Shown here piece after piece: positions 1 to 64,000 of a DNA stretch of 64,000 nt. The DNA lies in the NCBI GenBank assembly GCA_963666515.2, contig OY762897.2:2848001-2912000 (forward strand), in the 5' to 3' direction. A model generated the notes under the pieces. The model was not told where the DNA came from. It did no database searches and was given only the letters and a program-made list of their open reading frames with translations. The translations under genes were made by a program, and so were the position numbers. This stretch comes from Candidatus Binatia bacterium. GTDB lineage: Bacteria; Desulfobacterota; Binatia; UBA9968; JAJDTQ01. How positions within the stretch are numbered: the first letter of the stretch is position 1; each line of letters starts with the position of its first letter.

Positions 1-2327
1 GGGAACTCGAAGTCCGGCACCGTGGGCTCCTTGAGCCGCTGGTCCAGCGCCCGCAGGATCTTGTCCGGGGTGACCGGTATCTCGTGGATGCGCACGCCCA
101 CGGCGTCGTACACCGCGTTGGACACCGCGGGGATGACCGGCAGCAACGGGCCCTGGCCGGCCTCCTTGGCGCCGAAGGGACCCTCGGGGTCATCGGTCTC
201 CACCAGGATGGTCTCGATGGGCGGCGTCTCCAGCGTGGTGGGGCTCTTGTATTCGAGGATGGAGGGTATCTTGTGCACGCCCGACTTGCGGAACACCTGT
301 TCCTCCATCAGCACCTCGCCCAGGGCCATGTACACGCTCCCCTCCACCTGCCCCTGGACCCACAACGGGTTGAAGGCGCGGCCGCAGTCGTGGGCGATCC
401 ACACCTTGTCGATGCGGATTTCGCCGGTGTCGGGGTCGCAGTGCAACTCCACCACCGCGGCGGAGTAGCTGTAGGCCGGGGTGGGTCCGACGCCGGCGCC
501 CTTGTAGTCTCCCGGATGGCGGGGCGGCCGGTAGCTGCCGGTGGCTCCCAGCGTGCCGAAGCGGGTCTCCGCCCGCTCGACGCACTCGGCGAAGGCCAGG
601 CCCCGGTCCGGCAGGCTGCGGCTGCGCACCTGCCCTTCCTCCATCTCCAGGTCGTCGTCGGGCACCTCCAGGACTTCCGAGGCCACCTCGAACAGCCGCT
701 CCTTGAGGTTGCCGCAGGCCTGGATGGCGGCGTTGCCGGTCATGACCGTGACCCGGCTCGAATAGCTGCCCAGGTCCACCGGCGTGAGGTCGGTGTCCGC
801 GGTCACCACCCGCACGTCCTCGGGCCGGAGCCCCAGTTCCTCCGCCACCGCGAAGGCCAGGATGGAATCGGAGCCCTGGCCGATCTCGGTGGAGCCGCAG
901 AAGACGGTGACGCCGCCGCCCCGGTCGGCGCGGAGCTGGACCCCCGAGTGGGGCATGTCGTTCCAGTAGATGGGCAGGCCGGCGCCGCTGATGTAGGAGC
1001 TGGCGGCGAAGCCGACGCCGTGCCCCGGCGGCAACCGGCGATGCTTCTCCTTCCAGCCGGAGGCCGCGGCCACCTTCTCGATGCATTCCCGGAGCCCGAT
1101 GGTGCTGACCCGGAGGCCGTTGACCGTGACCGTGTCGGGCTCCACCACCTGCCTGAGCCGCATGTCCACCGGGTCGAGGCCGAGCTTGTCGGCGATCTCG
1201 TCGAGCTGCACCTCCATGGCGAACCGGGGCTGGGGGGTGCCGTGGCCGCGCTTGGGGCCGCAGGGAGGCTTGTTGGTGAACACCCGCACGCCCTCGAACT
1301 TGTAGGCGGGCAGGTCGTAGGTCACGGTCTGCAGCGCGCCGGTGTAGTAGACGGTGGCCAGGCCGTAGCTGCTGTAGCCGCCGCCGTCGAGGAAGGAACG
1401 GAACCACATGGCCTTGAGGGTGCCGTCGCGCTTGACCCCGGTGCGCATCCACATCTTTACCGGGTGCCGCCCCCGGTGCACGTAGAACGACTCCTCCCGG
1501 TTGAGGGTGATCTTCACCGGCCGGCCGGTGATCATGGCCAGCTTGGCCACCGCGATCTCGTGGGAGAACGGGTCGCTCTTGCCGCCGAAGCCGCCCCCCA
1601 CCGGGGTGGCGACGACCCGGATGTGCCCCATGGGCAGGTCCAGGACCCTGGACAGGGCGCGGTGCACGTAGTGGGGCGTCTGGGTGGACGACCACAGCGT
1701 GAGCTTGCCGTCCGGCGTATAGGTCGCCAGCGCGCAGTACTGCTCCATGGGCAGGTGTGTGTTGCCCTGGAAGAAGTACGTCCCCTCGAATACCTCGTCC
1801 GCCTCCTCGAAGCCGGCGTCCACCTCGCCGAACTCGAAGGAGACCGCCTTCTGGATGTTGGCCCTGCGGTTCCAGGTGTGGATGCGGTGGTCCTCTGCTT
1901 CCAGGGCGCCCTCGATGGACAGGATGGGGTCGAGCACCTGGTAGTCGACGTCGATGAGCCGCAACGCCTCCTCGGCCGCGTCCTCGCTGACCGCCGCCAC
2001 CGCGGCCACCGGGTCGCCGACGTAGCGCACCTTGTCCACCGCCAGCGCCTCCTCGTCCTGGGTGGAGGGCATGATGCCGAACTTGGTGGGAACGTCCGCG
2101 CCGGTGATGACGGCGAGGACGCCCGGAAGCTCCAGCGCCCTCCGCATCGAGACGTCGTGAATCAGCGCGTGGGGATGCGGGCTCCGCAGCAGCCGGCAGA
2201 ACAGCATGCGCGGCAGCACCATGTCGTCCGCGTAGCGCGTGTCGCCGGCACACTTGGCCGGACCGTCGATGCGCGGCAGAGGCTTGCCGATGACCGAGAA
2301 CCCGTTCTTCTTCCCGTTCTTGCTCAT
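1..2327 (-). CDS. Xanthine dehydrogenase family molybdopterin-binding subunit, 4-hydroxybenzoyl-CoA reductase alpha (HcrA)-like; 3' end runs off the window
   Basis: Not in the ORF track because there is no stop in the window. Translated from ATG 2327: MSKNGKKNGFSVIGKPLPRIDG..RYADDM..LRSPHPHA..STQTPHY..GGGFGGK..HRGRHP..GPFGAKEAGQG. ATGA overlap with the upstream 2Fe-2S gene. Confidence 0.9.
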   Translation of the reverse strand, partial: MSKNGKKNGFSVIGKPLPRIDGPAKCAGDTRYADDMVLPRMLFCRLLRSPHPHALIHDVSMRRALELPGVLAVITGADVPTKFGIMPSTQDEEALAVDKVRYVGDPVAAVAAVSEDAAEEALRLIDVDYQVLDPILSIEGALEAEDHRIHTWNRRANIQKAVSFEFGEVDAGFEEADEVFEGTYFFQGNTHLPMEQYCALATYTPDGKLTLWSSTQTPHYVHRALSRVLDLPMGHIRVVATPVGGGFGGKSDPFSHEIAVAKLAMITGRPVKITLNREESFYVHRGRHPVKMWMRTGVKRDGTLKAMWFRSFLDGGGYSSYGLATVYYTGALQTVTYDLPAYKFEGVRVFTNKPPCGPKRGHGTPQPRFAMEVQLDEIADKLGLDPVDMRLRQVVEPDTVTVNGLRVSTIGLRECIEKVAAASGWKEKHRRLPPGHGVGFAASSYISGAGLPIYWNDMPHSGVQLRADRGGGVTVFCGSTEIGQGSDSILAFAVAEELGLRPEDVRVVTADTDLTPVDLGSYSSRVTVMTGNAAIQACGNLKERLFEVASEVLEVPDDDLEMEEGQVRSRSLPDRGLAFAECVERAETRFGTLGATGSYRPPRHPGDYKGAGVGPTPAYSYSAAVVELHCDPDTGEIRIDKVWIAHDCGRAFNPLWVQGQVEGSVYMALGEVLMEEQVFRKSGVHKIPSILEYKSPTTLETPPIETILVETDDPEGPFGAKEAGQGPLLPVIPAVSNAVYDAVGVRIHEIPVTPDKILRALDQRLKEPTVPDFEF

Positions 2328-2830
2328 GTCGGCTGCGACCCATTCATTTCGGTAACGGCTTGCTCCACCGCCTCGATGATCTTGGTATAGCCGGTGCAGC
2401 GGCACAGGTTCCCCGACAGCGCCTCCTCGATGTCCGCCCGGGCCGGGTCCGGCTGCTTGTCCAGCAGCGCCTTGGCCGCCAGCAGGATGCCGGGGATGCA
2501 GTAGCCGCACTGGGCGGCGCTCAGGTCCGAGAACGCCCGCTGCAAGGGATGCGGCCGGCCTCCTTGCGCCAACCCCTCGACGGTGGTGATCTCCGGGCCC
2601 TCGGCCTCCACGGCCAGCATCAGGCACGAGTAGACGGGCTCGCCGTCCACCAGCACCGTGCAGGTGCCGCACTCGCCCAGCTCGCAGCCGTGCTTGGTGC
2701 CGGTGAGGCCCATCTCTTCCCGAAGCACCTCCAGCAGGCTGTGGGTGACGTGGCCCGCCACCTCGTGCTCCTCGCCGTTGACCCGCAGGCGCAGCAGCCG
2801 CTTGCCGGTGATGGTCTCGCTTTGGGACAT
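2324..2830 (-). CDS. (2Fe-2S)-binding small subunit (CoxS/HcrC/XdhC family)
   Basis: GTKHGCELGECGTCTV, YSCL, QCGYC, GNLCRCTGY motifs. Start is ATG 2830 or TTG 2842. Confidence 0.93.
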   Translation of the reverse strand: MSQSETITGKRLLRLRVNGEEHEVAGHVTHSLLEVLREEMGLTGTKHGCELGECGTCTVLVDGEPVYSCLMLAVEAEGPEITTVEGLAQGGRPHPLQRAFSDLSAAQCGYCIPGILLAAKALLDKQPDPARADIEEALSGNLCRCTGYTKIIEAVEQAVTEMNGSQPT

Positions 2831-2838
2831 CGCGTCGC

Positions 2839-4155
2839 TCAATTCCGAAAGAACCTCCTGGCCTTCAGCTCGAAACGGGGCAGGGTCTCCGGCGCCGCCA
2901 CCTCCACCACCGGGCGGATGTGCAGGTTGTCCCGGACGGCCTCGGTCACGGCCTCCCGGAGCCCCGCCGGCGCCCCGGCCGCGACCGGCTCCACCGTGAT
3001 CTTCAACTCGGCCATCCCATCGGTCTGCACCACGTCCACGCGGAATTCCTCCACCTCGGGGAACCGCCGGACGATGCCTTCCACCGCGCTCGGGAAGACG
3101 TTCACTCCCCGTACCACCACCATATCATCCACGCGGCCCAGGACGCCCCCCTGCAATACCAGCGAGTCGCGCCCGCAAGCGCAGGGGCCGCGCCGGGGCT
3201 CCACCAGGTCGCCGGTGCGGTAGCGGATGACCGGGCTCCCGACCCGGCCCAGGTTCGTCAGCACCAGCTCCCCCCGTGCGCCCTCCGGCAGCGGTCCGCC
3301 GCTACCCACGTCCGCCTGCTCCTCAGGGCCGGTGACCTCGCCCCGGACACCACGGTCCGGCAGCGGGCGCCCGCTCTCCACGTCCACCACCTCGGCGATG
3401 AACTCGTCCTCGTTGACGTGGACTCCTTCCGCCAGGGCGTCGCAGGCGAAGCCGAAGGCGCCCACCTCGGTGGCGCCGGTGTGGTCGAAGCAGCGGGCGC
3501 CCCACGCCTCCTCGATGCGCTGCTTCGTCGACGCGATGCTGGCGCCGGGCTCACCCGCGTGGACCGTTGTCCGCACGGCCGAATCCCGCGCCAGGTCCAT
3601 GCCCGCGCGGCGCGCCTCCGCCGCCATGTGCAACGCGTACGTGGGGGTGCACACCAGCACGGTGGCGCCGTACTCCACGAGGCTCTTGAGCCGCTGCTGC
3701 GTGGACTGCCCGCCGCCGGAGACGGCCAAGGCGCCCACCTTGCGGGCGCCTTCCCAGCCGCTCCAGAACCCTATGAACGGCCCGAAGGAGAACGCGAAGA
3801 AGATCCGGTCCGCGGGCCCCACCCCGGCCGCTTCCAGCACCGCTTTCCAGCACTCGCCCCACCAGTCCCAAGACGCCTCGGTATCGAGCCAGTACATGGG
3901 CCGCCCGGTGGTCCCCGAGGTCTGGTGCACGCGCACGTAGCGCTCCGGCGGATAGGTCAGGTCGCTGCCGAACGGCGGGCGCCCGAGCTGGTCGTCCACC
4001 AGCTCCTGCTTGGTGGTGAACGGCAGCTCCGAGAACCGTTGCAGCCCCTCCAGGGGCCGTTCGACGCACCCTTCGAGCTTGCGGCGATAGAACGCGTTGG
4101 TGCGGAGCACCTCGTCGAGCATGCCGTTGAGCCTGTCCAACCGGGCGCGTTCCAT
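2839..4155 (-). CDS. Phenylacetate-CoA ligase (PaaK)-like AMP-binding enzyme
   Basis: LPFTTKQEL, QTSGTTGRP, DHTGATEVG, RYRTGD, GRVDDM..RGVNVFP motifs. Start MERARL inferred. Confidence 0.88.
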   Translation of the reverse strand: MERARLDRLNGMLDEVLRTNAFYRRKLEGCVERPLEGLQRFSELPFTTKQELVDDQLGRPPFGSDLTYPPERYVRVHQTSGTTGRPMYWLDTEASWDWWGECWKAVLEAAGVGPADRIFFAFSFGPFIGFWSGWEGARKVGALAVSGGGQSTQQRLKSLVEYGATVLVCTPTYALHMAAEARRAGMDLARDSAVRTTVHAGEPGASIASTKQRIEEAWGARCFDHTGATEVGAFGFACDALAEGVHVNEDEFIAEVVDVESGRPLPDRGVRGEVTGPEEQADVGSGGPLPEGARGELVLTNLGRVGSPVIRYRTGDLVEPRRGPCACGRDSLVLQGGVLGRVDDMVVVRGVNVFPSAVEGIVRRFPEVEEFRVDVVQTDGMAELKITVEPVAAGAPAGLREAVTEAVRDNLHIRPVVEVAAPETLPRFELKARRFFRN

Positions 4156-4186
4156 CGTCCCGTCAACTTTGACACGGAACGCGGAT

Positions 4187-5101
4187 TCAGCCAAGGCGCA
4201 GTCCGGGACGGAGACCCGCGGCGCCGGCGTATTCGGCGGCGGCGACCTTGACGCGGGAATCATGCGCCCTCACCCGCTGCACCCGCACGCTCGCCCCGCC
4301 CGCGGCCACCGCCATGCCGGCGTCCGAGAGGTCGAGGATCTCTCCGGGAGCGCCCTTGTCCGCGGCCAACCGGCTGCCGTAGAGCTTGAGCCGGTTGCCG
4401 CCGACGGTGGTCCAGGCGCCGGGCTGCGGGTCGGTGCCGCAGATGAGGCGGTGCACCTCCTCGGCCGGCCTGGACCAGTCCACCTCGGCGTCCGCCTCGC
4501 CGCACCAGCTCTCGTAGGTTGCCCGGCCGTGGTCCTGCGCGATGCGCGGCGCGGCGCCGGCGCGCACCAGTTCCACCGCCTCGGCCATCGCATCGACGCC
4601 CATGGGGAACAGCTTGCCGAAGTAGAGGCTGCCCACGGTATCGTCCTCGGCGATTTCCACCTCCTTCTGCAGCAGGATCGGACCCTCGTCCAGGCCCTCG
4701 TCCGGCCAGAAGATGGTGAGCCCGGTCTTCTCGTCTCCCATGATGCGCGCCCAGTTGATGGAGCTGGGGCCGCGGTGCAGCGGCAACAGCGAGGGATGGT
4801 ACTGGATCGTGCCCAGCGCGGGCGCGTCCAGCACCCGCCGCGGCACCAGCAGCGTCACGTAGGCCATGACGCACAGGTCGGGTTGGAACGACTCTATCAG
4901 GGCCAGCGCTTCGTCCGTCTTCCAGGTCGCCGGCTGGCGCACCGGCAGCCCGCGCTCCAGCGCCGCTTCCTTGAGCGGGTCCACGGGCCGGCCCTCGTGG
5001 TCCTGCGGACAGAAGACGCCCACCACCTCGTCCGGACCCGACTCCAGCCGTTCCAACACGGCCTTGCCGAACGCCTGTTGCCCGTGGATCAGAATACGCA
5101 T
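4187..5101 (-). CDS. Formyltransferase family protein (Fmt / 10-formyl-THF hydrolase-like)
   Basis: MRILIHGQQAFG, YHPSLLPLHRGPSSINW, GLTIFWPDEGLDEG, and a C-terminal DPQPGAW motif. Confidence 0.85.
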   Translation of the reverse strand: MRILIHGQQAFGKAVLERLESGPDEVVGVFCPQDHEGRPVDPLKEAALERGLPVRQPATWKTDEALALIESFQPDLCVMAYVTLLVPRRVLDAPALGTIQYHPSLLPLHRGPSSINWARIMGDEKTGLTIFWPDEGLDEGPILLQKEVEIAEDDTVGSLYFGKLFPMGVDAMAEAVELVRAGAAPRIAQDHGRATYESWCGEADAEVDWSRPAEEVHRLICGTDPQPGAWTTVGGNRLKLYGSRLAADKGAPGEILDLSDAGMAVAAGGASVRVQRVRAHDSRVKVAAAEYAGAAGLRPGLRLG

Positions 5102-5379
5102 CGGTTCTCCTGTAATACTTGCTTGACACACAGGCCGTCCTTTCCTAGTCTCAATCCTGAACACTCCCGCAGAAGGTCCGTGCGTCGGGCCTTCCGCCAA
5201 ATACAACAGCCCGATCTGGCAATGGGTAGCTCCCGGCGCTTGGGTGAATAAGCGGAAACATCAAACACCTTCTGTGGGATGTGTTCAATGGCCCGGCAAT
5301 CCCGCCGCGCCGAAACACAACGCCGGACCACAAGCCGGCCGCCCCTTCACGTGTCCCTGACCGAGAAAGGAGACGCTGA

Positions 5380-5661
5380 ATGGCTCAGGGAGACGACATG
5401 GCTCAGGAGACGATCAGCCCGGAGCAAGAATCGCGGCAATTCCCCGTAATCGTTCATCTCGCAGGTTGGGAGGTGGTGGCAAGGGAAGAAAACCCGGGAC
5501 GATCCACCGACCATCTCCTCGTACTGGAGTATGATCCCGACCGGATTGTCCGGCATCCGATCGTACGCATTGGAAACCGGACGGCTTTCGCCGCCGATCG
5601 TGAGACTCTCCTGGAAATGGCCCGCCACATCTTGCGCACGCTGGATCCCGGGGCTCGTTGA
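5380..5661 (+). CDS. Hypothetical protein
   Basis: AAGGAG RBS before ATG 5380 (alternative ATG 5398). Natural-looking composition, no recognised motif. Confidence 0.55.
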   Translation: MAQGDDMAQETISPEQESRQFPVIVHLAGWEVVAREENPGRSTDHLLVLEYDPDRIVRHPIVRIGNRTAFAADRETLLEMARHILRTLDPGAR

Positions 5662-5753
5662 CACCATCGAACCGCTCTGGTATCGGCGTATCATGGACCG
5701 CCAAGGGTCCGTTCCGCAGGATTCCAGGCCTGACGACTTGCAGGAGGTGACCG

Positions 5754-6794
5754 ATGGACAGACATGAACCGCGCGGGGTCGTGCATTGGATCGATCATTT
5801 CATCGTGGGCACCAACGACATGGTGACCTGGGTGGACTGGGCGGTGAACGCCACCGGCATCACCCGGCGGCCGATCCGCGGCATCACCACCAAGGCGCGC
5901 AAGAAGGACGTGCCGATCATGTGCTTCCTGTGGTGGGACGGCGAGTCGTGCCGCATCGGCGCGTTCCTCCAGCCGGAGGTCTATCCGACCGCCAAGCCGC
6001 TGGGCGAGGAGCTGCCGCGGTGCGGCTTCTACATCCGGCCCGAGGACGTGGACCGACACCTCAAGCGGCTCGAACGCCACGACATCCCCCACACCGACCC
6101 GGTACGGACCGCGGACGGCGGCGACGAGGGCACGGTGATCTACTTCGCCGACCCCGACGGCAACCAGTTCGAGTTCTGGGCGCCGGAGCACATGCCCGAA
6201 GGCGCCATGGAGATATGCACCTCGGAAGGCGTCGGCCGCATCAGCCACGCGGTGTACGGCTCCCGGGACCTCGGCCGCACCGCCGACTTCTTCGGCAGGT
6301 ATTGCGCCCTGGAACCCGAGGTGAACCCCAACGTCGCCGAGGGCAACCTGGTGCTGCGGCTTCAAGCCGGCGGCCGGCTCATCTACAAGCTCACGGAGCA
6401 GGTGGACGAACGCGTGGCCGGGCACGGCCCCTGGTGGGACATGCACACGGCGCTGACGGTGCGGGCGGAGGAGTTCATGCCCAACTACCGGCGCATGTGG
6501 GAGACCCTGCCCGAGGAAGCCATGGCCAAGGAAGAGGACACCCTGACCCTGGAGGAAGAGGACGCGCTGCCGGCGCGCACCGGCCTGCACCGGAGCCCGG
6601 TGGGCTACCGCTGGAAGGCCATGTTCGAGCGCGGCGACGAGTTCTACGACTGGGACGGCCACGCCTTCCACTTCTTCGGCGGCAAGCCCGTGAAGGACGA
6701 CGGCTCGCTGGCCCTCTACACCATCGTAGAGCAGGAAGACTACCTCACCGACGTCGCCGTCGAGGCCGAGAAGGCCCAGGCCGCCCAAGGCTGA
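5754..6794 (+). CDS. Two-domain VOC (glyoxalase / extradiol dioxygenase fold) protein
   Basis: GGAGG RBS; IDHFIV..YFADPDGNQFEF and ISHAVY..HTAL..FYDWDGHAFHF repeated modules. Confidence 0.8.
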   Translation: MDRHEPRGVVHWIDHFIVGTNDMVTWVDWAVNATGITRRPIRGITTKARKKDVPIMCFLWWDGESCRIGAFLQPEVYPTAKPLGEELPRCGFYIRPEDVDRHLKRLERHDIPHTDPVRTADGGDEGTVIYFADPDGNQFEFWAPEHMPEGAMEICTSEGVGRISHAVYGSRDLGRTADFFGRYCALEPEVNPNVAEGNLVLRLQAGGRLIYKLTEQVDERVAGHGPWWDMHTALTVRAEEFMPNYRRMWETLPEEAMAKEEDTLTLEEEDALPARTGLHRSPVGYRWKAMFERGDEFYDWDGHAFHFFGGKPVKDDGSLALYTIVEQEDYLTDVAVEAEKAQAAQG

Positions 6795-6819
6795 CGGCTG
6801 TTTCAGCGAGGAGGTTTTC

Positions 6820-7704
6820 ATGGAAGTGGTCAAGGTCGACTTCAACAACACCAAGGGGATCCCGCCGTCGGGTCTGTGCGTGGGCGTGCACCGCGCCGGG
6901 GCCATGCACCAGAAGATGGTGCAGAAATACGGCAACGGCATCGCCGTCTGGTCCCTGCGGCCCGAGAACGACTTCATCGCCTTCAAGTCGCTGGAAGACG
7001 AGGAGGGCATCCGCTCCACCAACGACATGGACTCCATCAAGGACGAGAAGCTCATCTACGGCGTGCGCGGCGCGCCGCCGGAGATCCGCAGGCAGGCGAA
7101 GGAGCAGGGCCTGGAGCTTCTGGCCGACGCCACCTGCCCGTTCGTGGTGCAGCAGGAGGAAGCCGAGTTGGAGCTGCTGGACCAGGGCTGCCACCTGGTG
7201 ATCCTGAGCAGCCGCACGCACCACGGCATCCCGCGCCTCATGGGCATCGCCAGGGAGAAGGAGCGGGAGGTGTTCATCGTCGAGACCGAAGAGGACGTGG
7301 CCGACATCCGCCTCACCCGCTTCGAGCCCGTGGGCGTCATCGTCCAGACCACCTTCTGGATGGAGAGCTACACCAAGATCATGACCCGCATCCTGGAGCG
7401 CTTCGCCAACGTGCGCATCCGCAACACCGCCTGCATCGACTCGTTGCAGCGGCTGCCCAAGGTGGAAGAGCTGGCGCGTGACGTGGAGGCGGTGGTCATC
7501 TTCGGCTGGACCGAGGGCATGACCAACCGCATGGAGGAAGTGGCGAAGGCCTTCAACGACAACGTCCACCGCATCGAGAAGATCGAGGACCTGGACCGCT
7601 CCTGGTTCACGGGCAAGTCCCGTGTCGGCATCGTCGGCGCCAACGAGACCACCGACGAGCTGGTGGACGAGGCGGTGGAGCGCATCAAGTCCATGGCGGC
7701 GTGA
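6820..7704 (+). CDS. Divergent IspH/LytB-fold [4Fe-4S] protein
   Basis: GLCVGVHRA (C20), DATCPFV (C106), QTT and NTAC (C205) align to IspH; substrate-binding motifs are replaced. GAGGAGG RBS. Confidence 0.8.
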   Translation: MEVVKVDFNNTKGIPPSGLCVGVHRAGAMHQKMVQKYGNGIAVWSLRPENDFIAFKSLEDEEGIRSTNDMDSIKDEKLIYGVRGAPPEIRRQAKEQGLELLADATCPFVVQQEEAELELLDQGCHLVILSSRTHHGIPRLMGIAREKEREVFIVETEEDVADIRLTRFEPVGVIVQTTFWMESYTKIMTRILERFANVRIRNTACIDSLQRLPKVEELARDVEAVVIFGWTEGMTNRMEEVAKAFNDNVHRIEKIEDLDRSWFTGKSRVGIVGANETTDELVDEAVERIKSMAA

Positions 7705-7719
7705 GAGGATCGAACCCAC

Positions 7720-9186
7720 ATGTCCGAAACCGCTACGATGGAAGCCAGGCTGCCTTATCACGACCTCCGCGAATGGATGGCCCGGGCCGAGGCCCTGGGC
7801 GAGTTGCGCACCGTCACGGGCGCGAGCTGGGAGGAAGACATCGGGCTGGCCGCGGACGCGGTGATCCGGGAAGACGACGGGCCGGCGGTGCTCTTCGACG
7901 AGGTGCCCGGCTGTCCCAAGGGGTTCCGTGTCCTGATCAACACGTTCGCCGGCAAGCGCCGCAACATGACGCTGGGGTTTCCCGAACACCTCACCAAGCA
8001 GGAGCTGAGCCAGGCCTTCTTCGACCACTACATCAAGGTGCAGCGGCGGCTGCCGCACGTGGTGGTGGACGACGGGCCGGTGTTCGAGAACGTCCTCACC
8101 GGCGACGACATCGACGTCATGAAGTTTCCCACCCCCAAGTGGCACGCGGACGACGGCGGACGCTACATCGGCACCGGCTGCTTCTGCGTGACCATCGACC
8201 CGGAGGAGCGCTGGATCAACGTCGGCACCTACCGGGCCATGGTGCAGGACCGGAAGTCGGTGAGCCTGCTGTTCGTGCCCGGCAAGCACGCCTACATGCA
8301 CCGCAAGAAGTACTTCGACAAGGGCCAGCCCATGCCGGTGGCCCTGGTGGTGGGCAGCGACCCCATGTCGTTCTTCGTGGGGGGCACGGAGTTCCCCTAC
8401 GGCGTGTGCGAGTTCGACGTCGTCGGCGGGCTGCGCGGCGCCCCGGTGGAGGTGGTGCAGGGCAAGGTCACGGGGCTGCCTTTTCCCGCCAACGCCGAGA
8501 TCGTGCTGGAAGGCTTCCTGACACAGGACAAGCGCGCGGTGGAGGGGCCGTTCGGGGAGTGGACCGGCTACTATGCCGGCGGCGCCAGCGAGCAGCCCAC
8601 CCTGGACATCCGCGCCATCTACCACCGCAACGACCCCGTCATCCTGGGGGTGCCGCCGCTGGGGGCCGGACCCGACGAGATGGCCCGCTACCGCGCCATC
8701 ATGCGCTCGGCCATGCTCAAGCAGGAGCTGGCCAACGCCGGGGTTCCGGACGTGACCCAGGTGTGGTGCCACGAGGTCGGCGCCTCGCGCCTGCTGCACG
8801 GCATCGGCATCAGGCAGCGCTATCCCGGCCACGCCCGGCAGGCGGGCACGCTGGCCTCCACCTGCGGATCGGTGGTGTACGGCTGCAAGTTCGTCATCGT
8901 GGTGGACGACGACATCGACGTCTCCAACCTCGACCAGTTGATCTGGGCCATGCTCACCCGGTGCGACCCGGAAACCTCCATCGAGATCCTGCGCAAGATG
9001 CGCACCTCCCCCGCCGACCCGCGGGTCACGCCCGAGCAGCGCAGGACCCACGACATCACCAACTCCCGCGTCATCGTCGACGCCTGCCGTCCCTTCGAGT
9101 GGTTCGACAAGTATCCCAAGGTCAACGCGCCCAGCCCCGAGGTGGTCCGCAAGGCCCATGAGAAATTCGGCTACCTGCTGGAGTGA
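7720..9186 (+). CDS. UbiD family (prFMN-dependent) decarboxylase
   Basis: YHDLREW, DGGRYIGT, NVGTYR, AEIVLEG, EGPFGEWTGYY, VVDDDID..WAMLTRCDP, IVDACRP. Confidence 0.92.
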   Translation: MSETATMEARLPYHDLREWMARAEALGELRTVTGASWEEDIGLAADAVIREDDGPAVLFDEVPGCPKGFRVLINTFAGKRRNMTLGFPEHLTKQELSQAFFDHYIKVQRRLPHVVVDDGPVFENVLTGDDIDVMKFPTPKWHADDGGRYIGTGCFCVTIDPEERWINVGTYRAMVQDRKSVSLLFVPGKHAYMHRKKYFDKGQPMPVALVVGSDPMSFFVGGTEFPYGVCEFDVVGGLRGAPVEVVQGKVTGLPFPANAEIVLEGFLTQDKRAVEGPFGEWTGYYAGGASEQPTLDIRAIYHRNDPVILGVPPLGAGPDEMARYRAIMRSAMLKQELANAGVPDVTQVWCHEVGASRLLHGIGIRQRYPGHARQAGTLASTCGSVVYGCKFVIVVDDDIDVSNLDQLIWAMLTRCDPETSIEILRKMRTSPADPRVTPEQRRTHDITNSRVIVDACRPFEWFDKYPKVNAPSPEVVRKAHEKFGYLLE

Positions 9187-9231
9187 GCGCGGCCGCCAGC
9201 GCCCCGTCCGGTTCATTGGGACACTGGACGA

Positions 9232-9780
9232 GTGACTCCCGGCGCCACACGTTTTGCCCAGGCCGCGCTGCTGGGGGACTCCGACGCCTCCTACGACAAC
9301 TTGGCGCTGGCCGAGGACGCCGGCGAGATGCTCGCGCGGCGCGGCGTCACCCTGATCACCGGCGGCCGGGGCGGAGTCATGGAAGCGGCCTGCCGGGGCG
9401 CCGCGCGGGCCGGCGGCCTCACCGTGGGGATCACCCCCGGCACCGACACGAGAGCGGCCAACCCCTGGTGCGACATCGTCCTGCCGACCGGCCTGGGCCA
9501 TGCGCGGAACGCCCTGACGGCTCTGGCCGGCGACTTCGTCGTGGCGGTGGGCGGCGGCGCCGGCACCCTCTCCGAGCTGTGCTTCGCGTGGATGCACGGA
9601 CGGCCCATCTACGTGTTGCAGGGATCGGGCGGTTGGTCCGGCCGCCTCGCCGGCGGCGCGCTGGACCACCGCGCCTCATCGGTGATCGTCGACTGTGACG
9701 GCGTCGACGCGCTGGAGCGCGAAGTGGTGCGCTTCTGCGCCGAGCGGGACCTGAGGATACGGGAGGCGGACACGGAATGA
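9232..9780 (+). CDS. LOG/SLOG family protein (TIGR00725-like)
   Basis: TGGRGGVMEAACRGA, TGLGHARN, GGGAGTLSEL motifs. Confidence 0.85.
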   Translation: MTPGATRFAQAALLGDSDASYDNLALAEDAGEMLARRGVTLITGGRGGVMEAACRGAARAGGLTVGITPGTDTRAANPWCDIVLPTGLGHARNALTALAGDFVVAVGGGAGTLSELCFAWMHGRPIYVLQGSGGWSGRLAGGALDHRASSVIVDCDGVDALEREVVRFCAERDLRIREADTE

Positions 9781-9835
9781 CTTTGCCCCGCCCGTGCGTG
9801 TCCTCGCCAGAATTGGCCGGACACGACGCTGGTTC

Positions 9836-10909
9836 ATGAACGCGCGCTCACAGGCATGGTTCTGGCTCCTGGTGCTGGCCGCGGCGCTGCTGCTGGTCTG
9901 GCTGCTGAGCGCCATCCTGTTCCCCTTCGCGCTGGGCATCGCCCTTGCCTACGCCCTGGACCCGGCCGCCACGTGGCTGGAACGGCGCGGCTGCTCGCGC
10001 ACGGCCGCCACCGTGCTCATCGGCGCCGGCTTCTTCGGCGCCGGCCTGTCGGCGCTGCTGCTGCTCATCCCGCCGGTGGCGGAGCAGGCCGCGGACCTGC
10101 TCCAGCGGCTCCCGGCGCTGGTCTCCCGCCTCGTCCAGGCCATCGGGCCGCTGCTCGCCCGGGCGCTGAACGCCATCGGCGCCGACCAGCCGGAGGGACT
10201 GCACCAGACCATGGCCGGGAACCTTCAGCGGCTGACGAAGCTCGGACTGGGGCTGCTCCAGGGCCTGGTGAGCGGCGGCGCCGCGGTCGTCAACGTCGCC
10301 TCCCTTCTCACCATCACGCCCCTCACCACATTCTACATGCTCCGGCAGTGGCCCGGCATCGTGTCCACCGTCGACGGCTGGCTGCCGCGGGACCACGCCG
10401 GCACGGTGCGCGGCATCATGCGCGACATCGACGTGGTGCTCAAGGGTTTCCTCCACGGCTCGGTCATCATCTGCGCCGCGCTGGGGGCCTTCTACGGCGT
10501 GGCCCTCTCGCTGGCGGGACTGGACTACGGCCTCACCATCGGCCTCGTCACCGGCGCCCTCTCCTTCATCCCTTACGTGGGGACGATCTTCGGGCTGGTA
10601 TCGTCCGTCGGCGTCGCCTGCCTCCAGTTCTGGCCGGAATGGGTCCGCATCGCCCTGGTCCTGGGGATCTTCCTGGTGGGGCAGTTGCTGGCCGACTACG
10701 TGCTGACGCCGCGGGTCATGGGCAGCCGCATCGCCGTCCATCCCTTGTGGCTGATCTTCGGCCTGTTCGCCGGCGGCGCTCTCTTCGGCTTCGTCGGCAT
10801 GCTGCTCTCCGTCCCCGCCACCGCCGCCGCCGGCGTCCTCGCCCGCTTCTTCATCGGGCGCTACAAGGAATCGTCGCTGTACCGCGGCGCCGGCGGTGGA
10901 ACCCCGTAG
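9836..10909 (+). CDS. AI-2E (PerM) family transporter
   Basis: Multi-TM protein with LAYALDP, SFIPYVG, LTPRVMG..VHPLW..FGFVGMLL.VP. Confidence 0.88.
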   Translation: MNARSQAWFWLLVLAAALLLVWLLSAILFPFALGIALAYALDPAATWLERRGCSRTAATVLIGAGFFGAGLSALLLLIPPVAEQAADLLQRLPALVSRLVQAIGPLLARALNAIGADQPEGLHQTMAGNLQRLTKLGLGLLQGLVSGGAAVVNVASLLTITPLTTFYMLRQWPGIVSTVDGWLPRDHAGTVRGIMRDIDVVLKGFLHGSVIICAALGAFYGVALSLAGLDYGLTIGLVTGALSFIPYVGTIFGLVSSVGVACLQFWPEWVRIALVLGIFLVGQLLADYVLTPRVMGSRIAVHPLWLIFGLFAGGALFGFVGMLLSVPATAAAGVLARFFIGRYKESSLYRGAGGGTP

Positions 10910-10932
10910 GGGCGACCGCCGGTCGCCCCTGC
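10906..10932. repeat. REP-like palindrome (GTAG-type)
   Basis: GTAGGGGCGACC-GCC-GGTCGCCCCTGC hairpin. It supplies the TAG stop of the AI-2E gene and lies between convergent genes. Confidence 0.7.
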
Positions 10933-10996
10933 ACAGACAGGCCGCAAACCCGGTTTCGGCCGGCTCTGCGTCATCGATGTCTCAGCACGCCGCGCC

Positions 10997-11764
10997 TCAC
11001 AGGGTCAGCTTGCGCCGCATGAGGCGCGCCGAATAGGCCACCAGCACGGTGGAGACGCCCAGGATGTAGGCCACGTCCCAGAGCAGCGCGGGTGAGGCCG
11101 GGCCGAAGAACGCGGCGCGCGCGAGCCGCACGGGATGGAGCAGGGGCAGGCACTCGGCCACCCAGAGCCAGGACGCCGACAGGCGCTCCTCCAGTGGGAA
11201 GAACACCGACGAGAAGAGGAACAGCGGCGTGAGGAACAGGGTGAAGTAGAAGCTGTACAGCTCGATGGTGCCGATGCGCAGGGTGAAGGCCAGTCCGATG
11301 GCGGAGAAGAGGAGGCCCGTCAGGGGTATCACGGGCACCACCCAGAGCGCCTGCGGCAGCGGCGCCAGCCCGGCCGCGGCCACCACCAGCGCGAAGCACA
11401 GGCCGTAGACGCACGACCGGGTCATGGACCACAGCAGCTCACCGGCCACCACGTCCACCGGTTGTATGGGCGTGGTCAGCATGGCGTCGTAGGCCTTCTC
11501 GATGTTCATACGCACGAAGATGTTGTAGGTGACCTCGAAGCTCGCGCCGTTCATGGCGGCGACGCACACGAGCCCCGGTGCCAGGAACTGGATGTAGGAG
11601 GTGCCGCCCATGGTGGTGATGTAGGCGCCGAGGCCCACGCCGAGGGACACCAGGTAGAGCACCGGCTCGAAGAAGTTGGGCAGGATGTTCCATCTCCAGG
11701 TCCGGCGGTACATGGAAGCGTTGCGGCGCCACACCGACAGGGCGTACCGCCAGGAGAGGGTCAC
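10997..11764 (-). CDS. ABC-2 type transporter permease (NodJ-like)
   Basis: GTG 11764 overlaps the ATPase stop; FFEPVLYL, YIQFLAPG, TPLFLFSSVFFP. Confidence 0.87.
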   Translation of the reverse strand: MTLSWRYALSVWRRNASMYRRTWRWNILPNFFEPVLYLVSLGVGLGAYITTMGGTSYIQFLAPGLVCVAAMNGASFEVTYNIFVRMNIEKAYDAMLTTPIQPVDVVAGELLWSMTRSCVYGLCFALVVAAAGLAPLPQALWVVPVIPLTGLLFSAIGLAFTLRIGTIELYSFYFTLFLTPLFLFSSVFFPLEERLSASWLWVAECLPLLHPVRLARAAFFGPASPALLWDVAYILGVSTVLVAYSARLMRRKLTL

Positions 11765-12684
11765 CGGTTGTCCTCGAGGCTGGTGCCGGTGAGAGTCAGG
11801 AACACGTCCTCCAGGTCGGTGGGCCGCACCGCCATGACGCTGGCGCCGATGCCGGGCAGGCGCCTGATCCGGTCCAGCAGCACGGCGGGGTCGTCCAGGT
11901 AGACCATGGTGCGGTTCCCCAGCCGGCACCGGGGCGGGCTCTCGCCCAGACCTCGCAGCAGCGCGTACTCCTGCGCCGGGGTCGCCTCGACCTCCACCGC
12001 CTGCCGGGCCAAGTAGCGCCCGATCAACTCCTCGGGCGCGCCCTGGGCGATGACGTCGCCGGCGGACATGATGGCGACGGTGTCGCACAGCCGCTGGGCC
12101 TCGTCCATGTAGTGGGTGGTCAGGAGCACGGTGGCGCCGGCGCGCCGCAACTCCCGCACCCGCGCCCACAAGCCGAGCCGCACCGCGGGGTCGAGCCCGG
12201 TGGTGGGCTCGTCCAGGATCAGCAGCTCCGGGCGGTTCATCAGCGACAGGGCCACCGCCAGCCGGCGCTGGTAGCCGCCGGACAGCTTGTCCACCGGCAC
12301 GTCCGCGTGGGAGCGCAGCTCCATGAAGTCGATGAGCTCTTCCACCCGTTGCGCCAGCCCGGCGCCGTCCATGAGGTGATACCGTCCGAAGATGGTGAGG
12401 TTGGCCCGGGGCGACAGGGTCTCGATGAGGACGTTCTGCTGGAGCGTGACGCCCAACCGCCGGCGCACCGCGCGCACGTTGCGCGACACGTCCATGCCGA
12501 ACACGCGGACGTGGCCGCTGGTGGGCAGGGTGACGCCGTAGACCATGCGCAGGGTCGTGGTCTTGCCGGCGCCGTTGGGACCCAGGAGGCCGAAGCAGAC
12601 GCCTTCGGGAACGTTCAGGGTGAGGCCGTCCACGGCCACCCGCTCGCCGAAGCGCTTGGTGACGCCCGAGACTTCAACGATCAC
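11761..12684 (-). CDS. ABC transporter ATP-binding protein (NodI/DrrA-like)
   Basis: GPNGAGKTT, LSGG, ILDEPTTGLD, TTHYMDEA. Confidence 0.93.
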   Translation of the reverse strand: MIVEVSGVTKRFGERVAVDGLTLNVPEGVCFGLLGPNGAGKTTTLRMVYGVTLPTSGHVRVFGMDVSRNVRAVRRRLGVTLQQNVLIETLSPRANLTIFGRYHLMDGAGLAQRVEELIDFMELRSHADVPVDKLSGGYQRRLAVALSLMNRPELLILDEPTTGLDPAVRLGLWARVRELRRAGATVLLTTHYMDEAQRLCDTVAIMSAGDVIAQGAPEELIGRYLARQAVEVEATPAQEYALLRGLGESPPRCRLGNRTMVYLDDPAVLLDRIRRLPGIGASVMAVRPTDLEDVFLTLTGTSLEDNR

Positions 12685-12729
12685 GTGCGCTGGCCGTGGC
12701 TGGAGGGCGGAGCATGCGCGGAAACGGCG

Positions 12730-13794
12730 TCAGTTGAGGCCGTAGAAGCGCCGCGCGTTGTCGCCCAGCACGGCCGCCTTGTGCGCTTCCGAAAGCTCGG
12801 TGTGGCTGCGCGTCTCCTCGATCATCTTCCGCGCCGCGGGCAGGTCCACCTCGTGGGGATAATCCGAGGAGTAAGCGAACGGCTCGATGCCCACGCGCCC
12901 GGCCAGGTACGGCAGGCTCACGTCGTTGCCCTCGCAGCCGATGAGGACTTGGCCGCTGGCGATGTACTCGGGCAGCGGCTTGCAGGAGAGCCCCTCCAGC
13001 TCGGCGTCCCGTTCCATGCGGTCGGCGATGCAGGTGAGCCAGGCGCATCCCCCTTCCAGGAACGCCACCTTGAGGGTCGGGTAGCGGTCGAACCAGCCGT
13101 GGTAGATGAACGACACCAGCGCGATCATCAGCGGAATCGGGTGGTGCAGCAGGCGGGAGCCCAGGCGGCTGGTGAACGAGTCCATGCCCACGCCGCGGTT
13201 GGAGCCGCCGTGAATGCCCAGCACGCAGCCGAGGTCCGCGGCCTCCTCGTAGACCGGCGCGAAGAACTCGTGGCCCAGGTTCAGCTCCAGGCCGGTGGAG
13301 GGGAGCGTGCCGCCCAGGAGCCCCAGCTCCTTCACGCACCGGCGCAGCTCCGCGGCCGCGGCCTTGGGGTCCTGCATGGGCAGCAGCGCGATGGGGTGCA
13401 GCCGCTTGCTGATGCCGCGGTAGCGCTCGGTGACGTAGTCGTTGTAGGCGCGGCACACCTTGACCGCGTAGCTCGGCTGCTGGATGAAGCCCATGGACAG
13501 CCCCTCGGTGGCGTACAGGACCGAGTCGGTGATCTCGGCCTTCTTGACGAACTCGAAGATGTCCTCGCCCGACCCCGTGCGCTCGTCGCTGGCCCTGACC
13601 GGATGGACGCGGCTCTCCGCGGTCATCTCCTCGGTCTCCGGGTAGTGCATGCCGTCGATGGACGGGAACACGCCGGCCCGGTTCCGGGGCGGATTCAACG
13701 CGTAGTCCCTGGCATCCGGGACCATGTACTCGGCCATCTCGGGTATGGACTCGATCAGGTGGCCGTCGGCGTCGACAACGGAAATCTCGCTCAT
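12730..13794 (-). CDS. Amidohydrolase family protein (Amidohydro_2)
   Basis: DADGH, RAYNDY, LGIHG, AFLEGG, SSDYPH. Confidence 0.88.
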   Translation of the reverse strand: MSEISVVDADGHLIESIPEMAEYMVPDARDYALNPPRNRAGVFPSIDGMHYPETEEMTAESRVHPVRASDERTGSGEDIFEFVKKAEITDSVLYATEGLSMGFIQQPSYAVKVCRAYNDYVTERYRGISKRLHPIALLPMQDPKAAAAELRRCVKELGLLGGTLPSTGLELNLGHEFFAPVYEEAADLGCVLGIHGGSNRGVGMDSFTSRLGSRLLHHPIPLMIALVSFIYHGWFDRYPTLKVAFLEGGCAWLTCIADRMERDAELEGLSCKPLPEYIASGQVLIGCEGNDVSLPYLAGRVGIEPFAYSSDYPHEVDLPAARKMIEETRSHTELSEAHKAAVLGDNARRFYGLN

Positions 13795-13854
13795 GTCAAA
13801 CCTCCCGTGTGGTCAGGGTTCGGAGATTGGCCTAACACCCGCGCGCCGTTCAGG

Positions 13855-15069
13855 TCAACCGTCCCGCCGGAACCTGAGCGGGAACACGATGCACGCGCCC
13901 GCCAGCAGGCAGACACCGGGGAAGAAGAAGGCCGCCATGATGCCGAAGCGTCCGATAAGATATCCCGCCAGCGTGGGCGCGGGCACCACCAGGATGTGGG
14001 TGCCCAGGGAAACCAGCCCGAAGGAGGACGCCTGGCTGCCCTTTCCCGCCACGTCGAGGGCCGCGGCCGTCGTCACGTTGGCCACCGTGTAGAAGAGAAA
14101 CCCGATGGCGACGACCACAACTGCCAGCGCCACTCCCGCCGCCGCCCATTGCAGGAGGAAGTACACCAGCCCGAGGAGGAGCAACGAAGGGGCCAGCACC
14201 GCCTTGCGCCCCAGCCGGTCCGACAGGACGCCCATCACCGGCTGGGCCACGAGACCGGACACGCTCATGATCATGAGATAGACGCCCATTCCGAAATCGG
14301 CGTAACCCAGGTACTCGACGAGGTAGATGGGCAGGAACGTCATGGTGACCTGGCGCGCGATCTGGTTGAAGCTTCGGACCAGCATCAGCACCAGCACGAC
14401 CGGATTCCGCGCCAGCTCCTTGATCTCCTGAAACGGTTTCGGTTTCTTCGCCGGGACCTCGTCCCCTTCGAACATGCGCGCGGCATAGATCCACACCAGC
14501 CCCGCAGCAGCGAGCCCCACCAGGAACTGGCTCTCCATCACCCGTTGCCATGCGAAGTTCTCCAGCAGGAGGCCCATGGCCGGCGGGGTCAGGGTGTTGC
14601 CCAAGGTGGCGCCCATGCCGTAGACCCCGATGACCGTGGCCCGGTTCTCCGGGAACTGGTTCGACAGCGAGGCCACCGACGCCGGATGGAACAGCGTGGT
14701 TCCCGCGGCCAGGAGCGCGACGGCCAGCATCCACCACCAGTAGCCGGACAGCGCCCCGAACACCCAGTAGCAGAGCCCCATGCACACCAGCGATGAGGTC
14801 ACGATGAGAGCGCGCTGGCGCACCCAGGTGTCCGCGAGCATTCCCGACGGCACGTCCAGCGCGGCCTGCGCGAACATCCGCATGGAGGCGAGACCGCCCA
14901 ACTGCACGTCGGTGAGACCCACGTTCGACTTGAGGGTCGGCCCGAGCACGGGCAGTATCTGCATGAACCAGTGGATAGCGACGTGGGCCAGAGTGATGAA
15001 ACCCAGGAGCCTGAGGCGCTGACGGCCTACCTGGGCCGCCAGAGAGCGAAGTGGTTCAAGCGTCTTCAT
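13855..15069 (-). CDS. MFS transporter (Fsr-like)
   Basis: About 12 hydrophobic segments; GMLAD, FHP, GVLSDRLGRK. Confidence 0.88.
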   Translation of the reverse strand: MKTLEPLRSLAAQVGRQRLRLLGFITLAHVAIHWFMQILPVLGPTLKSNVGLTDVQLGGLASMRMFAQAALDVPSGMLADTWVRQRALIVTSSLVCMGLCYWVFGALSGYWWWMLAVALLAAGTTLFHPASVASLSNQFPENRATVIGVYGMGATLGNTLTPPAMGLLLENFAWQRVMESQFLVGLAAAGLVWIYAARMFEGDEVPAKKPKPFQEIKELARNPVVLVLMLVRSFNQIARQVTMTFLPIYLVEYLGYADFGMGVYLMIMSVSGLVAQPVMGVLSDRLGRKAVLAPSLLLLGLVYFLLQWAAAGVALAVVVVAIGFLFYTVANVTTAAALDVAGKGSQASSFGLVSLGTHILVVPAPTLAGYLIGRFGIMAAFFFPGVCLLAGACIVFPLRFRRDG

Positions 15070-15077
15070 GGAGGAGG

Positions 15078-16556
15078 CTACCCCGCTCCGTTGACCCCGC
15101 GGGCCTGGAGCACGAGCCGGGTCTTCATGTCGTGCAGCCGGGCTTCGAGGCCCACCGGATATTCATGCGGGTTCACCCTGCGCTTGATGCTGTTGTGGAA
15201 GCCCGCCAGCTCGGCCTGGGCGCGCTCCCGGGCCGCGTGCACCGACGGCACTTCGTAGACCAGCTCGCCTGCGCGGAACACCGGCACCAGCAGGTCCTCG
15301 AACCCGGTGCCGCCGGAGACGTGCTTCCTGCGAGTCATGTTCATGGGATCGACGATGGTGCAGCCGTCGCCGATGCCCAGGGTCTCGTCGTAGACGGCGT
15401 CCGCCACGAAGCGGTCGCCCTGGCGGAAACGCCGCGCCTGGAGGATGCCCGGCGTCGACACCTTGATGGCCTGCTCCGAGAGCTTCACCTTGTTGATCCA
15501 CCCATCTCCTTCGGAGCGGACGCACGACAGCTTGTAGACGCCGCCCAGGGCGGGCTGGTCGTAGCCGGTGGCGAGCTTGGTGCCGACGCCCCAGACGTTG
15601 ATGCGGGCGCCCTCCTCCTTGAGCGAGGCGATCACGTGCTCGTCGAGGTCGTTGCTGCCGACGATGACCGCGTCCGGGAAGCCGCCCTGGTCCAGGATCT
15701 GGCGCGCCTCGATGCTGAGGAACGCCAGGTCGCCGGAGTCCAGCCGGATGCCCACCATCTCGTGGCCCCGCTCCCGCAGCTTGCGGCCGATCTCCACGGC
15801 CCTGCGGACGCCGTTGAGGCTGTCGAACGTGTCCACCAGCAGGAGACAGTTGTTGGGCATGGCGTCGGCGTAGGTCTCGAACGCCTCCATCTCGTCGTCG
15901 AACGACAGCACCCAACTGTGGGCGTGGGTGCCCTTCACCGGGATGTCGAAGAGCTTGCCGGCGAGGGCGTTGGAGGTCCCGGCGCAGCCGCCCACGTAGG
16001 CCGCCCGGCTGGCCGCGAGCGCGCCGTCGAACCCCTGCGCCCTTCTCAGCCCGAACTCCAGCACCGGCTCGCCGCGGGCGGACTGGCACACCCGCGCCGC
16101 CTTGGTGGCGATGAGCGTCTGGAAGCAGATGATGTTGAGCAGCACCGTCTCCAGGATCTGGCCCTGCAGGATGGGACCCCGGATCCGCACCAGCGGCTCG
16201 TGGGGGAACACCACCGTCCCCTCGGGAATGGCGTCCACGTCGCAGGCGAAGCGGCAGTCCCGCAGGTAGTCCAGGAAGCCGTCCTCGAACAGCGGCTTGC
16301 CGTCGTTGCCGCGGAGCTGCGCCAGGTAGTCGAGGTCGCTTGCGTCGAAGCCGAACCGCGTCAGCACCCCGACCACGTGCCCGAGGCCGCAACCCACGGC
16401 GAACCCGCCGTGGTAGGGGTTCTCGCGGAAGGAGAGGTGGAACACGGCCTCCTTCTGCGCGGTCCCGGACTTCCAGTAGGCGTAGGCCATGGTGAGCTGG
16501 TAGAGGTCCGTCAGCAGCGCCAGGGAGTTGTTGTAGAGCTGTTCGAGGGTATGCAT
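15078..16556 (-). CDS. pncB: Nicotinate phosphoribosyltransferase
   Basis: LLTDLYQLTM, EFGLRRAQG, GTHAHSW, LVDT, IRLDSGD, GGVYKL. Confidence 0.95.
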   Translation of the reverse strand: MHTLEQLYNNSLALLTDLYQLTMAYAYWKSGTAQKEAVFHLSFRENPYHGGFAVGCGLGHVVGVLTRFGFDASDLDYLAQLRGNDGKPLFEDGFLDYLRDCRFACDVDAIPEGTVVFPHEPLVRIRGPILQGQILETVLLNIICFQTLIATKAARVCQSARGEPVLEFGLRRAQGFDGALAASRAAYVGGCAGTSNALAGKLFDIPVKGTHAHSWVLSFDDEMEAFETYADAMPNNCLLLVDTFDSLNGVRRAVEIGRKLRERGHEMVGIRLDSGDLAFLSIEARQILDQGGFPDAVIVGSNDLDEHVIASLKEEGARINVWGVGTKLATGYDQPALGGVYKLSCVRSEGDGWINKVKLSEQAIKVSTPGILQARRFRQGDRFVADAVYDETLGIGDGCTIVDPMNMTRRKHVSGGTGFEDLLVPVFRAGELVYEVPSVHAARERAQAELAGFHNSIKRRVNPHEYPVGLEARLHDMKTRLVLQARGVNGAG

Positions 16557-16733
16557 GCCGGAGCGCTTGAAAGTGTCGAGGGGAGATCAACGGCAAGTCT
16601 AGGTGCTGGCGCGCCGGTAATCAAGCGGCCCCGGGACATCGGTTGCGCCCACCGCCCGATTGTTACACAATCGGCTGCACGCTTCCGCATACATGCGGTC
16701 CGGGCGCATCGGACGAGACCGGGGAGTTCCATC

Positions 16734-17498
16734 GTGGCGAAGAGAAGTGAACAGATCCTGCACGACGGCGAAGCGGCCAGGCAGGCGCGCCTGGACCTCG
16801 CCGCCGCCTACCGGCTGGCAGTCCGGTTCGGTTTTCACGAGGCCATCGACAACCACTTCAGCCTGCTGCTGCCCGGACGGGACGACCTGATGCTGCTGAA
16901 CCCCTATCCGCTCCACTGGTCGGAGATAACGGCCGGCAACCTCCTTCTCACGGACTTCCAGGGCAACCGGCTGGAGGGCTCGCACGAGGTGGAGCCCACC
17001 GCGCTCCACATCCACGCACCCCTTCACCAGGCCAACCCCAGGGGCTTCCGCTGTCTCCTGCACACCCACATGCCATACGCCAGCGCCATCGCCTGCCGCC
17101 AGGGCGGACGCCTGGAGATGGTGCACCAGGTGAGCAGCCGGTTCGACGGCGACGTCGCCTACCTCGAAGACTACAACGGACTCGTGCTCGACCGCACGGA
17201 AGGCAACCGCATCGCGCGGGTGATGGGCGACAAGAACGTGCTCTTCATGGCCAATCACGGCGTCATCACCGCCGGCAGGACCGTCGCGGAAGCCTTCGAC
17301 CGGCTCTACTTCCTGGAACGCGCCTGCAAGGTGCAGGTGCTGGCGGAGATGGGCGGACATCCGCTCCAGCGCATCACGCACGAGACCGCCGACCTGCTCA
17401 GGCGCCAAAGGGGCCAGGGCGAGAACCTGGCCGCCGAGCGCCACTTCGCCGCCCTGAAGCGCATCCTGGACCGCGAAGAGCCCGACTACGCGAGTTAG
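16734..17498 (+). CDS. Class II aldolase/adducin family protein
   Basis: C-terminal part of ORF 15051..17498 from GTG 16734; DLAAAYR..EAIDNHFS, LHTHMPYA, NHGV, YFLERAC. Confidence 0.88.
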   Translation: MAKRSEQILHDGEAARQARLDLAAAYRLAVRFGFHEAIDNHFSLLLPGRDDLMLLNPYPLHWSEITAGNLLLTDFQGNRLEGSHEVEPTALHIHAPLHQANPRGFRCLLHTHMPYASAIACRQGGRLEMVHQVSSRFDGDVAYLEDYNGLVLDRTEGNRIARVMGDKNVLFMANHGVITAGRTVAEAFDRLYFLERACKVQVLAEMGGHPLQRITHETADLLRRQRGQGENLAAERHFAALKRILDREEPDYAS

Positions 17499-17530
17499 CC
17501 TCCTGGGACCCGTGTCCAAGTAGTCGAACT

Positions 17531-17598
17531 GCAGGGGCGACTGCGGGGGCGACCCGCGGTCTACATGGGCGACTGTAGGGGCGACCCGCGGTCGCCCT
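17531..17598. repeat. Cluster of degenerate and intact REP-like GTAGGGGCGACC palindromes
   Basis: GTAGGGGCGACCCGCGGTCGCCCT at 17575-17598, preceded by partial GGGCGAC copies; between convergent genes. Confidence 0.65.
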
Positions 17599-17615
17599 GG
17601 GTTCGAGCGGGCAGT

Positions 17616-18347
17616 TCATTCCGGCGGTCTGCGCCCGAAAAGGTACGCGATGCCGATGCTGAGCAGGTAGAGCCCGATGAGGGGTCCGGCCAGCAGGATC
17701 TGCGAGACCACGTCCGGCGGGGTCAGAACCGCGGCCAGCACGAACATCACCAGCAGGGCGTAGCGGAAATGGCGCCATAGGAAACGGTGGTTCCAGACAC
17801 CCATGCGAGCCAGGAAGAAGGTGAACACGGGCAGTTGGAACGTGATGCCGAACGCCATGACGATGCGGAAAAAAAAGGAGAAATACTCCGCCACGCGTAT
17901 CTCGGGGTTCACCCCGATGGCGCCGTACTGGTCGAGGAAATACAGGAACGCCAGCGGCAGCACGGTGCGATAGCAGAAGAACGCGCCGGACAGGAAGAAC
18001 AGCGAAGCGGTCGCGACGAAGCCCACCAGGTAGCCCGTCTTGCCGTCCGCGCCGAACAACGGCGCCACGAGGCGCCACACCTGGTAGAAGATGACCGGGC
18101 TCCCCGCCAGCACCGCGGCAAGGAACGCGACCTTGATCTCCACGAAGAAGACTTCCGCCACCCCTGTGCCGATGAGGCTCTGCCCCGGCTGCAACCGGCT
18201 CCTGAGGGGTTCTACAAGGACCTCGAAGAGCTGCGGGGCGAGCAGGAAGCCCACGACGAACAGGACCAGCACCGCCCCCAGCGACCGGATCAGGCACGAA
18301 CGCGCCCTTTCCAGTTCATCGGTGAGTCTCGGTAGAATCGGGGTCAT
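17616..18347 (-). CDS. tatC: Twin-arginine translocase subunit TatC (divergent)
   Basis: Six TMs; PVIFYQVW..AP, FGITFQLP, AAVLTPPDVVSQ, LY.LSI. Confidence 0.85.
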   Translation of the reverse strand: MTPILPRLTDELERARSCLIRSLGAVLVLFVVGFLLAPQLFEVLVEPLRSRLQPGQSLIGTGVAEVFFVEIKVAFLAAVLAGSPVIFYQVWRLVAPLFGADGKTGYLVGFVATASLFFLSGAFFCYRTVLPLAFLYFLDQYGAIGVNPEIRVAEYFSFFFRIVMAFGITFQLPVFTFFLARMGVWNHRFLWRHFRYALLVMFVLAAVLTPPDVVSQILLAGPLIGLYLLSIGIAYLFGRRPPE

Positions 18348-18582
18348 GGATCGGGGTCACGGCGCCGCTGATCCGGCAGGGACGGTCCGCGGAAAACGTC
18401 GGGTCGGCGCCTCCATCTGTACCAGATCGCACCGCCGCGCGCGACGGAAGGGGCACGACGGGCCGATTTATGGGGATTAAATGTCGCCGAGGGCGGATGT
18501 CTGTTGAACTGGCGGATGAATCACGGTAAGAGTCTGGATTGTCGACGTAAACTCCACCCGGAACCCATGGAAGGAGGCAGCA

Positions 18583-18918
18583 GTGAACTTTTCTACCAAT
18601 TACGCGAAGGTACTCGGCAGGTTCGCCATCTCACTGGGGGTCCTCACGCTGCTGGGCAGCGGTTGTCTGCCCGTGGACCACGAACACGCCCAGTACAAGG
18701 TTAACATTCAGGCGGTCGAGGAGGCGACGAAGAAGTCGCAGGCCGCGGCCGGCGGGGCGAATTCAGCCGCCAAGAACGCCGACGCCGCAGCCAAGCGGGC
18801 GGAAGCCGCGGCCGCCAAGGCGGGGGACGCCGCGGCACGGGCCGAAGCCGCGGCGGAGCGAGCGGAACGCGCAGCCGCCAAGGCGGAAGCGATGTTCGAA
18901 AAATCCATGAAGAAATAG
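18583..18918 (+). CDS. Alanine-zipper lipoprotein (OprI/Lpp-like)
   Basis: AAGGAGG RBS, lipobox LGSGC, Ala-rich heptads, C-terminal MFEKSMKK. Confidence 0.78.
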   Translation: MNFSTNYAKVLGRFAISLGVLTLLGSGCLPVDHEHAQYKVNIQAVEEATKKSQAAAGGANSAAKNADAAAKRAEAAAAKAGDAAARAEAAAERAERAAAKAEAMFEKSMKK

Positions 18919-18935
18919 CCTTCCGGCGACCTTCG

Positions 18936-18958
18936 AGGCGTGACGCAAGGTCACGCCT
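18936..18958. terminator. Possible bidirectional terminator hairpin
   Basis: AGGCGTGAC-GCAAG-GTCACGCCT between the convergent lipoprotein gene and murJ; no clear U-tract. Confidence 0.35.
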
Positions 18959-20633
18959 TCTTGCGGACGGGGAACCGCTCCATGAGGGCGGTTCCCACGT
19001 TCCGCGCCAGCGGCCAGTCCGGGCTTCGCAAAAGCCTTGCGGCCGCGGCGTAGAGAGCGACGCCGCCCGCCAGCAGCACCAGGAAGCCGAGTATCCGCAC
19101 CGGCAGGGTTCCGGCGTCCGGGCTCCACTGCATACGTCCCGCAACCAGGAACAGCGGACCCGCCATGACCGCGGCCGCGGTCAGATTGCGCCACAGTGAC
19201 GACAGGTACTCTCCCCACGCGAACCCGCGGAGACGGCGGGTCGCGAGCCACATGAGCGCCGCGAACTGGAAGGTCGCCGACAACGAGTTGGCCAGCGCCA
19301 GGCCGGCGTAGGACAGGCTCAGCGCGCCGATGCCCTGGCTCAGCGCCGCGACCGCCAGCACGAACGGGTTGGCGCTTTCCGCGGCATCCACCCGCCCCAT
19401 CAGCGCTAGGCTCAGGAACAGGTTGAGCACGAAGGTGCAGAATGCCACCCTCACCGGCGTTGTCGTGTCCTGCATGGCGTGAAACAGGGGAACGAGAACG
19501 CGGGTGGCGGAAACCGCCCACAGACCGAGGGCAAGGAACACCAGCGCTTGGGCGCTGGCCGACACGTCCGCGGCCGTGAACGCCCCGCGCTGGAACAGCA
19601 GGGAAATGGCCGGCGCGGCGATGACCATCAACCCCAGGGCGGCCGGGAGCGAGACGAAGTTCACCATGCGCAACGAGTAGCCCAGCGCCGTCTTCAAGCC
19701 GGACACGTCGTCACGCGCGGCCAGCGACGAGAAGCTCGGCAGCGCGGCCGTGCCCAGGGCAACGGCGAACACGCCGAGGGGGAACTGGAGCAGCCGGTCG
19801 GCGTAATAGAGGTAGGAAACGCTGCCCGGCTCCAGCAACGAAGCCAGGATGGTGCTGACCAGGACGTTCAACTGGTAGACCGCGGCGCCGATGACCGCGG
19901 GCCCCATGAGCCGCAGGAACCTGCGCAGCGCGGTGCTGCGGAAGTCCAGGCTCGGCCGCCACGAGAACCCGTGCCGGTGGAGGAACGGGAGCTGCAGCAG
20001 GAGCTGCGCCGCGCTGCCCAGCAGGACGCCGCAGGCGAGGCCCACCACCGGCCGGGACAGCAGCGGCGCCAGCAGGACCGCGGCCGCGATGATCGACAGG
20101 TTCAGCAGCACCGGCGCCGCGGCCGGGGCCATGAAGTGGCGGAAGGTATTGAGATATCCCATGGCCAGGGCCAGCAGGCTGACGAAGAAGATGCTCGGGA
20201 ACATGATCCGTACCAACTGCACGGTGAGCGAGAACTTCTCCGGCGCGGCGGCGAAGCCGGGCGCGAACAGGCGGGTCAGAGGCGCCGGGAACAGCAGGCC
20301 CGCGACGGTGAGCAGGCCCACGAACAGGACCGCGAAGGTCAGGATCGCGCGGCTCGCTCTGACGGCCTCCCGGCGGCCCCGGGTGGCCAGGGACACGGAA
20401 AGGACCGGCACGAAACCCGCGGAGAGGGCGCCCTCAGCAGTGAGGCGTCGCAACAGGTTGGGAATGCGGAAGGCGACGAAGAACGCGTCGGCGGCACTTT
20501 GCGCTCCCAGCAGATAGCCGATGACCATGTCCCGGGCGAGGCCCGTGACGCGGCTCAACAGGGTCATGGCGCCGACGACGCCCGTCGCCCTGGCGACCCT
20601 GCCGAACTCGCTGACCGTTGACTCTGAACGCAT
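18951..20633 (-). CDS. murJ: Lipid II flippase MurJ
   Basis: TLLSRVTGLARD, ADAFFVAFRIPNLLRRL.AEG, YYADRL.QFPLGVF. Confidence 0.95.
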   Translation of the reverse strand: MRSESTVSEFGRVARATGVVGAMTLLSRVTGLARDMVIGYLLGAQSAADAFFVAFRIPNLLRRLTAEGALSAGFVPVLSVSLATRGRREAVRASRAILTFAVLFVGLLTVAGLLFPAPLTRLFAPGFAAAPEKFSLTVQLVRIMFPSIFFVSLLALAMGYLNTFRHFMAPAAAPVLLNLSIIAAAVLLAPLLSRPVVGLACGVLLGSAAQLLLQLPFLHRHGFSWRPSLDFRSTALRRFLRLMGPAVIGAAVYQLNVLVSTILASLLEPGSVSYLYYADRLLQFPLGVFAVALGTAALPSFSSLAARDDVSGLKTALGYSLRMVNFVSLPAALGLMVIAAPAISLLFQRGAFTAADVSASAQALVFLALGLWAVSATRVLVPLFHAMQDTTTPVRVAFCTFVLNLFLSLALMGRVDAAESANPFVLAVAALSQGIGALSLSYAGLALANSLSATFQFAALMWLATRRLRGFAWGEYLSSLWRNLTAAAVMAGPLFLVAGRMQWSPDAGTLPVRILGFLVLLAGGVALYAAAARLLRSPDWPLARNVGTALMERFPVRKKA

Positions 20634-20670
20634 GCGGTGTTAGAACTCAGGACTTTCAGGAGGTTGAACT

Positions 20671-20994
20671 TTGGCGAACCACAGATCGGCCGTCAAGCGG
20701 CACCAGCAAAGCCTGCGGCGCCGGCGGCGTAACCAAGCGGTCCAGTCGAGCGTCAAGACCTTGATCAAGAAGGTCAGGGCGGCCATCGACAGCAAGGACC
20801 CGGAAGCCATCGCGGAGAAGATCCGGGAGGTCAACGGCTCCCTCGACAAGGCCGTGGTGAAGGGAGTCATCAAGCGCAACACCGCGTCGAGAAAGCTCTC
20901 CCGCCTGGCTCGCGCCGCGCATCAAACCCTCGCCCTGGAAGCCGCCAGGCAGGCGGAGGCCGCCGAACCAACGGCCCCGTCAACCGCAAGCTAG
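20671..20994 (+). CDS. rpsT: 30S ribosomal protein S20
   Basis: AGGAGG RBS and TTG start; ANHRSAVKR, LDKAVVKGVIKRNTASRK.SRL. Confidence 0.95.
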   Translation: MANHRSAVKRHQQSLRRRRRNQAVQSSVKTLIKKVRAAIDSKDPEAIAEKIREVNGSLDKAVVKGVIKRNTASRKLSRLARAAHQTLALEAARQAEAAEPTAPSTAS

Positions 20995-21016
20995 CCGGGC
21001 GCCCTCGCCCCGACCC

Positions 21017-21622
21017 TCAGAACCCCTCGGCCATCCGCTCCCGTATCGAACCGGCGAACCTTTCGAGCAGGCGCTTCCTCGCCGACTCGCGGGAGTCTTC
21101 CGCCAGTCTGGCGTCGGCCAGCCGGCTCACGTCCTCGAGGCTCAGGGCATCGTGGAGAAACCCCGCGGAACCGGGCACGACCGCCCCTCTCGCGGCGTCA
21201 TACACCTCCCGCAGACGCATGAGGCGGCGCTGCCACAGCACCTCGCCGGAACCCCTGCGCCGCAGGGTGGCCTCCACGTCGAGCCGGGCTTCCACCTGCA
21301 GCACCTCGTCGAACCGGTTGACCGAGACGCCCCGTAGCCCGTAGTGACGGATGACCCCCGAAAGGATCGCGTCCGCGTCCTCGAACCGCTCCGCCACCCG
21401 TGGCCGCCGCTGGCGCGCCAACTCCCGACGTAGCGCCAGAGCCAGGCCGTCCTCCAGGCCCACGTCGCGGGTCCGGTTGGTGAAGGGCTCCACGTAGACC
21501 GTGCGGACGTCGCCGGGCAGCCCCGCGTCCGGGTCCACGAACCGGTAGCCGCACGCCGACGCCAGCAGCGCCGCGCTCAGCACGGCCGCCGCCAGCCGGA
21601 CGCTTCCGCGGGTCAGCTTCAT
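21017..21622 (-). CDS. lptE: LPS assembly lipoprotein LptE
   Basis: Lipobox [26 protein letters not shown]; directly downstream of leuS with ATGA overlap. Confidence 0.8.
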
Positions 21623-24105
21623 TCGATCACGATGTTGACCAGCCGGCCGGGGACCTGCACGACCCGCCGGACGTCGCGGCCGTCGATGAAGGCCGCCACC
21701 CGCGCGTCGGCCAGGGCCGCGGTCTCGATGCGTTCCGCGTCGGCGTCCGCGGGAACGGATATCTTTCCGCGCAGCTTGCCGTTGACCTGCACGACGATGA
21801 GGCGGCTTTCCTCCACCAGCGCGGCCTCGGAGTACTCGGGCCAGCCGACGTCCGCCAGGGCTTCGGTGTGTCCCAGGCGCTGCCACAACTCGCTGGCGAT
21901 ATGCGGCACGAACGGCGCCAGCAGGACGATCTCGGTCTCCAGCGCGGCCTTCGCCAGCGCGGCTCCGTCCTCCTGCCGGAGGTCTTCGGGGCTCATCGAA
22001 CCGAGGGTGTTGTGCAGCTCCATGATGGCGGCGATGGCGGTGTTGAAGTGGAACCGCTGTTCGATGTCGTCGGTGACCTTCTTGATGGTCCAGTGGAGCC
22101 GGCGGCGCAGCTCCTTGAGGGCGCCGGAGGACGGGATGCGGCCGGAGTCCGCGGCCACCTCCGCCAACCGCTCGCGGTGGCGCATGGCGAAGCGCCACAC
22201 CCGGTTCAGGAACCGGTGGGCTCCCTCCACCCCCTGGTCGCTCCAATCCAGGTCCTTCTCCGGCGGGGCCGCGAACAGCGTGAACAGACGCGCCGTGTCC
22301 GCGCCGTAGCGGCGGATGAGGTCGTCCGGGTCCACGACGTTCATCTTGGACTTGGACATCTTGGCCCCGTCCTTGATGACCATGCCCTGGGTCAGGAGGT
22401 TGGTGAACGGCTCCGCCACCGACAGCCAGCCCATGTCGCGCAGAACGCGGGTGTAGAAGCGGGCGTACAGCAGGTGCAGCACCGCGTGCTCGACGCCGCC
22501 CACGTACTGGTCCACGGCCATCCAGTAGTCGGTGCGCTTGCGGTCGAGGGGCTGGCGGTCCTCGTCCGGGCAGGCGTAGCGCGCGAAGTACCACGACGAC
22601 TCCACGAACGTGTCCATGGTGTCGGTCTCCCGGCGCGCCGGGCCCCGGCAGGTGGGGCATTCGGTCTCGTAGAACTCGGGAAGGTTGGCCAGCGGCGAGC
22701 CGCCCGCGCCCGTGAACTCGACGTTGGTGGGGAGCCGCACCGGCAACTCGTCCACCGGAACCGGCACCATGCCGCAGCGGTCGCAGTAGACCACCGGGAT
22801 GGGTGCGCCCCAGTAGCGCTGGCGGGAGATGCCCCAGTCCCGCAGCCGGTACCGGACCGTTCCCTTGCCCCAGTCCCGCTCCTCGAGGAACGCGGCGATG
22901 CGGCTGCGGCCTTCCTCGCTGCTCAGGCCGCTGAAGTCGCCGCTGTCGGCCATCACGCCGTCGGCGACGTACGCTTCGGTCATGTCCTCCGCGGCCAGGG
23001 TGGCCCCGCGCGGGTGGATCACCGGACGCACCGGAAGGCCGTACTTCCTGGCGAACTCGAAATCCCTCTGGTCGTGGGCCGGCACCGCCATGACCGCGCC
23101 GGTGCCGTATTCCATGAGGACGAAGTTGGCCAGGTAGATGGGGATATTCTCCCCAGTGAACGGGTTGAGGCAGAACGAGCCGGTGAAGATGCCCTCCTTC
23201 TCGGTCTCGACGTCGCCGCGCCGGGAGTGACTGATCCGCTTCACCCGCTGGGCGAACTCCCGAACCGCGCCGTGCTGCGGCGTGCCTTCCGAAAGCTCCA
23301 GCGCCAGCGGATGCTCCGCGGCCAGGGAAACGAAGGTCGCGCCGTAGACGGTGTCCTGGCGGGTCGTGAAGACGGCGAGGTCGCCCTCCCGGCCCACCAG
23401 CGGGAAGCGTATCTCGGCGCCGATGGACTTGCCGATCCAGTTGCGCTGCATGGTGAGCACCTTGTCGGGCCATCCATGCAGGTCGTCGCAGCCCGCCAGC
23501 AGGTCCTCGGCGTAGGCGGTGATGCGGAAGAACCATTGCGGCAGCTCGCGCATCAACACTTCCTGCTCGCAGCGCCAGCAGCGGCCGTCCACCACCTGCT
23601 CGTTGGCGAGGACGGTCTCGCAACCGGTGCACCAGTTGACCGCCGAGTTCCGCTTGTAGGCCAGGCCGCGCTTCAGCATCTCCAGGAAGAACACCTGCTC
23701 CCAGCGGTAGTAGCTCGCGTCGGAAGTGGCCAGCTCGCGCGCCCAGTCGTAGCTGAAGCCCATCTGCTTGAGCTGCGCGCGCATGTAGTCGATGTTCTCC
23801 ACGGTCCAGCGGGCGGGGTGGACCTTGTTGGCGATGGCGGCGTTCTCCGCCGGCAGGCCGAAGGCGTCCCAGCCCATGGGATGGAGCACGTTGAACCCGC
23901 GCATGCGCTTGTAGCGCGCGATCACGTCTCCGATGGAGTAGTTGCGCACGTGCCCCATGTGGATCCGGCCCGAGGGATAGGGGAACATCTCCAGCAGGTA
24001 GTACTTGGGCAGGTCCGACGCCTCGTCCACCCGGAAGCTCTCGAGCCGCTCCCACTCCCCCTGCCAGCGCTCCTCGATATTCCAGAACTCGTACTTCTCG
24101 GTCAT
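21619..24105 (-). CDS. leuS: Leucine--tRNA ligase
   Basis: [51 protein letters not shown]. Confidence 0.98.
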
Positions 24106-24530
24106 GGCTCCGGCCGCTCGCTCTCCTTGAGTCCATGCGCCACGTGGTCGAGCACTCCGTTGATGAACGCGGAGGAATCGTCCGACCCGTAGCGGTCGCC
24201 GATCTCGATGGCTTCGTCGATGCTGACGTTCAACGGAACGTCCGGGCAAAAGAGCAGCTCGTAGGTGGCGAGCCGAAGGATCACCAGGTCCACCTTCGAC
24301 ATGCGCCCGAGCTTCCAGTTCTCGACCGCCTCCTCGAGGAGCCCGTCGATTTCCGCGCGGTGCTCCACCGCGCCGGCCACCAGGCGCTGGGCGTAGTCCC
24401 GCGCCCCGGCACACGACGGGAAATGACCCCAGAAGCTTTCCGGCCCGGTGGGCGAAGGGTCTCCGGTGATCTCCATCTGATAGAGCACCTGCAGCGCCAG
24501 CTCTCTAGCCTTGCGGCGAGTACCAGCCAC
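24102..24530 (-). CDS. nusB: Transcription antitermination factor NusB
   Basis: [35 protein letters not shown]. Confidence 0.95.
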
Positions 24531-24534
24531 GGGG

Positions 24535-25002
24535 TCAGGAAAGCTCTTTGTTCAGGCTCGCCATCTCGATGGCGGTGACCGCGGCCTCGGATCCCTTGTT
24601 GCCCATCTTCACGCCGGCGCGGTCCACCGCCTGCTCCACCGTGTTGGTGCTCAGCAGGCCGAAGCCGATGGGGACGCCGTGCTGGTTCATGGCGCTGCCC
24701 ACGCCGCGCGCGGCTTCGGCGCAGATGAGGTCGAAGTGGGGCGTCTCCCCGCGGATGACCGCACCCACGCAGATCAGCGCGTCGTACTTGCCGCTCCCGG
24801 CCATCCTGTGAGCGCAGAAGGAGATCTCGAAGGCGCCGGGGACCCACACCACGTCCACGTTCCCGTCCGTGTCCGCGCCGTGCCGCTTGAGGGCGCTCAC
24901 CGCGCCGTCGAGAAGCCGCTCGGTAATGAAGCCGTTGAACCGGCTGGCGATGATGCCGAACCGCATTCCCGTGGCGTCCAGTTTTCCTTCGATCACTCGC
25001 AT
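24535..25002 (-). CDS. ribH: 6,7-dimethyl-8-ribityllumazine synthase
   Basis: SRFN, VPGAFEI, VIRGETPHFD, NKG.EAA..AIEM. Confidence 0.96.
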   Translation of the reverse strand: MRVIEGKLDATGMRFGIIASRFNGFITERLLDGAVSALKRHGADTDGNVDVVWVPGAFEISFCAHRMAGSGKYDALICVGAVIRGETPHFDLICAEAARGVGSAMNQHGVPIGFGLLSTNTVEQAVDRAGVKMGNKGSEAAVTAIEMASLNKELS

Positions 25003-25013
25003 GGCCGGCACCT

Positions 25014-26237
25014 TCAGCGGGCTGGCTCGTCCTCGACGTTGGTCAGGAGATGCCCAAGTTTGTCGCGCTTCGTCTGCAGGTAGCCGGCGTTGCCGCCGGT
25101 AGGGGTGATCTCCAGAGGAATCCTCCGGCTCACCGACAGGCCGTAACCCTCCAGGCTGACGATCTTGCGCGGATTGTTGGTCAACAGGCTGAGCCGCCGG
25201 ATGCCGAGATGGCGCAGTATCTCGGCCGCTACCCCGTAGTCCCTCAGGTCCACGTCGAACCCCAGTTCCAGGTTCGCCTCCACCGTGTCGCGCCCCTGGT
25301 CCTGCAGCGCGTACGCCTTGATCTTGTTGGTCAGGCCGATGCCGCGGCCCTCCTGGTGCATGTACACGATGACGCCGCGCTCTTGCTGGTCGATGATGCG
25401 GATGGCCGCCCGCAACTGGTCGCCGCAGTCACACCGTTCCGACGAGAACACGTCCCCGGTCAGGCACTCCGAATGCACCCGCACCACCACGTCGTCCCGG
25501 CCGCTCACGTCGCCCTTCACGAGGGCCATGTGCTCGAACGGGTCGAGGTTGGTCCGGTAGAGGATCGCCTTGAACGACTTGCCGTGGATGCTCGGGAAGT
25601 CCTCCTCCCAGACCTTCCGTATCGTCGCTTCGTTGCGCAGGCGGTGGGCGATGATATCCACGATGGACACCATCTTGAGGCCGTGCTCGCCGGCGAAGGC
25701 CCTGAGGCCGTCTCCCGTTGCGATGGAGCCGTCATCGCTCAGCACCTGGCAGATGACCGCGACCGCGGGCAATCCGCTGAGCGCCGCGAGATCCACCGCG
25801 GCCTCGGGCGCGCCGGCTTTGACCAGCACGCCTCCCTGTCCCGCCTGCACCGGCAGGACGTTGCCCGGGGTCACGAAGTCGCGCGGCTCCGCGTCCTCCC
25901 GGGCCGCCGTCCGCATGGTGTGGGCCCGGCCCGCGGCCGAAACCTCCAGTCCCAAGGCGGAGTTGGCGCCGACCGGGACTCCCACCGGAGCCTGCCCCGG
26001 AAGGAAATTCGCCCCGGACTCCACGTGGAAACCGAGCTGCTGCATGCGCGCAGCTTCCAGCGCGAGATACGGAACGCCCCCGGCATGGCGCAGCATGAAG
26101 TTGACCTGCTCCGGCGTCGCCTTCTCCGCCGGCATGCAGACATGGCCCGCTCCGTCGTCGCCCGCGTCTTCCAGGAGCAGGACCGGGCGACCCTGGAGGA
26201 ACTCTTCGCGAATGGTATCGATGGGAGTCGGTGGCAT
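25014..26237 (-). CDS. ribA: RibBA-type fusion: GTP cyclohydrolase II with a degenerate DHBP synthase domain
   Basis: C-half has RVHSECLTGD..RCDC, QEGRGIGL, YALQD, TNNPRK. N-half has the RibB layout but lacks RENEGD and GHTE. Confidence 0.9.
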   Translation of the reverse strand: MPPTPIDTIREEFLQGRPVLLLEDAGDDGAGHVCMPAEKATPEQVNFMLRHAGGVPYLALEAARMQQLGFHVESGANFLPGQAPVGVPVGANSALGLEVSAAGRAHTMRTAAREDAEPRDFVTPGNVLPVQAGQGGVLVKAGAPEAAVDLAALSGLPAVAVICQVLSDDGSIATGDGLRAFAGEHGLKMVSIVDIIAHRLRNEATIRKVWEEDFPSIHGKSFKAILYRTNLDPFEHMALVKGDVSGRDDVVVRVHSECLTGDVFSSERCDCGDQLRAAIRIIDQQERGVIVYMHQEGRGIGLTNKIKAYALQDQGRDTVEANLELGFDVDLRDYGVAAEILRHLGIRRLSLLTNNPRKIVSLEGYGLSVSRRIPLEITPTGGNAGYLQTKRDKLGHLLTNVEDEPAR

Positions 26238-26263
26238 AGCGCGTGTCCAGCGTCCTGTCCACG

Positions 26264-26890
26264 TCACCGGGACTTCGGCGTGCGCGTGATATAGGGCTTC
26301 AGATAGGGCTTCACGAACCGGAGGATGTACTTTCCGATGATGTCCGCTTCAAGGTTGACTCTATCACCAACCCCACGGGTCTGCAAATTCGTGTGCGCCA
26401 GCGTGAACGGTATGATGGCCACCGAGAAGGAGCGCGAGGTGCATTCGTTGACGGTCAGGCTGATGCCGTCCACCGCGATGGAGCCCTTTGGGACCAGGAG
26501 CCCGCCCACGGGCGCGGGCGCGCGAAAACGGAAGACGGTGAAGTCGCCACTTTTGTGGATGCGCGTGATCTGTCCCACGGCATCGACGTGGCCGGTGACC
26601 ATGTGGCCGCCCAGCCGGTCGCTCACCCTGAGGGGCCGCTCCAGGTTGACGCCGTCGCCTTCGCGCAGGTGCTCGAAGTTGGTGCGCCGCAGGGTCTCGG
26701 GCGAAACGTCCACGGTGAGCCGCCGGCCGGCCTTCCTGACCACCGTCAGGCAGCAGCCGTTCACCGCGATGCTGTCACCCAGCGAGATCTCCCGCGCCGG
26801 CAGCGCGGTCTCGAAAACCAGCTCCCCTCCCTCCGCGCCGGTGCGCCAGCGACGCACACGGCCGATGTCTTCGATGAGTCCGGTAAACAT
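26264..26890 (-). CDS. ribE: Riboflavin synthase
   Basis: MFTGLIE, SIAVNGCCLTV, GGHMVTGHVD, KGSIAVDGISLTVN. Confidence 0.96.
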   Translation of the reverse strand: MFTGLIEDIGRVRRWRTGAEGGELVFETALPAREISLGDSIAVNGCCLTVVRKAGRRLTVDVSPETLRRTNFEHLREGDGVNLERPLRVSDRLGGHMVTGHVDAVGQITRIHKSGDFTVFRFRAPAPVGGLLVPKGSIAVDGISLTVNECTSRSFSVAIIPFTLAHTNLQTRGVGDRVNLEADIIGKYILRFVKPYLKPYITRTPKSR

Positions 26891-26916
26891 GGGATGGTTC
26901 CTCGACGCAGTGAGGA

Positions 26917-28011
26917 TCACAGATAGGCGGACACCAGGATGTCCTCTCCCATTCGCGTGACCGCCGGCGGTCCCGAGAGGCGCGGGCACTGGCGCATCCG
27001 CGTCAGGCCGAGGTCCCCCACCATGGGCAGTCCCTCGGCGCCGATGAGCTTCGGCGCGTAGAAGCACAGCACCTTGTCCACCGCCTTCTCGGCGACGGCG
27101 CGGCCCGCGGTGACCGCGCCCCCCTCGACCATCACGCTCATCACGCCCGCGCGAGCCAGCTTTCGGAGCACGCGTTTGAGGGAGATGCGGCCGCGGCTCA
27201 CCGGAAAGGTCCAGACCTGGACGCCCAGGTCTTCCAGCCGCTTCCGGCGGGCCGTCGAAACGCCGCTGCCGGCGACCAGCACGGTCTTCTCCGGCTGCGG
27301 ACCGCGGACCAGCTTGGCGGTGACCGGGGTCCGCAGCCTGCGGTCCAGCACCACCCGCCAGGGGTCCCGTCCTCCCGGGATCCGGCAGGTGAGTTGCGGG
27401 TCGTCCGCCAGTACCGTTCCAGAGCCCACCAGCACGGCATCCACCTCGTTGCGCAGCCGGTGGACGTATTTCCGCGCGGTCGGCCCGGTCACCCACCGGG
27501 AATCTCCGGTGGCGGTGGCGATCCTGCCGTCCAGCGATGCCGCCAGCTTGAGGATGACGAACGGAAGCCCCTGCGTGACGTGCTTGACGAAGGCCTCATT
27601 CAGCCGGCGGCAGGCCTCCTCCCGTACCGGCGCCTCGACCCGGATGCCGGCGTCCCGGAGGGCGCTCAGGCCGCGGCCCGACACCGCGGGATTGGGGTCC
27701 ACCATGCCCGCCACCACCCGTGCCACGCCCGCCTCGATGACAGCTCGGAGGCACGGCGGCGTGCGGCCGAAGTGGCTGCAGGGTTCCAGGTTGACGTAGA
27801 GCGTGGCGCCGCGGGCCGCTCCGCCCGCCTGGCGGAGCGCCACGACTTCCGCGTGGTCGGCTCCGGCCCGGACATGGTGACCGCGTCCCACGATCCGGCC
27901 GCCTTGCACCACCAGGGCACCCACCATCGGGTTCGGGCTGGTGCGGCCGGCGGCCCTGCGCGCCAGCCTGAGGGCCGCGGTCATGTAACGCTCATCCGTT
28001 TCCTGGGGCAT
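26917..28011 (-). CDS. ribD: Bifunctional deaminase/reductase RibD
   Basis: SPNPMVG, HAEV, LEPCSHFGRTPPC, SLDGRIA, DDPQLTCR, VEGG. Confidence 0.96.
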   Translation of the reverse strand: MPQETDERYMTAALRLARRAAGRTSPNPMVGALVVQGGRIVGRGHHVRAGADHAEVVALRQAGGAARGATLYVNLEPCSHFGRTPPCLRAVIEAGVARVVAGMVDPNPAVSGRGLSALRDAGIRVEAPVREEACRRLNEAFVKHVTQGLPFVILKLAASLDGRIATATGDSRWVTGPTARKYVHRLRNEVDAVLVGSGTVLADDPQLTCRIPGGRDPWRVVLDRRLRTPVTAKLVRGPQPEKTVLVAGSGVSTARRKRLEDLGVQVWTFPVSRGRISLKRVLRKLARAGVMSVMVEGGAVTAGRAVAEKAVDKVLCFYAPKLIGAEGLPMVGDLGLTRMRQCPRLSGPPAVTRMGEDILVSAYL

Positions 28012-28040
28012 GGCGCGTCGCGGGAGGACGGTCTGCGGGA

Positions 28041-28580
28041 TCAGGCGCCGCCGGCGGGCAAGCGCTTCCGGCGCGTCTTGCGGGGACTGCCCGAGTTGCG
28101 GGGACGTTCGGCCGCGGTCCGGTGCTTGCGCTCGTTGAGCAGATCCTCCAGTTCCACCATGAACTCGTCGATGTCCTTGAAGGAACGATAGACCGAGGCG
28201 AAGCGCACATAGGCCACCGGGTCGGTATCGTGAAGCTCGCGCATCGCCGCCTCGCCGATGATCGAGCCCGCGATCTCCTTCTCTCCCCTCTCCTGGATGC
28301 CCCGCTCGATGCGGTCGGCGATGGCCTCGATGGCGTCCATGCTGACGGGGCGTTTCTGGCAGGCGCGCTTGAGGCCGTTGGTGATCTTGAGCCGGTCGAA
28401 GGCCTCCCGGCGTCCGTCCTTCTTCACCACCATGGGCATGGCTTCCTCCACGCGCTCGTAGGTGGTGAAGCGGCGCGAGCACGCGATGCATTCCCGCCTC
28501 CGCCGGATCATCTCCTCGTCCTTGCCGAGACGGGAATCGATGACGTGGTTATTGGACTGCCGGCAAAACGGGCATTTCAT
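28041..28580 (-). CDS. nrdR: Transcriptional repressor NrdR
   Basis: [25 protein letters not shown] cone, [10 protein letters not shown]. Confidence 0.97.
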
Positions 28581-28628
28581 GGCATGCCTGAGGGTTCCGG
28601 GAGTCGACGGCCCGGCAGCGCCCGGCGG

Positions 28629-29899
28629 TCAGGGCGAAGCAGCCGGCGCAGCGGCGTCTTTCCGGTACACGGGAAAGCGTTCGCACAGCGTCCGAACCTC
28701 GGCGGCGATGGCGGCCAGGCCGTCGTCGTCCCCGACATGCGCGAGGCCCCGCTCGATCAACCCGGCGACCACCTCCATCTCCGGCTCTTTCATGCCGCGG
28801 GTGGTGACGGCCGGAGTGCCGATGCGGACCCCGCTGGTGACGAACGGCGAGCGGGTCTCGAACGGCACGGTGTTGCGGTTGGCGGTGATCCCCGCCCGTT
28901 CCAGGGTCTCCTGGGCCAGCTTCCCGGTCAGCTCGGAGTCCCGCAAGTCCATGAGCATGAGGTGGTTGTCGGTGCCGCCCGACACCAGCCGGAACCCTCG
29001 TTCCGCCAACCCCCCGGCCAGGGCCTTGGCGTTGGCGACGATCTGCCGTTGATAGCTCGCGAACTCCGGCGTCAGCGCTTCCTTCAAGGCCACCGCCTTG
29101 GCGGCGATGACGTGCATGAGCGGACCTCCCTGCATGCCCGGAAAGACCCGGCTGTTGAGGGTCTTGGCGTGCTCTTCGCGGCAGAGGATCATTCCGCCGC
29201 GGGGCCCGCGCAACGTCTTGTGCGTCGTCGTGGTGACGTAGTCCGCGTAGGGGACCGGGCTCGGGTGGCAGCCGGCGGCCACCAGCCCGGCGATGTGGGC
29301 CATGTCCACCATCAGCAGCGCGCCCACCTCGTCGGCGATGGCGCGGAACCGCCCGTAGTCCACGGTGCCGGGTAGGCGCTGGCGCCCGCCACGATGAGCC
29401 GCGGGCGATGCTCGCGGGCCAGCTCGGCCAGGGCGTCGTAGTCGATGGTCTCCGTTTCCGCGGACACGCCGTAAGGCACCACGTTGTAGAGCCGCCCGGA
29501 GAAGTTCACCGGACTTCCCATGGACAGGTGGCCGCCGTGGGAGAGGTCCATCCCCAGGTAGGTGTCGCCGGGGTTCAGGACGGCGAAGTAGACCGCCATG
29601 TTGGCCTGGGTCCCGGAGTGCGGCTGGACGTTCACGTGCTCGGCCCCGAAGAGCTCCCTGGCCCGCTCCACGGCCAGACGCTCGACCACGTCCACGTACT
29701 CGCACCCGCCGTAGTAGCGCCGGCCCGGATAGCCTTCCGCGTACTTGTTGGTCATGAGGCAGCCCTGGGCTTCGAGAACCGCCTCGCTCACCACGTTCTC
29801 GGAGGCGATCAGCTCCAGGTTGCACTCCAGGCGCTCGCTCTCCTGATGGATCGCCTCGAAGACTTCCGGATCGACGTGCTCAAGGCTGGCGTGGATCAT
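28629..29899 (-). pseudogene. glyA: Serine hydroxymethyltransferase with a single -1 frameshift at about 29370 (pseudogene or sequence error)
   Basis: N-half in ORF 29312..29899 ([27 protein letters not shown]). C-half in ORF 28629..29825 ([21 protein letters not shown]). One base is missing at TAC CCG GC ACC. Confidence 0.9.
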
Positions 29900-30132
29900 C
29901 GGTGACTTTCGATGTACTCGATGACGTCCTGCACCGTCTTGATCTTTTCGGCGTCTTCGTCGGAGATCTCCATCTCGTATTCTTCCTCCAACGCCATGAC
30001 CAGCTCGACGATGTCCAGCGAATCGGCTCCCAGGTCCTCGATGAACGAAGCTTCGGGGCTCACTTCACCGTCGCTCACTCCGAGTTGCTCGCATATGATT
30101 TCCTTGACCCTCGCCTCGACGTCCGTTGCCAT
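29896..30132 (-). CDS. acpP: Acyl carrier protein
   Basis: [19 protein letters not shown]; AGGAGG RBS. Confidence 0.97.
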
Positions 30133-30174
30133 ACCGTACCTCCTGTCTCTTCTCACCCGTCGCCGCCGGCGGCG

Positions 30175-30927
30175 TCACATGTACAGGCCGCCGTTGACGG
30201 CGATGGTCTGTCCGGTGATGTATTGACCCCCGGGACCGGCCAGGAACGCCACCGTCCCGGCCACGTCGCCGCCGCTGCCGAACCGGCCCAGGGGAATCGC
30301 GTCAAGATACTTGCTTCGGGTGCCCTCGTCCAGACCGGCGGTCATTTCCGTTTCGATGAAGCCCGGCGCGACGGCATTGACGGTGATCCCGCGCGGCGCC
30401 AGCTCCCGGGCCATGGACTTGGTAAAACCCACGATGCCCGCCTTGGAAGCGGCATAGACGGACTGCCCGACGTTTCCCGTTTGTCCGACCACCGAGGTCA
30501 GATTGACGATCCGGCCGCGCCGCTGCCGGATCATCCTCCTGCTGGCGGCCTTGGTGCAGTGGAACACGCCCCGCAGGTTGACGTCGATGATCCGTTCCCA
30601 GTCGGGGGCCGATTGGCGCAACAGCAGACCATCGACGGTCAACCCCGCATTGTTCACTAAAATATCAAGTTTCCCATGCCGGTCAACGACCTTCTTGAAA
30701 GCCTCCTCGACCTGATCCTGCCGGGCGACGTCGAACGGCGCCAGCTCGGCGCGGCCGTTGCCGTCGAGGACCTGCGCCAGCACGTCCTGCGCGGCTTCCC
30801 GGTTGTCCCGGTAGTTGATGATCACCGTGGCGCCCAGACGCGCCAGGCACAGCACGATCTCCCGCCCGATGCCCCGGCTGCCGCCCGTGACCAGCGCCAC
30901 CTCGTCCGCCAGCGACCCCGCGGCCAT
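30175..30927 (-). CDS. fabG: 3-oxoacyl-ACP reductase
   Basis: TGGSRGIG, NNAG, YAASKAG, VAPGFIET.MT, VNGG.YM. Confidence 0.96.
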   Translation of the reverse strand: MAAGSLADEVALVTGGSRGIGREIVLCLARLGATVIINYRDNREAAQDVLAQVLDGNGRAELAPFDVARQDQVEEAFKKVVDRHGKLDILVNNAGLTVDGLLLRQSAPDWERIIDVNLRGVFHCTKAASRRMIRQRRGRIVNLTSVVGQTGNVGQSVYAASKAGIVGFTKSMARELAPRGITVNAVAPGFIETEMTAGLDEGTRSKYLDAIPLGRFGSGGDVAGTVAFLAGPGGQYITGQTIAVNGGLYM

Positions 30928-30929
30928 GA

Positions 30930-31877
30930 TCAGCCTCGCGCCTCCGCCGGCAGCTTCTCCAGATCCTCGGGCTTCTCCAGGTTGAAAGTCTTCACCTGTC
31001 GATCGATGCGCCTGATGAGCCCGGACAGGACCTTTCCCGGCCCCACCTCGACGGCGCACTCGCAGCCGAGCTGCTTCAACGCCTCCACCGACTCCTCCCA
31101 CCGGACCGGCGCCACCACCTGCTCCACCAGCAGCGGCTTGACCCGCTCGGCGTCCGAGTTGAGGGCCGCCTCCACGTTGGTGACCACCCCCACCGAGAGC
31201 GGCCCCACCTCGACGCGCTCCAGCACGTCCCGCAGTCCCTCGGCCGCGGGCCGCATGAGCGCGCAGTGGAACGGAGCGCTCACCGCCAACTCCACCACCA
31301 TCCTCGCGTCCCGGTCCCGGGCCATTTGCGACGCCCGCTGCACCGCGGCGCGGGCGCCCGAAACCACCACCTGTCCGCCGCCGTTCAGGTTGGCCGGCGC
31401 CAGCACCTCGCCGTTTGCGGCCTCCTCGCAGATCTCCCGCACCGCGGCCGCATCCAGCCCGATGACCGCCGCCATCGCGCCCTCGCCCTGGGGCACGGCT
31501 TCCTGCATCAGGCGGCCCCGCTCGCGGACCACGGTGACGGCATCCGCCAACCCCAACGCCCCCGCACACACCAGCGCGCTGTACTCGCCGAGGCTGTGTC
31601 CGGCCGCCCACGCGGGCTTGAGCCCGCCGCGGTGTTCGAGGACCCGCAGGGCCGCCACCGACACGGTGACGATGGCAGGCTGGGTGTATTCCGTGCGGTT
31701 CAGGTCGGCTTCGGGACCGCGGAAGCACAACTCGCGCAGCCCCAGGCCCAGGGCGTCCTCGGCTTCCTCGAAAACGGCCCGGGCCTCGGCGAACTCGTCG
31801 CACAGGGCCTGCCCCATGCCCACCGCCTGTGAGCCCTGCCCCGGGAAAACGAAAGCGATGTTCTCTCCGCCCGGCAT
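30930..31877 (-). CDS. fabD: Malonyl-CoA:ACP transacylase
   Basis: FPGQGSQ, TQPAI, GHSLGEY, VSAPFHC. Confidence 0.96.
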   Translation of the reverse strand: MPGGENIAFVFPGQGSQAVGMGQALCDEFAEARAVFEEAEDALGLGLRELCFRGPEADLNRTEYTQPAIVTVSVAALRVLEHRGGLKPAWAAGHSLGEYSALVCAGALGLADAVTVVRERGRLMQEAVPQGEGAMAAVIGLDAAAVREICEEAANGEVLAPANLNGGGQVVVSGARAAVQRASQMARDRDARMVVELAVSAPFHCALMRPAAEGLRDVLERVEVGPLSVGVVTNVEAALNSDAERVKPLLVEQVVAPVRWEESVEALKQLGCECAVEVGPGKVLSGLIRRIDRQVKTFNLEKPEDLEKLPAEARG

Positions 31878-32872
31878 CAGGCCTCCCGGTTCAACGCGCC
31901 CACGATATAGCCGTTGATGTCCTGCGACACGGCTTCCGCGGCCACCCGCACGGCGTTCTTGATGGCCTTGGCGGAGGAGCCTCCGTGGGCGACGATGGCG
32001 ACGCCGTTCAGGCCCACCAGCGGGGCGCCGCCGTAGTGCGCGTAGTCGAGGCGGTCGTAGGCGCTTGTGATGGCGCCACGCGACAGCAGGTAGCCCGCAC
32101 GGCTGAGCAGGCTGCTGCGGAAGGCCCCCTTCAGGACCGAGGATACGAACTGTCCGAGTCCTTCCATGGTCTTCAACGCCACGTTGCCGGTGAAGCCGTC
32201 GCACACCACCACGTTCACCCGGCCGTTGGTGATGTCCCGGCCTTCCACGTGGCCGGCGAAATTCAACTCCGTGGAGCGCAGCTCACGGATCGCCTCCCGC
32301 GTGAGGTCGTTGCCCTTGCCGTCCTCTTCCCCGTTGCTGAGCACGCCCACGCGCGGGTTTTCGATGCCGAGGATCTTCTCCGCGTAGACGGCGCCCATGT
32401 GCGCGAACTGGACCAGTTGCCGCGGCTTGCAGTCGGTGTTGGCGCCCCCGTCCAGGAGCACCGTTCCGCCGGAGAGCGAGGGGCTCACCGTGAGGATCGC
32501 GGGGCGGTCCACCCCCGGCAGCCGGCCGAGCACGAACATGCCGATGGCCATCATGGCCCCGGAGTTTCCGGCGCTCACCACCGCGTCCGCCTCACCGGCC
32601 TTGAGCCGGTCGAAGGCGACTCTCATGGAAGAATCCTTCTGCTTCAGCGCCCGGCTGGGCGAGTCGTGCATGTCGATGGAGGAGGCGGCGGGAACGACGT
32701 GCACCGGAAGCCGGTTCGCTGGGCGTTGCGACAGCTCGGGCTCCACCGCGTCCGGCTGGCTTACCAGGGTGATCTCCACCCCGTATTCTTCCGCGGCCTG
32801 GAGGGCGCCCGCGACGACAACGCCCGGGCCGTGGTCGCCGCCCATCGCGTCAACGATAATCCGCCGCATCAC
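31877..32872 (-). CDS. plsX: Phosphate acyltransferase PlsX
   Basis: DAMGGDH, SAGNSGA, DRPAI, CDGFTGNVALK, HGGS. Confidence 0.96.
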   Translation of the reverse strand: MMRRIIVDAMGGDHGPGVVVAGALQAAEEYGVEITLVSQPDAVEPELSQRPANRLPVHVVPAASSIDMHDSPSRALKQKDSSMRVAFDRLKAGEADAVVSAGNSGAMMAIGMFVLGRLPGVDRPAILTVSPSLSGGTVLLDGGANTDCKPRQLVQFAHMGAVYAEKILGIENPRVGVLSNGEEDGKGNDLTREAIRELRSTELNFAGHVEGRDITNGRVNVVVCDGFTGNVALKTMEGLGQFVSSVLKGAFRSSLLSRAGYLLSRGAITSAYDRLDYAHYGGAPLVGLNGVAIVAHGGSSAKAIKNAVRVAAEAVSQDINGYIVGALNREA

Positions 32873-32892
32873 GGACCCGGAAACGGGGTGGT

Positions 32893-33075
32893 CTAGGTTT
32901 CCTCGCCGGGTATGACGGACCGGCCCTTGTAGTAGCCGCAGGCGGCGCAGGCTCTGTGCCTCAGGGTCGCTTCACCGCAACGCGAGCAGGCTATCCACCG
33001 GGGCGCGGCAATGGCGTCATGGGACCGGCGCTTGTTTCTCTTGCTGTTGGAGGTTCGTCTCTTGGGTACGGGCAT
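32893..33075 (-). CDS. rpmF: 50S ribosomal protein L32
   Basis: MPVPKRRTS..RRSH, CxxC..HRACxxCGYYKG. Confidence 0.96.
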   Translation of the reverse strand: MPVPKRRTSNSKRNKRRSHDAIAAPRWIACSRCGEATLRHRACAACGYYKGRSVIPGEET

Positions 33076-33119
33076 GTCTGATATCCGTCCTGCCTGTTGA
33101 TTTCGCCGACTCGCCGGGT

Positions 33120-33641
33120 CTAACGGTCCACCCGGAGGTTACGGAAAACGGCCATACGGGGATCCCCCGGCGGCGCGCATTCACAACCCGTCCGGTTCAA
33201 CTCGGCGCCGCAACCGGGGCACAGGCCGCGACAGCTTTCGCTGCACAGCGGCCGCATAGGCAAGGCGAGTAGCGTTTGCTCGCGGACATAGGGAGAGAGG
33301 TCGATGTCTTCCCCGGAGTAGAAACTCAAACCCATCTCGTCCGCCGTGAGTTCCTTGTTTTTATTAGTCGGAAGGGGTTCCGGGGTCAACACGAAGTCGA
33401 AAGTTTTTTCGATGACGAACGGGAAGCTCTCCAGGCAGCGGCTGCAGTCTCCTTCCACGCTTCCCTTGAGGCCACCGTGGAAGAATATCTCCCGGCCCGA
33501 CCGGTAGCAGGTCACGTTCACGTGTATCGGCGACGGAAAGCGGAACGCCGAAACTCCCTGGCGGCCGACGTCAGGCGTCTCGGAGAAACGGCTTTCCCGC
33601 GGCACCGTGTCGATCCGTGTCAGGGGAATCCTCAAGGCCAC
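33120..33641 (-). CDS. YceD / DUF177 family protein
   Basis: CSRCL, IDL..YVREQ.LLALPMRPLCSESCRGLCPGCG, DPR; upstream of rpmF. Confidence 0.9.
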   Translation of the reverse strand: MALRIPLTRIDTVPRESRFSETPDVGRQGVSAFRFPSPIHVNVTCYRSGREIFFHGGLKGSVEGDCSRCLESFPFVIEKTFDFVLTPEPLPTNKNKELTADEMGLSFYSGEDIDLSPYVREQTLLALPMRPLCSESCRGLCPGCGAELNRTGCECAPPGDPRMAVFRNLRVDR

Positions 33642-33805
33642 TCCGGTTACGGGAAATCTTCTTACCGGGCGAACGCCGCCCTTGTCAACGCGGGATCGGC
33701 CGCGCGCCGAAAGGCGCCGGCGCCTTGTGGACCCGGACCGTTTCTGCTAACGCAACAGGCCGTGGGTTGTCGTTGCCGAACAGGGAACTGGGCCGGAGGC
33801 GGGGC

Positions 33806-34729
33806 GTGAACGCGCGGCTGGGTCTGCTGCACGCGGTCCTCCTGGCCACGGTCGACCTGAGCACCAAGGTGCCCGCGAGCCACCCGTCGGCGCGAAACCT
33901 GGGCACCGAGAGAATGGGCTCCGGCACCATCGTCGATCCCGCCGGCGCCATCCTGACCGTCAACTACGTCGTCAACGGCGCCGAGGACATCGCCGTGACG
34001 CTGTCGGACGGCAAGCAGTACCCCGGCCGCCTCGCGGCGCAGGACTTCGACACCGGCCTCGCCCTTGTCCGCATAGACGCGGCCGACCTGCCGTTCCTGC
34101 GGCCGGCCGAATCCGTCACCATCGGCCAGCCCGCCTTCATGGTCGCCAGCGCCGGACAGCAGTCCCGGCGGGTCAGCGACGGCAGCGTCACCTCCCTCGA
34201 AGGCTACGACGGACAGTGGGAATACCTGCTCGAACGCTCGATCCGCGTGAGCGCCTTCAATCCGGGCTTCGGCGGAGGCACGCTGGCCGACTCCCGGGGC
34301 CGCCTCATGGGGGTGGTGTCGCTCAACCTGAACGAGATCGGCAAGTTCACGTTGGCGATCCCGGTGGACTACTACCTCCGCGACGCGGACGAACTGCAAC
34401 GGCACGGGCGGGTCCGCAGCCGGCCACCCCGCCCCTGGCTCGGCTTCTACCCCCAGGCTCTCGGGGGCCACGTGCTGATCACCGGGGTCACGCCTTCGGG
34501 GCCGGCGGAGAAGTCGGGCCTGCAACAGGGCGACATCATCCTCACGGTGGAGGGCCAGGAAGTGCAGACCCGGCCCCAGCTCTACCGGGAGATCTGGAAG
34601 AAGCGCGCCGGGGACGTCATCACCTTTCACGTCATCCGGGGAGACGGCTCACTGGACGTCCCGGTGGCCAGCCGTGACCGCTGGGACTTCAACCAGCCCA
34701 ACCCGCTGGGCGGCAAAGCCGACGACTGA
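33806..34729 (+). CDS. HtrA/S1C-like trypsin-fold + PDZ protein lacking the catalytic triad
   Basis: GSGTIV, LTVNYVV, DTGLAL, FNPGFGGG; PDZ RPWLG..GPAEKSGLQQGDII. GTG 33806 follows GGAGG. Confidence 0.8.
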   Translation: MNARLGLLHAVLLATVDLSTKVPASHPSARNLGTERMGSGTIVDPAGAILTVNYVVNGAEDIAVTLSDGKQYPGRLAAQDFDTGLALVRIDAADLPFLRPAESVTIGQPAFMVASAGQQSRRVSDGSVTSLEGYDGQWEYLLERSIRVSAFNPGFGGGTLADSRGRLMGVVSLNLNEIGKFTLAIPVDYYLRDADELQRHGRVRSRPPRPWLGFYPQALGGHVLITGVTPSGPAEKSGLQQGDIILTVEGQEVQTRPQLYREIWKKRAGDVITFHVIRGDGSLDVPVASRDRWDFNQPNPLGGKADD

Positions 34730-34754
34730 CCCACGTCCTGTGCGGAGCGGGACC

Positions 34755-35159
34755 GTGAAGAACGTAACCACCTATCGTGTCATCTACGGCGACACGGACC
34801 AGATGGGGGTGGCCTACTACGCCAACTATCTCCGGTGGTTCGAGATCGGCAGGACCGAGTTCATGCGGGAAGCGGGGATTTCCTACGAGCAGGCGGAACG
34901 CGAAGGGTTCTTCTTCCCGGTCACCGAAGCGCAGTGCCGTTACCGCAGGCCGGCCCGTTACGACGACCTGTTGCGCATCGAGACCACTATCGAATCCCTG
35001 AGCCGCGTGGCGCTGAAGTTCCACTACCGGATCGGTCTGGAAGAGGACCGCGTCGCCCTCGCGTCGGGCTGGACGAAACACGCCTGCCTCGACCTGGAGC
35101 GAAAGCTGACCCGGCTGCCGGAACCGTACGCGCGCCGGCTGGGACTCGGCGCGGGGTAG
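34755..35159 (+). CDS. Acyl-CoA thioesterase (YbgC/4HBT family)
   Basis: RVIYGDTDQMGVAYYANYLRWFEIGR, PARYDD. Confidence 0.9.
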   Translation: MKNVTTYRVIYGDTDQMGVAYYANYLRWFEIGRTEFMREAGISYEQAEREGFFFPVTEAQCRYRRPARYDDLLRIETTIESLSRVALKFHYRIGLEEDRVALASGWTKHACLDLERKLTRLPEPYARRLGLGAG

Positions 35160-35171
35160 CGCAAGACGGGG

Positions 35172-36527
35172 TCAGGGAGACGGGGGATCCCAGGTGGGGG
35201 GATCGTCCTCGGCGGCGGGAAGCTCCGTAGGGCAGTAGATGTCCGCCACCTGCCGCAACAGCGCAATGTTGTCGGCGTGGCCGGTCATCCTCGCGGTCAC
35301 CCGGCCGCGCACGGGCCGGCCGAGGAGCGAGAAGTCGCCGACGATGTCCAGGACCTTGTGGCGCGCGAACTCGTCCTCGAACCTCAGGGTGGTGTTGATC
35401 ACCTTCTCGTCGTCGACGATGATGCAGTTGCCGAACCGGCCGCCCTTGATCATGCCCATCCGCTCGAGCTTCTCGAAATCCCGCAGGAAACCGAAGGTCC
35501 GGGCCGGGGCGATCTGCTCCCGGAAAGAATCCGCCCCCTCGTGGACGTAGGTGTATTCCTGCGTTCCCACCGGGCTGGGATAGCGCAGCCGGTAGTGAAC
35601 GGTGAAGCCGTCGGCCGGCTCGATGACGATCTCCTCGTCCCTGTCCCCGGCCACCCGAAGGGTCCGGTCGATGACGATCTCCGGGCGTTCTCCCTGCTGC
35701 TCTTCCACGCCGGCCTCCTCGATCAACCGGCAGAACTCGATGGCGGAACCGTCCATGATGGGAATCTCGCCGTACATCTTGATCAGGAGGTTCGTGACGC
35801 CGTAGGAATGGAGCGCCGCCAGCAGGTGCTCCACCGTCCCCACCACCACGCCGTCCCGCTGCAGCGAAGTGGCGAAATCCGTGGAGCGCACGTAGTCCAG
35901 GTGGGCCGGGACGGTGACGTCGGTGGAGATGCCGCCGAAGTGGATGCCGCTGTTCTCCGGCAAGGGATGCAGGATGACGCCGGTGTTGACGCCCGAATGC
36001 AGCCCGAGGCCGCACGCCACCACGCTTTTCCCGAGGGTCTTCTGCGGCGCGGCGCGGCCGCCGTTGCCGCCGGCGCCGAAGCGGCAGGACGGTTCCGGGA
36101 TACCGCCGCCCGCCGGCGCACCGGGCCCCACCCCGCCGCCGGGAGCTTCTCGCCTCGCGTCCTCGCACGCCCGCTCGATGGCGGCCAGCAAGCCGTCCAG
36201 GGAAAGCGGCTTCTCGATGAAGTCGAAAGCCCCGAGCTGCGTCGCGGCCACCGCGGTGTGGATGCTCCCGTGGCCGGAGATCATGATGACCCGCGCGTCC
36301 GGGTGTTCGCGCCGGATCTGCCTGAGAAGCACGATCCCGTCCATTTCGGGCATCCAGACGTCCAGGAGGATGACGTCCGGCTCCTCCCTCGCCACCAGCT
36401 CCATCACCTCCGACCCATCGGGGGACGCGACCACGCGGTAACCCTCGTCCGTGAGGATCTCCTTCACCGTCTCGCGGATGACGTCCTCATCGTCGACCAC
36501 CAGAACCGTTCTCTGCGCTGGCTGCAT
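35172..36527 (-). CDS. lpxC: Response-regulator receiver domain fused to UDP-3-O-acyl-GlcNAc deacetylase LpxC
   Basis: REC: VVDDE, LLDVWMP, MISGHG, FIEKP. LpxC: QKT..GLGLHSG, TVEHLLAAL, EIPIMDGSA, APARTFGF, RHKVLD, GH. One continuous ORF; GGAGGA RBS before ATG 36527. Confidence 0.92.
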   Translation of the reverse strand: MQPAQRTVLVVDDEDVIRETVKEILTDEGYRVVASPDGSEVMELVAREEPDVILLDVWMPEMDGIVLLRQIRREHPDARVIMISGHGSIHTAVAATQLGAFDFIEKPLSLDGLLAAIERACEDARREAPGGGVGPGAPAGGGIPEPSCRFGAGGNGGRAAPQKTLGKSVVACGLGLHSGVNTGVILHPLPENSGIHFGGISTDVTVPAHLDYVRSTDFATSLQRDGVVVGTVEHLLAALHSYGVTNLLIKMYGEIPIMDGSAIEFCRLIEEAGVEEQQGERPEIVIDRTLRVAGDRDEEIVIEPADGFTVHYRLRYPSPVGTQEYTYVHEGADSFREQIAPARTFGFLRDFEKLERMGMIKGGRFGNCIIVDDEKVINTTLRFEDEFARHKVLDIVGDFSLLGRPVRGRVTARMTGHADNIALLRQVADIYCPTELPAAEDDPPTWDPPSP

Positions 36528-36595
36528 GTCTGCTGGATCCTCCATGACCACGTTCGGGGCCGGGGCGCCGGGTGTCCCCTCTCCCCACCCATACA

Positions 36596-38923
36596 CTAGC
36601 TGGTGCGGACCTCCAACGGGTCCGTCTGGGCCGCCACCGGAAACTCGATGATGAAACGCGTGCCGCACGGCTGGTTCGGGCGCACGCGAACGTATCCCCG
36701 GTGATCGGCCACGATGGTCCCGACGATCGACAGGCCGAGTCCGGTGCCGTCCTTCTTGGTGGAGTAGTAGGGCTCGAACACCCGGCCGCGATCCTCCCGG
36801 GCGATGCCCTCACCCTCGTCCGCCACCTCCAGGCGGACCATGCCGAAGGTCTCGTCGAACCGGGTCGCGATCTCCACGCGCCCCTTGCCGTTCACGGACG
36901 CGACGGCGTTGTCGAGCAGATTGAAGATGGCCCGCTTGATCTGCTCCCGGTCCACTTCGACGGGCGGGATCGGGGCCTGCTCCGAGAGGTCGAACTCCAC
37001 TTCACGGTGTCCCTCCTTGAACAGGAACAGCGCCTCGCGGACCACGTCGTTGAGATCGTCCGGCACGAGCTGCGCGGTGGGCAGCCGCGCGAAGTTGGAG
37101 AACTCGTTCACCAGGGTCTTCAGCTCGTCCACCTGCCGGATGATGGTGGACGTGCACTTGTCGAGCACCGCCCCATCGCCGTCCAGGACTTTCTCGTAGC
37201 GCTTGCGCAGACGCTGCGCCGAGAGCTGGATCGGCGTCAACGGGTTCTTGATCTCGTGAGCGATGCGGCGCGCCACCTCGCGCCAGGCCTCCACGCGCTG
37301 CACCTTCAGGACCTCGGTGATGTCCTCCATGAAGAGCATGATGCCGAGCGTGTTGCCGTCGTCGTCCCGAAGGCTGGCGGCTGCGGTCATGAGCGTCAGC
37401 GGCCCGTCGCGGCCCACGATGCGCACGTCGCGCTCCACCCCGGCACTGCCCCTGACCTGCTCGATGACGTCGAGCAGGGGCCGCAGGTTGGGGGCATGCA
37501 GCGTCTCACCGTAGTCCCGGTGGAGCACGTCTCCGGCCCGGATCCCCAACATCATCTCGGCCGCCTTGTTGACGATGGTCACCTTCCCCGACCGGTCCAC
37601 CGAGATCACTCCCGCGGTGATGTTGCCCAGCAGCGTTTCCATGTAACGCCGCCGCTGCTCCAGCTCGGTGTTGGTGTGCTTGAGGTCCGCGGTCATCTGG
37701 TTGAACGACGCCACCAGCGCTCCGATCTCGTCGTCGCCGCCGGCGTCGATGCGATAGTCCAGGTTGCCGTGGGCGACTTCATGCGTGCCTTCCGCGAACT
37801 GCTGGATCGGCACGGTGATGCCTTTGGCCAGGGCGAGCCCGAACCAGGTGGCGAGGAAGATCATCACCAGGGTGATGACCAGCAGGGTCACGACGTAGGC
37901 TTTCTTCACGGGCTCGTTGAGGACCGCCAACTGCTTGTACTCGTCGTACGAGCGGGAGATCTGCTGCGCCTTCTTGCTGATGCTCCTGGGAACGAAGTAG
38001 TCCACCACCACCGCCCCGATGATCCTTCCGCCGTCGCCGTGCACCGGCACCGCCCCCCGCAGCACGTCGCCCTCGCCCAGCGGCTGGGTGCGGTCCACCT
38101 CCAGGCCCCGCAACGCGCTGTTGAGAAAGTCCGCCTGCGGGCTCACGGTGACTCCCGTGGGCACCTGGTCGTTGAAGGCCTTGATCAGCGCGGTCCCGTC
38201 CGGCTTGTAGACCTCCACCGTGCCGAGGTTGTACTCCCGCTGCTTTTCCTCGACGAGACGCTTCAGGCCGTCGAGCTTCTTCGGATCGAGGAGTTTCTCG
38301 TCGCCGATGCGCTGGCCGAGTTGCCGGGCGAAGAAGCGCGCGTTGTCGGCCGAGTTTCGATAGTAGGTCCGGCTGATGTCGACGGAGCCCTTGAGCGCGT
38401 TGACGATCTGCGGATCGAACCACTTGTCCACCGTGTCCACCGCGCGCGTCACGAAACTCCCGGCAATGAAGAACAGCACGACGGTGGGCACCAGCGAGAT
38501 GCCGACGAAGGTGAACACCAGCCGCGCCTGAAGACGGGAGCCGAGGATCCGCCGCCGGCGGTCCAGCACCAGTTTCAGCAGGTTCCGGGAAACCAGGAAG
38601 ACCAGCAGCACCAGCAGGATGAGGTTGACGTTGACCAGCACCAGGAAGGCGACGTTGCTGGTGACGGCGTAGTCCGCGGCGCCGTGCGGCAGGAGATCGT
38701 CGAAGAACGCGAACAGGGCGAACACCAGGACCATCAGGGCGGCGATGACGATCACCCACCGCTCGCGCCTGCGCCGCTTCCGTTCGTCGGATCGAAGCGT
38801 CTCCGCGTCAGCCTTGAGTGCGCTCGTTGGAGTGGCCAAACCGGCGTCCTCCCCCAGTTCCGTTCTATCGCTTCCGCCGGTAAAGCACAAAAGAAATGAC
38901 GGCGCTCGCCGGCCCCCGGACAT
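36596..38923 (-). CDS. ntrY: NtrY-like sensor histidine kinase (TM-HAMP-PAS-HisKA-HATPase); true start probably slightly downstream of 38923
   Basis: AWREVARRIAHEIKNPLTPIQLSAQRL, LVNEFSNFARLP, NLLDNA, FEPYYSTK..GTGLGL; HAMP DEIGALVASFNQM. Confidence 0.9.
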   Translation of the reverse strand: MSGGRRAPSFLLCFTGGSDRTELGEDAGLATPTSALKADAETLRSDERKRRRRERWVIVIAALMVLVFALFAFFDDLLPHGAADYAVTSNVAFLVLVNVNLILLVLLVFLVSRNLLKLVLDRRRRILGSRLQARLVFTFVGISLVPTVVLFFIAGSFVTRAVDTVDKWFDPQIVNALKGSVDISRTYYRNSADNARFFARQLGQRIGDEKLLDPKKLDGLKRLVEEKQREYNLGTVEVYKPDGTALIKAFNDQVPTGVTVSPQADFLNSALRGLEVDRTQPLGEGDVLRGAVPVHGDGGRIIGAVVVDYFVPRSISKKAQQISRSYDEYKQLAVLNEPVKKAYVVTLLVITLVMIFLATWFGLALAKGITVPIQQFAEGTHEVAHGNLDYRIDAGGDDEIGALVASFNQMTADLKHTNTELEQRRRYMETLLGNITAGVISVDRSGKVTIVNKAAEMMLGIRAGDVLHRDYGETLHAPNLRPLLDVIEQVRGSAGVERDVRIVGRDGPLTLMTAAASLRDDDGNTLGIMLFMEDITEVLKVQRVEAWREVARRIAHEIKNPLTPIQLSAQRLRKRYEKVLDGDGAVLDKCTSTIIRQVDELKTLVNEFSNFARLPTAQLVPDDLNDVVREALFLFKEGHREVEFDLSEQAPIPPVEVDREQIKRAIFNLLDNAVASVNGKGRVEIATRFDETFGMVRLEVADEGEGIAREDRGRVFEPYYSTKKDGTGLGLSIVGTIVADHRGYVRVRPNQPCGTRFIIEFPVAAQTDPLEVRTS

Positions 38924-38956
38924 CCGCCGCCAGCGCCGCGGGCGTATCGGGAACCC

Positions 38957-39994
38957 CTACAGCAGCCGCTTCTGCCGTTTCTCCCGGTCCACGCGCGAAG
39001 CGGACTGGGACCGTCCCAGGTGCCGGTAGGCCACCGGCGTGGCGACGCGGCCCTGCGGACGGCGCTCCAGGAAGCCGGCCTGGATGAGGTACGGCTCGTA
39101 GGCGTCCTCGATGGTGCCTCTTTCCTCGCCGATGGCCGCGGCGAGGGTATCCAGTCCCACCGGACCGCCGTCGAACTTGTCGATGATGGTGGCGAGGATG
39201 AGCGTATCCATCTTGTCGCAGCCCTGCTCGTCCACTTCCAGCATCTCCAGGGCCTCGCACGCCACCGGCCGGCTGATCCTTCCATCGCCGTGGACTTCCG
39301 CGTAGTCCCGTACCCGCCGCAGCAGCCGGTTGGCGATGCGCGGCGTGCCGCGGGAGCGGCGGGCGATCTCCATGAAGCCGGCGTCGTCGCCGCCCACGCC
39401 CAGGAGCGCCGCGGACCGGGCGAGCAGCTTCGCCAGCACCTCCGGCTCGTAGAAGTCGAGCCGGAACACCGCGCCGAACCGGTTGCGCAAGGCCGGCGTC
39501 AGCAGGCCGGAGCGGGTGGTGGCGCCAATGAGCGTGAACCGCTTGAGGTCCAGCTTGATGGATCGGGCGCCGGGTCCCTGGCCGATCATGACGTCCACCT
39601 GGAAGTCCTCCATGGCGGGGTACAGCACCTCCTCCACCACGTGGTTGAGGCGGTGTATCTCGTCGATGAACAGGACATCTCCGGCGTCGAGGTTGGTGAG
39701 CAGGGCGGCGAGGTCCCCGGGCCGCTCCACCACCGGGCCGGACGTGGGCCGGATGTCCACCTCCATCTCCCGGGAGATGAGGTGCGCCAGGGAGGTCTTG
39801 CCCAGGCCCGGAGGGCCGTGGAACAGGAGATGGTCCAGCACGTCGCCGCGCCGCTTGGCCGCGGTGATGGCCACGGCGAGGTTCGCCTTGACCTTCTCCT
39901 GGCCGAAGTACTCGCTGAAGCGCCGGGGCCGGAGGCTCGAGTCGTAGAGGACGTCCTCCTCGGTGCCCGCGGGCGAGATGGTCCTGTCTTCCAT
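38957..39994 (-). CDS. ruvB: Holliday junction helicase RuvB
   Basis: [39 protein letters not shown]. Confidence 0.98.
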
Positions 39995-40024
39995 GAAAGC
40001 GGTTCCGCTGAGCCCGGCGCCCCG

Positions 40025-40609
40025 CTACCGGCTGAGCAGGCGCAAGGCCTCCTTGAGCACCGTTTCCAGCTCGGAGGCCCCCTGGTTCAGTACTTGGCGC
40101 ACGGCCCGCTCCGCATCCGCGCGCCGGTAGCCGAGATTGACCAGCGCCGACAACGCGTCGCCTCGGATGCCGGGGTCGGACGAGATTTCGGGCGCGGTTT
40201 CCGGGAGCGCGTTTATCCTATCACGCAGCTCCACGATCATGCGATCCGCCAGGCGCTTGCCCACCCCCGGAATCGACACCAGACGGGCAACGTCGCCCTC
40301 CCTGAGCGCCTCCAGCAGTTCCCCGGCGGCCATGCCCGACAGGATGTTCAGGGCCAGCCGGGGGCCGATGCCCGATACCCCGGTGAGCAGCACGAAGGCC
40401 TGCTTCTCCGCCGGGTCGAAGAAACCGAACAACTGGAGGGAGTCCTCCCGGACGTGGGTGTACACCAGCAGCGTCACCGGCTCCCCCACCTCGGGCAGCC
40501 GGTAGAACACGCTGAGGGCCGTGAAAAGCTGGTAGCCGACGCCGCCGACGTCGACGATGACCTCGCCCGGCGCCTTGTGATCCAGTATTCCGCGAACCTT
40601 AGCTATCAC
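40025..40609 (-). CDS. ruvA: Holliday junction branch migration protein RuvA
   Basis: VGGVGY, HVRED..LFGF, VSGIGP, IPGVGK, ALVNLGY. Confidence 0.97.
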   Translation of the reverse strand: MIAKVRGILDHKAPGEVIVDVGGVGYQLFTALSVFYRLPEVGEPVTLLVYTHVREDSLQLFGFFDPAEKQAFVLLTGVSGIGPRLALNILSGMAAGELLEALREGDVARLVSIPGVGKRLADRMIVELRDRINALPETAPEISSDPGIRGDALSALVNLGYRRADAERAVRQVLNQGASELETVLKEALRLLSR

Positions 40610-41171
40610 GATGAGACCCGGGCGAGAGGGACGGCAGGTCGTCCGCCTGCCAACGCAGGCCCCTCCCCCTCCGGCCCGTCGCGGCCAGGGCGCCGGTGCG
40701 GAAGGCGCGCAGATGGCCGTGGCAGATGGCGGCCGCCAGAGCGTCGGCCGCGTCCTCCTCGGGTTCCTCCGGCAGCCGCAGGATGGCCGTCACCATCTGC
40801 TGCACCTGGCCCTTGTCCGCGTGCCCGTATCCGGTCAACGCCTTCTTCACCTGGACCGCGTTGTACTCCGACACGGCGACTTCGTGTTCCGCCGCGGCCA
40901 GCAGGGCCACCCCGCGCACCTGACCGAGCTTGAGGGCACTCTGGACGTTGCGCGCCAGAAAGACCTTTTCCAGGCTGACGTGTCCGGGCTCGTGTTCCCG
41001 GATGACCTTGGCCAGCTCCGTGAATATGCGGCGGAGGCGCCGGTCCTGGGACTGGTTGGGAGCGGTCCGGACCGTGCCGTGGGCGACGTGTTGCAGGCGG
41101 GTTCCGTCCGCGCGGATCACGCCCCAGCCGGTCTTGAGGGTTCCAGGGTCTATGCCCAGGATGGTTTCGAT
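40599..41171 (-). CDS. ruvC: Crossover junction endodeoxyribonuclease RuvC (start uncertain)
   Basis: ILGIDPG, SLEKVF, VKKALTGYGHADKGQV, DAADALAAAICH. No canonical start at the expected site; ATC 41171 used. Confidence 0.92.
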   Translation of the reverse strand: METILGIDPGTLKTGWGVIRADGTRLQHVAHGTVRTAPNQSQDRRLRRIFTELAKVIREHEPGHVSLEKVFLARNVQSALKLGQVRGVALLAAAEHEVAVSEYNAVQVKKALTGYGHADKGQVQQMVTAILRLPEEPEEDAADALAAAICHGHLRAFRTGALAATGRRGRGLRWQADDLPSLSPGSHRDS

Positions 41172-41190
41172 CTTTCCTTCTCCGGAGGCG

Positions 41191-41937
41191 TCACCCGGCC
41201 TTCTCGAGGATCTCGTCCGGGATGTCGAAGTTCGCCGCGACGCTCTGAACATCGTCATGGTCTTCCAGGTCCTCGGTGAGGCTGAGGGTCTGCACGGCTT
41301 CCTTCTCGCCGAGCTTCATGGTGTTCTTGGGGATCATGGCGACCTCCGCGGACGCCACGGGGATCTTCCCGTTCTCCAGGCTCTCCCGTACCGCGGCGAA
41401 GTCCTCGGGCTGCGTGATGATCTCGAACACGCCGTCACCCTCGGTGACGTCCTCGGCGCCGGCCTCCAGGGCAACCCCCAGCAACGCTTCCTCGTCCACC
41501 GCTTCCTTGGAGACGACGATGAGGCCCTTGTTGTCGAACATCCACGCCACGCAGCCGGTCTCGCCCAGACTCCCGCCGTGCTTGTTGAACAACCGCCGGA
41601 TGTCCGACACCGTGCGGTTGCGGTTGTCGGTCAGCACCTGCACCAGGAAGGCCGCCCCGCCCGGACCGTAGCCCTCGTAGCTCGTCTCCTCATAGGACAC
41701 CCCTTCCAGCTCGCCGGTGCCCTTCTTGATGGCGCGCTCGATGTTCTCGTTGGGCATGCTGTTTTCGCGGGCGGTCTGCACCGCGGTGCGCAGGCGCGGG
41801 TTGCTCGCCACGTCGCCCCCGCCCATGCGAGCCGCCACCGTGATCTCCTTGATGAACTTGGTGAAGAGCTTGCCCCGCTTGGCGTCCTTGGCTGCCTTCT
41901 TGTGCTTGATGGTGCTCCACTTGGAATGTCCGGACAT
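41191..41937 (-). CDS. yebC: YebC/PmpR family protein
   Basis: [37 protein letters not shown]. Confidence 0.96.
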
Positions 41938-42147
41938 GACGCGACGCTCTCCTCGGACAGGACTGGCCCCGTGGCCGGGACCGTTTGACCGACTGGGGGA
42001 CACCGAGCGAACCGCGTCCCCGGGTCCCACAATTGGTTTGCCATACGAAAGTACCACAATCGGCACCGGCCCGTAAACGGAACCGTCCGGGACCACCGTC
42101 GTGTCCCCGCTTCCATGCGGCGCGCGTTGCGGTATAATCAGCGTCCG

Positions 42148-42840
42148 ATGGTTCCTGCACGCGTCTGGCGGTTGTGCTCCGGGTGGGCCGCCGTCCTCGT
42201 CCTTCTGCTCTCCGCCTGCGCCCCCTCGAAACCGCCGGCGCCGCCCCTGCGCGTCCCCACGCCGCCGGCGGTGCCGCTCTCGCAGGAGGGCATCGCGTCC
42301 TGGTACGGACCCGGCTTCCACGGCAAGAAGACCACCAGCGGGACCGTCTACGACCAGTACGGCATGACCGCGGCGCACCAGACGCTGCCGCTGGGCTCCA
42401 GCGTGCAGGTCACCAACCTCGCCAACGGCAAGTCGGTCACCGTGCTGATCAACGACCGGGGACCCTTCGTCAAGGGGCGGGTCATCGACCTCTCCTACGC
42501 CGCGGCCGAGGCGGTGGACATGATAGGACCGGGAACGGCGCCGGTCCGCGTGGACGTCCTGGACACCGGCGGATACCCGCTCACGGCCATTCCCGACCGC
42601 CTCGACTACACCTTGCAGGTGGGGGCGTTCCTGGACCTGGCAAAGGCCCGCGAGATGAAGGACCGGCTCGAGAGCCGCTACGACAGGACGGTGGTGATCG
42701 AGCCCCACGAGGGCTACCACCGGGTGCGCCTCGGCACCTTCGCCGGCGAGGACGCAGCACGGGAGTACGGCGCCCGCCTTTCCGACGAAGGGTTGCCGGT
42801 GGTGATCGTCGAGGTGTGGCCGCGGGTGGCGGAGGAGTGA
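42148..42840 (+). CDS. rlpA: Septal ring lytic transglycosylase RlpA (with SPOR domain)
   Basis: Lipobox [38 protein letters not shown]. Confidence 0.93.
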
Positions 42841-42877
42841 GGGCGCCGCGACAGCATCCGCCTGCCCGGAACCGCGG

Positions 42878-43687
42878 TCAACGTGGGAAGTACCGGTCCC
42901 CCTCCCGATGGACCCGTTCCTCGGCTACAAGCTTCAGGAGGTGCGCCTCGACGGAGGAATGGGCAACGCGCATGAGCGCGGGCGGGTAGTCCACGTAGAT
43001 GGCCGCCACCAGTTCGCCGATGGAGCGGCGTCCGTCGCGCAGACCCTGGAGGATCTGGTCCTCGCGCATCAGCCGGTGGTCGATGTACTCGCGGATCTTG
43101 GCCATGGGGTCGGTCACGAACGGGCCGTGGCCGGGAAGCAGCAGGCGGATGTCGAGCGAAAGGAGCTTCTCGAGGGACTCCATGTAGTGGACCATGTTCC
43201 CTTCGCCGGCCGGCACCACGGTGGTGCCCTTGCCCAGGATGTGGTCGCCCGCGAAGAGAATCTTGCGCTCGCGCTCGTAGAAGCAGCAGTGCCCGGCCTC
43301 GTGCCCCGGGGTGAACACCACCTCCAGTTCGCCGCCGTCATAGGGGATGCGGTCGCCCTCGTCGTAGGTGAAGTCCTCGCCGCCGAGATGGCCGGCGCGC
43401 ACCCGTGAGATGCCCACCTCGGCACCGGTGCGCTCCTTGAGCGCCAGCGCCCCGCCGCAGTGGTCCATGTGAATGTGGGTCAGCAGGATGCGGGTGATGC
43501 GTGTCCCGCCCAGCGCCTCCATTTCGGCCAGCAGCCCATTGATGTTGTCCTCCGAACCGAGGGCGACGTCGATGACGGTGATGTCCCGGCGGCCCAGGAG
43601 GTACTGGTTGGTGCCCCGGAGGGTCATGTAGCCGGGGTTGGTAGCAGTGAGGCAGCGAATGTTCTCGGCGTTCTCTACCGTGGGCAT
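42878..43687 (-). CDS. MBL-fold metallo-hydrolase (LACTB2-like)
   Basis: [32 protein letters not shown]. Confidence 0.9.
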
Positions 43688-43775
43688 GGGCGGTTATTCC
43701 TTGTAGCCGGTCGCAGGCGGGTTCTGCACTGCCCCTGCGTGTCTCTCCATGGGGCGGCGTCGATACCCCTGCACC

Positions 43776-44648
43776 TCATGTGCCGGAAAGCGCCTCGGCC
43801 AGTTCCAGCGTCCGGCGTGCCCGCTCGATGATGGGGCGGTCGATGAGCTGGCCGCCGAAGGCCACCGAGCCGTCGCCGCGGGCCTGGGCCTCCTCGTACG
43901 CTTCGATGACCCTTCGGGCGTAGTCGATCTCGTCGGCGCCCGGGCTGAAGGCGGCGTTGATGGGCGCGATCTGGGCCGGATGGATCGACGACATGCCGGT
44001 GAAGCCCAGGCGCCGCGACTGCAGCGCGAACCGCGCCAGTCCGTCCGGGTCCTGGAGGTCCACCCAGACGCCGTCCACGGCCTGGACGTGGGCGGAGGCC
44101 GCGGCCACCACCAGCGCCGAGCGCGCGTAGAGCAATTCCTGCGCCTCCCCCTCGCGGGCGGCGGGCAGCCCCAGCTCCCGGCCGAAGTCCTCCGCGCCGA
44201 ACATGAGCCCGACCACGCGCGGCGAGCACGCGGCGATGGCCGGCGCCGCCAGCAGCCCCCGCGGGCTCTCGATGGCCACCAGCAGCCTCACGGTCGTGCC
44301 CGTGGACGCCTCGTGCTCCGCCACCAGCGACTCGACGGTCGCGATCTCTTCCGGCGACTCCACCTTGGGCAGCACGAGCCCGTCGAGCCCCGGGCGCAGC
44401 ACCGCGGCCAGGTCGTCCGCCATGCGCTGGTGCCCGATGGCGTTGATGCGCACGTAGCGCAAGGGCTGTCCCGGGCTCCGCTCCCGGCCCAGGGCCTCGC
44501 CGATGAGCTGCCGCGCCTGGTCCTTCTCCGCCGGCGCCACGCCGTCCTCGATGTCCAGCATCAGCGCATCGGCGTCCAGCCCCAGGGCCTTGTCGATCAT
44601 CCGCTGCCGGTGCCCCGGCACGAACATCCAGGAACGTTGAAGAGCCAT
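43776..44648 (-). CDS. CitE/HpcH family CoA-ester lyase (citramalyl-CoA lyase-like)
   Basis: RSWMFVPG, DIEDGV, VRIN, LPKVE, IES, FGAED, IHP.Q, IDRP. Confidence 0.88.
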   Translation of the reverse strand: MALQRSWMFVPGHRQRMIDKALGLDADALMLDIEDGVAPAEKDQARQLIGEALGRERSPGQPLRYVRINAIGHQRMADDLAAVLRPGLDGLVLPKVESPEEIATVESLVAEHEASTGTTVRLLVAIESPRGLLAAPAIAACSPRVVGLMFGAEDFGRELGLPAAREGEAQELLYARSALVVAAASAHVQAVDGVWVDLQDPDGLARFALQSRRLGFTGMSSIHPAQIAPINAAFSPGADEIDYARRVIEAYEEAQARGDGSVAFGGQLIDRPIIERARRTLELAEALSGT

Positions 44649-44713
44649 ACGATCTGTCCTGTCGCCACCGCCGGCGCGTCGTGCGCCGGATCGAACCGCA
44701 GGAGGCGAAGTTT

Positions 44714-44738
44714 GTAGGGGCGGGTTTCAAACCCGCCC
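44714..44738. repeat. REP-like palindrome (GTAG-type)
   Basis: GTAGGGGCGGGTTT-C-AAACCCGCCC intergenic hairpin. Confidence 0.65.
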
Positions 44739-44788
44739 GCGCCCCCATCGTGCCGCCAGCCGGGCTCCCGGCGGTTCCGAGCTTTGTC

Positions 44789-45952
44789 TCAATACGACCG
44801 CGGCATCCCCAGCACGTGCTGGCCCAGGTAGGCCAACACCAGGTTGTTGCTCACCGGCGCGATAGTCAGCAGCCGGGTCTCGCGGAACTTGCGCTCCACG
44901 TCGTAGTCCACCGACAGCCCGTAGCCGCCGTGGGTGGTCATGCAGGCGTTGGCCGCCTCCCACGCGGCTTCCGAGGCCAGCAGCTTGGCCATGTTGGCCT
45001 CGGCGCCGCAGCGCTCGCTGCGGTCGAACTTCGAGGCCGCGTGCCAGCGCACCAGGTCCGCGGCCTCGATGTGGGCGTAGGCCTGGACGATGGGGAACTG
45101 GATGCCCTGGTTGGCGCCGATGGGCCGGCCGAAAACCTCCCGCTCGCCGGCGTAGCGCGACGCCCGCTCCACGAACCAGCGGCCGTCCCCCACCGCCTCC
45201 GCGGCGATCAGCACGCGCTCGGCGTTCCAGCCGTCGATGATGTAGCGGAACCCCATGCCCTCCTCGCCGATGAGGTTCTCCGCCGGCACCTCCAGGTCGG
45301 AGAAGAAGAGCGCGTTGGTGTGATGGTTGATCATCATGTCCAGCGGCTTCACTTCCAGCGCGCCACCGGCTTCCCGGAGGTCCACCAGGAACGCCGACAG
45401 GCCGCGGGTCTTGTCCGTCAGCTCGTCGTAGGGCGTGGTGCGGGCCAGCAGCAGCATGAGGTCGGACTGGAGCACCCGGGAGATGAATATCTTCTGCCCG
45501 TTGACCACGTAGCGGTCGCCCTTGCGCACCGCGGTGGTGCGGATGCGCGTGGTCTCGGTGCCGGAGTCGGGCTCGGTGACTCCGAACGCCTGGAGACGAA
45601 GCTCGCCGCCGGCCACGCCGGGCAAGTAGCGCCGCTTCTGCTCCTCGCTGCCGTGCCGCAGCACCGTGCCCATGGTGTACATCTGCGCGTGGCAGGCGGT
45701 GGCGTTTCCGCCCCAGCGGTTGATCTCCTCCAGGATGATGCTCGCCTCGGTGATGCCGAGGCCGATGCCGCCGTACTCCTCCGGGATCAGCGCCGCCAGC
45801 CAACCCAGCTCCGTGAGCCTGCGCACGAACGCCTCCGGATACTCGCCCTTGGCGTCCACTTCCCGCCAGTAGGGGTCGGAGAAGTCCTGGCAGACCTTGC
45901 GGATCTCCTCCCGGAGCTGCACTTGGTCGTCGGTGAGGGTGAAATCCATCAT
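44789..45952 (-). CDS. Acyl-CoA dehydrogenase
   Basis: IPEEYGG, HAQMYTMG, FGVTEP, NGQK, R.VFGRPIGANQGIQF, HGGYG..YDVERKFRE. Confidence 0.93.
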   Translation of the reverse strand: MMDFTLTDDQVQLREEIRKVCQDFSDPYWREVDAKGEYPEAFVRRLTELGWLAALIPEEYGGIGLGITEASIILEEINRWGGNATACHAQMYTMGTVLRHGSEEQKRRYLPGVAGGELRLQAFGVTEPDSGTETTRIRTTAVRKGDRYVVNGQKIFISRVLQSDLMLLLARTTPYDELTDKTRGLSAFLVDLREAGGALEVKPLDMMINHHTNALFFSDLEVPAENLIGEEGMGFRYIIDGWNAERVLIAAEAVGDGRWFVERASRYAGEREVFGRPIGANQGIQFPIVQAYAHIEAADLVRWHAASKFDRSERCGAEANMAKLLASEAAWEAANACMTTHGGYGLSVDYDVERKFRETRLLTIAPVSNNLVLAYLGQHVLGMPRSY

Positions 45953-46087
45953 GGGTACCGCCACTATACTACACGGACGCTGCTCGCGAATGCCAGTTCG
46001 GCGCAGCCGCTCGAAACCCCCTTCGCCGATGCCCCTCTGACCCCCGGCTTGGCAAAGCCCGAAGGCAGGCGCGATGGGGACGGCGCG

Positions 46088-47233
46088 TCAGACGATCTCA
46101 CCGGCATGCAGCATGCGCAGGAACTCGTCGTAGCGCATGACGTCGATGCCGTCGATGCGGCGGCGGTCGGCTTCCGCGGTGACGACGATCGCCCTGCGCG
46201 GCGCGAATTCCTCCACGAAGGCCCTGATGGGCCGCAGGTCGCCGCTGCGCACACGGCCCTTGACTTCCAGCGCCACCGCGCCGCGGTCGAGCACGAAATC
46301 GACCTCCAGCCCGCTCTTGGTACGCCAGAACTCGATGGCGTAGTCCTTTTCCTGGTAGCCGCGTGCGGCGATGATCTCCAGCAACAGGAAGTGCTCGAAG
46401 GCGCGGCCGAACTCCGCTCCCGCGGCGCCGGTCACGGTCCTCCCGCAGACCTGCCCGGCCACGCCGACGTCGAAAAGATAGAACTTCGGCGCCGCCGAGA
46501 TGCTCTGGCGGCCGGCGCGGCGGTGGAACGGGTAGATCAGGTAACCGACGAGCGTGTCTTGCAGAATCTCGAAGTAGGTGCGCACGGTTTTCGCGTCAAC
46601 GCCGCAGTCCCGGGCGATGGCCGCGTAGTTCAGCAACTCGCCGTGGCAGAACCGCAATGCCTCGAAGAACCGCGTGAAGGCGGCGGTGTTCCGGGTCAGG
46701 CCCTCGTTGATGATCTCCTGGGTGAGATAGTCGCGCACATAGGCGACCAGCGACCGTCGAAAGCGCGGCTCGGTGTAGATGCCGGGGAGCAGGCCGCGGT
46801 TCAATGCCCGCAGGAGATCGAAATCCGGTATCTCCGACCACGTGAGGGGAAACATCTCGAAGCGCCAGGCGCGGCCGCCCAGCAGGTTGACTCCGGCGCG
46901 CTTCAGCTTGCGGGCACTGGAGCCGCAGAGCACGAACGACAGGCGGTGGGTCTCGATCAGCCGGTGCACCTCGTCGAGCAGGCCCGGTGCTTTCTGGATT
47001 TCGTCGATAATCACGGGATGGACAGCGGTTTCGGGCGCGGATAGCAGCTCCTCGCCAAGCCGGGAAGGGCGGGCGCCAAGGCGCAGCACGGTATCCGCGT
47101 CGAGCAGGTCGATGTATGTGCTGGCCGGGAACCGCTCACGGAGGAACGTGGATTTACCGGTTTGCCGCGCTCCCCAGAGGAACGCGGAGCGCCCCGGAGG
47201 CAGATCGATGGAAAGGCGTCGGTGAAAACTCAT
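46088..47233 (-). CDS. AAA+ ATPase with C-terminal DUF4143 (COG1373-like)
   Basis: GARQTGKST, IIDEIQK, GSSARKL..LLGGRA, KFYLFDVG, EVDF..EVK. Confidence 0.88.
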   Translation of the reverse strand: MSFHRRLSIDLPPGRSAFLWGARQTGKSTFLRERFPASTYIDLLDADTVLRLGARPSRLGEELLSAPETAVHPVIIDEIQKAPGLLDEVHRLIETHRLSFVLCGSSARKLKRAGVNLLGGRAWRFEMFPLTWSEIPDFDLLRALNRGLLPGIYTEPRFRRSLVAYVRDYLTQEIINEGLTRNTAAFTRFFEALRFCHGELLNYAAIARDCGVDAKTVRTYFEILQDTLVGYLIYPFHRRAGRQSISAAPKFYLFDVGVAGQVCGRTVTGAAGAEFGRAFEHFLLLEIIAARGYQEKDYAIEFWRTKSGLEVDFVLDRGAVALEVKGRVRSGDLRPIRAFVEEFAPRRAIVVTAEADRRRIDGIDVMRYDEFLRMLHAGEIV

Positions 47234-47416
47234 CAACAATGTAGCCCTGATTGGTTAGACCAATATGGATGATATTCCCGATTGGTACTGGATGCAACCA
47301 CCGGCGCACAGCTTGCCCTTCCCGCGCAATCGCGACCCATTCTTGAAGTCGGAAAATTCTCAAGCGCGAAAGCCGGAGGGTCTTTCCCCGATTCCTGTTG
47401 AACGGCATCACGGCTC

Positions 47417-48481
47417 ATGGCAAGCTCTGGAAACGTCATCATGAGCCACTCCGTCAGGATACACGCCGTCATGAGCGGACTTGCCGTCATCGCTGGAGTT
47501 GCGGCGCTGGCGGCGGCCGTCCTTGCCCCCCGCGGAGCGGAATCCGCCATGTGCACGGACGGAACCCGCGTCCTGCGGGTGGGTTTCTATTCCGACTTCA
47601 AACCCGTCAGCTACAGCGCGGACCTCGCCCCCGGTTCCCTCGGGTTCGACGTTCACCGCGGTTACGAAGCCGACCTGCTGACCGCGCTGGAAGCCCTGAA
47701 GGGGGCCGGGCTGTCGTTCTCCCGCCGCGGCATCGGCAATCCTTTCAGCGGCATCTGGCTCAAGGCCGCGCGCCCGGAATTCGATATCGTCGGCGGCGGC
47801 ATCACCGTCCGCGAGGACCGCACCCGCAACGAGACCGGTGACCGGGTAATCCGGTTCACCGCGGGACACATCTCGTTCCTGCAGACCCTTCTGGTGCGCG
47901 CGGAGGACGCCGCGCGGCTCGACGGCCACGACAAGCTCACCAGCACCCACCGCGTCGGCGCCGTCGCACAAACCACCGGAGAGGAACGCCTGCTGCAATT
48001 GACCGGCATCACCGGCGAGAACGGCGTGCTGGTGGCCGGCACGAAGGTTTCGATGGAGGGCGGAGCGGTGGTGGTAGCCGACGGCAAGCGCCACTTCGTC
48101 ACTGCGGCGAGGGCGTCGGGTGGTCTGGAGAAGCGGCGGTCCATCAGCCCGGCGGGCCCGACCATGCCGCAGGTGAGGTACTACGATCTCGAAAAGGAAC
48201 TGCTGGACGCTCTGGCCGACGGCGAGATCGACGCAGTGGCAAGGGGGAACATCGGCAACCGCGACGCCAGCGCGGCGTCGGGCCGCGCCCTGGTGATCGC
48301 GGCGCGAGACCCCGATCCCGCCAAGCGCGAGCGCGGAGGCTTTGCGCTGGACGCCGCGGACGCCGCGCTGGCGGCCTGCCTCGACGAGAAGATCAACCTG
48401 CTGACCGATAACGGACGCATCGACTATCCGCAGTGGAAGGCCAACCCGTCAGTGTTCATGGAGCGCGCCCGGAAGTTTTGA
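47417..48481 (+). CDS. Periplasmic substrate-binding protein (family 3-like)
   Basis: Signal peptide, LRVG..DFKP.SY, GYEADL, GGIT..EDR, LADGEIDA. Confidence 0.75.
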   Translation: MASSGNVIMSHSVRIHAVMSGLAVIAGVAALAAAVLAPRGAESAMCTDGTRVLRVGFYSDFKPVSYSADLAPGSLGFDVHRGYEADLLTALEALKGAGLSFSRRGIGNPFSGIWLKAARPEFDIVGGGITVREDRTRNETGDRVIRFTAGHISFLQTLLVRAEDAARLDGHDKLTSTHRVGAVAQTTGEERLLQLTGITGENGVLVAGTKVSMEGGAVVVADGKRHFVTAARASGGLEKRRSISPAGPTMPQVRYYDLEKELLDALADGEIDAVARGNIGNRDASAASGRALVIAARDPDPAKRERGGFALDAADAALAACLDEKINLLTDNGRIDYPQWKANPSVFMERARKF

Positions 48482-49254
48482 GCCAGGACGATGACAGGAC
48501 TGATGTCGCGACGCCCCGGTTCGTTGTCGGTTTGGCCGGAATGTGTTTCGCTCTGGCCCTGACGGCTGCGAGCCTCGGAGCGCAGCCGCCGGTGGCGCTC
48601 GATGTCGGAAATTTCTCGGCCGCGGAAGCCGGCGGACCTTTCCCGGATCCCTGGGAGCCGCTCACCTTCGACAAGATCGAAAAGCACACGGAATACTCAC
48701 TGGTAGCAGACAACGGAGTGGTGGCGGTCAAGGCGGTGAGCCGGGGCTCGGCCTCGGGACTGGTGCGCAAGGTGGACATCGACCCGATGCGGTATCCCGT
48801 CATCGAATGGCGGTGGAAGGTCGAGAACATCCTGAAGAAGGGCGACGTCACCCGGAGAGACGGCGACGACTACCCCGCCCGCGTGTACGTCACGTTCAAG
48901 TATGACGGCAGCAAGGTGGGATTTTTCGAGCGGGCGAAGTACGAGGCCATCCGGCTCGCCCGCGGGGAATACCCGCCCATGGGAGCCATCACGTACATCT
49001 GGGAGAGCAGGAGCCCGGTGGGAACCATGGTCCCCAATCCCTACACCGACCGAGTCAAGATGATCGTGCTGGAAAGTGGAACGGAGAAGGTCGGCCGCTG
49101 GGTCAACGAATCCCGGAACCTCGTCGAAGACTACCGGAAGGCGTTCGGCGGAGACCCGCCGCGGATTTCCGGTGTGGCCCTGATGACCGACACCGACAAC
49201 ACCGGGGAGTCGGCGGTGGCCTGGTTCGGGGATATCGTGTTCAAGGCGCGGTGA
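48478..49254 (+). CDS. DUF3047 family secreted protein (start uncertain)
   Basis: SASGL, WRWKV, DDYPARVYV.F, YIW, RNLVEDYRKAFG, MTDTDNT..A.AWFGDI. Confidence 0.85.
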   Translation: MSQDDDRTDVATPRFVVGLAGMCFALALTAASLGAQPPVALDVGNFSAAEAGGPFPDPWEPLTFDKIEKHTEYSLVADNGVVAVKAVSRGSASGLVRKVDIDPMRYPVIEWRWKVENILKKGDVTRRDGDDYPARVYVTFKYDGSKVGFFERAKYEAIRLARGEYPPMGAITYIWESRSPVGTMVPNPYTDRVKMIVLESGTEKVGRWVNESRNLVEDYRKAFGGDPPRISGVALMTDTDNTGESAVAWFGDIVFKAR

Positions 49255-49277
49255 CCGGTGGCCTGTGCTACGCTTGC

Positions 49278-49309
49278 GTCGGGTTGCGCCTTCGGCTAAC
49301 CCGACCTGC
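49278..49309. repeat. REP-like palindrome
   Basis: GTCGGGTT-GCGCCTTCGGCT-AACCCGAC-CTGC intergenic hairpin. Confidence 0.6.
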
Positions 49310-49345
49310 ATCGGGCTGGAGAACTCGTCTGGAAGGAGGTCGCTC

Positions 49346-49852
49346 ATGGCAGTCGTGAAGGGCTGGGAAGGCCGCTACTTCGAGGACTTCAACGTCGGCG
49401 ACGTATACCGGTGCCGTGTCGGGCGCACGGTGACCGAGAACGACAACATCTGGTTCACGCTGCTCACCAACAACAGCAACCAGATCCACTTCAACAACGA
49501 GTACGGCAAGCGCACCGAGTTCGGCAAGTGCCTGATCAACAGCGCCCTGACCCTGGCCATCGTGGCGGGCATGGGTGTGGCCGACGTGAGCGAGAACGGC
49601 TTCGCCCTGGGCTGGGACCAGATCACGCTGCCCAACCCGCTGTTCGCCGGCGACACGCTGTACTCCGAGTCCGAGGTGATGGAGAAGCGCGACTCCAGGT
49701 CCAAGCCCCAGTGGGGCATCGTCAAGGTCCGCACCCGGGGCGTCCAGCAGGAGGGCAAGGTCGTCATCGACTACACCCGCAGCGTCATGGTCTGGCGCAA
49801 GGAGTTCGCGCCGCGGCGGGACATCTTCCCGGAGATCGTCGATGGTGAGTAG
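49346..49852 (+). CDS. MaoC family (R)-hydratase (RipB-like)
   Basis: AAGGAGG RBS; GRYFEDF.VGD, GRTVTENDNIWFTLLT.N...IHF, PLFAGDTLY.ESEV. Confidence 0.88.
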   Translation: MAVVKGWEGRYFEDFNVGDVYRCRVGRTVTENDNIWFTLLTNNSNQIHFNNEYGKRTEFGKCLINSALTLAIVAGMGVADVSENGFALGWDQITLPNPLFAGDTLYSESEVMEKRDSRSKPQWGIVKVRTRGVQQEGKVVIDYTRSVMVWRKEFAPRRDIFPEIVDGE

Positions 49853-49897
49853 GCGGGCACGCGAAGGCGGCGGGCGCCCGTCCGTGGCGCACGGAGC

Positions 49898-51106
49898 ATG
49901 CGAATGAGATCGCCCGAAACCAACGGCGCTCTGGCGCTCGACGGCGTGCGGGTCATGGCCTTCGAGCAGGTGCTCGCCGGCCCGTTCGGCACCGGCCTGC
50001 TGGGAGAGATGGGGGCCGAGGTCATCAAGATCGAGCGTCCCGGCGTGGGCGACCTGATCCGCCACTGGGACACCGCGGTGAAGGGTTTGTCGTCCGGCTA
50101 CGTGTGGCTCAACCGCAACAAGAAGAGCCTCACGGTGGACGTCAAGAAGCCGGAGGGCCTGGAGGTGCTACACAAGCTGGCGAAAACCACGGACGTATTC
50201 TTCGAGAACTACGCCCCCGGCGTGGCCGAGCGGGTGGGGCTGGGATGGGAAACCCTGCACGAGTTGAACCCGCGGCTCATCTACTGCTCGCTTTCGGGCT
50301 ATGGCCAGGACGGCCCCTACCGGGATATCAAGGCCTACGACCTGCTGATCCAGGGCGAGGCCGGCATCATCGCCACCACCGGCTATCCCGACAAGCCCGC
50401 ACGCGCGGGCGTGTCCGTCTCCGACATCGCCTCCGGCATGTACGCGGCGCTGGGCATCGTGCTGGCGCTGTTCCAGCGGGAGAAGACCGGCGAGGGGCAG
50501 GTCATCGACATCTCCATGTTCGAGAGCATCCTCTCCTGGCTCGGCTACTTCCCGCACCACTACTGGCACCGGGGCGAAGAGCCCGACCGGGTGGGCATGC
50601 GCCACCACTACGTCACCCCGTACGGGCCCTACATGGCGGGCGATGGCGAGTACGTGAACCTAGCGGTGGCCACGCCCCGGGACTGGGAGACCTTCTGCCT
50701 CAAGGTGATGCAGCGGCCGTCGCTGATGGAGGATACCCGCTTCGCCACCGTGGAAGCGCGCAAGGAGAACCGCGGCGTGCTGGAGGAGACCATCGAGCGG
50801 CTCTTCCTGGAGCACGGCCACGAGACTTGGCTCAAGCGCCTGCAGGACGCCGGGCTGCCCAACGGCAAGGTCCGCGGCATCGCCCAGGTGCTGGCCCATC
50901 CCCAGGCGGCCGCCCGCCGCATGATCCGGGAAGTGGACTCCCCCGTGGGCAAGGTTCCGGTCATCGGCAGCCCGTTGAAACTGTCCGGCAGCCCGGCCCG
51001 CTACGACCCCATCCCGGAACTTGGCGGCGCCACCGACGCGATCCTGGAAGAGTTGGGCTACGACGCGGACGCCATCGCGCGGATGCACCGGGACAAGGCG
51101 GTCTGA
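49898..51106 (+). CDS. CoA-transferase family III (CaiB/BaiF)
   Basis: GAEVIKIERP, LNRNKKS, ENY.PG, SGYGQDGPY, YDLLIQ, DI.SG. Confidence 0.93.
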   Translation: MRMRSPETNGALALDGVRVMAFEQVLAGPFGTGLLGEMGAEVIKIERPGVGDLIRHWDTAVKGLSSGYVWLNRNKKSLTVDVKKPEGLEVLHKLAKTTDVFFENYAPGVAERVGLGWETLHELNPRLIYCSLSGYGQDGPYRDIKAYDLLIQGEAGIIATTGYPDKPARAGVSVSDIASGMYAALGIVLALFQREKTGEGQVIDISMFESILSWLGYFPHHYWHRGEEPDRVGMRHHYVTPYGPYMAGDGEYVNLAVATPRDWETFCLKVMQRPSLMEDTRFATVEARKENRGVLEETIERLFLEHGHETWLKRLQDAGLPNGKVRGIAQVLAHPQAAARRMIREVDSPVGKVPVIGSPLKLSGSPARYDPIPELGGATDAILEELGYDADAIARMHRDKAV

Positions 51107-51144
51107 ATCCCCGTATCCTCCGAGCCAACCCGGCACCCCACAGA

Positions 51145-51243
51145 CCTCATTCCTGCGAAACAGGCTGTGTCAAAACCCTCCGTGGTTACGGACATGGCGC
51201 CACGCCCGCTATCGTCATTCCGGCGAAAGCCGGAATGACGATA
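51145..51243. repeat. REP-type hairpin plus a solo MITE terminus
   Basis: TCATTCCTGCGAAA|CAGGCTGTGTCAAAAC at 51147-51176 and a perfect hairpin TATCGTCATTCCGGC-GAAA-GCCGGAATGACGATA at 51210-51243. Confidence 0.65.
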
Positions 51244-51373
51244 CGGGGCTCCCTGCCGGTTTGGCAACCCGCAGCGGTTACGCTAGAAAGAGGGGTTTCA
51301 AGGCCCCGCGGCTTCCATCCGCCCGCGTCCTTCCGGACCGCCTGAAACCGAATTCCGTACCAAGGAGCTGACC

Positions 51374-54067
<2,694 letters not shown>

Positions 54068-54087
54068 CCCGGCGCCGTCCCGCATCC

Positions 54088-54369
54088 GTCATTCCCGCGA
54101 TAGCATGCCCTCAACCCCGATCGGAGGCGGGAATCCAGGACGGGGCCGGGATTCCCGCTTTCCAGGCCGTGTCAAAACACCATCTGAGAACAGGGACCAA
54201 CCCCTGAAACGTCATTCCCGCGGAAGCGGGAATCCAGGAGGGGTGAGGCGGGGAACGCCGCTGTAGCGCCCCGCCACCGCCCCTGGATTCCCGCTTTCGC
54301 GGGAATGACAGATTGGACTTTCGTCGCTGCGAAGTGGTGTTTTGACACGGCCTGTTTCGCGGGAATGAC
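54088..54369. repeat. Array of GTCATTCCCGCG / GCGGGAATCCAG REP-type palindromes
   Basis: Multiple copies of GTCATTCCCGC..GCGGGAATCCAG and the complementary CTGGATTCCCGCTTTCGCGGGAATGAC downstream of acnA. Confidence 0.75.
54163..54354. mobile_element. 192-bp MITE-like element with 20-bp terminal inverted repeats and a 4-bp TSD
   Basis: CAGGCCGTGTCAAAACACCA (54163-54182) and TGGTGTTTTGACACGGCCTG (54335-54354) form a perfect IR; TTTC flanks both sides. Confidence 0.75.
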
Positions 54370-54418
54370 AGGAGAGGACACAGCCCGTTCTTCAGGAACC
54401 CCGTCCGGTCTAATTCTC

Positions 54419-55315
54419 ATGAAACTGTTTGTGTGTGTTGTCGCGGGTTTGACCGCGCTGCTGCTCGCGGCGACGGCCATGGCCCAACGGGAAAGAAGGC
54501 CGCGCGCCCGCTTTCACACCGTTACGGAAAGTGCCGCGGTAAGGCTGGTGCCCGCCAACGAAACGGCCGGCCCGCCGAAGGTATCGATCGAAGTGTCCGG
54601 CGCCACCCGGACCATCACCTCCAACGGCATTCCGTCGCACACGGTGGGGACCTTCCCGAACCGCGGCAACCCCCACGCCATCACCCCGCAGGAGTACACG
54701 TTCACCGTCACCACGGAGCCGGCACCCGCGGGTGAGACGACCGCGTCGCGGCGCTGGCTTTGGGGCGTCGCAGTCAACGGCGTTCCGTTCGAGGCGCCTA
54801 CCGCGGAATTCTGGCACGGCGAACGCGGCGGCTGGAACTACGACGCCCTCGGCGGCGCGGTCCGGCTGGGGCTGGACGCCAACCATGCGCACGTTCAGCG
54901 CACCGGCGCCTATCACTACCACGCGCTGCCTACCGGCCTGATGCAACGCGTGGGTTGGAAGGCGGATGCTCATTCGCCCCTGATCGGCTGGGCGGCGGAC
55001 GGCTTTCCGATCTACGCGGTCACGGGCGACCTGGGGGACGGCGTACGGAAGGTGCGGAGTTCCTACCGGCTGAAGCCCGGCGCGCGCCCGGGGGGCGACG
55101 CACCCGGCGGCGCGCATGACGGCACCTTCGTGGAGGATTGGGCATACGTCGCCGGCAGCGGCGATCTCGATGAATGCAACGGCGCCGTGACCCGGTCCGC
55201 CGAGTTCCCCGAGGGCTCCTACGCCTATTTCATCACCGAGGGCTACCCCTTCGTCGCCCGCTGCTGGAAGGGAACGCCCGACCCCAGCTTCCGGAAACGT
55301 CGCCGGGGCCGTTGA
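54419..55315 (+). CDS. YHYH domain secreted protein
   Basis: Signal peptide, SNGIP.H, GVAVNGVPF, DANHAHVQRTGAYHYH, HSPLIGWAADGFPIY, GDLDECNG. Confidence 0.88.
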   Translation: MKLFVCVVAGLTALLLAATAMAQRERRPRARFHTVTESAAVRLVPANETAGPPKVSIEVSGATRTITSNGIPSHTVGTFPNRGNPHAITPQEYTFTVTTEPAPAGETTASRRWLWGVAVNGVPFEAPTAEFWHGERGGWNYDALGGAVRLGLDANHAHVQRTGAYHYHALPTGLMQRVGWKADAHSPLIGWAADGFPIYAVTGDLGDGVRKVRSSYRLKPGARPGGDAPGGAHDGTFVEDWAYVAGSGDLDECNGAVTRSAEFPEGSYAYFITEGYPFVARCWKGTPDPSFRKRRRGR

Positions 55316-55357
55316 TCTCCACCACCGCGCAACACCCGCCACCCGTCGGCGCGCGAG

Positions 55358-55474
55358 GGCGTCCTTCGACTTCGCGACGCTTCGCGTCGCTACGCTCAGG
55401 ACGAGCGGTTGTGATGGCATTTCTCCGTTCGTCGTGAGCGTAGCGAGCCTTGGCGAGCGAAGTCGAAGGACGCC
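55358..55474. repeat. Long imperfect palindromic element between convergent genes
   Basis: GGCGTCCTTCGACTTCGC..GCTACGCTCAGGACGAGCGG pairs with CCGTTCGTCGTGAGCGTAGC..GCGAAGTCGAAGGACGCC. Confidence 0.7.
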
Positions 55475-55508
55475 ATTTCACTGACCTTGGAAATTCTCGG
55501 ACAGGCGC

Positions 55509-56396
55509 CTAGCCGGACGGCCAGGGCATCGATCCATCCGTTACGATGAGGATCAGCCCCAGCGTCATGCTGGCCGCACCCAGCAGCCGGATCCTCGCGG
55601 CCCCCTCGCCGAGCAGCCGTATCCCCATGAGCGAGCCGATCAGGATGCTGATCTCCCGCGCGGGCGCGATGTGGCTCACCGGCGTGATCTGCAACGCGGT
55701 TAGTACGAAGATGTAGGCCAGGGGATTCAGCAGCGCCACCCCCAGCGCCTCGCGGCGGTGCCGCAACCAGTGGTTGCGAAGCTCGGGGCGGCGGCGCCAG
55801 GCGACGGGCGCCAGCAGGACGGTGCGCCCGCAGTTGGTGCCCCAGTCGAGGAGCAAGGGCGCGATGCCGATTGCGCTCACGGCGTTCTTGTCCCACAGCG
55901 TGTAGCTGGCGATCACCACCCCGGTGGCCAGGCCGTACGTCACCGCGGCCCCGGACGGCGCGCCGCGCCGGGACCAGGCACCGGCGCCGCTCAACACGAA
56001 GACGCCCGCGATGATGAGGATGCCGCCGGCCACGACCCCGGCGGTGGGACGCTCCCCGAGAATCAGCACCGCTCCGATAACCGCCAGAAAAGGCCCGGTG
56101 CCGCGGGCCAACGGGTAGACCACGGACAGGTCGCCCGCCCGGTACCCGCGCTGCAGGACTCCGTAGTAGAGCGTGTGCAACACGCTGCTGCCCGCGATCA
56201 CGGCGACCATCGTCGTGCTCAGGGCGGTCGGTCGGTACCAACACCACGCCAGCACCGCGGGAAGGTACAGGCCGACGGACAGCACGGCGAACAGCCACTG
56301 GAACGCCGGCCCGCCCTGCGCCCTCTTGAGCAGCAGGTTCCAGGTGGCATGAACGAAGGCGGCCGCCAGGAGGAGGCTGAGAGCGAAGAGAGTCAT
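55509..56396 (-). CDS. EamA/DMT family transporter
   Basis: HATWN, GDLSVVYPLARG, YTLWDK, APAREISIL; about 10 TMs. Confidence 0.9.
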   Translation of the reverse strand: MTLFALSLLLAAAFVHATWNLLLKRAQGGPAFQWLFAVLSVGLYLPAVLAWCWYRPTALSTTMVAVIAGSSVLHTLYYGVLQRGYRAGDLSVVYPLARGTGPFLAVIGAVLILGERPTAGVVAGGILIIAGVFVLSGAGAWSRRGAPSGAAVTYGLATGVVIASYTLWDKNAVSAIGIAPLLLDWGTNCGRTVLLAPVAWRRRPELRNHWLRHRREALGVALLNPLAYIFVLTALQITPVSHIAPAREISILIGSLMGIRLLGEGAARIRLLGAASMTLGLILIVTDGSMPWPSG

Positions 56397-56449
56397 GATC
56401 AGACAGACACCTAGACCTGACGGGGTCCTTCTGGCAAGAAGGTGGGGCC

Positions 56450-57616
56450 ATGGAGGAGGAACGGCTCTCGGTCCGCATCGTCCGGCGCATCAACGAGGTG
56501 ACGCGGGAGGCGTGGGACACCCTGGTGCGGGACGGCTCGCCGTTCATGCGCTGGGACTGGCTGGACTGCCTGGAGGACACGAGTTGCGTGTGCGACCAGA
56601 CCGGCTGGGCGCCGCACCACCTCGTGGTCGAAAAGGGGAAGGACCTCCTCGGCGCCTGCCCCATGTACCTCAAGTCCCACAGCATGGGGGAGTTCGTCTT
56701 CGACCACCAATGGGCCTCCTACGCCATGCAAGGGGGTATCCAGTACTATCCCAAGATGCTCGTGGGCGTTCCGTTCACGCCGGTGGCGGGATCGCGCTTC
56801 CTCACCGCGCCGGGCATCGACCGCCGGAGCATCGTCGCCGTCCTGGGCCGGGCGCTGGTGGAGATCTGCCGCGGCAACGAGCTGTCGTCGATCCACATCA
56901 ACTTCTGCGACCGGGACGAGATGGAGGCGCTGGAGGATCTGGACTTCATCCCCAAGATCGGCCTCCAGTTCCATTGGCAGAACCGCGAATACGGAACCTT
57001 CGACGACTACCTCGGGGCCTTCCGCAGCGACCGCCGCAACAAGATCAAACGCGAGCGGCGGGAACTGGACAACCAGGGCATCCGTGTCCGCGCGCTGCCC
57101 TACGATGAAATCACCCCCGACGTCCAGCGTACCCTGTTCGAGCTCTACAAGCACCACATCGACCGCCTCTACTACGGCCGGCAGTACCTGAACCGCCGCT
57201 TCTTCGACGAACTGCTGAAGCGGCCCTACCCCTTCATCTGCCCCATCGTGGCCGAACGCGACGGCCGCATCATCGCCGGCACCTTCAACATCCGCGGCCC
57301 GGACGCCCTCTACGGCCGCTACTGGGGCGCCTTCGAGGACCACCGCTACCTGCACTTCAACGTCTGCTACTACGGCGCCATCGAGCACTGCATCAACGAG
57401 TCCCTGGCCCGCTTCGAGGCCGGCGCCGGCGGCAGCTTCAAGAACCTCCGCGGCCTCGAAGCCGCCAAGACCTACAGCGCCCACTACGTCCGCGACAAGC
57501 GCTTCCGGGAGGCCCTGGAGCGCTACCTCCGGGAAGAGCGCTCCGAGACCCTGGCACGGCAGGAGTATCTGCTGGAGGGGAGCCCGCTGAAGAAAGGGGA
57601 TGGGGGAGGGGTGTAG
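56450..57616 (+). CDS. GNAT/FemAB-like protein (DUF482)
   Basis: YLKSHSMGEFVFD..WA, YYPK....PFTPV.G.R, QFHW.N, LYGRYWG, LHF.VCYY, FEAGA.G. Confidence 0.88.
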   Translation: MEEERLSVRIVRRINEVTREAWDTLVRDGSPFMRWDWLDCLEDTSCVCDQTGWAPHHLVVEKGKDLLGACPMYLKSHSMGEFVFDHQWASYAMQGGIQYYPKMLVGVPFTPVAGSRFLTAPGIDRRSIVAVLGRALVEICRGNELSSIHINFCDRDEMEALEDLDFIPKIGLQFHWQNREYGTFDDYLGAFRSDRRNKIKRERRELDNQGIRVRALPYDEITPDVQRTLFELYKHHIDRLYYGRQYLNRRFFDELLKRPYPFICPIVAERDGRIIAGTFNIRGPDALYGRYWGAFEDHRYLHFNVCYYGAIEHCINESLARFEAGAGGSFKNLRGLEAAKTYSAHYVRDKRFREALERYLREERSETLARQEYLLEGSPLKKGDGGGV

Positions 57617-57658
57617 CCACCGTGAACACCAAGTTCCTCATCGCGACACTCAGGAGCC

Positions 57659-58849
57659 ATGAAGAAACCGATGGTTGAACCCGGCGATCTTGATACCCAG
57701 TATCGATCCGTCTTCGGCGACGTGTCCCGGATTATCGACGCGGCCAGGAGATCGGCCGTTCACTCGGTGAACGCCGTGATGACCGCCGCGTACTGGTTGA
57801 TCGGACAGTATATTGTAGAGTTCGAGCAATCGGGCGAACAGCGGGCCGCATACGGAACCGCGCTCATCGAGAGGCTCAGTGCGGATCTGACGGAGCGGTT
57901 CGGACGCGGGTTCTCTCGTCAGAACCTCCAACAAATGCGCGTATTCTACCTTGCCTATCCACCGGAGAAGATTCGCCAGACGATGTCTGGCGAATCGAGT
58001 CCGTCGCTGCAAGTTATTCGCCAGACGCCATCTGGCAAAACCTGGAGTGCTCTCAAACGGAATATATCGGCGACATCTGCAGATTCTTCGCTGACCGGTA
58101 TCGCTTCATCCTTTCCCCTCCCCTGGTCTGCCTATGTAAGGCTGCTATCCGTCAAGAACCTACGCGCCCGCGAGTTCTACGAAACGGAAGCTCTGCGCGG
58201 AGGGTGGTCGGTTCGTCAACTCGACCGTCAGATCGACTCCCAGTTCTACGAGCGCACCGCCCTGTCCAAGAATAAAGCGGCCATGCTCACACGGGGCAGA
58301 AAGCCACGGCCTGAAGATCTTGTGCTGCCTGAAGAAGCGATCAAGGACCCCTTCGTTCTCGAATTTCTTGATCTCGAAGACAAATATTCCGAAAGCGATC
58401 TGGAAAAAGCACTGATCCGCGGCCTGGAGACTTTCCTCCTGGAACTCGGCGGAGACTTCTGTTTCATAGGCAGACAGAGACGGCTGCGAGTCGGCCGCGA
58501 GTGGTACAGAGTTGACCTGCTGTTCTTCCACAGGCGGCTGCGGTGTCTGGTGGTGATCGACTTGAAAATCGGCAAATTCACCCACGCCGATGCCGGACAG
58601 ATGCATCTTTATCTCAACTACGCGCAGAAGCATTGGACACACGAAAACGAAAACCCACCCGTCGGGTTGATTCTATGCGCCCAAAAAGACGACGCTGTTG
58701 CCCGGTATGCGCTCCAAGGACTACCGAACAAGGTCATGGCTGCTGAGTACCGGACCGCGCTCCCGGACGAAGAGACGCTCGCAGCAGAAATCGTCCGGGT
58801 GAGGGAAGATCTAGATTCGTCTCCACGACGGAAACAGCGACCCATCTAA
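57659..58849 (+). CDS. YhcG / DUF1016 family PD-(D/E)XK nuclease
   Basis: YWLIG..IVEFEQ, GRGFS..NL..MR.FY, WSVRQL.RQ, KDPFVLEFL, VDLLFFHR..IDLK, GQM..YLNY. Confidence 0.92.
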   Translation: MKKPMVEPGDLDTQYRSVFGDVSRIIDAARRSAVHSVNAVMTAAYWLIGQYIVEFEQSGEQRAAYGTALIERLSADLTERFGRGFSRQNLQQMRVFYLAYPPEKIRQTMSGESSPSLQVIRQTPSGKTWSALKRNISATSADSSLTGIASSFPLPWSAYVRLLSVKNLRAREFYETEALRGGWSVRQLDRQIDSQFYERTALSKNKAAMLTRGRKPRPEDLVLPEEAIKDPFVLEFLDLEDKYSESDLEKALIRGLETFLLELGGDFCFIGRQRRLRVGREWYRVDLLFFHRRLRCLVVIDLKIGKFTHADAGQMHLYLNYAQKHWTHENENPPVGLILCAQKDDAVARYALQGLPNKVMAAEYRTALPDEETLAAEIVRVREDLDSSPRRKQRPI

Positions 58850-58989
58850 TGAACCCGAGATGCCAAGCCGATGGAGGTCAGAGCGCGTTATCCGGCATTC
58901 TTGCGTTGTGGGCCAGCCCGGCCCTTGGCCCGGAAACCAGCGTAAAGCTTGAGATTCAGGATTGTGATTTCTACTGTAGAAGGTGAGTC

Positions 58990-59862
58990 ATGACGGATGA
59001 ACAAGGGGACCTCCCCCTGAAAATGATCGACACAGTGACCGGCACGAACTCACCCGAGAGTCGGCCCGATCTGATGAAGGCACTCCAGAAGGCGCTGAAG
59101 GCGGCTGCCCCACTCGCTAGGCCAAGCAAGGCAACAAGCCCTGGAGAACGACTCCCCGCTCTGGGCAAAGTCATCACGGCACTCAGGGCGATCGATGTTG
59201 AAAGCGTACTCCGGGATCTGGAGACCGAGCAGGCTGCTCTTGCTCAGAGGAGGGACGACGCTTTCGCACGCCGACGTGAAGACCTCCTGCGGGCCGCAAA
59301 GGAAGCTGGGTGCCCTTCACGTCGCCTGAAGAGCTACGACTTTGTCAGTGGCTTCCGAGTGAATTACAAACAGGACCGCGTAACATTGATTCTCGGAAGC
59401 GAGCCTCACGAGGTTTTCGCCGAAGTAGACGGAACTCGGCTGTTCTCGCGTATCAGAGAGGCAAGGGGAAAACTCGAAGGATTCCCGTTCACGCGCGCCG
59501 ATTTCTTTCGGTCAATAAAGGACGCCATAGGTTTCGCCCGCATGCAGGGGCAATACCCTGACGGCAAGGTTCCGATTCGTGAGATCTATCCACTGGTGGT
59601 GCTCGTCCGGCTTAGTTACAACGCGGATTTCCTCAAACACCCCGACTCAAAGTCCTTTTCCGACTACTCAATGACGCAATTCGTTTACGACTTTGCACGG
59701 TTTGGTCTTGAGAACTGGAGTCTGGAAAACGAGCGCTTGGCTAACCAGCCGCCAAACATGGCTACAGCCGCAAAAGCAGTAACACTCCCATCTCTCCATG
59801 GCGACGGTAGCGGCGGCCCCCAACTCGGAGCGGTTTCAATTCAGAGGGTTGCGTCGCTGTGA
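58990..59862 (+). CDS. Hypothetical protein (coiled-coil segment), coupled to the downstream ATPase
   Basis: 290-aa ORF in lower-GC DNA with AAGG RBS; its stop overlaps the GTG of the next gene. Confidence 0.7.
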   Translation: MTDEQGDLPLKMIDTVTGTNSPESRPDLMKALQKALKAAAPLARPSKATSPGERLPALGKVITALRAIDVESVLRDLETEQAALAQRRDDAFARRREDLLRAAKEAGCPSRRLKSYDFVSGFRVNYKQDRVTLILGSEPHEVFAEVDGTRLFSRIREARGKLEGFPFTRADFFRSIKDAIGFARMQGQYPDGKVPIREIYPLVVLVRLSYNADFLKHPDSKSFSDYSMTQFVYDFARFGLENWSLENERLANQPPNMATAAKAVTLPSLHGDGSGGPQLGAVSIQRVASL

Positions 59863-60848
59863 AGCCATTGGAAGTGCTGGCTCATCTCGGAGAATTGGGA
59901 ACGCCACCGGATGAGCAAACGGCGTTGCGTATGTCGGCCGGCTTGGAGACGTCGTTGCAAAGAATCGACGACGAGACCCTTCCTTTCATTGCCATGGGCG
60001 GTGGCGAGCTTCAGTTTGTCTATGGGCCGTACGGGCGCGGGAAGACGCATTTCCTCAAGGCTCTGGCACAACGGGCGCGCGACCGCGGTTTCGTCACTGC
60101 CTATGTGGATTGTCAGGAGAACGAGAGTCCCTTCCAGTCATTGACGGCAACATACCGCGCGATCGCCGCAAGCATGACGCCACCTCTACCACACCGCTTT
60201 TTTGCCACGTCTGGTGTTACAAGGATCATTGAAGCGCAATTCATCCACAAGGACAAAACCGAACAACAGACGCTGATAGACCGCTTGAAAAGCAACAAAG
60301 CCATGATACCGGATTTTCGAAACCTCGTTTTAGCTTACTGCACCGAGGCTGTGCTGGCTGGGAGCGACGAACATCTTGCGGAACGCCTGGAGGCTCTCCT
60401 CGCCGCCTCACCAACCTATCGAGTGAGGGTGGGCGCGTTGTACCGGGAACACACGGGACTGCCAAGGCCTTTGGGAAAACTCAGTCGGCGCAATGCAGCC
60501 GGATGGCTCCGAGCGTTGCTTTCACTTCCACGTGAGCTCGGGTTCGCTGGGATGCTTGTGCTGTTTGACGAAACCGAAACTGTCCTGTCGCCCCGAGGTA
60601 AGCATCGGCAAGTGCATCTCGCGCACATCCGTACTTTGATCGATCACATGGCGACTGGCGCGTTTCGTGGTTGTGCCATATACTACGCGACGGCCGAGGA
60701 ATTCGGCGAGACCATGAAGGATTTAGAGGCATTAAATCAGCGCATTGACCCGTCAGTTGCAAAACGCCCTCTTGAAGAGCCCGCTCAGGCCGTCCTACAA
60801 AGGCTCTCCGGTGTCATACGGCAAATAGCTCAGGCTCACCATCTGTGA
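59859..60848 (+). CDS. DUF2791/BrxD-like P-loop ATPase, probably truncated by IS insertion at about 60749
   Basis: FVYGPYGRGKTHFL, RGFVTAYV, Y.AI, GFAGMLVLFDETE, ALNQRI. The last ~33 codons lie inside the predicted IS end. Confidence 0.75.
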   Translation: MKPLEVLAHLGELGTPPDEQTALRMSAGLETSLQRIDDETLPFIAMGGGELQFVYGPYGRGKTHFLKALAQRARDRGFVTAYVDCQENESPFQSLTATYRAIAASMTPPLPHRFFATSGVTRIIEAQFIHKDKTEQQTLIDRLKSNKAMIPDFRNLVLAYCTEAVLAGSDEHLAERLEALLAASPTYRVRVGALYREHTGLPRPLGKLSRRNAAGWLRALLSLPRELGFAGMLVLFDETETVLSPRGKHRQVHLAHIRTLIDHMATGAFRGCAIYYATAEEFGETMKDLEALNQRIDPSVAKRPLEEPAQAVLQRLSGVIRQIAQAHHL

Positions 60849-62413
60849 AGCTAAGCCACAGCCGCCCGTGAGATAAAATCGAGGGGGGTTGTTGCGACAT
60901 TTTTTCGAACAAAACGAGGTGAGCTCAAGGATGTGGTCTCCGAAACTGATATAATCATCGTTGGTATCATCCCAATACCCGATGAAACGGAGACCACGAA
61001 ATGAAACTTAGCAGAACCGCGGTTCGAGGTAAAGCCACGCTGGGCATGGAGGTTCGATTCGAGCCGCAGAAACTGACATCGTATTCGGGGCTCATCCTCT
61101 TTCAGTGCTTCTTTTCCCACCTGGGTCTCAAGGAGCGGCTGGGGCGGTGCTTCCGCCACCTGAAAGCCAATCCGATCTACGGTCACCACGTCGTGTTGCT
61201 GCTGCTGGTGGTGCATCTCATCATCGGACACCGACAGTTGCAAGACTTGGCGTACTACCGGGATGATGAACTGGTCCGGCGGTTGCTTGGGCTGAAACGC
61301 TTGCCGGACGTGTCTACCGTGAGCCGCTCGCTGAAGAGTGCCGACGCGTGCAGCGTCGACAACGTCCGCGCCGAGTCGAGAACGGTGGTCATCGAGCGCC
61401 TGGTGGCCGAAGGTTTCGCGACTATCACCCTGGACTTCGACGGCTCGGTCTTGAGCACCGGGCGCCACGCCGAGGGCACCGCGGTGGGGTTCAACAAGAA
61501 GAAGAAAGGGGCGCGCAGCTACTACCCCCTGTTTTGCACCGTGGCCCAGACCGACCAGGTGCTCGACGTGCACCATCGGCCGGGAAACGTCCATGACTCC
61601 AAGGGCGCCGATGCCTTCATCCAGGGCTGTGTGTGCACCGTGCGCGCAAGCCTGCCCCGGGCCAGGATCGAGGTGCGCATGGACAGCGCCTTCTTCAGCA
61701 GGGATATCGTCGACCGGCTTCACTCCCTGGGTGTCACCTTCACCGTCTCGGTGCCCTTCGAGCGCTTGGCCGAACTGAAGGGGATGATCGAAGGCAGACA
61801 ACGATGGCGGCCCATGGCCAATGGACTCGGCTACTTCGAGACCCGCTGGAAGCCCAAGTCCTGGAACACCCGCTATCGCTTCGTCTTCATCAGAAAACCC
61901 GTCCGATACCAGGACAAGGAGGAAATCCAACTCGACCTCTTCAAGCCGGTCTCCCATGGGTACGAGTTCAAGGTCATCGTCACCAACAAGAGAATCCGCC
62001 CACGCAACGTGGCGCTCTTCCACGAAGGACGGGGATCCCAAGAGGGTATCTTCGCCGAGTTGAAGTCCCACTGCCAAATGGGCTACGTGCCCGTCAAAAC
62101 ACGCGTCGGGAACCAGTTGTACATGTTCGCCAGCATCCTCGCTCACAACCTCACCCGCGAACTCCAGATGCGAATCCACCCCCGTGAGCGTTCCACCACA
62201 GCCAAGCGCCCCGCCCTGTGGTGCTTCCGCGAAATCGGAACCCTGCGCCGTACCCTCATTCAACGAGCCGGACGTATCATTCGCCCCGCCGGCAAGCTCA
62301 TCCTGTCGATGAATACCAATCCGAATCTCGAAGCAGAACTGCGTCACGCCCTCGCAGCCCTCACGCCCCGCGCCTGACTCTTAAATTCAGCCGTGGTTTT
62401 TGCAACAATCGAG
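60749..62413 (+). mobile_element. IS1380-family insertion sequence
   Basis: Imperfect 16-bp terminal IRs CCCGTCAGTTGCAAAA (60749) and TTTTGCAACAATCGAG (ends 62413), 12/16 match, around a DDE transposase. No TSD seen. Confidence 0.7.
61001..62377 (+). CDS. IS1380 family transposase
   Basis: LTSYSGL, TLDFDGSV, SYYPL, RPGNVHD, RMDSAFF, GRGSQEGIFAELK, LAHNL.REL, TLRR.LI.RAGR. Confidence 0.9.
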   Translation: MKLSRTAVRGKATLGMEVRFEPQKLTSYSGLILFQCFFSHLGLKERLGRCFRHLKANPIYGHHVVLLLLVVHLIIGHRQLQDLAYYRDDELVRRLLGLKRLPDVSTVSRSLKSADACSVDNVRAESRTVVIERLVAEGFATITLDFDGSVLSTGRHAEGTAVGFNKKKKGARSYYPLFCTVAQTDQVLDVHHRPGNVHDSKGADAFIQGCVCTVRASLPRARIEVRMDSAFFSRDIVDRLHSLGVTFTVSVPFERLAELKGMIEGRQRWRPMANGLGYFETRWKPKSWNTRYRFVFIRKPVRYQDKEEIQLDLFKPVSHGYEFKVIVTNKRIRPRNVALFHEGRGSQEGIFAELKSHCQMGYVPVKTRVGNQLYMFASILAHNLTRELQMRIHPRERSTTAKRPALWCFREIGTLRRTLIQRAGRIIRPAGKLILSMNTNPNLEAELRHALAALTPRA

Positions 62414-62581
62414 TATATCCAGCTAACCGCAAAGGGTTGGGAAACAAAGAGTCTGCATCAGGTAAATTCTTTGTCGCGCGACGATGTTTTTGAAATCCCG
62501 TGGGAGGAGTTTCGCTGGTACAAGGCATGGCGCAAAAAAGGAGAAGAGCTAAAAGCTCGGCAACAGGGCAAAGGGCAATGA
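62414..62581 (+). pseudogene. Probable C-terminal remnant of a gene cut by the IS
   Basis: Open frame from the IS right end to a TGA that overlaps the ATG of the Res gene; no start of its own outside the IS. Confidence 0.4.
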
Positions 62582-64000
62582 CCGTCCTCCAGAACCGCCT
62601 CGCCCTGCATCGATTCATGTGCCGGGAGTTCGGCTACGACGACATGAGCGCGATGCTCGAACGGTTGAACCAAGCGCTCAATGAACTAAATGCCGGCAGT
62701 GGCAGTGAGTATGCTCGGGCGTTGTATCTGAGCCCTACTCGCTCACGAGTGACCCTCGACCAACTTGCCGACTACGACGCCAACATTGTAGTACACAGTC
62801 AACGGCTGCGCATGACGGGCGAACAGGGGCGAACCTGGAAACCGCACCAATACCTTGCCCTGCTGTTCACCGAACATTACCTATGCCGCTACTTCGACGA
62901 TCCCGAGGCACTGCGGGCGGATCTCAACGAAGCGAAAGCCCGGTACCGACCGACCTTCTCCATGCCCGATTACATACCGGACGACCTACACACCTTGGCC
63001 TTTCAGAGCGCGACCGGTTCGGGCAAGACGCTCCTGATGCACGCCAACATTCTGCAGTACCGGCACTATCTGCGGCGCGCCGGCGGTCGCTTGAACAACG
63101 TCGTGCTGGTAACGCCCAACGAGCAAATGTCGGCACAACACGAGAGGGAGTTGCGCGCAAGCGGCCTGCACGCACGGCTGTTTTCCAGCGAGGCCGGCTC
63201 GGACCTATTCGCGCCGGTCGAGATCATCGACCTGAACAAGCTGGCAGAGAGGAAAGGCGTCAAACGCGTTGCCGTCCGGGACTTCGGCGACGACAACCTC
63301 GTGCTGGTCGATGAAGGGCATATGGGCGCATCCGGCAACGTCTGGCGCGAGCGCCGCAAGGAACTCTCTCGTGGCGGCTTCACCTTTGAATACTCAGCCA
63401 CCTTCAATCAGGTCGCGGGCAGCAAGGCCGAGGACCTGCTGCACGCTTACGGCAAGTGCCTGCTGTTCGATTACCCCTATCGCCGGTTTCACGAGGACGG
63501 CTACGGCAAGGACTATGCCATCCTGAACCTGCCGGGTGGAGTGCAGGACCAGAACAGCCTCATGTATCTGTTGGGCTGTTTGTTGACCTTCTACCAGCAA
63601 TGCCGGATCTGGCGGGACAAGGGCGCATTCTGGCAGACATTCAACCTGGCGAAGCCCTTGTGGGTGTTTCTGGGCAAAACGGTGACGGGATCAAGCAAGG
63701 CGGACCAGGCCACGCAGTCCGACGTGGTCCGCATCCTGCATTTCCTCGGCTGGGTGTCGGCACACGGCAAAGAAGTGCAGTCCATGATCGACCGTCTGCT
63801 CGCCGGACAGTCGGGTTTGCTCAACGACGCCGGGCGCGATTATTTCGCCGGCCGCTTTCCCTACGTGCCTCGGGCGGGAGAAGCCATCTACACCGATCTG
63901 TGCGAGACATTGTTCCACGGAACGGGGCGACTGCACGTCGTCTATCTAACCGCCGGCGAGGGGGAGTTGCACCTTCGCACCGCAGACAACGACCCCTTCG
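62578..64000 (+). CDS. Type III restriction enzyme Res subunit (SF2 helicase-like); 3' end runs off the window
   Basis: Translated from ATG 62578: MTVLQNRLAL..WKPHQYLALLFTE..LAFQSATGSGKTLLMH..TPNE..LVLVDEGH..FEYSATF..DGYGKDY. No stop before the window end. Confidence 0.85.
   Translation, partial: MTVLQNRLALHRFMCREFGYDDMSAMLERLNQALNELNAGSGSEYARALYLSPTRSRVTLDQLADYDANIVVHSQRLRMTGEQGRTWKPHQYLALLFTEHYLCRYFDDPEALRADLNEAKARYRPTFSMPDYIPDDLHTLAFQSATGSGKTLLMHANILQYRHYLRRAGGRLNNVVLVTPNEQMSAQHERELRASGLHARLFSSEAGSDLFAPVEIIDLNKLAERKGVKRVAVRDFGDDNLVLVDEGHMGASGNVWRERRKELSRGGFTFEYSATFNQVAGSKAEDLLHAYGKCLLFDYPYRRFHEDGYGKDYAILNLPGGVQDQNSLMYLLGCLLTFYQQCRIWRDKGAFWQTFNLAKPLWVFLGKTVTGSSKADQATQSDVVRILHFLGWVSAHGKEVQSMIDRLLAGQSGLLNDAGRDYFAGRFPYVPRAGEAIYTDLCETLFHGTGRLHVVYLTAGEGELHLRTADNDPF

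Follow-up and report, generated by a model that had tools for sequence, protein, structure and literature searches.

A conserved IspH paralogue with a rebuilt substrate pocket, probably an undescribed ferredoxin-linked reductase, lies beside a PhdA-like UbiD gene in a Binatia genus

What does an IspH-like protein do when it is encoded next to a UbiD-family decarboxylase? IspH, whose organometallic chemistry is unusual and which is a target for antibiotics and antimalarials, forms a family that to our knowledge has had only one function until now. The question is raised by four plus-strand genes at 5754-9780 of the window, a 64,000-nucleotide stretch of Candidatus Binatia bacterium contig OY762897.2, which encode in order a VOC protein, an IspH-like protein (IspHL), a UbiD protein and a SLOG/TIGR00725 protein (Table 1). 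A sequence-only reading had described them as a co-oriented set with gaps of 25, 15 and 45 bp, which the open reading frame coordinates reproduce, and had proposed a pathway linked to prenylated FMN (prFMN). The third-position GC of the four frames (0.90-0.96) is as expected for real genes in a genome of 68% GC, and a GGAGG ribosome-binding site precedes the IspHL gene. An AI-2E family transporter gene begins 13 bp past the SLOG gene, follows it in 22/25 congener loci and is thus kept with the block within the genus.

Table 1. Features of the gene block, with positions in the window
Feature	Coordinates	Strand	Family or domain
VOC protein of the glyoxalase/dioxygenase superfamily, putatively two-module, 346 aa	5754..6794	+	PF00903
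IspHL: IspH/LytB-fold, putative [4Fe-4S] protein with rebuilt substrate pocket, 294 aa	6820..7704	+	PF02401
UbiD-family prFMN-dependent decarboxylase, 488 aa	7720..9186	+	UbiD_N, UbiD, UbiD_C; TIGR00148
SLOG-fold TIGR00725 protein, 182 aa, GTG start	9232..9780	+	PF18306; TIGR00725
AI-2E family transporter, 371 aa	9794..10909	+	PF01594 (187.5 bits)

IspHL has the fold and the cluster site of IspH. It matches the Pfam family PF02401 (LYTB) at 145.2 bits, scores 122.0 bits against TIGR00216 (NCBIfam; cut-off 187.85) and 136.1 bits against NF002187 (cut-off 276), and lies under the cut-off for all seven NCBIfam IspH equivalog models. Its AF2 model (pLDDT 90.3) superimposes on E. coli IspH 3SZU with a TM score of 0.85. 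Residues C20, C106 and C205, invariant in the subfamily, align with E. coli C12, C96 and C197, and the alignments also retain equivalents of H124, Q166, T167 and T168 (the QTT motif). The substrate pocket is another matter. Passages of PMC8837944 assign the diphosphate pocket of IspH to H41, H74, H124, S225, S269, T168, N227 and Q166, and by that assignment H41, H74, S225, N227 and S269 (E. coli numbering) are not retained in IspHL. Pairwise alignment with E. coli IspH recovers every substitution that the sequence-only reading had listed: VHN to PEN, AHG to VRG, HPE to HHG, SSN to EGM and GAS to ANE. At the position of H41, IspHL has E49 by the E. coli alignment or D51 by the Aquifex alignment, both positions being acidic family-wide. 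When 25 subfamily members are set against 96 canonical representatives, H74 is replaced by Arg in 25/25, S225 by Glu and N227 by Met in 24/25 each, and S269 by Glu in 23/25.

The catalytic proton donor E126 is absent from IspHL. In multiple alignments three inserted residues, H135-G136-I137, follow H134 (the counterpart of IspH H124), so that the E126 column is occupied by R139; this column holds Arg in 25/25 subfamily members and Glu in 94/96 canonical representatives, while an ungapped pairwise alignment puts G136 there. Activity is nearly abolished in E126 mutants of IspH, according to the same passages (PMC8837944), and the loss of this glutamate in IspHL could mean a different chemistry, or none. 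The subfamily also has residues that are invariant and new relative to IspH, namely R47, R83, R139, F179, W180 and W230. The earlier claim that the diphosphate pocket is rebuilt and E126 lost is borne out, with the replacements fixed across the subfamily, and the decay that might have accompanied such losses is not seen, since a dN/dS of 0.118 (n=25) indicates purifying selection instead.

Elsewhere in the genome containing the window lie a canonical ispH (324.7 bits), whose catalytic residues are intact, and an ispG, indirect evidence by which IspHL is most probably not the MEP-pathway enzyme. There are no isoprenoid genes near IspHL. The subfamily was found in 29/301 Binatia genomes, all within one order, and among the literature matches listed there is no publication on such an IspH-like clade. 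Together with the fixed substitutions and the dN/dS of 0.12, the paralogy upholds the view of IspHL as a neofunctionalised Fe-S protein. The single ubiX of the genome (TIGR00421, 235.4 bits) was also located, at C1:2221310-2221855; this lies outside the window, which had correctly been read as lacking UbiX.

The VOC protein matches PF00903 (Glyoxalase) at 23.8 bits (cut-off 20.6) over residues 92-141, in one module only, and falls in ESM Atlas clusters of ~344-aa VOC proteins from Binatota and Chloroflexota, with a dN/dS of 0.143 (n=14). A VOC gene lies at most 10 kb upstream of IspHL in just 14/25 congener loci and at most 300 bp upstream in 7, making it a variable neighbour outside the stable unit. 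The SLOG protein scores 138.6 bits against PF18306 and 122.3 bits against TIGR00725 (cut-off 106.9), of which it is the genome's only member above cut-off. By score it is not a LOG cytokinin-activating enzyme (TIGR00730, 43.8 bits against 96.35; NF058542, 37.4 bits against 300). Its nearest solved relatives, PDB 6Y01, 2IZ5 and 1RCU at ~81-83 bits, are molybdenum-cofactor carrier proteins and not LOG enzymes. The link between SLOG and UbiD was seen in the window's genus only.

Outside the genus the most constant companion of IspHL is a ferredoxin. A small 2Fe-2S ferredoxin gene sits directly downstream of IspHL in 32/35 such loci, with gaps of ~6-30 bp. In the genome containing the window the ferredoxin orthologue (74% identity) is found in an MBL-VOC-Fdx arrangement, which equals the MBL-IspHL-Fdx site of f2 type minus IspHL. 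As the ferredoxin is still at the old site, it appears that in this genus IspHL left its ferredoxin and was relocated upstream of UbiD. A distant locus, L081, completes the electron chain to IspHL, which is flanked there by a small Fer2 ferredoxin and a divergent ferredoxin-NAD reductase resembling AndAa and HcaD (402.7 bits to AndAa); in the window no ferredoxin reductase adjoins IspHL. A four-gene, prFMN-centred unit of VOC, IspH, UbiD and LOG proteins is not supported by these comparisons, given that VOC is unstable and ferredoxin rather than UbiD is the constant partner outside the genus.

How firm, then, is the association with UbiD? The window's UbiD protein contains UbiD_N (211.5 bits), UbiD (99.3 bits) and UbiD_C (35.3 bits) domains and exceeds the TIGR00148 cut-off (266.5 against 244.85 bits), and it reaches none of the thresholds set for the specific NCBIfam UbiD equivalogs. 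R172, E275 and E280, which we take to be the counterparts of the catalytic Arg-Glu-Glu motif of Fdc1 (R173/E277/E282), are invariant in 21 aligned sequences. The best PDB match is 7PDA (372 bits, residues 13-470), identified in a section of PMC10850782 as PhdA, a phenazine-1-carboxylate decarboxylase. Within the genus the order IspHL-UbiD-SLOG holds in 25/25 congener loci, the adjacency persisting across 25/25 congener species at dS ~0.3, with an antisense AAA_14/DUF4143 gene splitting IspHL from UbiD in two of them (L020 and L030). In two studies, contigs from RNA libraries of relatives cover both IspHL and UbiD, although DNA can be present in such libraries and these contigs do not prove a single transcript. 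Beyond the genus UbiD adjoins IspHL in 2/35 loci and is missing from the other 33. Those two, L075 and L081, come from distant MAGs in which IspHL, ferredoxin and UbiD stand in a row, and their UbiDs form one clade with the window's (SH-aLRT 100, the only support measure of this quick tree) to the exclusion of the 33 other paralogues of the genome. Each gene also occurs alone: the UbiD orthologue (70-75%) is present without IspHL in five f3 genomes, and IspHL-Fdx without any UbiD above 49% identity in four f2 genomes, while one genome (G252) has both ~590 kb apart. The linkage proposed from sequence is constant within the genus and recurs with an orthologous UbiD in two distant MAGs, but is not strict.

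IspHL is probably an undescribed reductase. Our preferred explanation, which we hold tentatively and at a little less than an even chance, is that of a ferredoxin-driven [4Fe-4S] reductase acting on a non-diphosphate substrate and loosely or facultatively coupled to a PhdA-like decarboxylase. The protein most likely still holds a [4Fe-4S] cluster with a free apical iron, and would most likely carry out IspH-type reductive dehydroxylation or dehydration of a hydroxyl-bearing unsaturated substrate. That substrate is expected to be a non-diphosphate compound, the diphosphate pocket having been replaced by two invariant Arg, two to three acidic residues, Met and three aromatics. NAD(P)H would probably be the source of the electrons, which would reach IspHL by way of a ferredoxin reductase and the small 2Fe-2S ferredoxin, and IspHL and UbiD may share one class of substrate, (hetero)aromatic or alpha,beta-unsaturated acids. 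We infer a facultative pathway link because the same UbiD subfamily follows IspHL-Fdx in the two distant MAGs too, which is in favour of a real connection; an obligate IspHL-UbiD complex or a role in cofactor maturation is not inferred.

The main competitor, less probable but weighty, is that the IspHL-ferredoxin module is independent of UbiD and that their adjacency is a by-product of rearrangement in a UbiD-crowded genome. With ~34 UbiD genes per genome, adjacency by chance is not negligible; in congeners the DNA upstream of IspHL is a hot spot of rearrangement, and the 33/35 non-genus loci without an adjoining UbiD, the separate occurrence of the two genes in f2 and f3 and the intervening antisense gene all fit such independence. 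Against it, the UbiD that adjoins IspHL in a second distant lineage belongs to the identical subfamily, one of ~34, and the adjacency has been kept in all congener species and is bridged by RNA-library contigs. A rather improbable alternative returns to prFMN itself: IspHL would supply the prenyl donor from a non-diphosphate precursor (hydroxymethylbutenyl monophosphate, for example, could be converted to DMAP for UbiX) or would serve prFMN maturation or repair, with SLOG as cofactor carrier. This would suit the retention, alongside a rebuilt diphosphate site, of the cluster-proximal residues that deal with the allylic alcohol, the presence of one ubiX for ~34 UbiD genes and the kinship of SLOG to Moco carriers. 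IspHL is, moreover, confined to the sole Binatia order in which UbiD genes have radiated. Of 121 genomes sampled, 18 were UbiD-positive; 16 of these belong to the order and have at least 23 matches apiece, and elsewhere 2/105 are positive. However, this order-level association amounts to a single phylogenetic event, and 21/25 sampled f3 genomes lack IspHL, yet the f3 genomes searched carry many UbiD paralogues (17-38 matches in one search; at least 23 in 7/7 in another). Furthermore, ubiX is absent from all fetched IspHL loci, the constant partner is ferredoxin and not UbiD or UbiX, and the proton donor that IspH chemistry on HMB-type substrates requires, E126, has been lost. The fullest form of the prFMN role is a long shot: ferredoxin-fed allylic-alcohol chemistry on a non-diphosphate hydroxymethylbutenyl group, yielding DMAP for UbiX or repairing hydroxylated prFMN, with SLOG handing the cofactor on, would sustain dozens of UbiDs on one UbiX.

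Two further possibilities concern IspHL alone. It is very unlikely that the protein retains its fold and Fe-S character without being a catalyst, for instance as a sensor of redox state or metabolites or in a binding role. The exchange of E126 for Arg or Gly would agree with this, as would the finding of no activity for the subfamily among the literature matches listed, but the surroundings of the apical iron (three Cys, T167 and H124) and the new invariant pocket residues are strongly constrained, and tight coupling to ferredoxin better fits a redox enzyme. Hardly credible is a divergent or back-up HMBPP reductase isozyme of the MEP pathway, even though PF02401 is matched and relatives carry the annotation HMBPP reductase in some sources. 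No NCBIfam IspH equivalog threshold is reached, E126 and five residues that bind the diphosphate have been exchanged (three of them for acidic residues), and a canonical ispH accompanies IspHL in every carrier (27 of the 41 genomes searched, the one containing the window included).

IspHL is a natural, conserved IspH paralogue in which the cluster site is kept, the pocket is fully rebuilt and a ferredoxin of its own is provided. The reductase that we favour would extend IspH chemistry to a new substrate class and would let enzymologists compare how substrates are chosen by this fold, while the link to a PhdA-like UbiD, in genomes with dozens of UbiD and one UbiX, marks a place to seek (hetero)aromatic acid or prFMN-supply steps. 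Should its function be unrelated to UbiD, the value would lie in a new, narrowly distributed subfamily of Fe-S reductases.

Among known systems the closest is IspH/LytB HMBPP reductase, with which IspHL shares the three-domain fold, the three Cys, the H124/Q166/T167/T168 equivalents and ferredoxin as the likely electron donor. It differs in being a second copy beside canonical ispH with 22-26% identity, in the replacement of H41, H74, S225, N227, S269 and E126 and in the insertion after H124. The window's UbiD resembles PhdA of Mycolicibacterium fortuitum (7PDA) in its stand-alone prFMN-type decarboxylase architecture, but has no adjoining ubiX-type partner and is one of ~34 paralogues. The SLOG protein shares its superfamily with the Chlamydomonas Moco carrier protein MCP (PDB 2IZ5, in the ~81-83 bit range). 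Finally, the pairing of a reductase with a 2Fe-2S ferredoxin in L081 recalls the AndAa/HcaD-type chains of aromatic-ring dioxygenases, whereas the terminal acceptor would here be an IspH-fold Fe-S protein and not a Rieske oxygenase.

IspHL, the rebuilt IspH-like protein of 294 residues encoded in the middle of the VOC-IspHL-UbiD-SLOG block, belongs to a subfamily that separates from canonical IspH (SH-aLRT 98 in a quick tree), and every substitution named in the sequence-only reading reappears when the protein is aligned to E. coli IspH. The comparison covered 25 members of the subfamily and 96 representatives of canonical IspH, and residue roles were assigned from the alignment. According to a review, the diphosphate pocket of IspH comprises H41, H74, H124, S225, S269, T168, N227, and Q166, and the mutants E126Q, E126D, and E126A are almost without activity (PMC8837944).

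Active-site positions (E. coli numbering) in the IspHL subfamily and in canonical IspH
Position	IspHL subfamily	Canonical IspH
C12, C96, C197, H124, T167	retained 25/25	retained
H74	R 25/25	H 93/96
S225	E 24/25	S 95/96
N227	M 24/25	N 95/96
S269	E 23/25	S 95/96
E126 column	R139 25/25	E 94/96

Three residues (HGI) are inserted between H124 and the E126 column. Depending on the alignment, H41 corresponds to E49 or to D51, and both positions carry an acidic residue; R47, R83, R139, F179, W180, and W230 are among the new invariant or near-invariant residues. Superposing the AlphaFold2 model (pLDDT 90.3) on E. coli IspH in its substrate-bound form gives a TM of 0.85. Taken together, the residue comparison and the model indicate that the cluster site and its close surroundings are retained and that the diphosphate site and proton donor have been rebuilt. 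IspHL falls under all seven IspH equivalog cut-offs of NCBIfam (for example TIGR00216, 122 vs. 187.85). A search elsewhere in the genome recovered one ubiX, as well as ispG and a canonical ispH (324.7 bits, catalytic residues complete), in agreement with the earlier view that IspHL is not a housekeeping enzyme of the MEP pathway. Nor is the gene decaying, with a pairwise dN/dS to the window of 0.118 across 25 loci of the same genus (UbiD 0.103; SLOG 0.228; VOC 0.143, n = 14). In one fragmented MAG (L076) two pieces of IspHL overlap, one with residues 1-220 and the other with 85-294, which could reflect a frameshift, partial duplication, or assembly error.

The subfamily is small. A HMMER scan of 1.84 billion representatives with IspHL gave just 24 matches below 1e-30; full-length relatives were found at 73, 43, 38, 36, and 33% identity, with canonical IspH from 32% downward. 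The most remote members, P0127 (43%) and P0133 (38%), are singletons from JGI and NCBI, and no contigs encoding either were found in two metagenome scans. Among sampled Binatia genomes IspHL is present in 29 of 301, all in one order, and by family in 20/20 genomes of f1, 4/4 of f2, 4/25 of f3, and 0/252 of 17 others. Binatia-like contigs carrying IspHL and a ferredoxin gene (72-76% identity) were also seen in MAGs titled Gaiellaceae, Udaeobacter, and Verrucomicrobiia (L046, L049, L052, L061, L077, L078, and L080), five of them in a single Udaeobacter MAG, which suggests mis-binning or strain mixture over transfer.

The window spans G000:C1:2848001-2912000 of a 4.67 Mb genome (~68% GC), and its four same-strand genes with gaps of 25, 15, and 45 bp were borne out by the ORF listing and codon-position GC. 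The promoter and terminator scan of 5000-11800 returned no promoter-like sites and three terminator-like sites vs. 2.9 expected. RNA-library contigs from two studies bridge IspHL into UbiD (X19 record 10, 6830-9227; X20 record 18, 6857-7844), which fits co-transcription of the pair, not as proof, and VOC occurs on contigs of its own in these libraries.

Features of the window, its genome (G000:C1), and loci (L) or genomes (G) of relatives
Feature	Position	Strand	Remark
Four-gene block	3-5206	-	divergent; Fmt-like formyltransferase, PaaK-like CoA ligase, xanthine-dehydrogenase-type 2Fe-2S and Moco large subunits
VOC protein	5754-6794	+	single weak Glyoxalase module (Pfam)
LytB/IspH-domain protein (IspHL)	6820-7704	+	PF02401 145 bits
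UbiD-family decarboxylase	7720-9186	+	TIGR00148 266.5 vs. cut-off 244.85
TIGR00725/SLOG protein	9232-9780	+	NCBIfam/Pfam naming
AI-2E transporter	9794-10909	+	begins 13 bp past SLOG gene
UbiD-family genes	G000:C1:1162073-1163500; 1228576-1229994; 3569214-3570623		examples
Ornithine cyclodeaminase/mu-crystallin family	G000:C1:1837821-1838888; 1522076-1523128		examples
RDH-like protein	L049:1791-2696		301 aa, 4Fe-4S dicluster domain
RDH-like orthologue	G000:C1:3615582-3616478		75% identical, away from IspHL
Deaminase-domain protein	L101:8213-9823 (G000:C1:4254212-4255822)		536 aa; near G000 ferredoxin site; C-terminal cytidine/MafB19/Bd3614-type domain
AAA_14/DUF4143 ATPase	L020:10900-12051; L030:11100-12251	antisense	383 aa
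Split IspHL	L076:468-1732 (G039:C427)		
SLOG orthologue	G012:C1:2536927-2537466		in-frame TAA in one congener

The neighborhood of IspHL was followed across 64 loci from species-representative genomes, comparing 25 loci from the genus of the window, at 88-96% identity, with 35 non-genus loci that extend past IspHL. In the genus UbiD and then SLOG follow IspHL in 25/25 loci, with AI-2E next in 22, and two congeners carry an ATPase gene between IspHL and UbiD. VOC, which had been read as part of the unit, does not belong to a conserved one, lying upstream within 10 kb in only 14 of the 25 loci and within 300 bp in seven. Upstream contents of other congeners are unrelated (Tad pilus/secretin, sensor kinase, sigma-54 activator, transposase, RTX protein). 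A breakpoint falls directly upstream of IspHL (upstream of position 10001) in L021, L027, and L034, where the preceding genes encode Tad pilus and secretin, PAS histidine kinase, sigma-54 activator, or carbonic anhydrase, RTX-repeat protein, and YhgA-like transposase.

Outside the genus the constant partner is a 2Fe-2S ferredoxin of 93-101 aa, immediately downstream of IspHL in 32/35 loci (exceptions L069, L072, and L074), and no other general neighbor was found among these 35. The commonest others were SsuA-like binding proteins (12 loci), CMD-family (11), and OCD/mu-crystallin (9) proteins, followed by an RDH-like 4Fe-4S protein (8), cupin (4), and small VOC (4). The RDH-like protein, found in L049 and seven other soil-type loci at downstream gene positions +2 to +5 from IspHL, resembles reductive dehalogenases (TIGR02486 120.7, under the 160.35 cut-off). 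The window's genome retains a ferredoxin orthologue (C1:4253470-4253748; 74% identity, its sole match) 1.4 Mb from IspHL, in the order MBL hydrolase, 145-aa VOC, ferredoxin; in the f2 loci L056 and L057 the order is MBL, IspHL, ferredoxin, with PurU between MBL and IspHL in L056. The simplest reading is that IspHL quit the MBL-ferredoxin site in an ancestor of the genus and inserted upstream of UbiD. The similarity between the window VOC and the 145-aa VOC is not significant (E 0.22). A deaminase-domain protein near the ferredoxin site may be foreign, given its atypically low third-position GC (0.55 vs. ~0.9).

The link between IspHL and UbiD, central to the sequence-only reading, stands in all 25 congener loci and in two others; UbiD is absent beside the remaining non-genus loci. 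In those two, L075 and L081 (56-57% identity), the order is TauE-IspHL-Fdx-UbiD, Fdx being the ferredoxin; L081 also has a divergent ferredoxin-NAD reductase of AndAa/HcaD type. The genome holds about 34 UbiD paralogues (tblastn matches >300 aa), and the L075 and L081 proteins share one clade with the window UbiD and its 70-78% orthologues (SH-aLRT 100 in a quick tree), to the exclusion of all 33 other paralogues, so one UbiD subfamily adjoins IspHL in two branches that lie apart in the tree of IspHL. In f2 and f3 the genes are independent or unlinked: in the four f2 genomes that carry IspHL-Fdx, no UbiD exceeds 49% identity to that of the window; five f3 genomes possess the UbiD orthologue (70-75%) without IspHL, and four possess both, unlinked (~590 kb apart in G252), with no IspHL, SLOG, or VOC found near the f3 UbiD orthologues. 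Evidently each protein is able to work alone, so that neither an obligatory complex of the two nor a general part for IspHL in maturing UbiD is favoured. Complex prediction for UbiD (A4) and IspHL (A5) gave a score of 0.00, the mark being 0.32, which speaks neither for nor against a complex.

A service of IspHL to the prFMN system has a low probability. IspHL is confined to a Binatia order with a UbiD radiation (UbiD in 16/16 sampled genomes, with at least 23 matches each, vs. 2/105 Binatia genomes elsewhere), and one ubiX serves all UbiD paralogues of the window's genome. However, IspHL is absent from 21 of 25 sampled f3 genomes, and the f3 genomes in which UbiD was sought are rich in it; no ubiX lies near IspHL at any fetched locus, and the association at order level amounts to a single evolutionary event. 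What stands of the original interpretation is a neofunctionalised, non-MEP protein of IspH fold. A first look gave 26-72 UbiD candidates per genome in this order, the ornithine cyclodeaminase/mu-crystallin family is likewise expanded in the window's genome (32 matches), and literature searches pairing UbiD with Binat* found nothing. An organosulfonate role was also considered, given TauE upstream in L075 and L081 and the SsuA-like proteins of 12 loci, and rejected; the TPP enzyme of L081 fails as Xsc (82.3 vs. 676.4), and the SsuA model score is under cut-off.

As for the partners within the genus, the best solved match of the window UbiD is PhdA, phenazine-1-carboxylate decarboxylase (7PDA, 372 bits), which suggests substrates among (hetero)aromatic acids. 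Its residues R172, E275, and E280 do not vary across 21 aligned sequences and presumably correspond to the Arg-Glu-Glu motif of Fdc1. The label "LOG-like" is not borne out, as the SLOG protein fails LOG models and its nearest solved relatives are Moco carrier proteins (6Y01, 2IZ5, and 1RCU). It is the genome's only TIGR00725 member above cut-off, adjoins UbiD in this genus only, and might be a partner of the xanthine-dehydrogenase-type hydroxylase block instead of UbiD. The ligase and both hydroxylase subunits lie upstream in 9/25 congener loci (Fmt too in seven), at varying distance from IspHL.

From fold, residues, linkage, and orthology we infer a candidate chemistry in which electrons would pass from NAD(P)H through a ferredoxin reductase and the 2Fe-2S ferredoxin to a putative [4Fe-4S] cluster of IspHL, where a hydroxyl-bearing unsaturated substrate at the apical iron would be reduced. 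This substrate would be without diphosphate and, judging from the Arg, Glu, and Trp/Phe residues new to the pocket, probably carries anionic plus cationic or aromatic groups. In the window's genus the product or substrate of IspHL is probably common to the PhdA-like decarboxylase. No description of a remodelled IspH clade was found among the papers listed in literature searches, and IspHL is a new putative functional variant of the IspH fold.

Follow-up and report, generated by a model that had tools for sequence, protein, structure and literature searches.

LpxC catalyses the step that commits a cell to lipid A synthesis; this step is sensitive to enzyme dose, and the enzyme represents a major antibiotic target. 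To our knowledge, its control has been worked out in little more than a few proteobacteria. In the window analysed here, a stretch of 64,000 nucleotides from a Candidatus Binatia genome, the sequence of LpxC continues in frame from that of a predicted two-component receiver domain, and the gene directly upstream encodes an NtrY-like sensor histidine kinase. This arrangement raises the question of whether the kinase acts on the enzyme rather than on its transcription. We consider it probable, at roughly 0.6, that the two genes constitute a two-component system in which the lipid A enzyme itself takes the place of the response regulator. All coordinates are compiled in Table 1.

The initial annotation had described the fusion as one uninterrupted reading frame, and the ORF at 35172..36668 on the minus strand is indeed intact, with neither an internal stop nor a frameshift. 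Because the upstream kinase gene ends at 36596, the fusion gene likely starts at the ATG at 36545 or at the one at 36527, the latter with a GGAGGA motif 10 nt on its 5' side. Residues are numbered here from ATG 36527, whereby D56 equals D103 of P0001. A Pfam scan of the ORF identified Response_reg and LpxC and, as had been claimed, found neither an AAA+ nor an HTH domain. The Gly/Pro/Ala linker, previously put at about 40 residues, comprises 41; in 79 homologues it spans 26-65 aa (median 38) and is unconserved, and strain variants carry two in-frame 3-nt deletions within it. In the same homologues, the tail that follows the LpxC domain is at most 28 aa long, with a median of 1 aa.

Table 1. 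Features of the kinase-fusion locus, in positions of the window.
Feature	Positions	Strand	Basis or remark
C-terminal tail, acidic, proline-rich, lineage-specific	35175..35243	(-)	homologue comparison
LpxC domain (UDP-3-O-acyl-GlcNAc deacetylase), including its zinc and catalytic motifs	35244..36044	(-)	Pfam PF03331, 1.2e-82
Gly/Ala/Pro low-complexity linker, 41 aa	36047..36173	(-)	translation and homologue alignment
Receiver (REC) domain, NtrC/NtrX type	36174..36506	(-)	Pfam PF00072, 1.2e-33
Predicted phospho-acceptor Asp codon	36360..36362	(-)	motif LLDVWMP; invariant alignment column
REC-linker-LpxC fusion gene	35172..36545	(-)	likely start ATG 36545 or alternative ATG 36527; stop codon 35172-35174
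NtrY-like sensor histidine kinase	36596..38923	(-)	Pfam domains and read motifs
ruvB	38957..39994	(-)	final gene of yebC-ruvC-ruvA-ruvB, directly upstream of the kinase

A fusion of this kind could be an artefact of assembly or gene calling, or a recent deletion private to this genome. This explanation is refuted by independent contigs and by recurrence across sampled genomes. Apart from the unbroken frame, a 4726-nt contig from another study covers 35103-36700 without interruption and a 1386-nt contig from a further study covers 35232-36531, both bridging the junction, which had been named as a check. Moreover, of 301 genomes sampled from the window's phylum, 76 carry the fusion. Hereby, Pfam assigns the ORFs of the 75 other genomes to a short form, REC-linker-LpxC (REC+LpxC; 50 genomes), to a long form, in which a decayed sigma54-type AAA+ domain lies between receiver and LpxC (REC+Sigma54_activat+AAA_lid+LpxC; 23 genomes), and to two partial cases. 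Both domains are present in all of the best 120 database matches, and 96 of 101 genomes sampled from the Nitrospinaceae-labelled phylum match the long form at E<=1e-50; we put the number of fusion carriers among them at about 95. The REC-LpxC fusion is real and not an assembly artefact. Culturable marine nitrite oxidisers belong to one of the fusion-bearing lineages.

The enzymatic half was expected to be a complete LpxC, and it matches PF03331 with 277.8 bits (cut-off 27) over model positions 1-267 of 268 and the lpxC equivalog TIGR00325 of NCBIfam with 258.6 bits (cut-off 187.25). Its motifs TVEHL, HKVLD..GD and GH coincide with the equivalent motifs of solved LpxC chains (alignment 1.3e-52); we take TVEH, HKxLDxxGD and GH to be the zinc ligands and the catalytic Glu/His of LpxC. 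Across 79 fusions that share 43-93% identity, residues E233, H234, T344, H390, K391, D394, D398 and H417 do not vary. The genome, which is 98.35% complete, contains this single LpxC match, thereby settling whether a second lpxC exists by that search, and LpxA and LpxB are present as well; the fused LpxC would thus be needed by the cell, which lends indirect support to a deacetylase activity. A single LpxC match is likewise found in 72 of the 76 fusion-bearing genomes, the other four (G034, G074, G199 and G258) having a second one.

The receiver half matches PF00072 with 116 bits (cut-off 30.2) and contains the residues that had been read from the sequence, namely D12/D13, D56 (LLDVWMP), S84 (MISGHG) and K106 (FIEKP), all invariant in the 79 short-fusion homologues (43-93% identity). 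When short, long and partial fusions are taken together (93 receivers), D12, D13, D56 and K106 are 100% conserved, whereas position 84 varies, with Ser in 80% of the fusions as a whole and Thr in 65% of those of the long form. The closest solved receiver structures are 4d6x/5m7n, presumably Brucella NtrX, and NtrC receivers. NtrX is also the best NCBIfam model (NF051870), with a match of 125.4 bits that is confined to model positions 3-123 and lies below the cut-off of 600; the same model is the best one for unfused regulators (391-531 bits) and for long fusions. By domain match and motifs, the domain is a two-component receiver with the full set of phosphorylation residues, and both halves of the fusion look functional.

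The kinase consists of three N-terminal transmembrane segments, a periplasmic Cache-like region, a fourth transmembrane segment, and HAMP (3.4e-14), PAS (2.3e-14), HisKA (2e-11) and HATPase_c (6.3e-22) domains; the H-box AHEIKNPL and the N, G1 and G2 boxes are readable in the translation. NtrY_N scores 21.6 bits in the window kinase, below the Pfam cut-off of 23.2, and exceeds it in three of five orthologues tested (36.5, 31.3 and 25.6 bits); against the NCBIfam equivalogs, the window kinase remains below every cut-off. The kinase start lies 33 nt from ruvB on the same strand. The two genes may be co-transcribed: promoter or terminator signals sought in the gap were not found, and the ruvB-kinase linkage also occurs in related loci. 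No -24/-12 sigma54 site was found on the minus strand near 36500-39100, and the window kinase does not have a second receiver gene as a neighbour.

Adjacency of kinase and fusion, another proposed check, was seen in all 10 genomes of the window's class, among them that of the window itself. Overall, the kinase is directly upstream at 10 of 50 short-form and 9 of 23 long-form loci, and no kinase is present within about 4.5 kb at the remaining 40 of 50 and 14 of 23, respectively. In five of five genomes with stand-alone fusions, one full-length kinase orthologue is encoded elsewhere without an adjoining receiver gene, and this kinase would presumably pair with the distant fusion. Where the kinase lies next to the fusion, the layout suggests a direct switch on outer-membrane synthesis. 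The receiver could alternatively be a fossil, a remnant of the ancestral regulator that has ceased to be phosphorylated and merely aids dimerisation or solubility, while LpxC is regulated otherwise. That most fusions are not adjacent to a kinase fits this possibility, as does the decayed AAA+ domain of the long form, which demonstrates that parts of the protein can lose function and yet persist. We nevertheless regard it as quite improbable, given the five invariant phospho-chemistry residues of the 79 short fusions, the full conservation of D12, D13, D56 and K106 across all 93 fusion receivers, the constant adjacency in the window's class, and the single-copy kinase orthologue without any other adjacent partner in five of five genomes tested.

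The relatives of the kinase indicate where the system comes from. The window kinase and the kinase of an lpxC-kinase-regulator locus are reciprocal best matches with 44% identity over 674 aa, at 606 bits compared to 94 for the runner-up. By this comparison, the window kinase is the one orthologue in its genome of the kinases found in lpxC-linked sigma54 systems, and such orthologues adjoin a free lpxC in many genomes. At 24 loci from Desulfobacterota- and Acidobacteriota-labelled genomes, the free lpxC is always on the same strand and upstream of the regulator, and among the matches listed, kinase matches of at least 300 aa lie between the two in 24 of those loci. Eight of the regulators were scanned with Pfam, seven of which are REC-AAA+-HTH_8 proteins and one of which has no HTH_8 match. 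In 12 regulators from Desulfobacterota-, Acidobacteriota- and Myxococcota-labelled loci, GAFTGA is kept in 11 and the Walker B Asp-Glu and arginine-finger motifs in all. Predicted -24/-12 sigma54 sites occur within 450 nt upstream of 16 of the 24 free lpxC genes, as compared to 29 of 526 background windows.

Systems of this type have been characterised in Desulfovibrio, namely DVU2931/DVU2934 in D. vulgaris and Dde_3000/Dde_3003 in D. alaskensis G20. According to the respective papers, DVU2934 binds only upstream of lpxC (Rajeev 2011, PMC3333781); in D. alaskensis, lpxC is the sole gene under the control of the kinase Dde_3000 and the sigma54 activator Dde_3003, and loss of the kinase raises lpxC expression (Kuehl 2014, PMC4045070). 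LpxC is thereby the single known output in those sources. The membrane kinase has the same architecture as the window kinase, and the receiver of the Desulfovibrio-type regulator has all the conserved positions of the fusion receiver. The systems differ in their output: in Desulfovibrio, a REC-AAA+-HTH regulator acts at the lpxC promoter. Systems of that type are marked by a regulator with an active sigma54 AAA+ domain and an HTH and by a sigma54 promoter at lpxC, whereas the window protein lacks both domains, carries its receiver on the same polypeptide as the enzyme, and has no -24/-12 site on the minus strand near 36500-39100. Among characterised systems, this lpxC-dedicated sigma54 system rather than alphaproteobacterial NtrYX is the closest, an assignment that is linked to Desulfovibrio through the statements in the available text of the papers on orthologues in Geobacter, Acidobacterium and Syntrophobacter and on lpxC synteny rather than through sequence comparison. 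The NtrYX framing of the initial annotation stands for the topology of the kinase, which resembles that of NtrY of Alpha- and Betaproteobacteria, and for the NtrX-like receiver, and has to be given up for the closest relative. In R. sphaeroides and C. crescentus, both the lpxC transcript and LPS are reported to be lowered by NtrYX. However, NtrX is a DNA-binding protein with a broad regulon and an indirect effect on lpxC in R. sphaeroides, whereas the window protein possesses neither AAA+ nor HTH.

The Desulfovibrio operon is described as containing a further regulator gene, whose product has an HD-GYP domain (Rajeev 2011, PMC3333781). This observation would suit a reversed flow of information, in which the receiver would learn from the LpxC domain whether substrate or product is bound and the protein would serve as a phosphate sink or kinase modulator, the true output being located elsewhere. 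Receiver proteins acting as phosphate sinks provide a general precedent. Such a reversal is nonetheless very improbable here, since no second receiver gene lies beside the window kinase or the orphan kinases and the LpxC domain, the sole one of the genome, has its catalytic residues complete.

With regard to the origin of the fusion, all 94 fused LpxC domains fall on one side of a branch with 99% SH-aLRT, the 24 free ones being on the other; the fused domains form one clade. A topology that constrains the 93 fusion receivers to a single clade is not rejected either (p-AU 0.90). Tree and receiver data thus fit a single origin. In the long form, GAFTGA, the Walker B Glu and the arginine finger are lost in 26 of 26 rows covering those columns, and weak HTH-like matches between AAA lid and LpxC are found in five of nine long forms, the best being HTH_8 at 20.2 bits (cut-off 22). 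These fusions with a dead AAA+ domain document the replacement of AAA+ and HTH. In the LpxC tree with outgroup rooting, short forms branch first, and the short/long label requires 4-5 changes.

From these data we infer the following order of steps. The ancestor would have been a sigma54 enhancer-binding regulator (REC-AAA+-HTH) with a neighbouring lpxC as its single target. LpxC would then have been joined to the C-terminus of the regulator, after which HTH and ATPase would have decayed to yield the long form; in several lineages, including that of the window, the AAA+ domain would have been lost altogether to give REC-linker-LpxC. Given the orthology of the kinase to that of a sigma54 system dedicated to lpxC, a regulator of lpxC transcription was apparently fused to its own target enzyme. 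We see about an even chance that the account holds as a whole, i.e. that a transcription factor became fused to the product of its single target gene, that lipid A control moved from promoter to protein with the membrane kinase gating LpxC directly, and that REC-AAA+-HTH beside lpxC, REC-dead AAA+-(HTH relic)-LpxC and REC-LpxC represent its fossil series.

How could the receiver act on the enzyme? The order of receiver, flexible linker and enzyme is that of CheB (REC-methylesterase), REC-GGDEF and REC-HD-GYP proteins. In such enzymatic response regulators, phosphorylation of the receiver gates the attached catalytic domain, and the window fusion would, by analogy, act likewise. The receiver of CheB docks on and occludes the catalytic domain until it is phosphorylated, using a conserved docking surface. 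In contrast, the receiver alignment gives no sign of such a surface in window-type fusions: it contains no conserved position specific to the fusions. Together with the long variable linker, this speaks against a fixed, CheB-like docked interface.

The same features suit recognition by a third party better than docking onto the enzyme, the linker having a disordered look. The receiver might accordingly be a degradation switch or adaptor, phosphorylation of which exposes the protein to FtsH, Lon or ClpXP or hides it from them and thereby sets the LpxC level instead of its specific activity, in parallel to the proteolytic control of LpxC in E. coli. In the studied proteobacteria, LpxC is controlled mainly via its protein level, and in gammaproteobacteria its proteolysis uses a C-terminal degron, as stated in two sources (PMC12444477; Rajeev 2011, PMC3333781). 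The gammaproteobacterial FtsH/LapB/YejM system shares with the window system both its target and its logic, in which the committed step is adjusted after translation. An E. coli-type LapB adaptor was not found in the genome with the Pfam model of the LapB zinc ribbon, the lone match of which is a RadA-like ORF; this sets the two systems apart. Window-type fusions, however, have no conserved C-terminal tail, the sequence contains no pointer to a degron, and neither the window nor the related loci examined showed a protease or adaptor gene linked to the fusion. We rate such a degradation switch as rather unlikely.

The sequence data are best read as pointing to a phospho-control of LpxC activity or stability. 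Hereby, the membrane kinase (NtrY-like topology, periplasmic sensor, HAMP, PAS) would set the phosphorylation state of Asp56, the state of the receiver would alter the amount of active LpxC via catalysis, oligomeric state or turnover, and lipid A flux would follow an envelope or redox signal without new transcription. Both the phosphotransfer from kinase to receiver, for which kinase adjacency and kinase retention speak, and any effect on LpxC, including its sign, are what we infer here.

Our literature search found no paper on a REC-LpxC fusion and no description of a biosynthetic metallo-amidase as response-regulator output; in the available text of a 2025 review (PMC12444477), the words fusion, fused and response regulator are never used. 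If the proposed switch is correct, a biosynthetic metallo-amidase would be added to the outputs of response regulators, and a third mode of LpxC control would exist beside proteolysis and transcription. A membrane kinase would then gate the committed step of outer-membrane synthesis in one in four of the genomes sampled from the window's phylum and also in the Nitrospinaceae-labelled phylum. The family would also preserve, step by step, how regulation shifted from transcription to protein, which is seldom recorded. Since the fusion names the regulator, the kinase and the modification site, the question is open to tests with pure proteins, and a receiver attached to the only LpxC of whole lineages may serve as a natural Rosetta stone for LpxC control.

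The fusion gene is open throughout and contains no internal stop, as the initial annotation had reported. Since the upstream kinase gene ends at 36596, translation probably starts at the ATG at 36545 or at the ATG at 36527, the second of which is preceded by GGAGGA at a distance of 10 nt. A Pfam scan of the ORF returned a receiver domain (REC; 1.2e-33) and LpxC (1.2e-82, model positions 1-267 of 268) as sole matches, which bears out the claimed lack of AAA+ and HTH domains; the receiver and LpxC motifs described earlier were likewise all found in the ORF. The fusion scores 258.6 bits with the NCBI lpxC equivalog model (cut-off 187.25), while the NtrX model reaches 125 bits (cut-off 600) and matches with its first 123 positions alone. 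Judged by these profile scores, the predicted protein belongs to both the LpxC and the receiver family, and NtrX is ruled out as its identity. The LpxC motifs line up with those of solved LpxC chains (1.3e-52), and in the alignment of homologues the C-terminal tail is lineage-specific.

Features of the kinase-fusion locus and of the PF18073 match elsewhere in the same genome
Feature	Position	Strand	Remarks
Fusion ORF	35172..36668	-	open throughout
Linker	about 36047-36173	-	between receiver and LpxC
Membrane histidine kinase	36596..38923	-	HAMP, PAS, HisKA, HATPase_c; H, N, G1 and G2 boxes intact
yebC-ruvC-ruvA-ruvB	upstream of kinase-fusion pair	-	gene order; same strand as the pair
HtrA-like trypsin-PDZ protease gene	33617-34729	+	converges on fusion 3' end
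YbgC-like 4HBT thioesterase gene	34674-35159	+	converges on fusion 3' end
Zn_ribbon_LapB (PF18073) match	G000:C1:4286315-4286398		58.5 bits; RadA-like ORF

The fusion stretch is found, whole or in part, in public runs from four studies. One of these supplied a 4726-nt contig that spans 35103-36700 unbroken with 45 differences, and another a 1386-nt contig that spans 35232-36531, where the only length changes inside the ORF are two in-frame 3-nt deletions, both in the linker. Because contigs of other studies cross the linker, the fusion junction is not an assembly artefact, which settles the proposed read-mapping check by independent contigs from two studies. Near-identical DNA of window 35100-36700 (~95-98% alike) occurs in sponge metagenome-labelled runs of two studies, and the organism may be sponge-associated. 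In the genome itself (4.67 Mb, 2 contigs, 98.35% complete) the fusion gene is the one and only LpxC match, so that the search for another lpxC, suggested by the initial annotation, found none. LpxA and LpxB are present in the same genome, and thus the lipid A pathway exists in this organism.

The architecture is widely conserved. The best 120 protein-database matches (417-472 aa, 60-94% identical) all carry both Pfam domains and, where a source is given, are labelled as Binatia or 'Deltaproteobacteria' MAGs. LpxC is present in 283 of 301 sampled genomes of the window's GTDB phylum, and an LpxC closely related to that of the window in 76 of the 301, the window's own genome included, which answers the question of whether the REC+LpxC fusion is conserved across relatives. 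At the other 75 loci, the LpxC-bearing ORFs comprise, according to Pfam, 50 short forms (REC+LpxC), 23 long forms (REC, Sigma54_activat, AAA_lid and LpxC) and 2 partial ones; 72 of the 76 genomes have a single LpxC match. The long form is carried by Nitrospinaceae-labelled loci, and in a sample of the Nitrospinaceae-labelled phylum 96 of 101 genomes match it at E<=1e-50. Among the matches listed there, regulator part and LpxC part are encoded in a single open frame of about 675-800 aa. A triple fusion that includes the kinase was considered and rejected, as the candidate frames of 934-1354 aa at three loci (L087, L090, L097) are devoid of kinase domains; that no relative of the LpxC part exceeds 800 aa at E<=1e-40 is weak evidence on the same point. 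Some loci deviate from these patterns: the LpxC frame lacks a receiver in L124 (genome G269; AAA_lid+LpxC, 410 aa) and in L137 (G261; AAA+-lid-LpxC, 629 aa), and an in-frame TGA interrupts one long form in G306. Frameshifts, sequencing errors or decaying copies may account for these oddities. One genome, G034, holds a canonical LpxC (2.1e-110) in addition to the fusion (locus L149), and its fusion has by far the longest branch in both the LpxC and the receiver tree (about 1.05-1.08), which may reflect relaxed constraint once a second LpxC was present.

With residues counted from the ATG at 36527, the acidic pair D12/D13, the phospho-acceptor D56, S84 and K106 of the receiver as well as E233, H234, T344, H390, K391, D394, D398 and H417 of LpxC are invariant across an alignment of 79 short fusions with 43-93% identity to the window protein. 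In these fusions, the linker is unconserved (26-65 aa, median 38) and rich in Gly, Ala, Arg, Pro, Glu and Ser. Comparison of fusion and free receivers revealed no position conserved in the fusions alone; every strongly conserved receiver position is common to both. The corresponding comparison of LpxC domains yielded four fusion-specific residues, among which K250, Lys in 100% of 94 fused domains and Glu in 88% of 24 free ones, is the clearest signature of the fused clade in these alignments.

A tree of 118 LpxC domains, obtained by a quick search under LG+G4 with the sequences reached by the window query as a narrow free outgroup, places all 94 fused domains (66 short, 26 long, 2 partial) on one side and the 24 free ones on the other with 99% SH-aLRT support. 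In the receiver tree (122 columns), which lacks resolution, the AU test does not reject a single clade of 93 fusion receivers (p-AU 0.90). Wherever a long-form AAA+ sequence covers these motifs, it has neither GAFTGA nor the Walker B Glu nor the arginine finger; this domain is therefore not a sigma54 activator and is probably not an ATPase. In five of nine long forms, weak sub-threshold HTH matches are found at the same place between AAA lid and LpxC, the best being HTH_8 with 20.2 bits (cut-off 22), a hint that LpxC was appended to the end of a complete regulator. We infer an order from long to short form; the rooted LpxC tree, for its part, has the short forms branching first and implies 4-5 switches between the forms.

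An orthologue of the kinase lies directly upstream and on the same strand in 9/9 other genomes of the window's class and order, so that the adjacency to an ntrY-like kinase noted at the outset holds among close relatives. Over all loci, the kinase is directly upstream of 10/50 short and 9/23 long forms, and of 9 further short forms from a second collection. Five genomes with a lone fusion were searched as a whole, and each has exactly one full-length kinase orthologue (31-46% identity), located on another contig and in 5/5 cases without a receiver gene beside it. As both partners are orphans, each in single copy, they are most simply read as a pair. The window kinase itself scores 21.6 bits with NtrY_N, slightly below the Pfam cut-off of 23.2, which is exceeded by 3/5 of the orphan orthologues. 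Its H-box reads HEIKN, a motif linked to phosphatase activity in bifunctional HisKA kinases. In L159 (1414-1998) and L161 (6178-6825), the gene immediately before the orphan orthologue is a DUF4390 gene, and in L161 the order is ruvB-DUF4390-kinase. Such genes precede ntrY in Betaproteobacteria, which would tie the window-kinase family to NtrY.

Concerning the surroundings of the pair, no sigma70-like promoter was detected in window 34600-39300, and the two terminator-like matches there are within chance (shuffle mean 1.8). At loci L003-L005 the thioesterase gene is found again, lying downstream of the fusion at about 1.9 kb and on the opposite strand. Two ORF calls on the minus strand are over-long, as is typical of high-GC DNA: the SDR domain occupies only residues 302-540 of 542 in 30175-31803, the YebC domains only residues 266-498 of 509 in 41191-42720, and the true starts are far downstream of the first start codon. 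A LapB candidate was dismissed, since the sole PF18073 match in the genome is the N-terminal zinc ribbon of a RadA-like ORF; the model matches in 10/14 control genomes, Bacillus included, and is not LapB-specific.

The search that yielded the 9 further short-form loci also returned 24 Desulfobacterota- or Acidobacteriota-labelled loci in which a free lpxC is followed by a kinase orthologue (37-46% identity) and a regulator. Of eight regulators scanned, seven are REC-AAA+-HTH_8 proteins (Sigma54_activat 234-249 bits) and one is without an HTH_8 match; NtrX is the best NCBIfam model for the unfused regulators, below its cut-off. An alignment of 12 regulators from loci labelled Desulfobacterota, Acidobacteriota or Myxococcota shows GAFTGA kept in 11, and the Walker B Asp-Glu and the arginine-finger motif in all. 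When a kinase of a free-lpxC locus was searched against the window's genome, the window kinase came top with 606 bits versus 94 for the next, making the two reciprocal best hits. A -24/-12 sigma54 site precedes the free lpxC at 16/24 loci, mostly 52-100 nt before the gene, compared to 29/526 background windows of equal size. These loci match, judging by published descriptions, the lpxC-dedicated system of Desulfovibrio. There, lpxC is the single target of DVU2934 in D. vulgaris, with orthologues in Geobacter and Acidobacterium and with lpxC directly upstream of the orthologous operon in Syntrophobacter (Rajeev 2011, PMC3333781); in D. alaskensis G20, the sigma54 activator Dde_3003 receives its signal from kinase Dde_3000 and has lpxC, which carries a sigma54 site, as its only target, and the kinase mutant shows strongly raised lpxC expression (Kuehl 2014, PMC4045070). 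Taken together, the comparisons trace the fusion system back to an lpxC-specific regulator.

The data establish which parts make up the system, that these are conserved, that kinase and fusion are paired by position and retention, and that the system has this ancestry; phosphotransfer from kinase to receiver and any effect on LpxC are what we infer. Most likely, the kinase would set the phosphorylation of D56, and the receiver state would then alter the amount of active LpxC. The observation made in the initial annotation is thus confirmed, and its interpretation as direct control is supported as the best reading only. The linker varies and the receiver has no surface specific to the fusions, which argues against a receiver acting as a fixed, CheB-like lid over the enzyme and leaves coupling through dimerisation or oligomerisation, or through control of turnover, as alternatives. 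As to the sign of the effect, the activator ancestor points one way and the rise of lpxC in the D. alaskensis kinase mutant the other.

In R. sphaeroides, NtrYX acts indirectly to reduce lpxC transcript and LPS, and both are also lowered by it in C. crescentus (PMC7240162, PMC12444477). The words fusion, fused, response regulator and Desulfovibrio are absent from PMC12444477, a 2025 review of lipid A regulation. No description of a receiver-LpxC protein was found in full-text searches of openly accessible main articles; in two matches, regulation of lpxC by the dvu2933 operon is the sole relevant mention. REC-LpxC would represent a new variant both among enzymatic response regulators and among the modes of LpxC control.
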